Source: Candidatus Sherwoodlollariibacterium unditelluris (GTDB taxonomy: Bacteria; Omnitrophota; Gorgyraeia; Gygaellales; Profunditerraquicolaceae). Taken from it: a stretch of DNA of 35,198 nucleotides. Below the pieces are notes generated by a model, which worked only from the letters and a program-made list of their open reading frames with translations, was not told where the DNA came from and did not search any database. Below, in pieces: positions 1 to 35,198 of the stretch. Positions within the stretch are counted from its first letter, which is position 1. Every line of letters begins with the position of its first letter. Location of the stretch: the NCBI GenBank assembly GCA_002771995.1, contig PCRK01000167.1:1-35198 (forward strand), read 5' to 3'. The translations under genes and the position numbers were made by a program.

Positions 1-1574
1 CTATTGCCCGTTCGTTAGTCAATGACCCCCTGATTATTTTCGCGGATGAACCCACAGGCAACCTCGATTCAAAAAGCAAAGAAGAGATCGTCGCGATCCT
101 TAAAGGTTTAAATGAAAAGGGCAAGACCATTATCATGGTGACCCATGAAAATGAAATGGCCGTGCATGCCAAACGCGTTATCCGCATGCTTGACGGTAGA
201 GTTATTTCTGATGTAAAACAAGGAGTGGTGCCGAAACTTTTCGCAGAAAGCGAAACACCCGCGCAATTCCGTTTAGCGCGGGGTGTTAGCGAGGAAAACC
301 AGGCAGATAAAATAATCGGCGTGGTATTATCAAAACAAGAGAGAAAGGCCAGGGAGATTCAAGTTTTAGAGTATCTGCAGCAGGCGGCTCAGGCAATGGT
401 ATCGCATAAAATGCGTTCTTTTCTATCCATCCTCGGAATACTGATTGGTGTTGCCGCAGTGATCGCCATGCTTGCCGTTGGGACAGGCGCAAAAGAGTCC
501 ATTGAAAAGCAGTTGGCGTCTTTGGGATCGAATCTTGTTTTAGTGATGCCGGGATCATCAAGGATTCATGGGGTATCTTCTGGGGCAGGAGGGGTGACGC
601 GTTTTACCTTCCAAGATGCCGCGGCGATTGAAAAACTTACCGATGAAGTAAAAAGGATTAGCCCCACAGTTACCGGAAGAGGGCAGTTGGTGTACGAGAA
701 TAAAAACTGGAGCACTCAAGTAGAAGGGGATGGCGTCAATTATGCCGCTATCCGCGCCGCGACTCCTATCTTGGGAAGGTTTTTCACGGACGAAGAGGTA
801 AAGAGAAGAGATAAGGTCGCGGTGCTGGGCATGACAGTAGTTAAGCAGCTCTTTGGAGATGCCAATCCTATCAGGGAGACAATAAAGATAAATCTTAGTA
901 ATTTCAAAGTCATCGGAATACTCCCTGAAAAGGGCGCAACGGGTTTTCGTGACCAGGATGATACAGTGATTATTCCTGTCACCACTGCAATGTACCGGGT
1001 TCTTGGAAAAGAGTATCTCGATTCAATTTCCGTAGAAGCAGCGAGTCCGGATGCAATAGCCAGTGCCCAGGACTCCATAACCAAGATCATTATAAAGCAG
1101 CACCATCTGGTTACGAAAGACGAACAGGACTCGTTTCAAATTCGGAATATGGCAGACATTAAAAACATGTTGGAAACTACCACTAAAACAATGTCATTAT
1201 TATTAGGTGCAATTGCGGCTATATCGCTTTTAGTAGGCGGCATAGGCATCATGAATATCATGCTTGTGTCGGTAACTGAACGCACGCGCGAAATCGGCCT
1301 GCGTAAGGCAATCGGGGCAACTAACAAAGATATCATGGCGCAGTTCCTTATTGAATCCGTATTGATGTCATTTATCGGCGGCATAACGGGAATTTTGTTA
1401 GGTGGCGGCACAGCCGTACTCATTACTCTTTTTGCCGGTTGGACCGTGAAGGTTTCCTTATCTTCCATAATTCTGGCAACAACATTTTCTCTAATTGTGG
1501 GAATAGTTTTTGGGCTTTGGCCTGCCAAAAAAGCCTCAACATTAGACCCCATTGAGACGTTACGATATGAATGA
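1..1574 (+). CDS. macB: MacB-type ABC efflux pump, fused ATPase + FtsX-type permease (5' end lies upstream of the window)
   Basis: The frame of the 135..1574 ORF stays open back to position 3. The upstream translation reads ...DPLIIFADEPTGNLD (Walker B/D-loop) and IIMVTHE (H-loop). It continues with one TM, a long periplasmic domain and an FtsX-like C-terminal TM bundle (GGIGIMNIMLVSVTERTREIGLRKAIGA). Confidence 0.85.
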   Translation, partial: IARSLVNDPLIIFADEPTGNLDSKSKEEIVAILKGLNEKGKTIIMVTHENEMAVHAKRVIRMLDGRVISDVKQGVVPKLFAESETPAQFRLARGVSEENQADKIIGVVLSKQERKAREIQVLEYLQQAAQAMVSHKMRSFLSILGILIGVAAVIAMLAVGTGAKESIEKQLASLGSNLVLVMPGSSRIHGVSSGAGGVTRFTFQDAAAIEKLTDEVKRISPTVTGRGQLVYENKNWSTQVEGDGVNYAAIRAATPILGRFFTDEEVKRRDKVAVLGMTVVKQLFGDANPIRETIKINLSNFKVIGILPEKGATGFRDQDDTVIIPVTTAMYRVLGKEYLDSISVEAASPDAIASAQDSITKIIIKQHHLVTKDEQDSFQIRNMADIKNMLETTTKTMSLLLGAIAAISLLVGGIGIMNIMLVSVTERTREIGLRKAIGATNKDIMAQFLIESVLMSFIGGITGILLGGGTAVLITLFAGWTVKVSLSSIILATTFSLIVGIVFGLWPAKKASTLDPIETLRYE

Positions 1575-2955
1575 AATAACAATCAGGGCGACGAATAAAA
1601 ATTCTATTATCATAATCTTAATTTTAGTATTATTCTCTTTCTTGATTTCAAAAGGCTATTGCGAAGAGAGTAAGGCAGGCACAAATATTTCCTTATCGCT
1701 AAAAGATTCGATTGTTATGGCTTTTAAAAATAACAAGGATATTCAGATCCAGGAGGAGGAGATAAATGCCGCTAAGGCAAACATTCTGGCAGCATACAGC
1801 CAGTTTCTGCCGAAAGTCAATTTGGATGCAGGATATACGCATAGCGGCGCAATACTGCAACTGGCGCTACCCGAATCGAAGAAAGACCCGGGTATTTTCG
1901 GCGGCTATAAAAATGATAATAGATTGAGCGTATCTATAGATGAGTCAATTTACAATGGAGGAGCAAATTTCGCCAATTTCAAGCAGGCGCAGCTGGGTTT
2001 GGAGGTTCAGGAAGAAACGCTGCATGCCCGCAAGCTGGAACTGGAATTTGAGGCCAAGAGGCTTTATTACGGCTTGCTTTTGGCTTATGAAACCGAACGC
2101 ATCGCGCAGCAATTAGTCAGCCAGGCGCAATCACATTATGAAGATGTAAAAAACAAATTTAGCCAGGGAACAGCTTCAAAATTTGACCTTCTTCAGTCAA
2201 AAGTCCAGGTTTCAAAACTAATGCCTGAGCTGGTCAAGGCAAAAAATGCCATTGATTCGATTATGGCTGATTTAAAAAAGCTGCTTTCTTTGAAGATGCA
2301 GGATTACATAACGGTAAAAGAAAAGCTGGCGTATTCGCCGATAGAAATCAACGAAGGAGAGTTCTTAAAAAATGCTTATATGAACAGGCCGGAGATGATT
2401 TTAAAATCCCTTGGCATTAATATCAGCAAATGGCAGATTGAAATGGCAAAGGCAGGAGGCCGTCTGCAGGTTAGCGCTGGACTTGATTATAGTTATAGGT
2501 CAAATAATCCGGGTAATATGTTTAATAACAGGCACAGTAATTGGAGTGCGGGCTTCAGCGTAACCATTCCCGTATTTGATGGTTTTTCTACAAAGGCAAA
2601 AGTTGAAGAGGCAAAGGCGCGTTATGCGCAGGCAGGTTTAGATAAAGAAAATTTAAGCGACCAGATAGCGGTTGACATCAAAAAGGCTTGCCTTGATTTG
2701 AATCAGGCGCTCTCGATTATTGACGCCTCGAAAGATAATATCGAAGAGGCAAAGGAGGCGTTAAAGATCGCCCAGGTAAGTTTCGATAATGGCGAAGGGA
2801 CTAATATCGATATACTGGACACGCAGGTGACTTTGAGTCAAATAGAAAAAAATTATTCGGAAGGTATTTATGATTATCTAATGGCAAAGGCATTTTTGGA
2901 GAGGTCCGTTGGTCAAGGTTTTAAAGGAGAGGAAAAAAATGAAAAAAAAGATTAG
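1567..2955 (+). CDS. TolC-like outer membrane efflux protein (OEP family)
   Basis: It has a signal-like N-terminus (IIIILILVLFSFLISKGYC) and two tandem coiled-coil-rich halves typical of OEP/TolC. ATG 1567 overlaps the macB stop; TTG 1552 is the ORF-track alternative. It sits directly after a MacB pump. Confidence 0.8.
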   Translation: MNEITIRATNKNSIIIILILVLFSFLISKGYCEESKAGTNISLSLKDSIVMAFKNNKDIQIQEEEINAAKANILAAYSQFLPKVNLDAGYTHSGAILQLALPESKKDPGIFGGYKNDNRLSVSIDESIYNGGANFANFKQAQLGLEVQEETLHARKLELEFEAKRLYYGLLLAYETERIAQQLVSQAQSHYEDVKNKFSQGTASKFDLLQSKVQVSKLMPELVKAKNAIDSIMADLKKLLSLKMQDYITVKEKLAYSPIEINEGEFLKNAYMNRPEMILKSLGINISKWQIEMAKAGGRLQVSAGLDYSYRSNNPGNMFNNRHSNWSAGFSVTIPVFDGFSTKAKVEEAKARYAQAGLDKENLSDQIAVDIKKACLDLNQALSIIDASKDNIEEAKEALKIAQVSFDNGEGTNIDILDTQVTLSQIEKNYSEGIYDYLMAKAFLERSVGQGFKGEEKNEKKD

Positions 2956-3772
2956 GATGATTATGATTATTACGCTTGCGGCAATAGTTGCACCGGCACT
3001 ATTTTTTTATATCCGCGAAAAAGAAAATGGGCACAATAAAAAGATTAAGGTTTCAGGAAACATTGAAGCGACAGATATACGCTTATCTTTTAGAGTCGGC
3101 GGCAAGATAAGCCAGCTGCTGACGGATGAAGGCAAAGTCATAAAAACAGAGGATGTACTTGCCAGATTAGAAACAGATGAGTTAACAAAGGTAAAAGACG
3201 AGGCTGAAGCATCCCTGAAAGCGGCAGAGGCTCAGTATGCGCTGGATAAGGCTGATTCTGACCGCGCAGAAAATCTTTTTCAAGCAGGTTCTATCTCCGC
3301 CCAAAAACGCGATTTCGCTAAGACAAAAGCTGACGCTGATAGAGCAAATGTCGAAGCGCTCAAGGCAATACTGGACCTGGCGAATACGAGATTGGGATTT
3401 GCGGATTTAACCTCGCCCATCGATGGCTTTGTGCTGGTGAAGAGCGCGGAAGCGGGAGAGGTTGTGCAGATGGGTTCTACAATTTTTACGGTAACTAATC
3501 TGCATGATATATGGCTGACCGCGTATATTAATGAAACCGATTTAGGCAGAGTTAAACTCAATCAGACTGCTGACATCAGAACAGATACTTATCCGAATAA
3601 AGTTTATAAAGGACGAATTTCTTTTATTTCTCAGGAAGCAGAGTTCACTCCTAAACAAATTCAGACTACCGAAGAACGGGTAAAACTTGTCTATCGGATT
3701 AAGATTAAGGTAGATAATACGAATCTGGAGCTCAAGCCCGGCATGCCGGCAGACGGATATATTATTGAATAA
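2939..3772 (+). CDS. HlyD-family periplasmic adaptor (YbhG-like membrane fusion protein)
   Basis: N-terminal TM (MKKKIRMIMIITLAAIVAPALFF after the ggagagg SD), a lipoyl-like hairpin (VSGNIEATDIRLSFRVGGKI...VLARLETDEL), a coiled coil, LTSPIDGFV and a C-terminal PGMPADGYI. The in-frame start at 2909 is less likely. Confidence 0.85.
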   Translation: MKKKIRMIMIITLAAIVAPALFFYIREKENGHNKKIKVSGNIEATDIRLSFRVGGKISQLLTDEGKVIKTEDVLARLETDELTKVKDEAEASLKAAEAQYALDKADSDRAENLFQAGSISAQKRDFAKTKADADRANVEALKAILDLANTRLGFADLTSPIDGFVLVKSAEAGEVVQMGSTIFTVTNLHDIWLTAYINETDLGRVKLNQTADIRTDTYPNKVYKGRISFISQEAEFTPKQIQTTEERVKLVYRIKIKVDNTNLELKPGMPADGYIIE

Positions 3773-3784
3773 TAATGATAAATT

Positions 3785-4516
3785 ATGATTACCATAAAAG
3801 CGCGAGGGTTAACGAGGAAATTTGATTCTGTTACTGCCGTTGATAATTTAAATCTGGAAATTGAAGAGGGGGAAATTTTCGGCCTGGTCGGGCCGGACGG
3901 CGCAGGGAAAACAACCATCATGCGGCTTTTAACGGGCATACTGGAGCCGACTTCGGGCGAGGCTTGGGTTTACGGTAAACATATTGTGAAAGAATCGGAA
4001 ACCCTCAAAGATTATATCGCCTATATGTCCCAGCGCTTCGGGCTTTATGGAGACCTGACGGTTATGGAGAATTTAAATTTTTATGCGGATATTTTTGGTG
4101 TTCCAATTAAGGAAAGAGCAAGCAGAATTGACAGACTTATGGATTTTAGCGGCCTTGCACCTTTTAAAAAGAGGCTTGCCCGGGATCTCTCCGGAGGGAT
4201 GAAACAAAAATTAGGGCTTAGCTGCGCTTTTATACATACCCCAAAGATCCTTTTTCTTGATGAACCCACCAGCGGCGTAGACCCTGTATCAAGAAGAGAT
4301 TTCTGGCAGATACTTTATCAACTCCTTAAAGAAAAAGTAACGATATTATTCTCTACCTCTTATTTAGACGAGGCAGAACGTTGTAAAAGAGTGGGTCTTA
4401 TTCATAAGGGGAAGCTCCTTAAATGCGATTTCCCCGTCAATATCAGGAAGGAACGCCAAGCAAAAACTCTGGAAGAAGCTTTTATTTCGATAATAAATGA
4501 ATATGAACCCAAATAA
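3785..4516 (+). CDS. ABC transporter ATP-binding protein (ABC-2 type, YbhF N-half-like)
   Basis: Walker A GPDGAGKTT, signature LSGGMKQKL, Walker B ILFLDEPTSGVD. Confidence 0.9.
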   Translation: MITIKARGLTRKFDSVTAVDNLNLEIEEGEIFGLVGPDGAGKTTIMRLLTGILEPTSGEAWVYGKHIVKESETLKDYIAYMSQRFGLYGDLTVMENLNFYADIFGVPIKERASRIDRLMDFSGLAPFKKRLARDLSGGMKQKLGLSCAFIHTPKILFLDEPTSGVDPVSRRDFWQILYQLLKEKVTILFSTSYLDEAERCKRVGLIHKGKLLKCDFPVNIRKERQAKTLEEAFISIINEYEPK

Positions 4517-5474
4517 CGATATCGCAGTAAGGGTTGAGAAATTAGAAAAGAAGTTTGGAGATTTTACAGCGGTTGACCGGATTAGTTTTGAAGTTAAGAA
4601 AGGCGAGATATTCGGTTTCTTAGGCCCTAACGGCGCAGGAAAATCCACGACCATAAGAATGCTCTGCGGAATTCTGACGCCTACATCCGGAATCGGGAAT
4701 GTGAGCGGTTATGATATTAACCGCCAGCAGGAATTAATAAAACAGAATATCGGTTATATGTCTCAGAAATTTTCCTTATATGAAGACTTAACTGTGGAAG
4801 AAAATATCGATTTTTACAGCGGTATTTACAAAGTTCCGAAAAAAGTAAGGAAGGCTCGCGAAGACTGGATTATCAAGATGGCAGGGATTGAGGCATTCAG
4901 GTCGCATTTAACAGGCACTCTGTCAGGAGGGTGGAAGCAGAGGCTGGCATTGGGATGCGCGCTAATTCATGAACCCAAAATAATTTTTTTAGATGAGCCT
5001 ACCTCGGGTATAGATCCTATTGCCAGGAATAATTTCTGGAAGCTGATAAAAGAAATGGCAAAACAAGGTGTTACTGTATTTGTCACCACGCATTATATGG
5101 ATGAGGCCCAGAATTGCGATCGCCTCGCGTTTATTTATAGAGGGGATATTATTGCGATAGGAACTCCGGAAGGTTTAAAAGCAGAGTGCATGAAAGAGGA
5201 TGTTTTGAGAATATCCGTGCCCAACCCTGAAGAATGGATTGAAAAATTAGAGAAGTTAGAATCCGTAAAAGAGGTGGCGCTCTTCGGCACTGTTTTACAT
5301 GGGATTGTAAAGGATGGGCGCCAAGCAACGCCGGCCATTACCAAATTATTTGCCCAGGAGGGAATTAAAGATTATTCAATAGAGAAAATCAAGGCGTCTT
5401 TAGAGGATGTTTTTGTTTCCCTTATTGAATTTTACGATGAGGCAGGAGGGTTCTGTGGACTCCGCCCCTCCTAA
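4497..5474 (+). CDS. ABC transporter ATP-binding protein (ABC-2 type, YbhF C-half-like, with C-terminal accessory domain)
   Basis: Walker A GPNGAGKST, signature LSGGWKQRL, Walker B IIFLDEPTSGID, H-loop TTHYMDE. It overlaps the preceding ATPase gene by 20 nt. Confidence 0.9.
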   Translation: MNMNPNNDIAVRVEKLEKKFGDFTAVDRISFEVKKGEIFGFLGPNGAGKSTTIRMLCGILTPTSGIGNVSGYDINRQQELIKQNIGYMSQKFSLYEDLTVEENIDFYSGIYKVPKKVRKAREDWIIKMAGIEAFRSHLTGTLSGGWKQRLALGCALIHEPKIIFLDEPTSGIDPIARNNFWKLIKEMAKQGVTVFVTTHYMDEAQNCDRLAFIYRGDIIAIGTPEGLKAECMKEDVLRISVPNPEEWIEKLEKLESVKEVALFGTVLHGIVKDGRQATPAITKLFAQEGIKDYSIEKIKASLEDVFVSLIEFYDEAGGFCGLRPS

Positions 5475-5570
5475 AATGAATTATCGATATTTTGTAAAAA
5501 ATGTAAAAAATGAATTGATTTGTATTAGATATATAACTTATTTAATTTTAATAACAGGAGGGGCGGGGTG
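5459..5570 (+). repeat. Junction palindrome, CCTCC variant: the 5' arm covers the ATPase stop and the 3' arm carries the SD + GTG of the permease
   Basis: ccgcccctcct (5462-5472; stop taa at 5472-5474) is the exact complement of aggaggggcgg (5556-5566). Pairing extends with one G-U to include GTG 5568. The AT-rich ~80-nt loop holds duplicated aaatgaatt and tgtaaaaaa, plus tttgtattaga, which also occurs in the 34231 element. Confidence 0.7.
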
Positions 5571-6698
5571 AACCTGAAAAGAGTTAGCGCCATAACCAAA
5601 AAAGAATTCATCCAGATAGTGCGCGATTACAGAAGCTTAGGGCTGGCAATTTTTAATCCCATTCTTTTACTTTGCCTGTTCGGTTTTGCCCTCTCTCTCG
5701 ATGTTAATAATGTCCCCTTAGTTATTTGGAACCAGGATAAATCGCAGGCCTCCACTGATTTTGTCATGAATTTCAAAAATTCGCAATACTTTAAAATCGT
5801 AGGTTTTCTCGATAACTATACACAACTGCAGAATTATATCGATAGAAGAAAAGCGCTTATGGCCATGGTGATACCGAAGGATTTCTCGAAATATATCCAG
5901 TCGAATCAACCGGCTCCGGTGCAGCTGTTAGTTGACGGAAGCGATTCTAACACTGCAACCATTGCCATGGGATACGTTAACTCCGTTGTAGCAAAATACA
6001 ACGTAAAATTTATCGAGGATTCCATATCAAAATTAGGTATTAACAATCTTTCACCCATAGATTTAAAACCAAGGGTTTGGTTCAACGAAGATTTAAAAAG
6101 CAAGAATTATGTTATTCCTGGCCTGATCGCCGTGATTATGATGATGATTGCTGCCCAGCTTACCTCTATAACAGTAGCCAGGGAATGGGAAAGAGGCACA
6201 ATGGAACAGTTGATTTCGACACCTATCAGGCGGGGAGAGCTTATCTTGGGTAAATTCATACCATATTTTGTGATTGGATTCTTTGATCTGTTGGTTGCTG
6301 TTACAATGGCGCAGTTTGTTTTTACGGTTCCTTTAAGGGGCAGTTTAATCTTGCTGCTTATTTTGAGCAGCATTTTTCTTGCTGGGGCATTGGCGCAGGG
6401 GTTGTATTTTTCAATTTTCGCTAAAAATCAACGCCTGGCAACGCAGCTGACACTTCTTACCACATTCCTGCCGACTTTCATGCTTTCCGGATTTGTCTAT
6501 CCAATTTATAATATGCCCAAAGTTATACAGCTAATCACCTATGTGTTTCCTGCGCGTTATTTTATTACCATACTTAAAGGAATTTATTTAAAAGGCGATG
6601 GATTGAATATCTTGTGGTTACAAGTATTGTTTTTATCACTGTTTGCGTTTATGATGATGTTTTTTGCCTATCGGCGATTTAAAAAAAAGGTTACCTGA
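5568..6698 (+). CDS. ABC-2 family transporter permease (YbhS/YbhR-like)
   Basis: GTG start preceded by an aggagggg SD. One TM, a large external loop and five further TMs. ABC-2 motif AREWERGTMEQLISTPI. Confidence 0.85.
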   Translation: MNLKRVSAITKKEFIQIVRDYRSLGLAIFNPILLLCLFGFALSLDVNNVPLVIWNQDKSQASTDFVMNFKNSQYFKIVGFLDNYTQLQNYIDRRKALMAMVIPKDFSKYIQSNQPAPVQLLVDGSDSNTATIAMGYVNSVVAKYNVKFIEDSISKLGINNLSPIDLKPRVWFNEDLKSKNYVIPGLIAVIMMMIAAQLTSITVAREWERGTMEQLISTPIRRGELILGKFIPYFVIGFFDLLVAVTMAQFVFTVPLRGSLILLLILSSIFLAGALAQGLYFSIFAKNQRLATQLTLLTTFLPTFMLSGFVYPIYNMPKVIQLITYVFPARYFITILKGIYLKGDGLNILWLQVLFLSLFAFMMMFFAYRRFKKKVT

Positions 6699-6710
6699 AA
6701 AGGTGCTTTA

Positions 6711-7838
6711 ATGTTTGAGCGTATACAGACCATCCTGATTAAAGAATTCAAGCAGGTCTTCCGCGACCCGCGGATGAAGACAATGATTTTTATTGGTCCG
6801 GTGCTCCAGGTGCTCATTTTTGGTTATGCTGCCACTACCGACGTAAAAAATATCCCCACTGCGATATATGATTTAGACAGCACTCCCGAGAGCCGCGATG
6901 TAATCAGGGCGTTTTCTTATTCAAAATATTTTAAGATAAAAAATTATGTCTATAGCGATAAAGAAGAAAAAGAATTAATTGATAAATCTTTGGTGAGTGT
7001 TGTGCTGCGTTTTAACCATGGATTTGGCCGGGACCTGGAAGGTAATAAAGGAGCGCAAATACAGCTGATCGTTGACGGGACGGATTCTAATACCGCCGGC
7101 ATCGCATTGTCTTATGCCGCTAAGATTATCCAAAAATATTCTTACTCGGTCTTACAAAACCGCGCAAATATAGTTTTAAAACAGGCGCTGGCATTTCCAA
7201 GTGTGGATTTAAGGGACCGCGCCTGGTTTAACGAGAACCTAAAGTCAAGAGATTATTTCATCCCGGGCGTCATCGCCATGTTAGTGACAGTTACTTCGCT
7301 TCTTTTGACCGCGCTAGCCATCGTAAGAGAAAAAGAGATTGGCACTATGGAACAGCTGTTGGTTAGTCCGATTAAGCCCATTGAGTTTATCCTGGGCAAG
7401 CTCGCCCCATTTGCCGTGCTCAGTTTCATCGACCTTACCTTTATCGCAGCTATAGGAGTACTCTGGTTTAAGATTCCCATAAGAGGTAGCATACTATTGC
7501 TGGTCGGTTCAACCTGTATCTATTTATTGACTACTTTGGGAGTAGGATTATTTATTTCAACCATATGTTCGACGCAGCAAGAAGCCGCGATGTCTATGGC
7601 CCTATTCTTAATGCCGGTGAATTTACTTTCGGGATTTATGTTCCCCATAACCAGCATGCCCACGGTAATGCAATATCTTACTTATCTTAACCCTTTAAGA
7701 TATTACCTAGAAATTTTAAGAGGAATATTTTTGAAAGGGATCGGCATCCGTATTCTCTGGCCGCAGATACTGGCTCTTTTGATTATAGGAACAAGCGTCA
7801 TTACTCTGAGTTCTTTAAGGTTCCATAAAAGGCTCTAA
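6711..7838 (+). CDS. ABC-2 family transporter permease (YbhS/YbhR-like), paralog of the previous gene
   Basis: Same architecture as 5568..6698. Motif VREKEIGTMEQLLVSPI. SD-like aaaggtg lies 5 nt before the ATG. Confidence 0.85.
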   Translation: MFERIQTILIKEFKQVFRDPRMKTMIFIGPVLQVLIFGYAATTDVKNIPTAIYDLDSTPESRDVIRAFSYSKYFKIKNYVYSDKEEKELIDKSLVSVVLRFNHGFGRDLEGNKGAQIQLIVDGTDSNTAGIALSYAAKIIQKYSYSVLQNRANIVLKQALAFPSVDLRDRAWFNENLKSRDYFIPGVIAMLVTVTSLLLTALAIVREKEIGTMEQLLVSPIKPIEFILGKLAPFAVLSFIDLTFIAAIGVLWFKIPIRGSILLLVGSTCIYLLTTLGVGLFISTICSTQQEAAMSMALFLMPVNLLSGFMFPITSMPTVMQYLTYLNPLRYYLEILRGIFLKGIGIRILWPQILALLIIGTSVITLSSLRFHKRL

Positions 7839-8120
7839 GTTTCAAGTATCGGTTTGTGTAACTTTTATCTTCCATTTCCTGCGTTTTCTTGCTATACTTT
7901 TTCTGGCTACCGTCAGGCCCCGTATAATCCCGTAGGGATTTTTACGGGCCAGGCCCCGCATACTACGGGGCAGGCAGGGATTTTTATCGTTGAGTTTTTC
8001 GCCACAATACTTGTCGCCACAAGACATGGCGACCTGTCGATTATTGTGGCAGGGTGAAGCCGCCTTCTTTGCGGCGGAAATCTGCGGAATCATAGAGAAA
8101 GAGCCTTAGAGAAGTCTCTC

Positions 8121-8393
8121 ATGAAAAAGTTTGCGCATGTCTATTATTCCGGCAGGGTTCAGGGGATAGGATTCAGGTTTACTGCTCAGCGTATCGCCGA
8201 AGAATTAGGTGTTTGCGGCTGGGTTAAGAATCTTGACGATGGCAGGGTTGAAATATTAGCTCAGGCAGGCGAAGACAAATTAAAAGATTTCCTTGCGCAG
8301 ATTAATAGCGCCTTGAGTAGCTATATTCAAGATATACAAACCGACTGGGGGCCTGCTACGGGCGAGTTCCGCAACTTCGGAGTAAGGTTCTAA
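8121..8393 (+). CDS. acyP: Acylphosphatase
   Basis: 90 aa with acylphosphatase signatures VQGIGFRFTAQ and GWVKNLDDGRVE. Its stop abuts the ligA ATG. Confidence 0.85.
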   Translation: MKKFAHVYYSGRVQGIGFRFTAQRIAEELGVCGWVKNLDDGRVEILAQAGEDKLKDFLAQINSALSSYIQDIQTDWGPATGEFRNFGVRF

Positions 8394-10439
<2,046 letters not shown>

Positions 10440-10531
10440 ACTGGCAAACTGTTAAACTGTCATATGGTTAAATTGTTTTTAAACAGTTTAGCAATTTAGC
10501 AGTTTAACAATAAATCTATGGGAGAATTTAT

Positions 10532-11026
10532 ATGAGAAATCATAAACTTTTGTTAATTTTTTGTTTTTTGTTTCTAGTTTTGACTTTGTTAGGTTGCGAG
10601 GCCTTCGTGCGTAAGTTTACGCGTAAATCCAAAAAAGAAAAGGCCCCGGAAGAAATGGTATTATCTCCCGAAGAGTGGAAGGGCCCTAAAATGACCAAAG
10701 AAGAGATGTACAGGCAGTATTATACCTTTTGGAAGTCTTGGCAGGATGAGCTAATCAATGCCTTATCTCAGGGTATGTCTTTAAAGAAGAGGGATGATTG
10801 CGCAGGGCAGGTAGTTAAGAATCTTTTAGGGATGAGGGCGATGTTAAATGAGACCAAGCAAAAGCAGCTGGATGTCTATTTAAAACAGGTGAATAGTTTG
10901 ACCAGCGCGATTAAATCCGATATCTATGGCGCTTCCAATAATTCTAATCGTCAAACTGCTGAGAGGGTAAGAAGAAACATATTACAGAGTTTTTCTTACG
11001 GCGATATTAAAAACGATTTAATATGA
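10532..11026 (+). CDS. Hypothetical lipoprotein
   Basis: Signal peptide with lipobox LTLLGC, a gggaga SD 6 nt upstream, and a charged, probably helical remainder. I recognise no family. Confidence 0.6.
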   Translation: MRNHKLLLIFCFLFLVLTLLGCEAFVRKFTRKSKKEKAPEEMVLSPEEWKGPKMTKEEMYRQYYTFWKSWQDELINALSQGMSLKKRDDCAGQVVKNLLGMRAMLNETKQKQLDVYLKQVNSLTSAIKSDIYGASNNSNRQTAERVRRNILQSFSYGDIKNDLI

Positions 11027-11640
11027 TTTTAGAGACAGTTCTTGTAGGGCCGATGGGAGTTAATTGCTATGTTTTGGCGTCCAAAGAAGGTTCCCGGGCT
11101 ATAATTATTGACCCTGGTGATGAGGGGCGTAAAATTCGGCAGGTATTAGATAGGCATAACTTAGAGCCGGGTTTTATTATCAATACCCACGGCCATTATG
11201 ACCATATCGGAGCGGATAATAAGTTTGACGTAGCAGTCTATGTGCATAAGCTTGATGCACCTCTATTAAAAGAACCGATGCTTAACCTCTCCGGTTTATT
11301 TTCTTTGCCTTATGTGGTTAAGTCCAAGATAAAGTTTTTAGAAGACGGCGAGATTATTACGTTAGACGATATCAGGCTAAGGGTAATACATACGCCGGGG
11401 CATACCCCGGGAGGAATTACTTTATTGTTAGAGAAGCCGGTAGATAAAATTGCCTTTACCGGGGATACATTATTTTGTTCTGGAATGGGCCGTTTTGATT
11501 TGGCTGGTGGTAATGAAAAGTTGTTAATTAAATCCATACGGGAAAGGCTCTTTACCTTGCCGCTTGAAACTAGAATTTATCCCGGGCACGGCCCTGCTTC
11601 TACAATAGGAGAAGAGAAGAAGAACCCCGCACCTTTATAG
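11023..11640 (+). CDS. MBL-fold metallo-hydrolase (hydroxyacylglutathione-hydrolase-like)
   Basis: HxHxDH motif THGHYDHIG, later HTPGHTPG and GDTLF...GR.D. Its ATG overlaps the upstream stop (ATGA). Confidence 0.85.
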   Translation: MILETVLVGPMGVNCYVLASKEGSRAIIIDPGDEGRKIRQVLDRHNLEPGFIINTHGHYDHIGADNKFDVAVYVHKLDAPLLKEPMLNLSGLFSLPYVVKSKIKFLEDGEIITLDDIRLRVIHTPGHTPGGITLLLEKPVDKIAFTGDTLFCSGMGRFDLAGGNEKLLIKSIRERLFTLPLETRIYPGHGPASTIGEEKKNPAPL

Positions 11641-11741
11641 ATATTCAAGGAAATAAAAAGATGAATATGCCAAAGGTGCGGGATTCAAGTAGTTTAAAAG
11701 GCATTAGATTTAAAAAGATGAATATTCTAGAAGGTGCGGGA
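11625..11741 (+). repeat. Junction palindrome with a duplicated 3' arm (MBL hydrolase | xerD)
   Basis: cccgcaccttt (11626-11636, just before stop 11638-11640) pairs with aaaggtgcggg (11672-11682). The inner hairpin is atattca (11641-11647) / tgaatat (11662-11668). A second 3' arm, aaaaagatgaatattctagaaggtgcggg (11712-11740), lies 57 nt after the first copy (11655-11682) and abuts ATG 11741. Confidence 0.75.
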
Positions 11742-12628
11742 TGAAAGAGCTAATTGATACATTTCTTAATTATCTTTCGGTTGAGCGCGGGTTATCCAAT
11801 AATACGATTATCGCTTACCGTGAAGATTTAAATAAGTATTTAGATTTTATGGAAAAGAACCATATTGAAGTTTTATCCAAAATCGCCAAAGATAATATTA
11901 CAGATTTTATGCTTAGCCAAAGAGATGATGGAATTGCCCCTAATTCCGTAGCCAGAAGATTGGCGGCGATAAGGATGTTCCACAGGTTTCTAGCCCGCGA
12001 GAGAATCCTGAAAACTGATCCCAGCACTTTAATAGACTCTCCTAAATTATGGAAGAGGGTCCCTGATACCCTTACGGTAAATGAGGTCGAGGCTTTAATC
12101 GTCCAGCCGGATGCGCGGGATAGGCAAGGGATAAGAGACCGGGCAATATTAGAGACGCTTTATGCTACAGGTATGCGTGTATCCGAGGCAGTGAACTTAA
12201 AAAAAGATAATGTAAATTTAGATATCGGTTTCTTGCGTTGTGTTGGCAAGGGGAATAAAGAGAGGATTATACCCTTAGGCAAGAAGGCGATAGTCAGCAT
12301 AACCAGGTATTTTAAGGCCTCAAGGCCTAAGTTTCTTAAAGATAAGCAATCGGAGTTTCTCTTTGTTAGCCGTTTTGGGAAAAAAATTTCACGGCAATCT
12401 TTCTGGAAGCTCATTAAGAAATATGCAAAACTGGCGCGTATTAAGAAACCGATTAAGCCGCATACCTTTAGGCATTCTTTTGCCACGCATCTTTTAGAGC
12501 GTGGAGCGGATTTGCGTTCCGTCCAAGAGATGCTTGGGCATGCGGATATCTCTACAACTCAGATTTATACGCATATCAATAAAGATAGATTGAAAAGTGT
12601 TCATAAGCAGTTTCATCCAAGGCCGTAA
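11741..12628 (+). CDS. xerD: Tyrosine site-specific recombinase XerD (XerC/XerD family)
   Basis: N-terminal SAM-like domain (FLNYLSVERGLSNNTIIAYREDL). Catalytic region RDRAILETLYATGMRVSE ... HTFRHSFATHLLERGADLRSVQEMLGHADISTTQIYTH (R-H-R-Y residues). Confidence 0.8.
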   Translation: MKELIDTFLNYLSVERGLSNNTIIAYREDLNKYLDFMEKNHIEVLSKIAKDNITDFMLSQRDDGIAPNSVARRLAAIRMFHRFLARERILKTDPSTLIDSPKLWKRVPDTLTVNEVEALIVQPDARDRQGIRDRAILETLYATGMRVSEAVNLKKDNVNLDIGFLRCVGKGNKERIIPLGKKAIVSITRYFKASRPKFLKDKQSEFLFVSRFGKKISRQSFWKLIKKYAKLARIKKPIKPHTFRHSFATHLLERGADLRSVQEMLGHADISTTQIYTHINKDRLKSVHKQFHPRP

Positions 12629-12654
12629 ACTGATAGGCTGTAAGAAGCGGAAAT

Positions 12655-13989
12655 ATGAGTAGCCGAGGTTTAAACCTCGGCTGCCGGCAGAGATGTAAGG
12701 AAGGAGTATTGAAGATTTTAAGTAAAATACCGGAAGAATTAAGAAGTCTAATAAATAAGCTGCACAAGCAGGCCTTAGCAGAAAATTTAAAGGTTTATCT
12801 TGTAGGCGGGTTTGTGCGCGATCTCATTTTGAGAGTTAAGAATCTGGATCTGGATATAGTTATTGAAGGAGATGGTATAAAGTTTGCGGAAAGATTCGCC
12901 ATGCCCTTCGGGGTTAAACTTACCGCGCACAGGCAATTCGGCACAGCCACGGTTTTGTTAAAATCCGGGCTTAAGGTTGATTTCTCAAGCGCCAGAAAAG
13001 AATCATACCCTAAGCCCGCGCATTTACCGATAGTTTCTTATGGGTTATTAAGAGATGATTTATTCCGTCGGGATTTCACTATTAATGCCATGGCTATAAG
13101 CTTATCCGATGGGTCCCTTGTTGATTATTTTGACGGTAGGGGCGATTTAGTTAATAAAAAAATACGCGTTTTGCATGATTTAAGTTTTAAGGATGATCCT
13201 ACCCGGATATTAAGGGCAGTGCGTTTTGAGCAAAGATATGATTTTAATATAGAACCCAAGACGCTTAAACTGCTTAAGGAAGCGGGTAAGCTTAAGATGT
13301 TAGAGAAGGTTCATCCGCACAGGATGCGGGATGAGCTAATTTTAGTTTTAAAAGAGGGCAATCCTTTAAAAGAAATTAGGCGGATAAAACAGTTGGCGGG
13401 TTTTAAGTTTATTCATCCTAATCTTAATGTCTCAGTAAAAACTTATTCGTATTTTAAGTCTTTAGAAAAAGAGGTTAAATGGTTTAATAAAAATTACCCT
13501 CAACGCAGAAGTTTAGATACTTGGTTAATTTATCTCATGGGATTACTGGATTCTCTTAATGCCGGGGCAATCAGGAATGTTTGCGAAAAATTCGGGCTGC
13601 GCAAGGGAGAAAAGAAGAGGTTGTCAAGCTATAAACAGATTACGCATAAGTTCATCGTTGATTTAAGTAATTCTAAAGTTAAGCCGTCTAGGATATTTGC
13701 TTCATTAGAGCCGTTAAGTTATGAGACGATTATTTCCTTAAGGGCAAAATACAATAATCCCGTATTTAAGCGGCACATTGCGGATTTCTTAGAGATTTAT
13801 AACGGTATGCGTATTTTTGTTTCGGGGAACGATTTGCATGGGCTGGGATTAGTTCCTGGGCCGCAGTATCAGAAAATATTCGCGCAGGTCCTAAATGCCA
13901 AGCTTAACGGAGAAGTTAAAGATAAAAGAGAGGAATTATCCCTGATCAGGGAATTATTAAACAAAAGGCACCCAATTCTAAGAGGATGA
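12655..13989 (+). CDS. CCA-adding enzyme / poly(A) polymerase family nucleotidyltransferase (start uncertain)
   Basis: PolyA_pol head motif GGFVRDLILRVKNLDLDIV and RDFTINAMA. The first 27 nt after ATG 12655 are a perfect palindrome. In-frame TTG 12709, preceded by aaggaaggag, is an alternative start. Confidence 0.75.
   Translation: MSSRGLNLGCRQRCKEGVLKILSKIPEELRSLINKLHKQALAENLKVYLVGGFVRDLILRVKNLDLDIVIEGDGIKFAERFAMPFGVKLTAHRQFGTATVLLKSGLKVDFSSARKESYPKPAHLPIVSYGLLRDDLFRRDFTINAMAISLSDGSLVDYFDGRGDLVNKKIRVLHDLSFKDDPTRILRAVRFEQRYDFNIEPKTLKLLKEAGKLKMLEKVHPHRMRDELILVLKEGNPLKEIRRIKQLAGFKFIHPNLNVSVKTYSYFKSLEKEVKWFNKNYPQRRSLDTWLIYLMGLLDSLNAGAIRNVCEKFGLRKGEKKRLSSYKQITHKFIVDLSNSKVKPSRIFASLEPLSYETIISLRAKYNNPVFKRHIADFLEIYNGMRIFVSGNDLHGLGLVPGPQYQKIFAQVLNAKLNGEVKDKREELSLIRELLNKRHPILRG
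12661..12682. repeat. Perfect 22-bp palindrome downstream of xerD
   Basis: agccgaggttTAAAcctcggct is its own reverse complement. It would form a 9-bp stem with a ttaa loop. Confidence 0.8.
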
Positions 13990-14021
13990 ATTGGTGCCCA
14001 TAACCATGGGAGTTAGTTAAG

Positions 14022-14426
14022 ATGTCAAGACAGGATAAGGTAGGGGAGGCAATCAGGCAGGAAGCGAGCATTATAATACATGATAAGTTAAAAGATCCGC
14101 GCTTAGGATTTATAACCATTACTCGTGTCGAGATGACCCATGACTTAAGGTTCGCTAAAATATTTTTTAGCGTATTGGGTAATGAAGAGGCTTATAAAAA
14201 GACTAAGGAAGCCTTGAATTCCTCTATGGGGTTTGTGCGTAGATTAGTCGCCCGGAGGTTGAATTTAAGGTTTGCTCCGGAGATCGCCTTTTACGAGGAC
14301 AGGTCTACTGAGTATAGCGTGCACATTGAAGAGATTTTAAATAAAATAAAAGAGTCTGATAAATCTTGCCCTTCCCCTAATGAAGCGGCCGGAGGGGACG
14401 GAAATGAGAAAGAAGGCGCGGGGTAA
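14022..14426 (+). CDS. rbfA: Ribosome-binding factor A
   Basis: RbfA core RVGEAIRQEASIIIHDKLKDPRLGFITITRVEMTHDLRFAKIFFSV. The Gly/Glu-rich C-terminal tail is encoded by a junction repeat. Confidence 0.9.
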   Translation: MSRQDKVGEAIRQEASIIIHDKLKDPRLGFITITRVEMTHDLRFAKIFFSVLGNEEAYKKTKEALNSSMGFVRRLVARRLNLRFAPEIAFYEDRSTEYSVHIEEILNKIKESDKSCPSPNEAAGGDGNEKEGAG

Positions 14427-14448
14427 ATATGAAAGAAGGTGCGGGGTG
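14404..14448 (+). repeat. Two tandem 3'-arm units of the junction repeat (rbfA | nrnA)
   Basis: atgagaaagaaggcgcggggt (14404-14424, ending in the rbfA stop) is followed by atgaaagaaggtgcggggtg (14429-14448, ending in GTG 14446). No matching 5' arm is nearby. Confidence 0.7.
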
Positions 14449-15459
14449 GACAAGGCAAGCCTAAAAAAAGTTGTCGCAGCAATAAAAAGGTATAAGCGCT
14501 TCTTAATTACAACACATACTTCTCCTGAGGGCGATGCAATTGGTTCGGAATTAGCGTTTTATCATCTCTTAAGGAAACTCGGTAAAACCGCAGTTGTTAT
14601 CAACGAAAGCCATTTTCCTGCAGAGCTTAATTTTCTTCCCGGGAAAGAAAGGATAGTAGTTTATAAGCCCAATCTTAAGAAGATTGGTTTTGACTGTATG
14701 GTTGTCTTAGATTGTTCTGATTTGAATCGCGCGGGCCAGGTGTGTAAGTTAAACAAAGGTAATAAGCCCGTAATAAATATAGACCACCATATAAGTAACA
14801 ATAATTTTGGCATTGTGAATTTGGTTGATGCTGGGGCATCTTCTGCCTCTGAAGTGGTTTATAGCCTATATAAAGAGATGCGCGTGCCTTTTGATAAAGA
14901 TTCAGCGCTGGTTTTGTATGTTGGTATGATGACTGACACCGGTTCATTCCGTTATTCCAATACCTCGGGTTTTACTCATAAGGCGGTAGGGGAGTTGATG
15001 CGTTTTGGTTTTGATGTTCGCAGGACCTATAGTAATATTTATGAGAGTATCCCGTTCGCGGGTACACAATTATTAATTAAAATCCTTTCCAATGTTCATC
15101 TTACGGCCAAAGGCAGAATTGCCTGGGTTGAGGTTCCGGCTAAATCCTTAAGGCATAAAAAACTATCTTTTGACCTCTCAGAGCAGATTTTAAGTTTTAT
15201 CCGGGTAATAAAAGATACGCAGGTTGTGGCGCTTTTCAGGGAGAACCTGGGTGCTAAAAAAGAAATCCACTTTAATTTAAGGTCTAACGGCATAGTTGAT
15301 GTAAATAAAATTGCTCAAGTATTTGGCGGCGGAGGGCATAAAAGCGCCTCCGGCTGCACCATGGCTGGTAAGCTTTCTGAAGTGCGCCGCAAAGTCATCG
15401 CCAATATCCGTCACAATCTAAAATACCTTACCGCAATCGCACCGCGGGGGTGCGAATAG
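14446..15459 (+). CDS. nrnA: DHH/DHHA1 phosphoesterase, NrnA-like oligoribonuclease / pAp phosphatase
   Basis: DHH-family motifs: TTHTSPEGDAIGS, VVLDCSD, NIDHHISN, MTDTGSFRY. DHHA1 motif GGGGHKSASG. I prefer GTG 14446 (agaaggtg SD, N-terminus MDKASLKKVVAAIKRYKRFLI) over the ORF-track ATG 14380, which overlaps rbfA by 47 nt. Confidence 0.85.
   Translation: MDKASLKKVVAAIKRYKRFLITTHTSPEGDAIGSELAFYHLLRKLGKTAVVINESHFPAELNFLPGKERIVVYKPNLKKIGFDCMVVLDCSDLNRAGQVCKLNKGNKPVINIDHHISNNNFGIVNLVDAGASSASEVVYSLYKEMRVPFDKDSALVLYVGMMTDTGSFRYSNTSGFTHKAVGELMRFGFDVRRTYSNIYESIPFAGTQLLIKILSNVHLTAKGRIAWVEVPAKSLRHKKLSFDLSEQILSFIRVIKDTQVVALFRENLGAKKEIHFNLRSNGIVDVNKIAQVFGGGGHKSASGCTMAGKLSEVRRKVIANIRHNLKYLTAIAPRGCE
15438..15454 (+). 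repeat. Minimal cgcacc/ggtgcg hairpin at the nrnA 3' end
   Basis: cgcacc (15438-15443), loop gcggg, ggtgcg (15449-15454), 3 nt before stop 15457-15459. It has the same arm core as the larger junction palindromes. Confidence 0.6.
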
Positions 15460-15469
15460 GTTAATAAGA

Positions 15470-16372
15470 ATGAAAATCATCTATGGCGTAAATAAGATTA
15501 AGAAATTTAAGAAACCCGTAGCGGCGATAGGGGTTTTTGATGGCGTGCATCGCGGGCACAAGGAGATACTTGAAAGCGCAGTAAGAAAGGCGCGCGAGAT
15601 TAAAGGGACGAGTATTGCCGTAACCTTCTGGCCGCATCCGCAGAAAGAAGAAAGCGTTTATTCGCTTGAGCATAGATTGCGGCTTATTGCTGAATTAGGC
15701 ATTGATGTATGCGTAGTGATTAATTTTAGCAGGCACTTTGCTAGGATTAAGGCGCAAGATTTTATAAAAGATATTTTGGTTGATAAAATATGCGCAGAAT
15801 ATATTTATGTGGGAAGGAATTTTAAGTTCGGTAAGAATACTGGAGGAAATCTCGCTCTCTTAAATAATTTAGGCAAGATTTATGGTTTTAAGGTAAGAAG
15901 CCTTAACATTATTAAGGCGCGGGGCAGGCCTATAAGCAGTACATTAATTCGCAGCTTGATAAGAAGAGGTAAGATTGAAGAGGCGCAAAGATTATTATGC
16001 CGCCCGGTAAGTATACTCGGGACGGTTATAAAAGGAACAGCATTAGGCAGGATATTGGGTTTTCCGACGGCGAATATAGATCCGCATCAGGAGGTAATTC
16101 CAGCGGCGGGAATTTATGCCGTAAGGATAATCCTTGGGCATAATAAATTAAAAGGCGCCTGTTACATTGGGACAAGGCCAACCATCGGTAGAGAGAACAA
16201 GAGGACGAATGTTGAGGCGCATATATTCAATTTTAATAAAAATATCTACGGAAAATATTTAGAGATACAATTTGTAAAAAGAATCCGGCTGGACAAAAAA
16301 TTCGCTAACCTTACGAGTTTGTCCAAACAGATCAGAAAAGACGTCTCAACCGTCAAGAAAATCCTGAATTAA
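15470..16372 (+). CDS. ribF: Bifunctional riboflavin kinase / FMN adenylyltransferase
   Basis: FAD-synthetase motif GVFDGVHRGH and riboflavin-kinase region LGFPTANI ... EAHIFNFNKNIYG. Confidence 0.9.
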   Translation: MKIIYGVNKIKKFKKPVAAIGVFDGVHRGHKEILESAVRKAREIKGTSIAVTFWPHPQKEESVYSLEHRLRLIAELGIDVCVVINFSRHFARIKAQDFIKDILVDKICAEYIYVGRNFKFGKNTGGNLALLNNLGKIYGFKVRSLNIIKARGRPISSTLIRSLIRRGKIEEAQRLLCRPVSILGTVIKGTALGRILGFPTANIDPHQEVIPAAGIYAVRIILGHNKLKGACYIGTRPTIGRENKRTNVEAHIFNFNKNIYGKYLEIQFVKRIRLDKKFANLTSLSKQIRKDVSTVKKILN

Positions 16373-16400
16373 CGCTGCCTCCGGCGTTTAGCGTTAATTC

Positions 16401-16432
16401 ATCCTGCACTATGTGCAGGATCTCTCCTTTTC
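16401..16432 (+). terminator. Candidate intrinsic terminator of ribF
   Basis: Perfect 9-bp stem atcctgcac / gtgcaggat with a 3-nt loop, followed by ctctccttttc. It is preceded by an 11-bp inverted repeat, gaattaacgct (16366-16376) / agcgttaattc (16390-16400), that spans the ribF stop. Confidence 0.55.
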
Positions 16433-16519
16433 ATCAGTAAAAACACCACAATAGCTGGTAATTTCAAGCCAGGATATCCACTACTCCTTGTTTTATAACA
16501 AGTTAGGTAAATTTTCCTC

Positions 16520-16548
16520 TTGACAAAAGGGAGTATTTTATCTATACT
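16520..16548 (+). promoter_or_regulatory. Near-consensus sigma70-type promoter of the dcw operon (Pmra)
   Basis: TTGACA (16520-16525), a 17-nt spacer, then TATACT (16543-16548). It lies about 165 nt upstream of mraZ. Confidence 0.7.
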
Positions 16549-16556
16549 TGGGCTAC

Positions 16557-16583
16557 TGAGTGGATGAAAGTGGGGTAAAGTGG
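16557..16583 (+). promoter_or_regulatory. Candidate MraZ operator: three direct repeats at exact 10-bp spacing
   Basis: tGAGTGG (16557-16563), AAAGTGG (16567-16573) and AAAGTGG (16577-16583) lie immediately downstream of the -10. A possible fourth unit is TTGGG at 16548-16552. Confidence 0.6.
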
Positions 16584-16620
16584 TTGAGGCCGTAAGGCCG
16601 AAACCACCCCGCACCTTTTT
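16570..16620 (+). terminator. Terminator-like composite hairpin with a U-tract in the mraZ leader
   Basis: gtgggg-taaa-gtggtt-ga-ggcc-gtaa-ggcc-ga-aaccac-ccc-g-cac followed by cttttt (16615-16620). The 5' strand is made of the MraZ-box repeats. Confidence 0.5.
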
Positions 16621-16668
16621 AGTATTCAAGTATTTTTATTTAAAACGTGAATAAATAAAAGGTGCGGG
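16607..16668 (+). repeat. Junction-type palindrome inside the mraZ leader
   Basis: cccgcacctttt (16608-16619) pairs with aaaaggtgcggg (16657-16668), 12 bp. The inner hairpin is tattca (16623-16628) / tgaata (16648-16653). The architecture matches 11625-11682. Confidence 0.75.
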
Positions 16669-16706
16669 ATAAATTCGCACAGACAAAGAAGAATAACGAG
16701 GAGATT

Positions 16707-16735
16707 GATACTTGACAGAAAAAATGTCAAGTATC
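16707..16735 (+). promoter_or_regulatory. Perfect 11-bp inverted repeat enclosing the mraZ TTG start
   Basis: gatacttgaca (16707-16717), loop gaaaaaa, tgtcaagtatc (16725-16735). It begins 4 nt after the gaggag SD (16698-16703). Confidence 0.55.
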
Positions 16736-17185
16736 AAGTGTTCATTTATGTTCTATGGCGAGTATCTGCACTCTATAGACCGGAAAGGCCGCCTGATATT
16801 ACCTGCCAAATTTCGTGAGGTTGCCAAAGCGTATTTCATTGAAAAATTCTTTATAACCCGTGGTTTGGATACCTGTCTTTTTATGTTCAGTGAAGAGGAA
16901 TGGAAAGCGCAGGAAGGCAAATTTAAGGCTATTTCTTTCACTAAGGCGGAATCGCGTAAATTTAACCGCCTTTATTTTTCCGGGGCCGTGGAGATAAATG
17001 TTGATACGCAGGGAAGAATCCTCTTGCCGCAATATTTAAAGGATTTCGCCCAGATTAAGAAGGATGTGGTTATCATCGGTGTTTCTAACAGGATTGAAAT
17101 CTGGGCTAAGGATAAATGGACTGAGTTTTACGAAAATTCTAAGCAATCCTTTGAAGAGATTGCCGAGAAACTGATGGATGCCTAA
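16712..17185 (+). CDS. mraZ: Transcriptional regulator MraZ
   Basis: Two SpoVT/AbrB-like halves: MFYGEYLHSIDRKGRLILPAKFRE and VDTQGRILLPQYLKDF. TTG 16712 has a gaggag SD 8 nt upstream. Homolog-like N-termini would start at ATG 16748, which has no SD. Confidence 0.85.
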   Translation: MTEKMSSIKCSFMFYGEYLHSIDRKGRLILPAKFREVAKAYFIEKFFITRGLDTCLFMFSEEEWKAQEGKFKAISFTKAESRKFNRLYFSGAVEINVDTQGRILLPQYLKDFAQIKKDVVIIGVSNRIEIWAKDKWTEFYENSKQSFEEIAEKLMDA

Positions 17186-18080
17186 TATAAAATTTCACAC
17201 TCCCGTGATGCTGCGGGAGGTTTTAGATTATTTAGATTTAAGGCCGGGCAAGATAATAGTGGATGCGACATTAGGGACCGCCGGCCATGCCGAGAAGATA
17301 CTAGAGCGGATTCTCCCCGGAGGAAGGCTTATCGGCATTGACCGCGATGAAGAATCTCTATCTATCGCGCGGGAAAGGCTGAATAAATTCGGGCCTGCTT
17401 GCGAATTAGTCCATGGTAATTTCGCGGATGTAGATATGCTCTTAGAGAAATTAAAAGTCACTAAAGTTGATGGTGCACTCTTTGACTTAGGTATTTCTTC
17501 TGTCCAGCTTCAGGATGCCGCGCGCGGTTTTAGTTTTCAAAACGAGGGGCCGTTAGATATGCGTATGGACAAAGATAGTTATGTATCGGCGTATGACTTA
17601 GTGAATAACTTAAACGAAGAAGAGCTTTCTACCTTGCTTTGGAACTTCGGAGAGGAGAGATGGCATAACCGCATCGCGCGCTTATTGGTTAGGGAGAGAG
17701 AAAGGCAGCCTATTACCACCACCTTAGAGCTGGCTGATATCGTATCCAAATCCATACCTTCGAGATACCGTTATCGGCACTACTGTATACACTCGGCAAC
17801 CCGGACATTTCAGGCATTGCGTATTGCCGTAAACAGGGAACTGGAGATATTAGAGGCCGCAGTTAATAAAACCATTGCAATTTTAGAGAGAAAAGCTAGA
17901 ATATGCGTTATTTCATTTCATTCCTTGGAAGATAGGGTAATAAAGTTTGCGTTCCGTAAGGCGCAGGCCGACGGATTAATAGATATAGTAACCCCTAAAC
18001 CTTTAACTCCGGCTCAACCTGAAGTAGCGGCTAATCCGGCAAGCCGCTCCTCAAAGTTGAGGGTGGCAGAAAGAATATAA
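17178..18080 (+). CDS. rsmH: 16S rRNA (cytosine1402-N4)-methyltransferase
   Basis: HTPVMLREV, SAM motif VDATLGTAGHA, DLGISSVQL, SFHSLEDR. Confidence 0.95.
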   Translation: MPNIKFHTPVMLREVLDYLDLRPGKIIVDATLGTAGHAEKILERILPGGRLIGIDRDEESLSIARERLNKFGPACELVHGNFADVDMLLEKLKVTKVDGALFDLGISSVQLQDAARGFSFQNEGPLDMRMDKDSYVSAYDLVNNLNEEELSTLLWNFGEERWHNRIARLLVRERERQPITTTLELADIVSKSIPSRYRYRHYCIHSATRTFQALRIAVNRELEILEAAVNKTIAILERKARICVISFHSLEDRVIKFAFRKAQADGLIDIVTPKPLTPAQPEVAANPASRSSKLRVAERI

Positions 18081-18084
18081 CGCT

Positions 18085-18453
18085 ATGAGGCTAAATAAAT
18101 TCTTATCCTCCATTATTTTTGTTACTCTTTTTTCGGTGCTTTATGTTTATCAGCAGAGTGAAATTGTGCGTCTGGCTTACGCAGAGGAAAAACAACATAT
18201 AGCCTTTCAGGAGTTATTGGATAGAAATAGTGTCTTAAGGTATAATATTGAAAAGAATTGTTCATTAATTAATATCGGGAACACTTTGTTCGGCCGTTCG
18301 GATTTCCAGATGCCGGATAAATATCAGTTAGTAAGATTAGTGCCTACTAATGCAGGCGCAACTTTTGTTAAAGCGGCAGGTAATAAGGAAACTTTATTAT
18401 CGCGTATTTTTGGCCTTAACAAACAAGCAGAAGCAAAGACTATCAATCCATAG
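18085..18453 (+). CDS. ftsL: Cell division protein FtsL-like (small bitopic membrane protein)
   Basis: Single N-terminal TM (FLSSIIFVTLFSVLYVY) followed by a helical segment. It holds the canonical slot between rsmH and ftsI. The call is positional and architectural only. Confidence 0.6.
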   Translation: MRLNKFLSSIIFVTLFSVLYVYQQSEIVRLAYAEEKQHIAFQELLDRNSVLRYNIEKNCSLINIGNTLFGRSDFQMPDKYQLVRLVPTNAGATFVKAAGNKETLLSRIFGLNKQAEAKTINP

Positions 18454-18475
18454 ATTTTTTTAATTAAAACTTAAT

Positions 18476-20200
18476 GTGTATATAAGTAATTATCGCCGAA
18501 AGTGCAAGGCGGTATTCCTGGTTTTTCTTCTTTCCTTAATCCTCTGTATTTTTAGGCTCCTCTATATTCAAATCTTTCGCTCAAATTATCTGGCGGATAT
18601 TGCCAAAAAACAGCACACCCTTTTCGTAGAACTGGAGCCATTTCGCGGCGTAATTTATGATTGTAACTTTAAGCCACAAACTCTTAACTTCCCCGCGGAT
18701 TCACTTTACGCCTCCCCAAACATGATGAAGGCTCAGGATAAAGAAGAAGCCATTATTCAGTTATCGGGTATATTAAATTTAAGCAATGATTATTTAAGGA
18801 ATAGATTGTCCCGCAAGAAGGCTTTTATTTGGCTTGCGCGCAAGATAAGCCCGGAACAGGCGCAGGCAATCAAGAAATTAAAGATTGAAGGTTTGGGTTT
18901 CTTAAGGGAGAGCAAGCGAAGTTATCCTAATGCTTATTTGGCCAGCCAGATTATAGGATTTGCCGGGCTTGATAATACAGGTTTAGAGGGTATTGAACTT
19001 TATTTGGATAAATATCTAAGAGGCGGGGAGGGTTGGGGAATATTCTTGCGGGATGCGCGGCAGAAGCGGTTAGATATTTACGAAAAGTTGGTTTTGCCTA
19101 AAGACGGAATGGATATTGTTTTAACTATTGATCAGGTAATTCAGTATATCGCGGAGAGAGAATTAGATAAGGCGTTTAAAATCCATCATGCCAGAGGCGC
19201 AAGCATCATTGTTATGGATCCGCATACCGGCAGGATACTGGCTATGGCTAACCGGCCTACCTATGATTTAAATGAATATAAGACGGTCAGTAAAGACCAG
19301 TGGCGTAATCGCGCAATATGCGATTTATTTGAGCCGGGTTCGGCATTTAAGATTGTTACCGCCTCTGCCGCTTTGGAGGAGAAGAGGATAACCGAAGAGG
19401 ACAAAATATTCTGTGAGAATGGCGCTTATCGCGTGGCTAACCATATTTTGCATGATCATGCTCCGCATGGATGGCTTACTTTTAGGGAGGTAATTGAGGA
19501 GTCAAGTAATATCGGCACCACTAAAGTTGCCCAGATGCTTGGGCCCCAAATAGTCTATAAATACGTAAGGTTATTCGGGTTTGGTTCTAAACTAGGGATT
19601 GACCTGCCGGGAGAAATATCCGGAATGATTAAGGAGCCGCGGTTTTGGTCTAAGACATCTATAGGCGCTGTGCCGATAGGCCAGGAAGTGGGGGTAACTG
19701 CCCTTCAGTTAGCCAGCGCGCTCTCTGTAATTGCCAATGGCGGGCAATTGATGAGGCCTTATATTATAAGTGAGATCCGCACGAAGCAGGGAGAGGTTAT
19801 TAAGCGAGCCTCGCCTTTTTTAATCCGCAAGGTTATTTCTTTAGAGACTGCGGCACGTATCTCTAAGATACTTACCGGCGCAGTTGAAGAGGGGACAGGG
19901 AGGATGGCGCGGATCCCCGGGTTTACCTGCGCCGGAAAGACCGGGACTGCCCAGAAATTAGAGGCTAACGGGGCATACTCGCATAATAAATTTGTTGCTT
20001 CTTTTATCGGCTTTGCCCCGGCAGAAGACCCAGTAGTGACAATTGTGGTTTCTGTAGATGAGCCGCATCCTTATTATTTCGGAGGCGTGGTAGCTGCTCC
20101 GGTATTTAGAAATGTTGCTGTGGATGTGGTAAGGTACTTAAAGACAAAACAGGCCGTGGATAGTCAAATGAATTCAAATGCGAATAAAAGATATCATTAG
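18476..20200 (+). CDS. ftsI: Peptidoglycan D,D-transpeptidase FtsI (class B PBP)
   Basis: N-terminal TM and PBP dimerisation domain. Transpeptidase motifs SAFK (SxxK), SSN and KTGT. GTG start. Confidence 0.9.
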   Translation: MYISNYRRKCKAVFLVFLLSLILCIFRLLYIQIFRSNYLADIAKKQHTLFVELEPFRGVIYDCNFKPQTLNFPADSLYASPNMMKAQDKEEAIIQLSGILNLSNDYLRNRLSRKKAFIWLARKISPEQAQAIKKLKIEGLGFLRESKRSYPNAYLASQIIGFAGLDNTGLEGIELYLDKYLRGGEGWGIFLRDARQKRLDIYEKLVLPKDGMDIVLTIDQVIQYIAERELDKAFKIHHARGASIIVMDPHTGRILAMANRPTYDLNEYKTVSKDQWRNRAICDLFEPGSAFKIVTASAALEEKRITEEDKIFCENGAYRVANHILHDHAPHGWLTFREVIEESSNIGTTKVAQMLGPQIVYKYVRLFGFGSKLGIDLPGEISGMIKEPRFWSKTSIGAVPIGQEVGVTALQLASALSVIANGGQLMRPYIISEIRTKQGEVIKRASPFLIRKVISLETAARISKILTGAVEEGTGRMARIPGFTCAGKTGTAQKLEANGAYSHNKFVASFIGFAPAEDPVVTIVVSVDEPHPYYFGGVVAAPVFRNVAVDVVRYLKTKQAVDSQMNSNANKRYH

Positions 20201-21614
20201 GTTAATTCTGCTCCATAAAATTAACGGCATAAGTTGCGATTCTAAGGCCGTAAAAGAAGGTTTTGTTTTTGTGGGTATAAAGGGGGTTAAAGAAGACGGG
20301 AGCAAATTTATTGACGAGGCGATATCACAAGGCGCAAAGTTTATAGTTTGCGATTCCAGGTTTAAAAGGCGAGACTTAAAAAATATCTCTTTGGTAAAGG
20401 TAAGGGATACGCGTTTGGCAATAGCGCGATTAGCCTCTGAGTTTTATGGTAATCCCTCTAAAAAGGTGAAGGCCATAGGGATTACTGGAACCAACGGCAA
20501 GACTACAGTTACCTATCTCTTAGAAGCCATATTAAAGGAATCCGGTTTTAGGACAGCAGTTATAGGCACGATAAATTATCGTTTTAAGAATACGATCTTA
20601 CCGGCTAAGAATACCACTCCCGGCCCGTTACAACTTCAATCCTTGCTCTCCGGTATGGTCAAAGAAAAAATAGATTATGCTGCGATTGAAGTTTCTTCGC
20701 ATGCCTTGGTTCAAGGCAGGGTCTTGGGCATAGATTTTCGTTCCGCGATATTTACCAATCTTTCTTCTGACCATCTTGATTATCATAAGACTATTCGCAA
20801 ATATTTCTTAGCTAAGTCTAAACTCTTTATAGGGCTTTCTCCAAAATCATTTGCTGTCTTAAATTATGATGATAAATATTCCCGTTTGCTTAAAAAACTT
20901 ACCAAGGCAAGAATAATAACTTATGGATTAGGCGCTAAATCTCAAGTAAGGGCAAAGAATATAAAATATGGCTTAAAGGGAACGGAGTTTTTATTAAATT
21001 TGCCCCAAGGAGTAATAAAGATAAAAACTGTCCTTATCGGCAAGCATAATGTTTATGATATACTGGCTGCCTCTGCTTGGGCCTATCAGGAAGGGATAGA
21101 TTTAAAAGTTATAAAAAATGCGATAGAGAGATTTTCCCTTGTGCCGGGGAGGCTTGAACGTATAAATTGCCAAAAAGGATTTTCTGTGTTTGTAGATTAT
21201 GCCCATACTGAAGATGCCCTAAAAAATGTGCTCACTTCTCTAAGGGGATTGTCCCCAGGAAAAATCATTACAGTTTTTGGATGCGGCGGAGAGCGGGATA
21301 GGCTTAAACGCCCTAAAATGGGCAAGGTGGTAACTGAACTTTCGGATTTTGCGATTATTACTAATGATAATCCGCGTTCTGAAAAACCCGAAGCAATAAT
21401 TAAGGATATAAAGAGAGGGATAAGGAAGGATAATTATTCTGTTATTCCGGATAGGAAAGCGGCGATAATGGATTCTTTATCTATGGCAGGCAAGGGGGAT
21501 ATTGTAGTGATTGTAGGCAAGGGCCATGAAAACTACCAGATATTGGGAAATAACACTGCGCATTTTGATGACCGGGAGGAAGTGAAATTATGCTTAAAAT
21601 CCCTGAATTATTAA
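20178..21614 (+). CDS. murE: UDP-MurNAc-L-Ala-D-Glu:meso-diaminopimelate ligase
   Basis: P-loop GITGTNGKTT and the DNPR motif (ITNDNPRSE) that indicates meso-DAP specificity. Confidence 0.9.
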   Translation: MRIKDIIRLILLHKINGISCDSKAVKEGFVFVGIKGVKEDGSKFIDEAISQGAKFIVCDSRFKRRDLKNISLVKVRDTRLAIARLASEFYGNPSKKVKAIGITGTNGKTTVTYLLEAILKESGFRTAVIGTINYRFKNTILPAKNTTPGPLQLQSLLSGMVKEKIDYAAIEVSSHALVQGRVLGIDFRSAIFTNLSSDHLDYHKTIRKYFLAKSKLFIGLSPKSFAVLNYDDKYSRLLKKLTKARIITYGLGAKSQVRAKNIKYGLKGTEFLLNLPQGVIKIKTVLIGKHNVYDILAASAWAYQEGIDLKVIKNAIERFSLVPGRLERINCQKGFSVFVDYAHTEDALKNVLTSLRGLSPGKIITVFGCGGERDRLKRPKMGKVVTELSDFAIITNDNPRSEKPEAIIKDIKRGIRKDNYSVIPDRKAAIMDSLSMAGKGDIVVIVGKGHENYQILGNNTAHFDDREEVKLCLKSLNY

Positions 21615-22936
21615 AAGCCACGCGTGGTAAGTTAACCTCAGGAGATAATAGCGTAAGCGTTAAAGGCGTTTCCATTGACTCTCGTGAGATTAAAAAAGGG
21701 GAGGCCTTTATCGCTATCAAGGGAAATAACTTCGATGGCCATAACTTTATTAATATGGCAATCAAAAAAGGCGCAAGCTGTATTATCACAGAAAAAGAAA
21801 TTAAAGGAACAGATGGCATAGCTGTAATCAAAGTTAAAGATACTATTCGGGCATTGGGAGCAGTCGCTCGGTTTAAGCGCGAAAAATATAACCTTCCTGT
21901 TATCGCGGTTACCGGTTCAAACGGGAAGACTGCGACTAAGGATATGATCGCCTGGATATTATCTAAGGATTTTAAGGTGCTTAAGAACGAAGGGACTAAG
22001 AATAATCATATCGGGCTGCCTCTTACTTTACTTAAGTTAGATAGTTCTTATGATATCGCAGTATTAGAGATAGGGACTAACCATTTTGGCGAAGTGAAAT
22101 ACCTTAGCGATATAGCTTGCGCGAATATTGGAATAATTACCAATATCGGGCCAGCACACTTACAATACTTTAAGAATCTTAAAGGGGTATTTAAGGAAAA
22201 ACATGATTTGCTGAGAAGCCTTAAGGCTCCGGCTATAGCCATATTAAATGCGGATGACCCGTATTTAAGGAAAGGGCTGCTTAAGAAAAATAGCAAGCCA
22301 TTTGCCGTTGGAGTGGGTATAAAAAACAAAAGCGATTTTTTTGCCTCTTCCATTAATGATGTTTTCGGTAAATACAGCTTTAGGATGAATCAAAGATTTA
22401 AATTTGCATTAAATGCCCCAGGGTATTATAATATCTATAATAGCTTAATGGCTATAGCCGTAGCCAGGATTTTTGGGATGGAATATCGGGCAATCGCCTT
22501 AAGGCTATCCAAATTTAACCCTCCTAAGGGCAGGCTTAATTTTATCGAGATAAAAAAGATTAAGTTTATTGATGATACTTATAATTCTAACCCGCTTTCT
22601 TTAAGGCAGGCGTTAGGGTTGCTGGGTAAAATCAAAACTAAGGGCAGGAAGATTGTGGTTATGGGCGATATGCTGGAATTGGGCGCGGCAAGCAAAAGTC
22701 TGCATATCCGGGCGATAAAAGAGGCGGTTAAAATCTGCGATGCCCTTATAACCGTAGGAGGCATTAGCGGATCAAGCTTAAAAGAAACTTGCCTGAAGAG
22801 AGAAGGCGTATTTGTCTGTCGGGATTCATTAGAGGCGAGGGATATTTTATTTAAAAAAGTAAACGTGAAGCCTATTGATATTGTTTTGGTAAAAGGCTCG
22901 CGTCAGATGAAAATGGAAGAGGTCTTTAACTTTTAG
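21590..22936 (+). CDS. murF: UDP-MurNAc-tripeptide:D-Ala-D-Ala ligase
   Basis: P-loop VTGSNGKTATK, DDTYNSNP motif, canonical position after murE. Confidence 0.9.
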   Translation: MLKIPELLKATRGKLTSGDNSVSVKGVSIDSREIKKGEAFIAIKGNNFDGHNFINMAIKKGASCIITEKEIKGTDGIAVIKVKDTIRALGAVARFKREKYNLPVIAVTGSNGKTATKDMIAWILSKDFKVLKNEGTKNNHIGLPLTLLKLDSSYDIAVLEIGTNHFGEVKYLSDIACANIGIITNIGPAHLQYFKNLKGVFKEKHDLLRSLKAPAIAILNADDPYLRKGLLKKNSKPFAVGVGIKNKSDFFASSINDVFGKYSFRMNQRFKFALNAPGYYNIYNSLMAIAVARIFGMEYRAIALRLSKFNPPKGRLNFIEIKKIKFIDDTYNSNPLSLRQALGLLGKIKTKGRKIVVMGDMLELGAASKSLHIRAIKEAVKICDALITVGGISGSSLKETCLKREGVFVCRDSLEARDILFKKVNVKPIDIVLVKGSRQMKMEEVFNF

Positions 22937-24025
22937 ATGTTTTATAACTTACTTTATCCGCTGCACAATGCAATATCCGCTTTAAATATATTCCGCTATA
23001 TCACTTTCCGCGCGGCTATGGCCACCCTGACCAGTTTTATAATAAGCCTCTTATTGGGTCCTATGGTAATAAGAAAACTTAAAACGTTAAAGATAGGGGA
23101 GAAGATTAATAAAGGGGATAGCGCTAAGCTTGATGATTTGCATCACAATAAACAGGATACCCCCACTATGGGCGGCATACTCATATTAGCCGCGGTAGTT
23201 TTTTCTACTCTCATTTGGGCGGATATGTCAAATAAATATATCTGGGTTGTGTTTTTTACCACGATATGGCTGGGGACGACCGGATTTATTGATGACTATT
23301 TAAAACAAATTAAGCAGAGGGCTAACGGCCTTTCTGCCAAGGCGAAATTTACCAGCCAGATTGTTTTAGGTTTAATCCTCGGGGTTATTTTTTTATTAAG
23401 TTTCCAGAATAGCCTTAAATTAGATATCCCGTTTTTAAAGAATTGGGCTTTGGATTTAGATGGGTTCTACATAATTTTTGTTATTTTGGTTGTGTCCGGA
23501 ACTTCTAATGCGGTAAACCTCACTGACGGTTTGGATGGTTTGGCTATAGGGATTGTAGTTATGGTGGCCTTAACCTTTAGCATCCTCTCCTATGTATCCG
23601 GGAATATTAAGCTTAGTGAATACCTGCTTGTGCCTTATATAAAAGGCAGCGGAGAGCTGACCGTGTTCTGCGCGAGCATCATAGGGGCGGGTTTAGGTTT
23701 CTTATGGTTTAATTGTTATCCTGCTTCGATCTTTATGGGAGATGTGGGGTCTTTGGCCTTGGGTGGAGTATTAGGCACGGTAGCGTTATTAATTCGCAAA
23801 GAGTTGCTTTTGATTATCGTAGGAGGCATCTTTGTGGTTGAGGTTTTATCCGTCATCTTGCAGGTAGGTTCATTTCGCCTGGCCAAGAAACGTATCTTTA
23901 AAATTGCACCTCTGCATCACCACTTTCAGTTTCTTAACTGGCCGGAGAATAAGGTTATTGTCAGATTCTGGATTATCGCCGGGCTCTTAGCACTTATGAC
24001 TATAGTTACCTTAAAAATCCGCTAA
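22937..24025 (+). CDS. mraY: Phospho-MurNAc-pentapeptide translocase
   Basis: Polytopic membrane protein with GFIDDYLK, NAVNLTDGLDGLA and APLHHHF motifs. Confidence 0.95.
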   Translation: MFYNLLYPLHNAISALNIFRYITFRAAMATLTSFIISLLLGPMVIRKLKTLKIGEKINKGDSAKLDDLHHNKQDTPTMGGILILAAVVFSTLIWADMSNKYIWVVFFTTIWLGTTGFIDDYLKQIKQRANGLSAKAKFTSQIVLGLILGVIFLLSFQNSLKLDIPFLKNWALDLDGFYIIFVILVVSGTSNAVNLTDGLDGLAIGIVVMVALTFSILSYVSGNIKLSEYLLVPYIKGSGELTVFCASIIGAGLGFLWFNCYPASIFMGDVGSLALGGVLGTVALLIRKELLLIIVGGIFVVEVLSVILQVGSFRLAKKRIFKIAPLHHHFQFLNWPENKVIVRFWIIAGLLALMTIVTLKIR

Positions 24026-24032
24026 CCTTTTC

Positions 24033-25304
24033 ATGAAAAATAAGGATTGGTTTAAAGGGAAGAATATTTTAATTGCCGGATTTGCGCATAGCGGGTTATC
24101 CACAGCCAATCTCCTTTATGATTTAGGGGCCAAGGTCAGCATAACCGATAATCAGGATAATCAAACCACCCGTCAGAACTTAAAAAAATTAAGGTCCCCG
24201 GATATAAAAGTAGAACTAGGCAAACATTCACGCCAGTTTCTAAAAGATATCGGCCTTTTAGTTATTTCTCCCGGTGTCCCCAGGGAGGCGCTTCCCGTTG
24301 TTTGGGCAAGAGAGGTTAAGATACCAGTCATTAGCGAGATTGAACTAGTTTGGAGGCTTTGTCCCGCAAAGGTTATTGCTATAACCGGGACTAACGGCAA
24401 GACCACAGTCACTACCTTGATAGGTGAAATAATTAAAGCTTCGGGTAAGAGGATTTTTACATGCGGTAATATTGGCAAGCCTTTTGCCTTGGAGGTAGCT
24501 AAGATGCGGGAGGGTGATTTTGTTTGTCTTGAGGTTAGCTCTTTCCAACTAGAGAATATAGATAGTTTTAAGCCTAAAATTTCCGTAGTCCTTAATTTAA
24601 GCCGTAATCATCTTGACCGCTACAATGATATGCAAGATTATCTTGCGGCAAAGAAGCGTATATTTAAGAATCAAGATGCTTCTGATTTCTTAGTTTTAAA
24701 TTATGATGATTCGGTAATCCGCGGTTTGGTAAAGGAGGCTAAGGCTAAAGTCATTTGGTTCAGGAAAGAGGGAGGGTTAAACCCCAATCAGTCAGCGGTT
24801 CTTGCGATAGCCTCTATCCTGGGTATAGATAGGGATTTGGCCTTAAAGGTTTTCCGGGATTTTAAGGGTGTTGAGCATCGCATGGAAGAAGTCTTAAATG
24901 TGGGAGGGGTAAGATTTATTAATGATTCTAAGTCTACGACTACCGAGGCGACAATATGGGCCTTAAATAATTTATCTTGTCCTGTGATTTTAATTGCCGG
25001 AGGCAGAGAGAAGGGTAATGATTATAGTTTGGTTTTAGGGCTGGTGCGTAAGAAAGTAAAAGCCGTAATATTGATTGGAGAGGCAAAAGCCAGGATACGC
25101 GAAGCATTTAGAGGGGTAGTTAGCCTGGATGAGGCGGCTACTCTGGATGAGGCGGTAAGAAAAGCCGATAGCCTCGCTTGCGCGGGAGACTGTGTTTTGT
25201 TTTCTCCGATGTGCAAGAGCTTTGATATGTTTTCTAATTATGAAGAGAGAGGAAGGATTTTTAAATCCATAGTATCTGGATTAACCAAGGTTACGCCTTA
25301 TTGA
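24033..25304 (+). CDS. murD: UDP-MurNAc-L-Ala:D-Glu ligase
   Basis: P-loop ITGTNGKTT, Mur ligase middle and C-terminal domains (INDSKSTT), canonical position. Confidence 0.9.
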   Translation: MKNKDWFKGKNILIAGFAHSGLSTANLLYDLGAKVSITDNQDNQTTRQNLKKLRSPDIKVELGKHSRQFLKDIGLLVISPGVPREALPVVWAREVKIPVISEIELVWRLCPAKVIAITGTNGKTTVTTLIGEIIKASGKRIFTCGNIGKPFALEVAKMREGDFVCLEVSSFQLENIDSFKPKISVVLNLSRNHLDRYNDMQDYLAAKKRIFKNQDASDFLVLNYDDSVIRGLVKEAKAKVIWFRKEGGLNPNQSAVLAIASILGIDRDLALKVFRDFKGVEHRMEEVLNVGGVRFINDSKSTTTEATIWALNNLSCPVILIAGGREKGNDYSLVLGLVRKKVKAVILIGEAKARIREAFRGVVSLDEAATLDEAVRKADSLACAGDCVLFSPMCKSFDMFSNYEERGRIFKSIVSGLTKVTPY

Positions 25305-25317
25305 TGGTTCAGTAAAT

Positions 25318-26412
25318 ATGGTACGCAATATTAGAATTAATCTTTTTACAGTATCGGTTATACTTATGTGCATAGGCATCATAATGATCTATAGCTCATC
25401 AAGTATTTATGCCTTAGAGAGGTATAAGGACGGGTTCTTCTTTTTAAAGAGGCATTTAATTTTTATGCTTATTGGTGCGTTCCTTACTTTTATGTTTATG
25501 GTTATTGATTACCATAAGTTAAAACCTATTGCCCAGCCGTTCCTCCTTATTTCTATTCTATTATTAATTTTAGTCTTAATACCGGAGATAGGAAAAGAGG
25601 TGGCTGGCGCGCGCAGGTGGTTTAGGTTTAAATTTTTGAGTTTTCAGCCTTCAGAGTTGGTTAATCTGGCGGTTATTATCTATATCGCGGATTTTATCAG
25701 CCGTAAAGGCAATCTCGTCAAGACATTCTTAAAAGGATTCCTGCCTCCTATGTGTTTTTTAGGCCTGTGCGTCATACTGATACTGATGCAGCCGGATTTA
25801 GGGACGGCTGTAGCTTTAGGGTTCGTGGCCTTACTCATGCTTTTTGTGGCAGGGGTGCGACCGGCGTATATATCATCTTTAATTTTATGCAGTTTGCCTG
25901 TATTGTACATCTTGATATTTAGCGTACCTTACCGCAGGGCGCGAATCATGGCATTTATCAATCCCTGGCTTGACCCTAAAGGAACTGGTTTTCAAATAAT
26001 CCAGTCGCAGGTCGCTTTAGGTTCCGGCGGAATATTCGGAGTAGGCTTAGGGCACTCAAAGCAGAAATTATTTTATCTTCCCGCAGCGCATACGGACTTT
26101 ATCTTCTCTATAATCGGGGAAGAATTAGGATTATTGGGAACTATAGGTGTAATTATATTATTTATTATATTTATTCAGCAAGGGATTAAGATTATTAAAA
26201 ATGCACCGGATAAATTCGGTTATTTTCTTGCCCTGGGCCTTGTGTTAATGATTGTATTTAGGGCAATAATAAACATAGGTGTATCCTGCGGCATTTTGCC
26301 TACTAAGGGCTTGCCTTTGCCTTTTATTAGTTATGGAGGTTCATCTTTTATCTTTGATATGGTTAGCATTGGTATATTAGTTAATATTGCGCGTACCGGA
26401 GAATATCCTTAG
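25318..26412 (+). CDS. ftsW: SEDS-family peptidoglycan glycosyltransferase FtsW
   Basis: Ten-TM SEDS protein with QPDLGTA, AHTDFIFS and LPTKGLPLPFISYGGSS. It sits between murD and murG. Confidence 0.9.
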   Translation: MVRNIRINLFTVSVILMCIGIIMIYSSSSIYALERYKDGFFFLKRHLIFMLIGAFLTFMFMVIDYHKLKPIAQPFLLISILLLILVLIPEIGKEVAGARRWFRFKFLSFQPSELVNLAVIIYIADFISRKGNLVKTFLKGFLPPMCFLGLCVILILMQPDLGTAVALGFVALLMLFVAGVRPAYISSLILCSLPVLYILIFSVPYRRARIMAFINPWLDPKGTGFQIIQSQVALGSGGIFGVGLGHSKQKLFYLPAAHTDFIFSIIGEELGLLGTIGVIILFIIFIQQGIKIIKNAPDKFGYFLALGLVLMIVFRAIINIGVSCGILPTKGLPLPFISYGGSSFIFDMVSIGILVNIARTGEYP

Positions 26413-26418
26413 AATAGC

Positions 26419-27513
26419 ATGAGAGTATTGGTAGTCGCAGGTGCAAGCGGCGGGCATATCTATCCGGCCTCGGCTTTTTTAGAGAAGCTAAAAGAAGAAA
26501 AAAGCGTAAGCGATACACTGTTAGTCTTACCCTTAAGAAGCATAAAAACTGATTTTAAATCCTGTGGTTGTAAAATAATATATATATCTTCTGCTCAGGT
26601 TTCTTTTTCCTTAAACTACAGTAATATTATTGCTCTTTTTAAGTTTATAAAAGGCTCTTGGGAAAGTTTTCGCATACTCCTTAAGTTTAAGCCGGATTGC
26701 GTAGTTGGTTTTGGCAGTCTTGATTCTATCCCCCTGGTTATATTAGCCTGGTTTTTTAGGATTAAGACACTTATACATGAGCAGAATGTTTTACCGGGAA
26801 GGGCAAACAAGTTTTTAGCCAAGTTTAGCGATAAGATTGCTATATCTTTTCCGGATTCTAAGTGTTTATTAGGGTGTAGAGATGAGAAGATAGTTTTAAC
26901 CGGAAATCCTATAAGGCAAGGGTTAAGAAAAATGGGCAAGGAAGAGGCCTTGAATTTCTTCGGTTTAGATAAGAATAAATTTACTATTCTGGTTATGGGC
27001 GGCAGCCAGGGCAGCCGGCATATTAATGACGCATTCCTTGAGGTAATAGCATTAATGAATGATATCTCTGGGGTACAGGTTATACATATTGCAGGCAAAG
27101 ATGACGAGAATAAAGTTGCTGATGCATATAAAAAGATAAATATCAGAGCCAAGGTATTCGGATTTTTTAGCTCTATGGAGTATGCTTATAGCGCTAGTGA
27201 CTTGGTAATCTGCCGCGCAGGGGCAACTACCATTGCCGAATTAATACATTTCAAACTTCCGGCAATACTTATACCTTATCCATTTGCTTATGCGCATCAG
27301 TTTAAGAATGCCAGAATTCTAGAAGTTGAGGGGGCTGGTATTATTATAAAAGACGATGAGTTTAAGGTGGATAGGTTAAATAAATTGTTGGAGTGTTTTA
27401 TCCGTAATCCGGATGTGGCTGCGGTTATGCGTGAGCATTATACAGGTGTTTTTAAGTACGATGCTGGAAGTGAACTTGTCAAGGCCACGATGGCCTTATT
27501 AATGGCTCAGTAG
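26419..27513 (+). CDS. murG: Undecaprenyl-PP-MurNAc-pentapeptide GlcNAc transferase
   Basis: G-loop GGASGGHIYPA, MGGSQGS, and the C-terminal CRAGATTIAEL motif. Confidence 0.9.
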   Translation: MRVLVVAGASGGHIYPASAFLEKLKEEKSVSDTLLVLPLRSIKTDFKSCGCKIIYISSAQVSFSLNYSNIIALFKFIKGSWESFRILLKFKPDCVVGFGSLDSIPLVILAWFFRIKTLIHEQNVLPGRANKFLAKFSDKIAISFPDSKCLLGCRDEKIVLTGNPIRQGLRKMGKEEALNFFGLDKNKFTILVMGGSQGSRHINDAFLEVIALMNDISGVQVIHIAGKDDENKVADAYKKINIRAKVFGFFSSMEYAYSASDLVICRAGATTIAELIHFKLPAILIPYPFAYAHQFKNARILEVEGAGIIIKDDEFKVDRLNKLLECFIRNPDVAAVMREHYTGVFKYDAGSELVKATMALLMAQ

Positions 27514-27514
27514 T

Positions 27515-28288
27515 ATGAAAAGATATATTCTCTCTTTGTTTATTTTATTCTTTTGTCTCTCTAACGTAATGGCCGAAGATGCGTGGAATACTCTTAAGTC
27601 CACGCACTTCGTTGTCTTTTATAAAAACGCCCCGGAGGATTTTGTAAAGTTGGTTACGGATAAGGCAGAAGTTTATTATGACCAAATAGCTGAAGGATTA
27701 GGCTTTATGCGTTTTGATTTCTGGCTTTGGGATAATCGGGCTAAGATTTACATCTATGACGATGCTAAAATTTACTCTGCTAGAACAGGACAGCCGGCAT
27801 GGTCTCTAGGTATAGCTATCCCGGGAGTTAAGGCAATAGAAACCTTCCCTTACGCAAATAATTTTATAGAAACAGTGCTTCCTCACGAAATGGGGCATAT
27901 TATTTTTAGGGAATTTGTAGGTTTTAATAATTCCGGTATACCTCTATGGTTGGATGAAGGAGTAGCTTCTCATCAGGAAAAGGCAAAGTATTCCCAAGTG
28001 GGCATATTTATCCGTAAGGCGATGGTCGAGGGAAATTTTATGGATTTAAAGAAGTTGGCTTCCTTCTATAGCGTTGTCAATCTTGACCCCAAACTTGTAA
28101 ATATATTTTATGCTGAATCATTCAGCCTGATCGACTTCTTAATTAGGGAATTTGGCCGGGATAACTTTGTGCTTTTTTGTCAGAACCTGAGGGATAAAAG
28201 GAACTTAGAAAGAGCTATGGCGTCAGTTTATCCTTTCGGTAATATAAATGAATTAGACCAGGCGTGGCAGAAGTATTTAAAGAAATGA
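27515..28288 (+). CDS. Secreted HExxH...E zinc metallopeptidase-like protein (peptidase-MA / gluzincin-like) embedded in the dcw cluster
   Basis: Signal peptide MKRYILSLFILFFCLSNVMA. Zinc motif LPHEMGHIIF with a downstream PLWLDEGVA that offers a candidate third ligand Glu. Its ATG is 1 nt after the murG stop, and its stop overlaps the murC ATG (ATGA). Confidence 0.7.
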   Translation: MKRYILSLFILFFCLSNVMAEDAWNTLKSTHFVVFYKNAPEDFVKLVTDKAEVYYDQIAEGLGFMRFDFWLWDNRAKIYIYDDAKIYSARTGQPAWSLGIAIPGVKAIETFPYANNFIETVLPHEMGHIIFREFVGFNNSGIPLWLDEGVASHQEKAKYSQVGIFIRKAMVEGNFMDLKKLASFYSVVNLDPKLVNIFYAESFSLIDFLIREFGRDNFVLFCQNLRDKRNLERAMASVYPFGNINELDQAWQKYLKK

Positions 28289-29646
28289 CTAAACATTATC
28301 ATCTAATAGGCATCGGCGGTATAGGTATGAGCGGGATTGCGCAGTTGCTTTTGCGCTTAGGCTATAAGGTCAGTGGTTCAGACCTAAAAGAAAATAAGAA
28401 TACGGTAAAACTTAAGAATCTAGGCGCAGAGATTTTTATCGGCCATAACTCGGGTAATATTAAGGGAGTGGATAAGGTAGTCTATTCCTCGGCGATAAAA
28501 GAAGATAATCCTGAGATTAAAGAAGCAAAGAGGTTAAAAATACCTTTAATTATGCGGGCTCAGGCATTAGCGCAGCTTATGCAGGCCAAGTCGGTAATTA
28601 CTGTTGCGGGAAGCCATGGGAAAACCACAGTTACGTCTTTAGTTTCATGCCTTTTGCTTGAGGCCGGGTTTTCTCCTACTGTGGCCATAGGCGGAATCTT
28701 AAAAAATATAGGTACTAATGCTTGCATGGGCAGTGGGGAATTTTTTGTTGCCGAGGCGGATGAATCAGACGGATCTTTTCTTTATTATAAGCCGAAATTT
28801 TCCATAATTACTAATATAGATTATGAGCATCTTAATTACTATAAGAGTTTCGAGAAAGAAGTTGAGGCATTCCGTAAGTTTTTGGGAGCCACGGATAAAG
28901 ATGGTTGTGCCTTTTGCTGCAGCGATGATTTAAATCTTAAAGGTATTCTTAAAGAATATAAAAATAAATATATTCTATTTGGGTTAAAACCGGGCGCGGA
29001 TATCTACCCTCGGAATATAAGGTTGGACGGCCTCTCTAGCGAATTTGACTGTTTTTTTAAGAATAAATTTGTGGCGAGGTTTAGTCTAAGCCTTGGCGGG
29101 GAGCATAATATTTCTAACGCCCTTTCGGTAATTGCTTTGGGTTTAGAATTGGGGATAGCGCTTAAGTTTATTAAGTCCGCGCTTCTAGGATATAAAGGCG
29201 TCGGCAGGCGCTTAGAGATAAAATTTAAGGATGAAAGATATATGGTCATTGATGATTACGCGCATCATCCTACCCAGATTAAGGCGACACTAAAGGCAAT
29301 AACCAACTTAAAGGCTAAGAGGGTCGTTGTCATATTTCAACCTCATCGTTTTACGCGTATGCAATTGCTCTTTGAGGAATTCACTAAGAGTTTTGACAAC
29401 GTAGGCTGCCTTATAATTACTGACATATACCCTGCGAGTGAATCGCCTATTCCAGGGGTAAATAGTTTTAATCTTTATGAGAAAATAAAAGAGCGTACTC
29501 AAGATAAGAAAGTTTATTTTATTCCTAAGGAAGGGATTATAAACAAAGTTTTAGAAATAATTAGGCCTGGGGATTTGATTATTACCCTCGGGGCAGGAGA
29601 TATTGCGAGGTTAAGCGATGAGTTGGCAGAAAGAATTAAGGGTTAA
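28285..29646 (+). CDS. murC: UDP-MurNAc:L-alanine ligase
   Basis: N-terminus MTKHYHLIGIGGIGMSGIA and P-loop AGSHGKTT. ATG 28285 overlaps the upstream stop. The ORF-track GTG 28264 would add 7 aa. Confidence 0.9.
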   Translation: MTKHYHLIGIGGIGMSGIAQLLLRLGYKVSGSDLKENKNTVKLKNLGAEIFIGHNSGNIKGVDKVVYSSAIKEDNPEIKEAKRLKIPLIMRAQALAQLMQAKSVITVAGSHGKTTVTSLVSCLLLEAGFSPTVAIGGILKNIGTNACMGSGEFFVAEADESDGSFLYYKPKFSIITNIDYEHLNYYKSFEKEVEAFRKFLGATDKDGCAFCCSDDLNLKGILKEYKNKYILFGLKPGADIYPRNIRLDGLSSEFDCFFKNKFVARFSLSLGGEHNISNALSVIALGLELGIALKFIKSALLGYKGVGRRLEIKFKDERYMVIDDYAHHPTQIKATLKAITNLKAKRVVVIFQPHRFTRMQLLFEEFTKSFDNVGCLIITDIYPASESPIPGVNSFNLYEKIKERTQDKKVYFIPKEGIINKVLEIIRPGDLIITLGAGDIARLSDELAERIKG

Positions 29647-30499
29647 AACTAATCAGCCGTTAAAGGCCAAAACCACCCTTAAGATCGGAGGGCCGGCTGA
29701 ATTTTTTAGCGAACCTAAAGGCCTTGCGGAATTAAAACTTCTTATTAATAAGGCCAAAGAAAATAACCTGCCTGTTTCTGTTATTGGGGCAGGCAGTAAT
29801 TTGCTGATTAGCGGCCGAGGAGTTAAAGGTCTTTTAATAAAATTAAACTCCCCTTATTTTAAAAAAATTTCATTAAAAGATAATTATATTGAGGCAGGTA
29901 GCGGCGCTATGCTGCTTAAGCTTATTCAATTCGCCAAAAGGAGGCCTTTGAGCGGAATTGAATTCTTGGCGGGTATACCCGGAACACTAGGCGGGGCATT
30001 AGCGATGAATGCCGGTTGTTGGGGTAAGAATATCGGGGATTTGGTTAAGGAAGTAAAGGTTATGGATTATAAAGGTAGTGTAAGGAAATTAACCAAGCGG
30101 GAAATAAAGTTTAGTTACCGTAAATCCGGCCTGGGAAATTATATTATATTAAGCGCGGTATTAAAACTTAAGAAAGAAAGTGCTAAGGTAATCAACCGGA
30201 ATATAAAAGATTATATTTTGAAGCGGCGCAATAGCCAAGATTTGACTTTTCCCAATGCCGGGTGTATCTTTAAGAATCCCGCTTCTTTATCCCGAGGCGC
30301 GGGTGAGTTGATAGAGCTTTGTGGGTTAAAAGGCAGGAGAATCGGGGGTGCGTCTATTTCTATTAAACACGCCAATTTTATCCTAAACAAAGGAAATGCT
30401 AATGCTGAAGATGTGCTAAGGCTTATGCGTTTAGTAAGGGAAAGGGTAAAGAAGAAATTTAAGGTAACTTTAGAACCGGAAATAAAAATATGGCAATAA
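29618..30499 (+). CDS. murB: UDP-N-acetylenolpyruvoylglucosamine reductase
   Basis: FAD-binding motifs TLKIGGPAEFF and GAGSNLL, and catalytic-region GCIFKNP. The last 16 codons lie in the left 67-bp direct repeat. Confidence 0.9.
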   Translation: MSWQKELRVKTNQPLKAKTTLKIGGPAEFFSEPKGLAELKLLINKAKENNLPVSVIGAGSNLLISGRGVKGLLIKLNSPYFKKISLKDNYIEAGSGAMLLKLIQFAKRRPLSGIEFLAGIPGTLGGALAMNAGCWGKNIGDLVKEVKVMDYKGSVRKLTKREIKFSYRKSGLGNYIILSAVLKLKKESAKVINRNIKDYILKRRNSQDLTFPNAGCIFKNPASLSRGAGELIELCGLKGRRIGGASISIKHANFILNKGNANAEDVLRLMRLVRERVKKKFKVTLEPEIKIWQ

Positions 30500-30516
30500 A
30501 CTCGCGAACTTGTGAA
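30450..30516 (+). repeat. Left 67-bp direct repeat (murB 3' end + orphaned ddl-type start)
   Basis: Identical to 30930-30996 except c30494 versus g30974. The offset is exactly 480 bp. Confidence 0.95.
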
Positions 30517-30929
30517 TTTAGAGCACGATATATTTTGTTCTTCGGGATATTGCTCGCTTACTGAAATCTCTCACCGTTCTTTTTAATGAATCTGTCGTGT
30601 TTTTCGCTTAAGTCGCTTTTGCCCTTACGGGCACAGCAAAGGTCTCTCGTATTTTTGGCGGCTGCAGAACTCGGCCGTCCCGCTCTAGCGGAGACGGCCT
30701 CAAACAGCTTCGCCGTCCCGAGATTGCCCCGACGATATGTCGGGGCCTCGGGATTCCCAAAAATACTCGAGCTGCTTTGCCTAAAAGCTCCATTCGCTCG
30801 AAATCACGCCAGATTCATTTAGCGAAGCAGCTTTATCTTATAAATGACACTGGTAAGGTTCGAGCGAATGTCGTACTTTTCGCCTCTGCGAAAAGCACGG
30901 CCTGAGCGAGAAACTTGGCAGGGTCATTT
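30517..30929. other. GC-rich, highly self-complementary non-coding insert (candidate structured RNA, or relic of an integrative or MITE-like element)
   Basis: It is bounded by the 67-bp direct repeats and visibly more GC-rich than its flanks. The only ORFs are mutually overlapping Arg/Ala/Pro/Leu-rich ones on both strands. Many nested complementary segments are listed in the findings. Confidence 0.5.
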
Positions 30930-30996
30930 AGAAGAAATTTAAGGTAACTTTAGAACCGGAAATAAAAATATGGGAATAAACTCGCGAACTTGTGAA
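30930..30996 (+). repeat. Right 67-bp direct repeat (pseudo murB 3' end + functional ddl start)
   Basis: See 30450-30516. It contains ATG 30970, which ddl uses. Confidence 0.95.
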
Positions 30997-31941
30997 CTCG
31001 CGAACTCGCGAACTAACTTTGGCAGGATTGGCGTTTTAATGGGCGGCCCTTCAAGCGAAAAGAAGATTTCGCTTAAGTCAGGCCATGCTGTCTTAAATAT
31101 TTTAAAAGAGTCAGGGCAAAAAGTTGTCCCCATAATTATTAAGACAGATAAGGTTAAAAACAATGTCCGTTTGCTTAAGTCCTCGAATATAGATTGCGCC
31201 TTTATTGCTTTGCACGGCTCATTTGGCGAGGACGGCGGGATTCAGAAGATTTTAGAGTCGCTCAAGGTTCCTTACACTGGTTCGGGGGTTAGAGCAAGTA
31301 AGTTAGCCATGGATAAGGTTGCCTCGCGCAATATTTTTAAAAAGCACGGTTTAAATGTGCCGCCCTCTAAAGTAATTAGCGAGAATTCTTATAAAATTGG
31401 CAATATCGACAAATTTGGTTTGCCGTTAGTAGTTAAACCGGCTACGCAGGGCTCAAGTATTGGGCTTTCTATTGTGGATAGTTATAAAAATATCCCTAAG
31501 GCAATAAACCTGGCTTTTAAATTTGACAAGAGGATAATTATTGAAGAATACATTAGAGGCAGGGAATTGACAGTGGGGATACTCAAAGAAAAGGCGCTTC
31601 CGGTAATTGAGATTATCCCTAAGCATTTTTTCTTTGATTATCAGGCTAAATATAAACAGGGCTTAACAGATTATATTGTTCCGGCTAAGCTGTCGTTTAA
31701 GGCCGCTCTACGGATAAAGAAAGCAGCTTTGTCAGCGCATAAGCTCTTAGGCTGCTTTGGTTGTTCTAGGGTGGATATTATATTAGATGACGCGGGTAAT
31801 CCTTTTATCCTTGAGGTAAACACAATACCCGGATTTACCTCAACTAGCCTCTTGCCTAAAGCAGCGAAAAGCGCGGGGATAGATTTTAATCATTTGTGCC
31901 TGGAATTAATCAAGTTGGCATATGGGCCTCGCACCTTCTAA
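30970..31941 (+). CDS. ddl: D-alanine--D-alanine ligase
   Basis: GVLMGGPSSEKKISLKSG, HGSFGEDGGIQ, ATP-grasp VKPATQGSSIG, LEVNTIPG. The N-terminal 17 aa (MGINSRTCELANSRTNF) are encoded by the right direct repeat plus an 8-nt tandem array. No alternative in-frame start exists before the conserved core. Confidence 0.9.
   Translation: MGINSRTCELANSRTNFGRIGVLMGGPSSEKKISLKSGHAVLNILKESGQKVVPIIIKTDKVKNNVRLLKSSNIDCAFIALHGSFGEDGGIQKILESLKVPYTGSGVRASKLAMDKVASRNIFKKHGLNVPPSKVISENSYKIGNIDKFGLPLVVKPATQGSSIGLSIVDSYKNIPKAINLAFKFDKRIIIEEYIRGRELTVGILKEKALPVIEIIPKHFFFDYQAKYKQGLTDYIVPAKLSFKAALRIKKAALSAHKLLGCFGCSRVDIILDDAGNPFILEVNTIPGFTSTSLLPKAAKSAGIDFNHLCLELIKLAYGPRTF
30981..31017 (+). repeat. 8-nt-period tandem array (GAACTNNN x4) in the ddl 5' end
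   Basis: GAACT occurs at 30986, 30994, 31002 and 31010 (cgaacttgtgaactcgcgaactcgcgaacta). It encodes ...RTCELANSRT. Confidence 0.85.
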
Positions 31942-32003
31942 AATATTCATAGTTAAATATTTTAGAGGTGTGAGGGTAATGAATTAAAAGAAGGTGCGGG
32001 GTG
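31927..32003 (+). repeat. Junction palindrome (ddl | ftsQ), the archetype: 5' arm over the ddl stop, 3' arm = SD + GTG of ftsQ
   Basis: cctcgcaccttct (31927-31939; stop 31939-31941) pairs over 13 bp, one of them G-U, with agaaggtgcgggg (31989-32001; GTG at 32001). The inner pair is attcat (31945-31950) / atgaat (31979-31984). A degenerate extra 3' arm, atattttagaggtgtgaggg, lies at 31957-31976. Confidence 0.75.
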
Positions 32004-32783
32004 AGAAAACGCAAGTTTGATTTTTTGGTTAAGCCGTTGTTTTTAAGTTTAATAATTCTTCTTGTCTCGGCTTTTATTATAGGTTCGATTTGGGAGGCCC
32101 TAACTACTTCGGATTATTTTAAGGTCAATGATATTATCAGCAAAGATATGTTAAGCGTCGATCTTTCGTATCTAAGGGGAAGGAATATATTCACCCTTAA
32201 TTTACCCGGCGAATCAGCGACGATTATAAAAGTTTGCCCGGACTGCCTAAGGGTAAGATTGGCCAGGGTTTTTCCTGACCGCGTATTCGTGGAATTCGTA
32301 AGGCGTAAGCCCGTAGCCTCAGTAAAGCTTTATCGTTATTTTTCCGTGGACCAAGACGGGGTATTTTTCTCTAGTTCTTTAGGGCCGCAGGATTCAGGCC
32401 TGCCGTTGATTATAGGATTAGAAACGAGGATATTTGGGATAAAGCCGGGAAAGAGGTGTGATGCCAAAGAGCTGGTTTTGGCTTTAGATATTATTAAAGA
32501 GGTAAAGAAAACCCGCCTATTGAGAGATTTTAAGATACAGAAGATTGAAGTGGCTGGAGCGAACGACATAACAATATCTATACCTCTTATCCCTAAATCT
32601 TTTAGTTATTCTAACGGTCAGGCTGCTTTGAAACAAGAATTTCTTGAGGTAAAGATATCTCAGGGTAATATAGCAGAAAAGATTGCGGTTATGGCCGGTT
32701 TAATAAATCAGGAAAGGCAGAATCTTAGCAATATTAAATACATAGATTTAAGGTTTAAGGAGCCGGTAATAAAGTTTAAGTGA
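32001..32783 (+). CDS. ftsQ: Cell division protein FtsQ (POTRA domain)
   Basis: Short cytoplasmic tail, one TM (LFLSLIILLVSAFIIGSIW), then POTRA-like and FtsQ-type beta domains. It sits between ddl and ftsA. The GTG start is embedded in a junction repeat. Confidence 0.8.
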   Translation: MRKRKFDFLVKPLFLSLIILLVSAFIIGSIWEALTTSDYFKVNDIISKDMLSVDLSYLRGRNIFTLNLPGESATIIKVCPDCLRVRLARVFPDRVFVEFVRRKPVASVKLYRYFSVDQDGVFFSSSLGPQDSGLPLIIGLETRIFGIKPGKRCDAKELVLALDIIKEVKKTRLLRDFKIQKIEVAGANDITISIPLIPKSFSYSNGQAALKQEFLEVKISQGNIAEKIAVMAGLINQERQNLSNIKYIDLRFKEPVIKFK

Positions 32784-32883
32784 GGCCACGGCTTATGGAG
32801 CGCTTAGCGAACATAAGCCGTTTGGCCGAACTTACCCCCGCTGTTTCGTTTTGCTTTCGCAAAGCGAAACAAAACGACGGGGG
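32784..32883 (+). other. Two long GC-rich hairpins in the ftsQ-ftsA spacer
   Basis: The first is ggccacggcttatg (32784-32797) / cataagccgtttggcc (32812-32827), 14 bp with a 2-nt bulge. The second spans 32835-32883, about 20 bp, imperfect, with outer ccccc/ggggg and a gcttt-cgc-aaagc tip. Confidence 0.7.
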
Positions 32884-32942
32884 TTAATTCGCACAATAGC
32901 TTACTCACACTTTTAGTGTTCGTAAGTTATGGGCTCATTAAG

Positions 32943-34196
32943 ATGTTAAATAATTATATCTGCGCGCTGGATATTGGTTCTAGTAAAATCGCCGTAGTTT
33001 TAGCCCGGATTAAGAAAAATAGGCTTGTGAATCTCTATTTTGATTCTTTACCCATAAAAGGGGTTAGGGAAGGGGCAATCATAGATTCTATAGGGCTTAT
33101 CGGTTCGGTAGGTAAAATCCTTAAAGCCTTAAAGGCAAAGTCCGGGGTGAATATTAAATTTGTTTCAGTAAATATCTCCGGCCAGGATATAATTACTAAA
33201 CATAGCCACGCAATCATCCCCCTTGCCGAAAGAGGGAATAAGGTCATAAGCGTATCCGATATGCAACGGGCAACGGAACAGGCGCGCGTACTCGGGTCAA
33301 GCCTTGAAGATGAGATAATTCACATGTTCCCAACGGGCTATTCCATAGATTCCAAGAATAATATATTGAATCCTCTGGGGCTCTATAGCCATAGGTTAGA
33401 GGTGGATTTATACCTTGTTTGCGCTAAGTTATCTTCGGTCGAGAGTTTAAGCCGGGTGATTAATCAATCAGGATACGAAATCAAGAATTTATTCTTTTCA
33501 GGGATAGCTACCAGTAAGGCAGTGTTTAGTTCGGGGTTTAAGGAGGGTTTTAATTTATTATGCGATTTAGGAAGTGATACCACGGAACTCTTAATTTTTA
33601 AAGACGGTTTGCTTAATGACATACAGATTTTGCCTTTTGGCGGTAATGATTTAACGCAAAAACTTTCGGATAATTTAAAGATTCCCCTTGATTTGGCCGA
33701 GGCGATAAAGTGCTCATATGGTTTTATCGGCAATCCCTCTGAAGTGGCGGAAGATAAGGAGATTTTAGTTAAAAAGAACGAATTTTATAAGCCGATAAAG
33801 CAAAGGCTTGTCGCGGAAATTATTACAGCTTCGGCTAGGGAAATATGTTCTAAAATAAAAAGTGCCGCAGAGAAAAAAGTCGCGTTTCATAAGTTGAGTA
33901 ATTTTGTTGTTGTGGGTAGAACAATACTATTAGAGGGATTTATTGAGACTTTAGAAAATACCTTAAATGCCCCGGTTAAACTCGGCCGGCTTACTAACTT
34001 AGAGATAATTTCTTTAATCAAAGAGAATAGTGAGTTATCGGGACAAAAATACCTTAATTACCTTACTTGTTTAGGAATGATTTGTGAAGCATTAGAGAAT
34101 AAACCCTTAGGGATTTTGCCTCTACGCCAGCCTGCTAAAAACCTCGTTTTAAAGCTTATAAACAGGGTCAAGGAAGTATATCAGGAATACTTTTAA
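32943..34196 (+). CDS. ftsA: Cell division protein FtsA (actin-like ATPase)
   Basis: Phosphate-1 motif CALDIGSSKIAV, phosphate-2-like CDLGSDTTELLIF, and a C-terminal amphipathic tail. ATG 32943 gives the homolog-like N-terminus. The ORF-track GTG 32916 lies inside a hairpin. Confidence 0.85.
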   Translation: MLNNYICALDIGSSKIAVVLARIKKNRLVNLYFDSLPIKGVREGAIIDSIGLIGSVGKILKALKAKSGVNIKFVSVNISGQDIITKHSHAIIPLAERGNKVISVSDMQRATEQARVLGSSLEDEIIHMFPTGYSIDSKNNILNPLGLYSHRLEVDLYLVCAKLSSVESLSRVINQSGYEIKNLFFSGIATSKAVFSSGFKEGFNLLCDLGSDTTELLIFKDGLLNDIQILPFGGNDLTQKLSDNLKIPLDLAEAIKCSYGFIGNPSEVAEDKEILVKKNEFYKPIKQRLVAEIITASAREICSKIKSAAEKKVAFHKLSNFVVVGRTILLEGFIETLENTLNAPVKLGRLTNLEIISLIKENSELSGQKYLNYLTCLGMICEALENKPLGILPLRQPAKNLVLKLINRVKEVYQEYF

Positions 34197-34230
34197 TGAC
34201 GGCACAACGTGCCTCACTTACTTTCTATTG

Positions 34231-34286
34231 ACCCCGCACCTTCTTTGTATTAGAATGAACTAATTAAATTGAAGAAGGTGCGGGGT
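34231..34286 (+). repeat. Junction palindrome (ftsA | yggS), perfect 15-bp arms
   Basis: accccgcaccttctt (34231-34245) is the exact complement of aagaaggtgcggggt (34272-34286). The 26-nt AT-rich loop contains tttgtattaga. Confidence 0.8.
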
Positions 34287-34313
34287 TGACCCGTTTCTAT
34301 TCTGTTGTATAAT
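34286..34313 (+). promoter_or_regulatory. Candidate promoter giving a leaderless or near-leaderless yggS mRNA
   Basis: TTGACC (34286-34291), a 16-nt spacer, then TATAAT (34308-34313). Only 7 nt (atttgca) and no SD lie before ATG 34321. Confidence 0.55.
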
Positions 34314-34320
34314 ATTTGCA

Positions 34321-35016
34321 ATGATTAAAGATAATATCGTCAAGATTAAGGGACGGGTTGCTCTAGTCTGTTCTAAAATTAATAGGGATCTTTCCGGTAT
34401 TAAAATAGTTGCCGTAAGCAAAGGCAGGGGCATTGAAGATATAAAAGAGGCAATTGCCTGCGGCATAACTGACATCGGCGAAAACCGGGTCCAAGAAGCA
34501 ATTACTAAGTATAACGAATTACGAACCGGCGAACTGGCGAACCGGCGAACCATAGAATGGCATATGATCGGACATCTGCAAACGAATAAAGTAAAGGACG
34601 CGGTAGGGGTTTTTGATTTGATCCATTCTGTCGATAGTTTAGCTTTAGCGCGGGAAATCGATAAGCGGGCAGCTCGAATAAATAAAATTCAAGATATACT
34701 GATTGAGATAAAAACTTCGCGGGAAGCTACAAAATTTGGGTTAAATTCGGATAAAGCCTCGGAGGTTATTCAGGGTATATCTCAACTTCAGAATATCAAT
34801 ATAAAAGGATTGATGACCATTGCTCCGGTAGTTGAAAACCCTGAAGGCGCACGGCCTTATTTTAGAATGCTAAAAGAACTTAGAGACAGAATTAACAATA
34901 TGCAATTAGCTATATGCCATATGCGATATCTGTCCATGGGCATGACTGATGATTTTGAGGTAGCCATAGAAGAAGGCGCGGATATGATTAGAATCGGCAG
35001 GGCTATTTTTGATTAG
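34321..35016 (+). CDS. yggS: YggS/YlmE-family pyridoxal-phosphate homeostasis protein
   Basis: VAVSKGR (PLP lysine), GENRVQE, WHMIGHLQTNKVK, LSMGMTDDFEVAIEEGADMIRIGRAIF. Confidence 0.9.
   Translation: MIKDNIVKIKGRVALVCSKINRDLSGIKIVAVSKGRGIEDIKEAIACGITDIGENRVQEAITKYNELRTGELANRRTIEWHMIGHLQTNKVKDAVGVFDLIHSVDSLALAREIDKRAARINKIQDILIEIKTSREATKFGLNSDKASEVIQGISQLQNINIKGLMTIAPVVENPEGARPYFRMLKELRDRINNMQLAICHMRYLSMGMTDDFEVAIEEGADMIRIGRAIFD
34516..34559 (+). repeat. 8-nt-period tandem array (GAACYGGC-type) inside yggS
   Basis: GAACC/GAACT occur at 34523, 34531, 34539 and 34547, with GAATG at 34555 (cgaaccggcgaactggcgaaccggcgaacc). It encodes ...RTGELANRRT. Confidence 0.85.
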
Positions 35017-35198
35017 CTAGATATGTGTTGCAGTGGGGACTGTCCTGAATCCCCGGCGTTATCTTCAGGGGATTCATCCTGAGCGAAGCGAAGGACCTTC
35101 AAAGATAGGGCTAAGTCCCACGACAAGATGAGTATAATATGACAGGACTTTGTTAATTTTCGAGGCGTTGGATAAGCCTCTGGGATTTTATTTTTAAG

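Follow-up and report, generated by a model that had tools for sequence, protein, structure and literature searches.

In the window analysed here (the whole stretch of DNA, 35,198 nt), the genes murB and ddl are separated by 413 bp that lie between two nearly identical copies of the murB/ddl junction. This arrangement raises the question of what the intervening block is and how it came to be there. A repeat search of the whole window detected exactly two direct copies of a 67-nt sequence, at 30450-30516 and 30930-30996. The starts of the copies are 480 nt apart and 66 of the 67 bases match, the sole mismatch being C30494 versus G30974; a preliminary description of this DNA had reported the same repeats, spacing and mismatch. 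A chance origin for such a near-exact repeat within 35 kb is not plausible. The features of the junction are:

29618..30499, plus strand: murB (UDP-N-acetylmuramate dehydrogenase), a complete ORF with Pfam domains FAD_binding_4 and MurB_C
30450..30516, plus strand: direct repeat copy 1, from the repeat search, with the derived base C30494
30490..30564, plus strand: decoy ORF of 24 codons, read from the sequence, with a putative translation
30517..30929, no strand assigned: the insert, in which palindromic interspersed repeats form a mosaic cluster (sequence, folding, blastn and nhmmer)
30930..30996, plus strand: direct repeat copy 2 (repeat search, ORFs and relatives), in which the ancestral G30974 is kept
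30970..31941, plus strand: ddl (D-alanine--D-alanine ligase), a complete ORF with Pfam domains Dala_Dala_lig_N/C
30979..31014, plus strand: an array of the 8-nt unit AACTCGCG, repeated in tandem 4.5 times, in the 5' end of ddl (tandem-repeat inspection)

The 3' end of murB, whose homologues are named MurB of Candidatus Omnitrophota, falls within copy 1 and the start of ddl is located within copy 2. The ORF coordinates thereby support the earlier statement that both genes are intact, murB by way of copy 1 and ddl from copy 2. Copy 1 contains the 3' end of murB with its stop codon, together with a duplicate ddl start (ATGGCAATAA) that is now orphaned. The orphan start codon opens the decoy ORF, which enters the insert and ends at the TGA at 30562-30564. 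Copy 2 contains a relic of the murB 3' end, along with the ribosome-binding region and start (ATGGGAATAA) that serve ddl. As had been described, the right edge of the duplication is situated inside the 8-nt array, specifically between its second and third units. The two 67-bp copies could now recombine with each other, which would release a 480-bp circle and restore the empty site.

The ancestral form of this junction can be read from related contigs. In L017 (85% MurB identity) and in L018 and L019 (73%), murB and ddl overlap by 10 nt, with the motif ATGGGAATAA or ATGGGAATGA; these are the single-overlap empty sites that had been anticipated in relatives. In L014, a contig from the same population as the window, the murB tail is joined directly to one repeat copy, with G at the variant position, and then to ddl. 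The C/G variant lies exactly 60 nt after the start of L014, the distance that a branch in a de Bruijn graph with k = 61 would produce, and L014 probably carries the empty allele, judging from 16 nt at the end of this one contig. The base at the variant position is G in L014 and in all relatives compared, which indicates that G is ancestral and that C30494 is a later mutation in copy 1. The 10-nt overlap in the relatives and the apparent empty site in L014 argue that the 413-bp block is a recent insertion with a duplicated target, and the insertion is probably still polymorphic in the population. It had been proposed that an element entered an ancestrally overlapping junction and either duplicated its target or carried a surrogate copy of it. 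The relatives and L014 uphold the entry and the duplication; the surrogate falls away, since C30494 is derived from an ancestral G and a copy from elsewhere is unnecessary.

The insert has a G+C content of 49%, as compared with 41% for the window. With RNA parameters it folds far below shuffled sequences, at -173 kcal/mol for the plus strand (z = -8.5) and -165 kcal/mol for the minus strand (z = -7.2). Only short ORFs are present, and their frame is not kept among copies, the core lengths of which include all three residues modulo 3. The preliminary description was accurate in each of these respects, having portrayed the block as GC-richer than its surroundings, densely self-complementary and devoid of a credible ORF. 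It had also treated the block as a single element, which is not the case: two repeat families have contributed three pieces to the block, a mosaic arranged as follows:

30532..30577, plus strand: left arm of F3, 46 nt, consensus ATTTYGC..CGGGATATTGCTCGCTCACGAAAATTTTCGCCGT, ending after GCCGT and abutting F1
30585..30819, minus strand: full-length F1, 235 nt, a branched hairpin (nhmmer E = 4e-76)
30820..30842, no strand assigned: spacer of 23 nt between the two F1 copies, with no homology found beyond a TTATA beside the mini-F1
30843..30929, plus strand: mini-F1, 87 nt, internally deleted and inverted relative to the full F1 (blastn and nhmmer)

In L086 and L046, F1 is immediately preceded by an F3 arm homologous to that of the window and truncated at the same point, and full-length F3 sequences were found in L070 (173-378) and L025 (2323-2512). 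The ends of the window F1, AATGAATCTG...CAGATTCATT, pair together. The search for copies of the insert in relatives, which had been suggested earlier, yielded F1 homologues on other contigs with 68-82% identity. The mini-F1 retains both F1 termini and both GAGCGA arms, with a short hairpin in place of the centre, and matches the reverse complement of the F1 3' end (30832-30873) and 5' end (30888-30929). Folded as DNA, it reaches -23.8 kcal/mol on the plus strand (z = -5.8) and -17.3 kcal/mol on the minus strand. Comparable minis that retain the ends are present at L040, L044, L093 and L085.

No second copy of the insert was detected within the window by blastn or nhmmer, nor was any tRNA or tmRNA. 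A near-identical donor of the 413-bp mosaic was not found among the matches listed, the closest of which were 82% identical over F1, with the best pieces (94-96%) in L070 and L048. A type I toxin or small conserved ORF was rejected, as inspection of the alignment revealed no conserved ORF. A 78-aa ORF that spans F1 exactly was judged spurious because F1 lengths fall into all three residues modulo 3 and because just four weak 'proteins' were matched among 5.8 billion; this ORF served solely as a search device for DNA homologues of F1.

By sequence comparison, F1 is a dispersed, multicopy family of the Omnitrophota. Across 39 genome assemblies, almost all of them from Omnitrophota, 72 F1 loci were found, with at least 10 matches in one genome, and the copies frequently sit at contig ends. 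Homologues on nine metagenome contigs occupy nine distinct housekeeping contexts, and neighbours scanned one by one were housekeeping genes. Pfam matches were also summarized for representatives of 149 protein clusters located within 3.5 kb of F1 copies. Among the 25 commonest of the 251 families matched, there was no recurrent transposase, reverse transcriptase or integrase, and Y1_Tnp was absent.

The flanks of 63 F1 copies were scanned for target duplications over a range of offsets with k = 2-5. The best result was TA/TA, with 14 cases versus 10.1 expected, and longer flanking matches followed the null distribution; a TA or TTAA target duplication was rejected as not above chance. Since most F1 copies have no flanking duplication above chance, a long duplication is not a hallmark of the family. 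A second cluster, in L046, consists of an F3 arm, F1 and F2, and lies between direct repeats of 21 nt that match exactly. At their outer ends, the clusters of the window and L046 have no sequence in common, which argues against a transposase that recognizes defined ends.

Taken together, these data make it likely that the block is a non-autonomous, hairpin-forming repeat cluster of the Omnitrophota, recently inserted at an overlapping murB-ddl junction with duplication of 67 bp of the target. In the ancestor, murB and ddl would have overlapped by 10 nt (ATGGGAATAA). A cluster composed of the truncated F3 arm, the complete 235-nt F1 and the inverted mini-F1 would have entered this junction, the insertion event itself would have duplicated the 67 bp of target DNA, and the mutation to C30494 in copy 1 would have followed. 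As a result of the duplication, murB is still completed by copy 1, while copy 2 provides the ddl ribosome-binding region and start. At an essential junction, survival may be possible solely for an insertion with such a long duplication, and this selection would account for a rare type of event being the one observed. The analysis turned up neither an enzyme nor a donor copy nor an insertion intermediate, and as to the mechanism of the 67-bp duplication and the enzyme that moves the elements, we can only infer. Widely staggered breaks in the target may have been filled in, or replication may have switched template to a pre-existing cluster, copied it and restarted 67 nt upstream. Such a template switch is the chief alternative to a long duplication of the IS1549/IS1634 kind as the source of the 67 bp.

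A different reading is that F1, and with it the insert, serves in the first place as a structured RNA, either a functional RNA gene or a domain acting in cis, and is incidentally multicopy. Such an RNA (an element for processing or stability, for example, or one that binds protein or resembles a guide) would uncouple or modulate the expression of murB and ddl. The predicted fold is in keeping with this, being very stable (z of about -8.5 to -10 for F1 or the insert), and Watson-Crick covariation is plentiful in F1. RNAalifold identified compensatory changes in 23 of 34 pairs. When the fold of the window copy was projected onto 49 F1 copies, 85% of the cells paired, versus 74% when shuffled and 35-47% when slid, and 49 of the 83 pairs changed on both sides. 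The constant part of the termini is just AATG...CATT; the next 3-10 positions covary between copies (AATGAATCTG/CAGATTCATT versus AATGCCTCTG/CAGAGGCATT versus AATCTCCCTG/CAGGGAGATT), and conservation is highest in the interior. TCGCTC is invariant on both arms, and the GAGCGA arms form G·A pairs in tandem on just one of the strands. One strand folds better by approximately 13 kcal/mol in 62 of 63 copies, an asymmetry that is partly inherited because copies of one family are not independent. The better-folding strand, which has the tandem G·A motifs, is the minus strand of the window. Single-stranded blocks are invariant, and the confinement of these purine-rich tandem G·A motifs to one strand recalls many protein-binding motifs of RNA. 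At an orthologous site in seven species, the nucleotide identity of F1 is 83%, higher than that of the flanking genes (74-77%), and some F1 copies have been kept vertically over 7-8 species. High conservation and covariation like those of F1 are also compatible with a functional RNA.

Several observations do not favour an RNA function. Of the pairs in F1, only about 1-3% are G·U, and these are equally rare on both strands, which is unusual for an RNA with such variable stems. F1 shows no orientation bias relative to genes (25 copies in the same orientation as the flanking genes and 18 in the opposite one), so that co-transcription would yield either polarity. No promoter or terminator signal was found within or beside the insert, internally deleted F1 copies retain the ends alone, and the presence of the site differs between populations and probably within them. 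Rfam (15) gave no match to the window at the gathering threshold, only chance-level miRNA-type matches to the insert at E <= 10, and nothing at E <= 1 for five other loci holding F1, F2 or F3. Curated RNA families (group I and II introns, HEARO/omega RNAs, 6S RNA, ribozymes) were rejected on this basis. With the evidence on both sides considered, a primary role as an RNA seems rather unlikely.

If the block is instead a mobile repeat cluster, as preferred here, F1 probably acts as a folded single strand, to judge from its paired ends, its covarying hairpins and the G·A pairs on one strand. One can go further and suppose that F1 is a kind of mobile, functionally constrained single-stranded element (ssDNA or RNA), not recognized before and restricted to Omnitrophota, that undergoes nick- or template-primed insertion with long, variable duplications (67 bp in the window, 21 bp at L046), although we would give this extension only a slim chance. 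Were it true, the tandem-G·A helix and the pairing termini of F1 would be recognized by an enzyme not yet identified, and F1 would be a bacterial counterpart to SINE-like or template-switch retro/DNA-position elements, unlike MITEs and REPINs.

It is also conceivable that the 67-bp tandem duplication came first, by slippage or unequal exchange, and that repeat elements later entered the harmless spacer. Tandem duplications of tens of base pairs are common, and an AA dinucleotide is present at both edges of the 67-bp duplication. The junction also appears to be an insertion hot spot, since L017 carries a different, 42-nt palindrome inserted at the same position, between the second and third units of the same 8-nt array. 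This order of events is nevertheless very unlikely. The insert lies exactly between the copies with no offset, a placement with odds of roughly 1 in 40, given that about 40 nt would have tolerated an insertion, and a bare tandem-duplication allele was not seen among the contigs.

Long direct repeats are also left by integrative elements that target gene 3' ends and bring a surrogate copy with them. On this model, the two copies might be the attL and attR sites of an integrative element that has since degenerated, integrated by a site-specific recombinase as a circle with its own 67-bp junction copy. The insert, however, consists wholly of chromosomal interspersed repeats, and no integrase is present in or near it. 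The sole tyrosine recombinase (11741-12628) is 18 kb away and has an XerC/D domain layout; with no conserved ORF in the insert either, the earlier claim that the insert has no transposase or integrase stands. F1 was absent from IMG/VR viral contigs, and the insert had no blastn match among 72,556 plasmids and 50,697 phages. Given that the repeats are 66/67 identical and are the host's own sequence, a foreign surrogate is not indicated, and an att origin is highly improbable.

A diversity-generating retroelement was rejected as well: the single difference between the repeats is C/G and not adenine-specific. A scan of 20 ORFs of the window detected no reverse transcriptase domain, the remaining large ORFs being annotated genes of the dcw cluster.

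Finally, several contigs end exactly at the repeat edges (L015 and L016 begin at 30930), as expected where a repeat confuses a de Bruijn graph, but an assembly artefact, whether a chimeric join or a collapsed repeat, can be practically discounted, as both junctions are crossed by 10 contigs that span murB, insert and ddl and are 100% identical over 1.1 kb (30200-31300), in spite of differing samples (several from ENA/JGI), assemblers and institutes. This identity excludes a one-off misassembly; the identical arrangement occurs in at least nine independent metagenome assemblies.

The murB/ddl case represents an insertion into an essential, translationally coupled junction that would be tolerated only through the 67-bp target duplication, and it illustrates a route by which overlapping genes become separated. 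The families F1, F2 and F3, along with smaller palindromes, are phylum-wide, conserved, structured interspersed repeats of the Omnitrophota. They are new, in that they are absent from Rfam and from the searchable literature on uncultivated Omnitrophota, in which nothing was found tying the phylum to MITEs, REPs or interspersed repeats. As F1 is more conserved than adjacent genes and has strand-specific non-canonical motifs, it is a good handle for a mobilizing or binding protein. The filled and empty alleles, together with the second cluster flanked by direct repeats, provide material on the origin of long target duplications, for which the authors of a review of the IS4 family had no mechanistic model. 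There is also a practical concern for metagenome-derived genomes, in that these repeats break metagenome assemblies.

With regard to known systems, the biology of F1 resembles, by analogy, that of REP/BIME clusters and of the REPINs that RAYT (Y1/HUH) transposases mobilize (PMC3116915, PMC3337134, bioRxiv 10.1101/2021.07.10.451892, PMC3733652). Like these, F1 is extragenic (intergenic), multicopy and non-coding, with palindromes that would act as folded single strands; it occurs in clusters pieced together as mosaics from several types of module, whose orientation varies, lacks a regular target duplication, mostly has no adjoining or linked transposase, and persists vertically for long periods, with orthologous copies common to several species. 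F1 differs in being a 235-nt branched, multi-helix structure with long invariant blocks, whereas a REP is a 20-40-nt hairpin or a simple (inverted) doublet. The GTAG or CGTC tag of REPs was not seen in F1, and its copy number is in the tens per genome, not the hundreds.

Bacterial MITEs with structured transcripts (ERIC/IRU, Correia/NEMIS, RUP and BOX; PMC3049150, PMC2759123) are likewise non-autonomous repeats of 100-250 nt with pairing termini. They too lie between genes or at gene ends in either orientation, can supply stop codons, and have internally deleted derivatives that retain both ends. Those MITEs have terminal inverted repeats conserved in sequence and a fixed, short target-site duplication, usually TA. 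In F1, by contrast, the termini covary, the interior is the most conserved part, and there is no duplication beyond chance.

The only well-documented bacterial insertions with duplications of tens to hundreds of base pairs that vary between copies are those of IS1549 and IS1634, whose target duplications range from 8 to 514 bp (PMC2266710). The preliminary description was right that 67 bp exceeds ordinary duplications, but its statement that no known mechanism could be named is answered by this precedent, even though no such transposase was found here. The long, variable duplication of the IS1634 family is paralleled in the window (67 bp) and at L046 (21 bp). IS1549 and IS1634 are autonomous DDE elements of 1.5-2 kb with defined ends, whereas the window and L046 blocks are mosaics with unrelated outer ends and no DDE transposase gene.

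The attC sites of integrons function only when one DNA strand is folded; covariation maintains their structure, and the active strand is marked by positions that are deliberately not Watson-Crick paired. These sites are 57-141 bp long, have RYYYAAC/GTTRRRY ends and almost no internal conservation, and lie in cassette arrays beside an integrase. F1 shares the one-strand folding, the covariation and the non-Watson-Crick strand marks, but the size, ends, low internal conservation and cassette-array setting of attC do not apply to it. On these comparisons, the insert is rated a new version of a known type of repeat, one that is REP/REPIN/MITE-like.

A repeat search of the window gave the coordinates assigned to the murB/ddl junction in the preliminary description: two 67-nt direct repeats, 480 nt apart from start to start, with a single mismatch (C30494 versus G30974). 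The open reading frames agree with its statement that murB runs through copy 1 and that ddl begins in copy 2. F1 (~235 nt), F2 and F3 are dispersed hairpin-forming repeat families of Omnitrophota.

Features of the window
29618-30499: murB, ending inside copy 1
30450-30516: direct repeat copy 1, 67 nt (repeat search)
30532-30577: left arm of F3, a second hairpin family
30585-30820, minus strand (the better-folding strand): full F1, placed by homology to other contigs
30843-30929: mini-F1, inverted and internally deleted, both termini kept
30930-30996: direct repeat copy 2, 67 nt (repeat search)
30970-31941: ddl, starting inside copy 2
11741-12628: tyrosine recombinase, 295 aa (Phage_integrase and Phage_int_SAM_1; XerC/XerD size and layout), 18 kb from the insert
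27515-28288: Peptidase_MA_2 gene between murG and murC, present in the window lineage and in the relative L017

The 413-nt insert between the copies (30517-30929) had been described as GC-rich and densely self-complementary. Its G+C content is 49%, as compared with 41% for the window, and folding with RNA parameters gave -173 kcal/mol (z = -8.5) for the plus strand and -165 kcal/mol (z = -7.2) for the minus strand, relative to shuffled controls. Homology searches revealed no further copy in the window, and dispersed homologs in other Omnitrophota contigs. The right repeat edge lies, as described, within an 8-nt tandem array (30979-31014), which reads AACTCGCG AACTTGTG AACTCGCG AACTCGCG AACTAAC and codes for an N-terminal extension of Ddl. 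The array is present in the window and L017 and missing from the 73% relative L018; it could be a product of slippage, or represent footprints of repeated insertion and excision.

MurB homologs assign the window to Candidatus Omnitrophota. The empty site predicted for its relatives is present: among the closest relatives with contigs, a 10-nt overlap of murB with ddl (...AAAATATGGGAATAA... or ...ATGGGAATGA...) occurs in L017 (GCA_036171635.1; MurB identity 85%) and in L018/L019 (73%). This overlap refutes the alternative of an old fixed intergenic spacer and, with the dispersed repeats that make up the insert, bears out the proposal that an ancestrally overlapping junction was entered and its target duplicated. 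L020 (70%) has ~90 nt of its own additional sequence at the ddl start. The variant position is G in all relatives, so C30494 of copy 1 is a later substitution; it changes the last MurB residue from Glu to Gln. L014, a contig from the same population (JGI 3300004239), comprises 16 nt of murB tail, one G-type repeat and ddl, with no insert. It begins exactly 60 nt upstream of the variant base, the start point that de Bruijn assembly at k = 61 would give, provided that some reads run from the murB tail into a G-type repeat. This one contig tentatively suggests that the empty allele coexists with the filled allele in the population.

In L017, another GC-rich palindrome doublet, 42 nt long, lies in frame in the 5′ end of ddl (L017:3892-3933), where the window repeat ends; a different palindrome at the same position marks the junction as a hot spot. 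The boundary between array units 2 and 3 is the position of both independent insertions. The L017 doublet is a small GC palindrome present twice (CTGCCGGCAGG / CCTGCCGGACGGGCAGGCAGG), and the same palindrome (CCCTGCCTGCCGGCAGGCAGGG) sits inside the F2 element of L046, a contig that also carries F1 and F3; it looks like a fourth, REP-sized family.

The absence of a credible ORF from the insert holds, in that a 78-aa frame across its centre is spurious. Back-translated and used for a homolog search, this frame retrieved nine metagenome contigs, all of which contain a homolog of 30585-30820, i.e. F1 (68-82% identity). A degenerate 31-nt pattern from the best-conserved F1 block matched 72 loci in 39 genome assemblies, nearly all of them Omnitrophota, with a few Planctomycetales and one Atribacterota (taxonomy as labelled in the records); a single genome held at least 10 matches. 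Many matches lie at contig ends, as expected because repeats break assemblies. An nhmmer search with F1 yielded 92 matches. Mini-F1s comparable to that of the window occur in L040, L044, L093 and L085. Full-length F3 copies were found in L070 and L025, and the same truncated F3 arm adjoins F1 in L086 and L046. The third family, F2 (~180 nt), directly follows F1 at at least 20 loci and is not in the window. With its F3 arm, F1 and mini-F1, the insert is thus a mosaic cluster whose organisation resembles that of enterobacterial BIMEs; of the earlier claim that one element entered the junction, the insertion stands and the single element does not.

F1 occupies varied housekeeping spacers (e.g. 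argG|argH, hemB, truA, cobO, recJ), frequently adjoining a stop codon, in the same orientation as the genes in 25 cases and the opposite in 18. When representatives of 149 protein clusters near F1 were compared with Pfam, no recurrent transposase, reverse transcriptase or integrase was among the 25 commonest of 251 matched families. F1 was not found in IMG/VR, showed no target duplication above chance and, like F2 and F3, had no Rfam match. A literature search found no published account of such repeats in Omnitrophota, and the three families appear to be undescribed so far.

Orthologous copies of F1 were observed at two sites: right behind an Amidohydro_2 stop codon and upstream of PNP_UDP_1 in eight species (L025, L038, L078, L082, L083, L089, L090, L095), and downstream of argS-recJ in seven (L037, L049, L068, L071, L075, L086, L087). 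The L071 copy is reversed relative to those of the other species. In pairwise comparisons of seven of the eight species at the first site, F1 showed 83% nucleotide identity versus 74-77% for the flanking genes (68% and 84% at the protein level). This points to purifying selection on F1 or, alternatively, to its homogenisation through concerted evolution.

The F1 ends (AATG...CATT) pair, and neighbouring stem positions covary. RNAalifold, applied to 49 copies, gave 34 pairs, 23 with compensatory changes. With the window F1 fold projected on the alignment, 85% of cells pair, versus 74% when shuffled and 35-47% with partners slid, and 49 of 83 projected pairs show both-sided changes. Three variable hairpins have been swapped wholesale between subfamilies, yet are still hairpins. 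In 62 of 63 copies one strand has the more stable fold, by ~13 kcal/mol (DNA parameters were also used), because of invariant TCGCTC blocks on both arms; their complement (5′-GAGCGAAU / 5′-CUGAGCGA) is predicted to pair into a helix containing two tandem G·A pairs, and an analogous CCGAGG/CCGAGG occurs in several variable-hairpin subfamilies. Wobble pairs are scarce (~1-3% of pairs), and equally so on the two strands, which, combined with the one-strand preference, is unusual for ordinary RNA. On these models F1 seems to function in the form of a single folded strand, which for the full copy is the window minus strand; ssDNA is at least as likely as RNA. The conservation and covariation of F1 would also favour a functional RNA gene. 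That reading is nonetheless unlikely, since the scarce wobble pairs, occurrence in both orientations, presence/absence polymorphism and deletion derivatives that keep their ends fit a repeat element better.

The insert sits exactly between copies 1 and 2, a placement that is automatic if the insertion event made the duplication. Had a tandem duplication come first and the repeats landed in it later, this placement would be a coincidence of about 1 in 40, and such an order of events is improbable. An att-flanked integrative remnant is highly improbable: it has no recombinase, and the sole tyrosine recombinase, XerC/D-like in domain layout and 18 kb off, is probably a housekeeping gene. Least credible is an assembly artefact, as exact-protein look-ups with MurB and Ddl retrieved contigs of many independent ENA, JGI and Logan assemblies, and all ten spanning 30200-31300 are 100% identical there, which excludes a one-off misassembly.

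Duplication by the insertion itself could have followed widely staggered target breaks, filled in after insertion; alternatively, replication or repair may have switched template to an existing mosaic cluster, copied it and restarted 67 nt upstream. Long flanking repeats are not an F1 family trait. The only other case in ~75 clusters examined is in L046, where an exact 21-nt direct repeat (TAGGCGGATTGCAATAGTTTA, at 140-160 and 757-777) brackets an intergenic cluster of ~596 nt (F3 arm, F1, F2). The two blocks have unrelated outer ends, evidence against mobilisation by a transposase that acts on defined ends. No near-identical donor of the block was among the matches listed. That so rare an event is the one found here is explained by selection; a short-duplication insertion in the last 16 murB or first 9 ddl codons would destroy an essential gene.

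Several consequences may be inferred. Translational coupling of murB and ddl would be lost. With no terminator or internal promoter signal detected in the insert or beside it, transcription would have to pass through 413 nt of strong hairpins to get to ddl. The orphan start codon of copy 1 would open a 24-codon decoy ORF (30490-30564). Homologous recombination between the 67-bp copies, whose length should suffice for it, would excise the block and restore the empty allele.

Elsewhere in the same dcw cluster, the ftsQ-ftsA overlap is likewise split (32776-32942). A GC-rich insert of 157 nt (32781-32937), with many hairpins and inverted ends (TGAGGCCA.../...TGGGCTCA), is flanked by TTAAG on each side and supplies a new TGA stop for ftsQ; ftsA itself probably starts at ATG 32943 rather than at the GTG at 32916. 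The two genes overlap in L017, L018 and L020 (...TTTAAGGATGCTAAATAA). Partial matches in L061 (71%) and at three places in L075 (94% over 32 nt) assign this insert to a further dispersed repeat family, one with a short duplication. The Peptidase_MA_2 gene is missing from L018 (73%) and L020 (70%), indicating a lineage-specific gene insertion in the cluster. Several GC-rich hairpins at 7900-8080 (e.g. GGCCCCGTA...TACGGGGC and CGCCACAAT...ATTGTGGC), in the spacer that precedes an unlisted acylphosphatase-like ORF of 91 aa (end at 8393), may be more small repeat elements.

The murB-ddl insertion is a clean natural example rather than the demonstration of a new mechanism. For its 67-bp duplication, precedent exists in IS1549 and IS1634, which make duplications of 8-514 bp by an unexplained route (PMC2266710). 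REP/BIME/REPIN sequences (PMC3116915, PMC3337134, 10.1101/2021.07.10.451892) and structured bacterial MITEs are the nearest known systems, and F1 has its lifestyle in common with them. F1 lacks, however, the conserved terminal inverted repeats and fixed target duplication that define MITEs, as well as the short tagged palindrome that defines REPs, and is best filed as a large, branched, strand-specific interspersed repeat.

Follow-up and report, generated by a model that had tools for sequence, protein, structure and literature searches.

The window analysed here, a 35,198-nt stretch of DNA from Candidatus Sherwoodlollariibacterium unditelluris, encodes the cell-wall enzymes MurB and Ddl, and the best named homologues of its MurB are MurB proteins of Candidatus Omnitrophota. 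Between the two genes lies a 413-nt insert (30517-30929) with a 67-nt direct repeat on either side. The insert is a mosaic of repeat modules, namely module U, element A, a 21-nt spacer and a mini copy. The features of the locus are as follows.

29618 to 30499, plus strand: murB (UDP-N-acetylmuramate dehydrogenase), upstream host gene; open reading frame, with Pfam FAD_binding_4 and MurB_C found on the identical protein
30450 to 30516, plus strand: direct repeat copy 1, 67 nt; covers the final 50 nt of murB with its stop codon and a further 17 nt, with a derived C at 30494
30517 to 30583, plus strand: module U, a fragment that resembles a left end and belongs to a sister repeat family; core GCTCGCT at 30553-30559
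30584 to 30820, plus strand: element A, a full-length 237-nt family member, corresponding to the closed multi-helix structure described in the initial annotation; covariance model match of 251.6 bits, E = 3e-70
30821 to 30841, no strand assigned: spacer separating element A from the mini copy; includes AAGCAGCT, complementary to 30770-77
30842 to 30930, minus strand: 89-nt mini copy, inverted; has both ends and the invariant loop, closed by a capping hairpin of 12-14 bp (30870-30901)
30930 to 30996, plus strand: direct repeat copy 2, 67 nt; ddl upstream region and first 9 codons, with the ancestral G at 30974
30970 to 31941, plus strand: ddl (D-alanine-D-alanine ligase), downstream host gene; open reading frame with Pfam Dala_Dala_lig_N/C

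The two copies of the direct repeat differ by one mismatch (99 % identity). In the relatives L094 and L095 the 67-mer is single-copy and carries G at the position matching 30494. The borders of the duplication coincide exactly with those of the mosaic, the mini copy ending at 30930 where copy 2 begins, and the duplication restores the stop codon and 3' end of murB upstream and the start of ddl downstream. It could have originated as a long target duplication in one step, by unequal crossing-over between two nearby insertions, or as an att-type duplication. An empty site is found in a population of about 91 % identity, which joins 30449 straight to 30930, and also in relatives with 85 % and 73 % identical MurB; there, murB and ddl overlap by 10 nt. 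The insert has a G+C content of 49-51 % compared with 41 % in the window, and the genes around it have a GC skew of the opposite sign. An assembly artefact was considered as its origin and is ruled out by seven independent ENA and JGI assemblies that contain an identical insert.

Module U is homologous to positions 217-261 of locus L033 (81 %, E = 7e-5) and 193-227 of L025, and read depth in the source sample indicates that it is near single-copy. The sister families (with tips TAGCGGNTGGCTTGG...) have a CTCGCTCA / TTCGAGCG core in common. The spacer at 30821-30841 has no homologue at any other locus, the flanks of other family copies being unrelated. Beyond the murB-ddl insert, no further copies of the family to which element A belongs are present in the 35-kb window.

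Element A is one copy of a previously undescribed family of small, dispersed, non-coding repeats of about 235 nt in Omnitrophota. More than 58 full copies, with unit sizes of 205-265 nt, were recovered; their sources are MAGs of Candidatus Omnitrophota together with metagenomes of freshwater, sediment and groundwater. A scan with one exact 21-base pattern (GCCTAAAANCNNCATTCGCTCGAA) matched 30 places in species-representative genomes, nearly all of them Candidatus Omnitrophota MAGs with up to 5 matches each, as well as 56 metagenome contigs. A covariance model built from 21 copies gave 98 matches in 537 kb of loci, many clipped by contig ends, and 58 of these are distinct full-length copies at E < 1e-40. 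Logan contigs from lake, sediment and groundwater metagenomes contain many diverged copies of 30584-30820, and in the source samples the right end is covered by reads about 7-9 times as deeply as the flanks. The genes next to the copies are unrelated housekeeping genes; Pfam analysis of ten neighbours yielded RuvB, ScpA, SpoIID, QueA, Band_7, FtsW, GGDEF, YchF and glyoxalase. The exact pattern had no match in viral contigs (IMG/VR), and neither PLSDB nor INPHARED gave a plasmid or phage match at blastn sensitivity, on which basis a plasmid or phage origin was rejected. A literature search found no paper linking Omnitrophota or Omnitrophica to MITEs, repeats or structured RNAs.

Copies of 95-99 % identity occur in unrelated flanks within one metagenome or MAG. 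Their ends are sharp: contigs run into unrelated sequence at 30819-30821 and read depth jumps at 30584, and the ends of element A were set accordingly. Relative to co-directional neighbours, 17 copies have the same and 15 the opposite orientation (14:12 in the first set). Deletion derivatives that retain only the two ends were found at L027, L013, L018 and L081, in addition to a joint of 30624 to 30781. With such derivatives present and the mini copy itself multi-copy, only the ends are needed. At the same time, genomes with no more than 68-92 % identity between the flanking proteins carry copies at orthologous positions between genes, namely directly after ruvB (L026, L088), further downstream of ruvB (four genomes) and within a single divergent intergenic region (shared by four to five genomes). 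These orthologous copies have rare terminal-helix variants in common, while their hairpin stems are entirely different yet paired.

No transposase, recombinase or other candidate enzyme was found near any of the 87 loci (537 kb, roughly 0.5-15 kb per locus), and clustering 730 ORFs from 86 loci in search of a linked transposase returned syntenic housekeeping genes only. The 1-kb stretch between two inverted copies at L026 contains no convincing gene. Nor did the loci contain a long form in which the ends enclose a gene, all left-to-right spans being 120-330 nt; it should be noted that the search pattern included interior sequence and that an autonomous form could have been missed. The flanks of 21 copies have no di- to deca-nucleotide in common as a regular target duplication would produce, and TA, TTA and TTAA duplications are inconsistent with the flanks. 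BLAST of the flanks returned only the 67-nt repeat at the window mosaic, which no other family copy possesses, and two non-adjacent matches, a 22-nt repeat in L028 and one of 17 nt in L026. Among the family loci collected there are no empty sites, as expected from how the loci were chosen.

The fold of the full copy is an elongated rod, topped by a Y of two hairpin arms, from which a single small side hairpin of variable form branches off. The rod starts with the terminal helix H1, continues through an invariant 8 x 8 internal loop and is completed by three further helices. Its parts in element A are listed below.

30585 to 30606, plus strand: 5' strand of H1, the left terminal inverted repeat, pairing with 30799-30819
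30605 to 30613, plus strand: left half of the invariant internal loop, consensus TCGCTCAGG (TCGCTTAAG in element A), with invariant columns T21, C22, G23, C24, T25 and A27
30614 to 30641, plus strand: 5' strands of two rod helices (30615-20 with 30783-88 and 30636-41 with 30775-80) and the side hairpin of variable length (30621-32)
30644 to 30658, plus strand: 5' strand of H2, pairing with 30757-30771 (87 %); helix 8, 96 % paired
30659 to 30715, plus strand: H3 arm (30659-65 with 30707-15), enclosing hairpin 30673-30699 with the conserved loop CTCTAG
30716 to 30753, plus strand: H4 arm (30716-22 with 30747-53), enclosing hairpin 30726-30746
30791 to 30802, plus strand: right half of the invariant internal loop (CATTCGCTCGAA), with invariant columns C212-G217
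30799 to 30819, plus strand: 3' strand of H1, the right terminal inverted repeat, pairing with 30585-30606

H1 was confirmed at 30585-30603 and 30801-19 (19 nt, 89 %), and its 10 outer pairs covary without exception across 58 copies, where 93 % of cells are paired. The left loop motif is kept in mini copies too, and the right loop motif occurs in the 35-kb window only at 30791-30802 and, inverted, at 30859-67. The hexamer TCGCTC has the same, direct orientation at the left and right ends and is not inverted, which implies a strand-asymmetric recognition step. Beyond the loop, the additional long-range helix 30615-20 / 30783-88 alternates between A-T and C-G at a ratio of 34:21 (alignment columns 40/361). 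The stems of the H3 arm have wholly different sequences between copies with pairing kept (helices 9-12). In the H4 arm, helix 13 is 100 % paired on 58 copies with 6 of 7 pairs compensatory, and in helix 14 this holds for 8 of 8 pairs. The family also has invariant sequence in unpaired blocks and in the loops of hairpins, such as CTCTAG and AACTCG. A 78-aa ORF (30586-30822) spans element A; it was rejected as protein-coding, being frameshifted, interrupted or startless in most of 20 copies.

The complementary segments listed in the initial annotation (among them H1, H2, a 12-nt pair and a downstream hairpin) are all present where it had placed them, and the minimum free energy fold of 30584-30820 alone reproduces its closed multi-helix structure with H1, the hairpin, H2, H3, H4 and the two inner hairpins. 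For 30585-30899, the RNA folding energy is -137.6 kcal/mol compared with -91.1 +/- 6.0 kcal/mol for 100 dinucleotide shuffles (z = -7.8); the minus strand of this segment gives z = -8.3, and folding of the whole insert gives z = -8.5 and -7.2. Homologues are rich in compensatory changes, which affect 58 of 82 pairs across 58 copies. RNAalifold predicted 56 pairs on 21 MAFFT-aligned copies, 35 of them with compensatory changes; 94.8 % of cells pair compared with 79.7 % in column shuffles, and the covariation score is 0.419 compared with 0.148 after shuffling and 0.04-0.09 with slid partners. Mapping the minimum free energy fold of element A onto the same 21 copies gives a paired fraction of 88 % of cells (77 % in shuffles), with compensatory changes in 46 of 83 pairs. 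For the 58 copies the corresponding values are 90.8 % vs 77.3 % of cells paired and a covariation score of 0.334 vs 0.110 shuffled and 0.03-0.08 with slid partners, in an alignment that was made by the covariance model and leans towards that model. One RNAalifold helix (104-110 / 169-174) with eight U·G pairs was rejected as a register error based on mutual information. Instead, the T/C of TTTT(T/C)GG covaries with the A/G of CC(A/G)AAAA (model positions 76 and 174; T-A 26, C-G 18), which supports H2 as originally drawn over the RNAalifold register. The structure of the element is thus under constraint: as folding beats shuffles and compensatory changes are abundant, the nested order represents a selected structure.

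The mini copy is a family member in its own right. End models searched with nhmmer match its left end at 30929-30899 (E = 6e-8) and its right end at 30879-30842 (E = 1.6e-4), and the covariance model matches it globally with 47.3 bits (E = 1.5e-11). Mini copies with exactly these ends are found at other loci of the same samples. It folds as one long hairpin, in which a 20-bp stem leads through an internal loop to a capped stem of 12-14 bp; the hairpin noted at 30872-99 exists, is centred on 30884-87 and corresponds to this cap. The initial annotation had also described 3' pairings competing with H1. The segments do exist, including the perfect 12-nt pair 30791-802 / 30859-70; they are not a conserved design, however, as the pairings stem mostly from the inverted mini copy at 30842-30930. 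With this copy inverted and placed 21 nt downstream of the full copy, complementarity between its right end (TTCGAGCGAATG, 30859-70) and that of the full copy (CATTCGCTCGAA, 30791-802) follows of necessity, and the left ends of the full and mini copies are complementary as well. The 8-nt pairing 30770-77 / 30825-32 lies in the spacer that has no counterpart elsewhere. At several other loci an inverted sister-family end lies 15-25 nt downstream. Since inverted ends cluster elsewhere too, the competing pairings are a by-product of clustering and not a conserved platform, and the apparent switch is accounted for by the position of the mini copy.

Taken together, 30584-30820 is probably one member of a family of non-autonomous mobile DNA repeats, restricted to Candidatus Omnitrophota or at least concentrated there. 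The family is multi-copy, recently spread, polymorphic in its presence and non-coding, and its base-pairing is kept by compensatory change. The initial annotation had likened the segment to a structured RNA or a switch. Its selected structure is upheld, while an RNA gene or switch is not favoured: the multi-copy nature with unrelated neighbours, both orientations, empty sites, the missing Rfam match and the lack of a G·U excess argue for mobile DNA. None of 4227 Rfam models gave a gathering-score match in the window, nothing credible was found in 30300-31100 at E <= 10, and no match overlapped any copy in 15 further loci. Weak miRNA and RSV_PBS matches (E = 1.6-5) were discarded as merely reflecting the inverted-repeat hairpin. 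It is nevertheless conceivable, if doubtful, that the copies are mobile or multi-copy genes encoding a functional structured RNA, which would scaffold or guide a trans-acting protein, or else stabilize or process any transcript into which the element has inserted. Such an RNA would account for covariation in every helix, for the invariant unpaired blocks and hairpin loops, for orthologous copies kept over deep divergence with fully substituted yet paired stems, and for one loop position with G/A opposite a constant T (32:25, pair 32/368). Further, 32 of 40 classifiable copies lie between co-directional genes and are thus probably transcribed, and family members occur in three metatranscriptome runs; these contigs, however, are low-depth and direction-less, run through the 3' end into the flanks and may include DNA. 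Structured RNAs normally contain many G·U and very few A·C pairs. No such excess exists in the variable helices of the family, with 47 G·T vs 53 A·C in an HMM alignment of 59 copies and 31-56 vs 46 in the covariance model alignment of 58 copies. An orientation preference is absent, mini copies without the whole Y-domain also multiply, no terminator-like site was found, and promoter-like sites are restricted to four on the minus strand, all outside the 413-nt insert, with none on the plus strand.

Several observations stand against the mobile-DNA model. No candidate enzyme or gene-bearing long form was found, and without a regular target-site duplication a defining MITE feature is absent. Persistence at orthologous sites with substituted but paired stems points to long-term purifying selection on the structure and the conserved loops, which is commoner in a functional molecule than in junk; the invariant unpaired blocks of the Y-domain are unaccounted for by pure mobility, family members appear in metatranscriptome contigs, and the 67-nt duplication is unique to the murB-ddl locus and has no mechanistic account. 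It is unlikely that the family, instead of being ordinary selfish DNA, is a new type of hairpin-based mobile element, in which a trans-acting enzyme recognizes a folded single strand by its terminal helix and the invariant TCGCTC/TCGCTC loop, and the Y-domain is a functional RNA or ssDNA cargo (e.g. a scaffold or guide for that enzyme) selected long-term at orthologous Omnitrophota sites. Another idea is that the whole insert is the remnant of an integrase-less, cis-mobilizable, site-specific integrative element that targeted the 3' end of murB; the 67-nt direct repeats would then be attL and attR, and the structured repeats secondary passengers. This scenario would fit a near-perfect direct repeat that lies exactly at both borders and is found at no other family copy, and it would also fit the way in which the duplication leaves murB with an intact 3' end and ddl with an intact start, much as att duplications restore their target genes. 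We consider it very unlikely, however, given that no integrase is present in the insert or the region of the 35-kb window examined, the insert consists almost wholly of repeat modules found separately elsewhere, the module ends are themselves the repeat borders (the mini copy end and copy 2 start at 30930), and a second instance of the composite was not found. Hardly credible, and largely refuted, is a cis-acting riboswitch or attenuator controlling ddl after murB with the alternative 3' pairings as its expression platform. The element does lie between two co-transcribed cell-wall genes, and 30791-802 can pair with 30859-70 instead of sitting inside H1, the two states being mutually exclusive. 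However, relatives have overlapping murB and ddl genes without the insert, and a fixed position or orientation relative to a regulated gene is absent, the element also adjoining ruvB, ftsW, GGDEF, ychF and other genes in both orientations (17:15). In addition, the alternative partner belongs to the inverted mini copy, the other competing segment to the non-conserved spacer, there is no terminator, and no riboswitch model was matched.

For the favoured non-autonomous mobile DNA repeat, we infer the following mechanism of movement. The unit itself comprises inverted-repeat ends of about 20 nt (H1) followed by the invariant 8 x 8 loop with TCGCTC on both strands of the fold, and the stem beyond the loop is capped either by a simple hairpin, as in the 89-nt mini form, or by the conserved two-hairpin Y-domain of the 237-nt full form. 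An enzyme encoded elsewhere in the genome may recognize and move the element in trans by reading the folded ends (H1 and the TCGCTC loop), probably on single-stranded or extruded DNA. Insertion would take place into AT-rich intergenic DNA without a regular target duplication and often beside earlier copies, thus creating mosaics. One such mosaic split the ancestrally overlapping murB-ddl junction, and the split was viable since each side carries 67 nt of the junction as a duplicate.

The family accounts for 0.2-0.5-kb spacers in the dcw cluster and other operons of Omnitrophota MAGs, which is relevant for annotation, and for assembly breaks at such spacers, as suggested by the many matches clipped by contig ends. 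With regard to mobile DNA, it combines an unusually rich, covarying branched fold with direct end motifs, the absence of a target duplication and orthologous persistence, which together point to structure-specific, probably single-strand recognition over a classical cut-and-paste transposase. For RNA discovery pipelines, it illustrates that strong covariation and z-scores can arise from DNA-level palindromic repeats, which the balance of G·T to A·C and orientation statistics separate from RNA. At the locus itself, the insertion uncoupled two essential, ancestrally overlapping cell-wall genes and was tolerated only with the 67-nt duplication.

Structured RNAs in Rfam, including orphan RNAs and riboswitches, resemble the family in their multi-helix folds, strong covariation and conserved loops and junctions. 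The family differs from them in matching 0 of 4227 models, in lacking G·U enrichment and a fixed context or orientation, in its mobility and in having deletion derivatives that keep the termini only.

A closer likeness exists to REPIN/REP-BIME elements, which are mobilized by RAYT (Y1/HUH) transposases. The 89-nt mini form is likewise a single long hairpin of two inverted ends, and both are extragenic, without a target duplication or adjacent transposase, and persist vertically for long periods. Clusters of alternating orientation form mosaics, as in BIMEs. In contrast, the units of the family are larger, and the full form carries a conserved structured insert of 150 nt. The REP head is a conserved 5' GTAG-type tetranucleotide next to a palindrome. 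The family has no such GTAG-type head, its invariant motifs being TCGCTC(AGG) and CATTCGCTCGAA, and no RAYT (Y1/HUH)-like gene was found in the locus stretches of roughly 0.5-15 kb each.

The properties of ERIC/IRU, RU-2 and RPE repeats and the criteria for MITEs were taken from a published account (PMC10969869). Like the family described here, ERIC/IRU, RU-2 and RPE are non-coding imperfect palindromes of 100-250 nt located between genes, mostly in transcribed stretches; both orientations occur, copy number varies, internal indels create size variants, no transposase is known for them, and they form stable stem-loops if transcribed (PMC10969869). The likeness to ERIC is behavioural only, as there is no sequence similarity and the host phylum is Omnitrophota and not enterobacterial or vibrio. 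Further, the family differs in its branched fold (rod and Y-domain), the invariant loop with direct hexamers and covariation documented in 58 of 82 pairs.

With MITEs (Correia/NEMIS, QMITE2 and IS630- or IS200/605-derived elements) the family has in common a length below 500 bp, terminal inverted repeats of about 20 bp (19-21 bp in H1), a non-coding and multi-copy nature, AT-rich intergenic targets, very stable predicted stem-loops and insertion polymorphism (PMC10969869). It departs from them in having no regular target-site duplication, no parent IS with matching ends found near the 87 loci, and terminal repeats that vary between subfamilies with complementarity kept. In addition, its subterminal motif is direct at both ends, which a classical DDE transposase acting on inverted ends would not require. 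The family constitutes a new, unusually well-structured type of ERIC/REPIN/MITE-like intergenic repeat.

A 67-nt direct repeat with a single mismatch borders the 413-nt mosaic inserted between murB and ddl, so that the junction of murB stop and ddl start, overlapping in the ancestral state, is present twice. In relatives, the 67-mer is single and murB and ddl overlap by 10 nt. Long target duplication, unequal crossing-over and an att-like duplication are all candidate sources of the repeat. At its 5' end, the ORF called as ddl begins with codons occupied by a tandem array that is missing in the relative whose MurB is 85% identical to that of the window. Because the N-terminal extension of ddl differs in length among relatives (323, 337 and 313 aa), the true start may lie further downstream than called.

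Window 30450-30516 and 30930-30996: 67-nt direct repeat, one copy at each border of the mosaic
Window 30979-31014: tandem array, 4.5 copies of the octamer AACTCGCG

Two further features of the window were observed. Inside the dcw cluster, a gene with a Peptidase_MA_2 domain (window 27515-28288) lies between murG and murC; it is also found there in the 85% relative and is missing in the relative with 73% MurB identity (L095). In several assemblies, gene callers report that the ftsQ-like gene is separated from ftsA by an ORF of 30 aa (window 32784-32915; L001 6178-6270), which had no Pfam match.

Elsewhere, copies of the repeat family occupy orthologous sites in different genomes, with flanking proteins 68-92% identical. 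These copies have rare terminal-helix variants in common while their hairpin stems are wholly substituted, and in one close relative (L039) the copy is inverted relative to the others. The copy of L011 (5642-5971), at 330 nt, exceeds the typical length of 235-265 nt by roughly 30-95 nt and carries the extra sequence within its 5' third. Large insertions are thus shown to be tolerated in the variable side hairpin.

Downstream of ruvB: L026 5309-5555; L088 11656-11901; L011; L028; L085
Further orthologous sites: L029, L031, L039, L073, L091

Full copies are also present in two bins labelled by their submitters as uncultured Planctomycetales (L020, L027, L034). Errors of binning or labelling could account for this, as could genuine spread beyond Omnitrophota. 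The match in Cloacimonetes UBA6097 (L016) covers 29 nt only and is probably due to chance.

A sister repeat family has the tips TAGCGGNTGGCTTGG and shares the core TTTCGAGC / TTTCTCGC with the family of element A, the full copy between murB and ddl. Sister repeats give weak global matches to the covariance model built from 21 family copies (E = 7e-4 to 2e-3) and are frequently located 15-25 nt away from element A-type copies, tail to tail.

Sister repeats: L008 6162-6321; L028 5980-6100; L066 2099-2259
Sister repeats directly 3' of the element: L021, L023, L024, L027, L032

These intergenic regions are mosaics of related hairpin repeats, an architecture in which they resemble BIMEs.

Follow-up and report, generated by a model that had tools for sequence, protein, structure and literature searches.

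Start-codon palindromes of a groundwater Omnitrophota bacterium are probably MITE-like copies of a mobile element whose long form carries a GIY-YIG nuclease gene

Introduction

Why do several gene junctions on one contig of a groundwater Omnitrophota bacterium carry the same palindrome, and why does its right-hand arm end in the start codon of the next gene? A sequence-only reading of the window (the whole stretch of DNA analyzed here, 35,198 nucleotides) had listed seven such loci and proposed a reusable mRNA module that sequesters the downstream ribosome-binding site (RBS) until a ribosome terminates on the 5′ arm; a REP- or MITE-like origin was its fallback. It is the fallback that empty sites in relatives, direct repeats, hundreds of copies in three phyla, and long versions bearing a GIY-YIG gene now support.

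Results

The arm AAGGTGCGGG, with at most one mismatch, was found 13 times in the window versus 1.85 times expected, and none of 100 shuffles reached 13. In total, the window holds five full palindromes and one locus with arms only (L3). Their ends, 13-15 nt long, read (C/T)CCCGCACCTTyT / ArAAGGTGCGGG(G/A), i.e., the structure is a short, non-coding element bounded by terminal inverted repeats, as a MITE is. Arm variants include CCCGCACC, CCCACACC, CCCTCACC and CCGCCCC. The remaining locus of the proposed seven, 15438-15454 (+), was doubtful and was not counted: it has a 7-bp stem only (CGCACC gcggg GGTGCG) and lies within 11 codons that extend the C-terminus of nrnA, where the stop that relatives have after ...NLK/NLE is lost. 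The loci are the following:

L1, 5455..5572, + strand: element with variant arms, flanked by the genes for the ABC ATPase and the ABC-2 permease. 5′ arm CTCCGCCCCTCCT at 5460-5472, ATPase stop TAA at 5472-5474; 3′ arm AGGAGGGGCGGGG at 5556-5568, preceded by an AT-rich loop, its last G opening the permease start GTG 5568; direct repeats TGGA 5456-5459 and TGAA 5569-5572 (3/4 match); mini-ORF from GTG 5455 to TGA 5569-5571, open across the entire element.
L2, 11621..11745, + strand: composite element separating xerD from the MBL-fold hydrolase gene. 5′ arm CCCCGCACCTTTA at 11625-11637, hydrolase stop TAG at 11638-11640; first 3′ arm at 11671-11683; second 3′ arm AGAAGGTGCGGGA at 11729-11741, its last A opening the xerD start ATG 11741, then TGAA 11742-11745; AAAAAGATGAATAT directly before each 3′ arm.
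L3, 14411..14450, + strand: tandem right-hand ends, no 5′ arm. First arm AGAAGGCGCGGGG at 14411-14423, where the rbfA frame gives ...KEGAG and stop; second arm AGAAGGTGCGGGG at 14434-14446, its last G opening the nrnA start GTG 14446.
L5, 16599..16677, + strand: element in the mraZ 5′-UTR, downstream of a TTGACA/TATACT promoter and conserved GTGG repeats. 5′ arm CCCCGCACCTTTT at 16607-16619; 3′ arm AAAAGGTGCGGGA at 16657-16669; inner pair TATTCA/TGAATA; outer extension CGAAAcCAC...ATAAATTCG.
L6, 31922..32005, + strand: element between ddl and ftsQ. Old ftsQ ATG at 31922; 5′ arm CCTCGCACCTTCT at 31927-31939, ddl stop TAA at 31939-31941; internal degenerate 3′-arm copy AGAGGTGTGAGGG at 31964-31976; 3′ arm AGAAGGTGCGGGG at 31989-32001, its last G opening the ftsQ start GTG 32001; direct repeats TGGG 31923-31926 and TGAG 32002-32005 (3/4 match); mini-ORF MGLAPSKIFIVKYFRGVRVMN and stop, 31922-31987.
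L7, 34228..34289, + strand: perfect element between ftsA and a yggS-like gene, where the dcw operon ends. Arms CCCCGCACCTTCT at 34232-34244 and AGAAGGTGCGGGG at 34273-34285; direct repeats TTGA 34228-34231 and TTGA 34286-34289, the latter belonging to the -35 box (TTGACC 34286-34291) in a promoter-like site whose TATAAT, 34308-34313, lies 7 nt upstream of ATG 34321.

As had been proposed, the 3′ arm combines a Shine-Dalgarno (SD) sequence with the start codon in four cases (permease, xerD, nrnA, and ftsQ), in each of which the arm's final base doubles as the first base of the start codon; at L5 and L7, the 3′ arm is not fused to a start codon. Comparison with homologues covered three of these four starts (xerD, nrnA, and ftsQ), all of which align with the N-termini of relatives' proteins; for nrnA, GTG 14446 fits the homologues' M-x-K-x-x-L-K-K-V-A. 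The 5′ arm is indeed read as the tail of the upstream gene, whose stop codon lies at the arm's inner edge in L1, L2, and L6, and the described C-terminal tails (NPAPL, GPRTF, GLRPS, and APRGCE) are indeed encoded. That the 5′ arm resembles an anti-SD sequence carries no meaning of its own; the likeness merely follows from complementarity to a 3′ arm that is SD-like.

The predicted hairpins of the window range from -29.5 to -37 kcal/mol (z-scores between -4.8 and -9.5), with a perfect stem of 19 bp in L7 and a stem of 14 bp in L6. Rfam 15 yielded no match across the whole window at the gathering threshold, and, over 30400-33000, nothing beyond noise even with E values up to 1 admitted; tRNAs were absent from the window. 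No T-run, as expected of an intrinsic terminator, follows any 3′ arm (the arms are followed by GTGAAC, ATGAAA, ATAAAT, GTGAGA, and GTTGAC), and at L7 the terminator scan flagged only a weak alternative 5-bp stem.

The window palindromes are insertions, not native junctions. Four of the sites, ddl/ftsQ, MBL hydrolase/xerD, ftsA/yggS, and the mraZ leader, are empty in relatives. In nine of these (Ddl 58-73% identical), ddl and ftsQ overlap, with the ftsQ ATG within GCTTATGAAAAG and the element absent; likewise, hydrolase gene and xerD share an ATGA overlap in three relatives, again lacking the element. Relative L127 has the ftsA stop followed directly by TTGAAC-N16-TATAAT-ATG and no element; compared with this empty site, the -35 box is duplicated in the window. 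Approximately 165 nt of the mraZ leader are unique to the window in an alignment with three relatives, and the rbfA/nrnA junctions are native in relatives. No arm was present in the 10 plus three related loci examined. Consistent with insertion, a perfect 4-mer direct repeat flanks 47 of 124 copies, versus 6.4 in shuffles (maximum 15). It has the form TNNA, seen as TGAA/TTCA, TTTA/TAAA, and TTGA/TCAA, and in Omnitrophota it is usually the TGAA of an RTGAA start codon. L2 and L5 have no flanking direct repeat pair. Six contigs encoding an identical XerD were at least 99.98% identical to the window and, hence, uninformative on strain variation. Metagenome contigs contained other copies, as well as empty sites for another insertion; a near-identical copy of L6 with different flanks occurs on one of them (record 28), and presence/absence polymorphism of L6 was not observed among those compared. 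Database matches to the window sequence came from DNA metagenomes only, with no RNA data among them.

Beyond the window, at least 118 GTDB contigs carry exact arms, of which 39 belong to Omnitrophota, 24 to Planctomycetota, and 32 to Patescibacteria (95 in these three); several copies per MAG are common. At 28 exact-arm copies (43 with relaxed arms), an ORF of at least 90 codons starts exactly at the arm's end, the genes including alaS, rplR, rplO, panC, pheT, radA, and glgA. RTGA is present at 27 of the 28, and Omnitrophota copies sit on RTGAA start codons. The variant arms of L1, which differs from the main family at two arm positions, altered on both sides, are also fused to a start in the Omnitrophota locus L016. 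Arms are furthermore found inside CPR pilin ORFs, as in-frame insertions of 66-69 nt in prepilin leaders. Viral contigs gave only seven arm matches, which is why a link to phages was dropped. IS5 ends (GGAAGGTGCG...), which we take to resemble the arm, were rejected as relatives as well, their polarity being inverted (the outer end here is CCCC). Full-text literature searches (for the arm sequence, for MITE with SD and start codon, and for palindromic repeats of Omnitrophota) returned nothing on the element.

Are the arms kept complementary as RNA or as DNA? Over 70 distinct arm pairs, the arms having been picked as best partners, pairing extends to 95.7% of positions, and both sides have changed in 10 of 13 pairs, although the copies are related and the events not independent. 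The two G-U pairs from which selection on the sense mRNA had been argued do exist, but the argument itself does not hold: mispairs on the sense strand of the 43 start-fused copies comprise 8 G-U versus 9 A-C. Complementarity is better explained by terminal inverted repeats of mobile DNA than by mRNA selection. These arms are also present within pilin ORFs of CPR bacteria, in the 5′-UTR at L5, and, at L7, ahead of a promoter. A reading frame is open through the element to RTGA in 12 of 27 copies versus 3.9 expected, a count likewise made on related, non-independent copies; window loci L1 and L2 also have this property.

The same ends, with direct repeats, flank a gene for a single-domain GIY-YIG nuclease of ∼85 aa at eight loci representing six distinct sites (L098, L063, L123, L112, L145-149, and L150/151). 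At L145-149, the direct repeat CATGAA is the start of the next gene, and L150/151 shares its MAG with the short copies L026, L060, and L101. The bracketed gene matches Pfam PF01541 (E = 6.7e-13); its product has weak PDB matches to Slx1/UPF0213, and NCBIfam matches were below threshold. This full-length form measures ∼330 bp. Other long candidates (matching ends and direct repeats at a spacing of 150-5000 nt) were mostly adjacent short copies, and only the GIY-YIG cases were real. A profile search returned 7550 relatives of the nuclease; those named among the best 120 are nearly all from Patescibacteria. Neither the window nor any fetched Omnitrophota locus contains the gene. By their ends, which are identical and constitute the link between the two forms, the short palindromes of the window look like MITE-type derivatives of the GIY-YIG element.

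Discussion

Taken together, the palindromes are probably non-autonomous, MITE-like copies of a mobile element, the full form of which, ∼330 bp in length, carries a GIY-YIG gene between the same ends. Read directly from the sequence, insertion at A/TGAA leaves a right end of the form AGAAGGTGCGGG-R-TGAA, in which 4 nt separate an SD (AAGGTG) from the rebuilt RTG start of the interrupted gene. On the other side, frames from the start codon's left copy or from the upstream gene run into the left end and terminate after the arm (directly so in the frame ..CC TTC TAA), within the loop, or at the TGA contained in RTGA. As the insertion provides stop, SD, and first base of the start, formerly overlapping gene pairs therefore remain intact, and the interrupted genes presumably stay functional through a new RBS and start codon at the element's right end. 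In the mRNA, pairing of the two ends (about -30 kcal/mol) would hide SD and start codon; the 5′ arm would be melted, and the start site exposed, by ribosomes completing the upstream gene or a mini-ORF, so that the original termination-reinitiation coupling would become structure-dependent. It is thus plausible that translation of the downstream gene is coupled to that of the upstream one by the predicted hairpin. The frame that stays open to RTGA in 12 of 27 copies, as well as in L1 and L2, lends this idea indirect support.

How the element moves may be conceived by analogy to SsnA: the GIY-YIG nuclease would mobilize it in trans, acting on the hairpin in single-stranded DNA, and host repair would copy it. 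To our knowledge, GIY-YIG nucleases are not transposases, and we know of no strand-transfer chemistry for them; the gene could be a mere passenger. The bias toward start codons may reflect target preference, survival of harmless insertions only, or both, and the association could even be pure survivorship. A sequence-only test, according to which random placement and orientation would mark a plain REP element and refute a coupling function, does not discriminate here: placement is strongly non-random, yet the repeat is still mobile.

Could the palindromes instead be an immobile regulatory module evolved by the host, an RBS-sequestering hairpin or translational switch placed by selection for operon coupling or stoichiometry? 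Predicted hairpins that bury SD and start codon, upstream stops where the 5′ arm borders the loop (L1, L2, and L6), and a frame open to RTGA more often than by chance all fit such a module, and the internal degenerate 3′ arm, present in L6 and many Omnitrophota copies, would permit alternative pairing. However, close relatives lack the element and use simple overlaps at the same junctions, the same ends recur where translation is not at issue (the L5 UTR, L7 upstream of its promoter, and CPR pilin ORFs), copies are flanked by direct repeats, versions carrying GIY-YIG exist, and the excess of sense-strand G-U pairs is missing, which makes a host module unlikely. A role primarily in mRNA fate, as RNase III site, intercistronic 3′ stabilizer, or terminator, would agree with the long perfect stems of L7 and L6 and with the location of L7 at an operon end. 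Correia elements of Neisseria have been reported as RNase III processing sites or 3′ stabilizers between cistrons. Yet cleavage of the stem would destroy the downstream initiation site, as SD and start lie within it, and the 3′ arms lack T-runs, the weak stem near L7 being the only alternative; we consider this explanation less probable still.

Least probable, and very much so, is a classical REP/REPIN family moved by RAYT, an IS200/IS605-type Y1 transposase. Like REPs, the element forms dispersed, multi-copy, extragenic palindromes with hairpin-forming ends and likely acts via recognition of a hairpin in single-stranded DNA, and its loop orientation is fixed relative to the asymmetric flanking tetranucleotide, as expected of single-strand transposition. 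In contrast to REPs, its single arms are not palindromic, a GTAG-type 5′ tetranucleotide is absent, flanks are duplicated on both sides, and the only gene found between the ends, at six independent sites, encodes GIY-YIG.

The closest published system is Ssn/SRM, i.e., the GIY-YIG ssDNA nuclease SsnA and its NTS/SRM hairpin repeats, whose IS-like architecture was pointed out by the authors (Chenal et al. 2025, PMC11893778). Both systems have a small single-domain GIY-YIG gene (85-94 aa) with hairpin-forming inverted repeats on both sides, multi-copy, mostly extragenic repeats, and repeat variants that co-vary with nuclease variants; a CCCGC/GCGGG core is common to the Ssn NTS (ATTCCCGCG...CGCGGGAAT) and the element arms (PMC11893778). 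Unlike the self-contained 20-50-nt hairpin of Ssn/SRM, an arm of the element is one half of a hairpin with a long loop (22-120 nt or a whole gene), and the SRM consensus HGTCWYN(0-2)YYVSBRHN(0-5)WNVSBRGN(0-2)RNCYNB (PMC11893778) has no match on either strand of the window. The element further differs by its 4-6-nt direct repeats and demonstrable empty sites, by sitting on, and rebuilding, start codons or prepilin cleavage sites, and by its hosts, as Omnitrophota, Planctomycetota, and Patescibacteria are not mentioned in the Ssn/SRM paper (PMC11893778).

With MITEs (e.g., Correia/NEMIS, RUP, and Nezha), the element shares short, non-coding copies in large number, terminal inverted repeats, target-site-like direct repeats, lineage-specific bursts, co-transcription with neighbors, and a longer relative sharing these ends. 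Unlike in MITEs, a GIY-YIG nuclease takes the place of the DDE transposase in the candidate autonomous partner, an SD and the opening base of a start codon make up the right end, and insertions concentrate on RTGAA. Supply et al. 1997 are said to have described mycobacterial MIRUs as intercistronic operon repeats with small ORFs overlapping the flanking stop and start codons, overlaps which were reportedly read as keeping translational coupling. A small ORF ending at the neighbor's start is common to MIRUs and the element; MIRUs, however, are tandem direct, non-palindromic repeats of unrelated sequence, with neither an RBS-burying hairpin nor a nuclease gene. The Rickettsia palindromic elements (RPE), reportedly described by Ogata et al. 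2000 as selfish and tolerated in genes through in-frame insertion, resemble the in-frame CPR copies in prepilin leaders, yet differ in sequence and hosts, and the element regenerates a functional motif (KGAG/FT or SD plus start).

Going further, the element may be a transposable element of a new kind, a proposal that we put forward as possible rather than probable. Equipped with nothing but the ∼85-aa GIY-YIG nuclease, it would home to RTGAA starts in Omnitrophota and Planctomycetota and to the G/FT prepilin cleavage codons in CPR, and a built-in repair kit would let it colonize essential operons (dcw, ribosomal protein genes) at nearly no cost. Stops for the incoming frames would be part of the kit, along with an SD, the initial base of the new start (or the KGAG/FT end of the leader), and a mini-ORF that terminates at RTGA and unfolds the hairpin of the element itself.

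The odd C-terminal tails (PAPL, PRTF, and RPS) and the mini-ORFs (MNPAPS...EGAG) derive from the element. Gene callers misplace starts at its junctions; in the window, public calls put the nrnA start upstream of GTG 14446 and give two differing starts for mraZ. The element also offers a natural set of predicted RBS-sequestering hairpins for tests of translational coupling, and its nucleases may prove to be new enzymes that cut ssDNA site-specifically. If our interpretation is true, GIY-YIG/hairpin-repeat (Ssn) systems would extend to three poorly known phyla and gain an insertion signature (direct repeats and empty sites) as well as a translational consequence. A selfish element would then inhabit the most constrained sites of compact genomes, the start codons of essential coupled genes, a life enabled by the stop, SD, and start that it brings along.

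Palindromes at gene starts in the window

The 35.2-kb window has a G+C content of 41%, and every large ORF lies on the + strand, in this order:

First block, + strand: RND/ABC export cluster
Next, + strand: acylphosphatase, ligA, MBL-fold hydrolase
Next, + strand: xerD, poly(A) polymerase/CCA-type gene, rbfA, nrnA, ribF
End, + strand: dcw cluster from mraZ to ftsA, then a yggS-like gene

Homologues of NrnA with 59-80% identity are labelled Candidatus Omnitrophota/Omnitrophica, and the metagenomes containing the window's sequence are from groundwater and aquifer. After ftsA, ftsZ is absent both here and in the closest relatives (L127, L130, L133). The arm AAGGTGCGGG (≤1 mismatch) was found 13 times, compared with 1.85 expected, a number that none of 100 shuffles reached. 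Of the family of at least seven loci proposed in the sequence-only reading, five full palindromes and one locus with right arms only were retained:

L1, 5460-5472 / 5556-5568, + strand, full palindrome
L2, 11625-11637 with two right arms, 11671-11683 and 11729-11741, + strand, full palindrome
L3, 14411-14423 and 14434-14446, + strand, two right arms only
L5, 16607-16619 / 16657-16669, + strand, full palindrome
L6, 31927-31939 / 31989-32001, + strand, full palindrome
L7, 34232-34244 / 34273-34285, + strand, full palindrome

The "minimal" locus at 15438-15454 was dropped, being just a 7-bp stem in the nrnA tail born by loss of a stop codon that relatives keep. This tail is a C-terminal extension of 11 codons (YLTAIAPRGCE*; 15420-15459), where the relatives' stop after ..NLK/NLE is TAC. 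Overlapping inverted repeats of AACTGTTAAAC-like units, clustered directly after ligA (10437-10509), are unrelated to the arm family.

At four loci, as had been claimed, the right arm runs into a downstream start codon, whose first base it provides: that of the permease (GTG 5568), xerD (ATG 11741), nrnA (GTG 14446) and ftsQ (GTG 32001). The last three proteins begin at the same residue as their homologues in relatives. The left arm is indeed read as an odd C terminus of the upstream gene (...GLRPS*, ...NPAPL*, ...GPRTF*), with the stop at the arm's inner edge. Folding of the + strand RNA of the loci gave -29.5 to -37 kcal/mol (z-scores -4.8 to -9.5); no Rfam family was matched in the window. 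The argument that G-U pairs betray function at the mRNA level did not hold, because 43 oriented copies contained 8 G-U versus 9 A-C sense-strand mispairs, and because the minus strand of L5 folds better than its plus strand.

Empty sites in relatives

A scan for relatives of Ddl yielded ten metagenome loci, nine of them 58-73% identical. In these nine, ddl and ftsQ overlap and the palindrome is absent; the ftsQ ATG lies inside ...GCT TAT GAA AAG..., and ddl continues to ...AYEKTQR*. The window reads GCATATG, then the element (GGCCTCGCACCTTCT ... AGAAGGTGCGGGG), then TGAGAAAACGC, which places L6 exactly on the ftsQ start codon. Judged from these junctions, the insertion took the place of the ddl tail and supplied ftsQ with a new SD and GTG. 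At ftsA/yggS, relative L127 continues straight from the ftsA stop into TTGAAC-N16-TATAAT-ATG. In the window this stretch reads TTGAC[element]TTGAC-N16-TATAAT, with a copy of the -35 box on each side of the element. In three relatives (NrnA 72-80% identical), the MBL hydrolase/xerD junction is an ATGA overlap and the rbfA/nrnA junction has its own SD. The mraZ leaders of all four genomes can be aligned over the promoter and the operator repeats, but ∼165 nt including L5 are confined to the window. None of the 13 related loci examined contained clean arms. These comparisons identify the window palindromes L2, L5, L6 and L7 as insertions.

The promoter of the yggS-like gene is near consensus (TTGACC-N16-TATAAT; 34286-34323). 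With only 7 nt between its -10 box and the ATG, it probably yields an mRNA with little or no leader. A second promoter-like site (34228-34256; 10/12 matches), made of the 5′ TTGACC copy and a TAGAAT within L7, reads into the element. At mraZ, all relatives keep both the TTGACA-N17-TATACT promoter and, downstream of it, the repeats GAGTGGATGAAAGTGGGGTAAAGTGG, probably MraZ operators (16519-16747 in the window). A window-specific palindrome, GATACTTGACAGAAAAAATGTCAAGTATC (about 16704-16732), directly precedes the real mraZ ATG (about 16748); ORF listings begin mraZ at TTG 16712 instead.

Two other inserts are window-specific. Between murB and ddl, which abut in relatives, the region 30462-30997 holds an insert of ∼425 nt. 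The overlapping murB-end/ddl-start junction is duplicated on its two sides as a 55-nt direct repeat (30462-30517 and 30942-30997; 2 mismatches), which leaves both genes intact. Its folding energy is -181 kcal/mol (z = -9.1), Rfam gave no match to it, and in metagenome contigs some stretches of it reach 10-20 times the neighbouring depth. The ftsQ-ftsA insert (∼153 nt; 32784-32936; TTAAG flanks) carries a different palindrome, CGAACTTACCCCCGCTGTTTCG ... CGAAACAAAACGACGGGGGTTAATTCG, and an outer motif (CGAAnTTAyCCCCG / ...TTAATTCGCAC) common to L5 and a Planctomycetota/Omnitrophota subfamily (L048, L069, L100). Its depth reaches 99 versus about 4 nearby, and contigs of other strains skip 161-168 nt there.

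A multi-copy family with fused start codons

The exact pattern CCCGCACCTT-N22-52-AAGGTGCGGG matched at least 118 GTDB contigs, compared with ∼33 expected by chance (our own estimate, assuming uniform base composition). Because the copies are related, counts are not independent. The matches listed comprised 39 Omnitrophota, 24 Planctomycetota, 32 Patescibacteria/CPR and 23 other or unnamed contigs, commonly with several contigs per MAG. Three Pedobacter/Bacteroidota matches (L025, L030, L115) contain tandem GGTAAGGTGCGGGT-type units beside CCCGCACCTTACCC and look like a different repeat family, the core being common by chance or distant relation. The base just outside the core covaries (C-G 57, T-A 37), and the second is A/T in 91 of 124 copies. 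Perfect 4-mer direct repeats (TGAA/TTCA, TTTA/TAAA, TTGA/TCAA) flank 47 of the 124, compared with 6.4 in shuffles (maximum 15); only three copies extend as inverted repeats beyond the core, the flanks being otherwise direct. Within one genome, loop orientation is fixed relative to the asymmetric flanking repeat. In 70 distinct arm pairs, 95.7% of positions were paired, a figure biased upward because arms were chosen as best partners, with two-sided changes at 10 of 13 pairs. The L1 variant arms (two compensated positions) recurred, start-fused, in Omnitrophota genome L016.

Start fusion is general among the Omnitrophota/Planctomycetota copies. In 28 with exact arms (43 when the arms are relaxed), an ORF of 90-880 codons begins at the very base that follows GGTGCGGG. 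The products are housekeeping proteins with canonical N termini, including AlaRS (twice), L18, L15, PanC, PheT, RadA, GlgA and TsaB. In one Omnitrophota ribosomal-protein operon (L011:3582-4549), two elements 900 nt apart occupy the rplR (L18) and rplO (L15) starts; the element is thus tolerated in very highly expressed essential genes. RTGA (R = A/G) was read at 27 of the 28 exact-arm copies. Most often the 5′ flank reads ATGAAY or ATGAT, a second start-codon copy that opens a mini-ORF (MNPAPS...). An upstream frame entering the element meets its stop directly behind the left arm (..CC TTC TAA), within the loop, or at RTGA; for the frame ending at the TGA of RTGA, 12 of 27 copies had no earlier stop anywhere in the element, compared with 3.9 expected from loop shuffles. 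In L1, such a mini-ORF of 38 codons (GTG 5455 to TGA 5571) crosses an AT-rich loop of 83 nt. L2 has an open frame of 42 codons whose end, ...LEGAG*, falls at ATGA, and L6 retains the old ftsQ ATG (31922), opening a 21-codon ORF with its stop 13 nt before the new GTG.

A GIY-YIG gene between the same ends

In Saccharibacteria locus L123, the ORF between two arms encodes a GIY-YIG domain (Pfam PF01541, E = 6.7e-13). Searching all fetched loci revealed more single-domain GIY-YIG genes (∼85 aa) bracketed by the same ends and direct repeats:

GIY-YIG genes bracketed by family ends
L098: C-CCCGCACCTTTT ... ATG ... TGA-AAAGGTGCGGG-G; direct repeat TTTTGA
L063: arms CCCACACC / GGTGTGGG; direct repeat TATA
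L112: SR1 genome
L145-149: direct repeat CATGAA, the next gene's start codon
L150/151: same MAG as short copies L026, L060 and L101

Arm variants and nuclease vary together; the nuclease family comprises 7550 proteins at E up to 1e-6. Neither the window nor the fetched Omnitrophota loci contained a GIY-YIG gene. From their common ends, the short palindromes look like hairpin repeats of MITE type that belong to a GIY-YIG (Ssn-like) element. SsnA of Neisseria meningitidis, a 94-aa GIY-YIG nuclease, cuts only single-stranded DNA, beside the hairpin repeat NTS, which flanks ssnA on both sides and occurs in hundreds of copies; the authors likened NTS-ssnA-NTS to an insertion sequence (PMC11893778). 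Ssn/SRM is the closest published system, as there, too, multi-copy hairpin repeats flank a GIY-YIG gene; however, its SRM pattern had 0 matches in the window, and the paper is silent on these phyla, on target duplications and on start codons (PMC11893778). Gene exchange between Patescibacteria and Omnitrophota has been reported in groundwater, and a GIY-YIG protein is listed among predicted Patescibacteria donations to other bacteria (PMC12455944).

Saccharibacteria copies are located in type-IV-pilin-like genes (Pfam N_methyl). Right arm and repeat read AAA GGT GCG GGG TTT ACA (K G A G | F T), and the G|FT present before insertion remains in the left flank, GGG TTT AC; the in-frame insertion (66-69 nt) thereby regenerates the prepilin cleavage site. 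In L123 (2336-2642), the GIY-YIG domain is fused in frame to a pilin-like protein via the element's right end (..KKKKGEG|FTLTEILIV). Cleavage by prepilin peptidase at this site, if it occurs, would set the nuclease free in place of a leader peptide. Another pilin gene, 900 nt further downstream (3530-3600), carries a short in-frame copy.

Likely mechanism

The observation of the sequence-only reading was confirmed and its interpretation partly supported. Its fallback, a REP- or MITE-like origin, is borne out by empty junctions in relatives, direct repeats, many copies and ends common to GIY-YIG elements; at the level of sequence, the palindrome is an inserted element that rebuilds SD and start codon. 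The nuclease would work on the hairpin in single-stranded DNA, with the element copied by host repair. The association with start codons may come from target choice, survivorship, or both. As to the proposed sequestering of the ribosome-binding site, the hairpin in the mRNA would bury SD and start codon, and ribosomes terminating on or translating through the left arm would release it; the original overlap coupling would thereby be replaced by structure-dependent coupling. The unusual property of this element is that it rebuilds the very translation start interrupted by its insertion.
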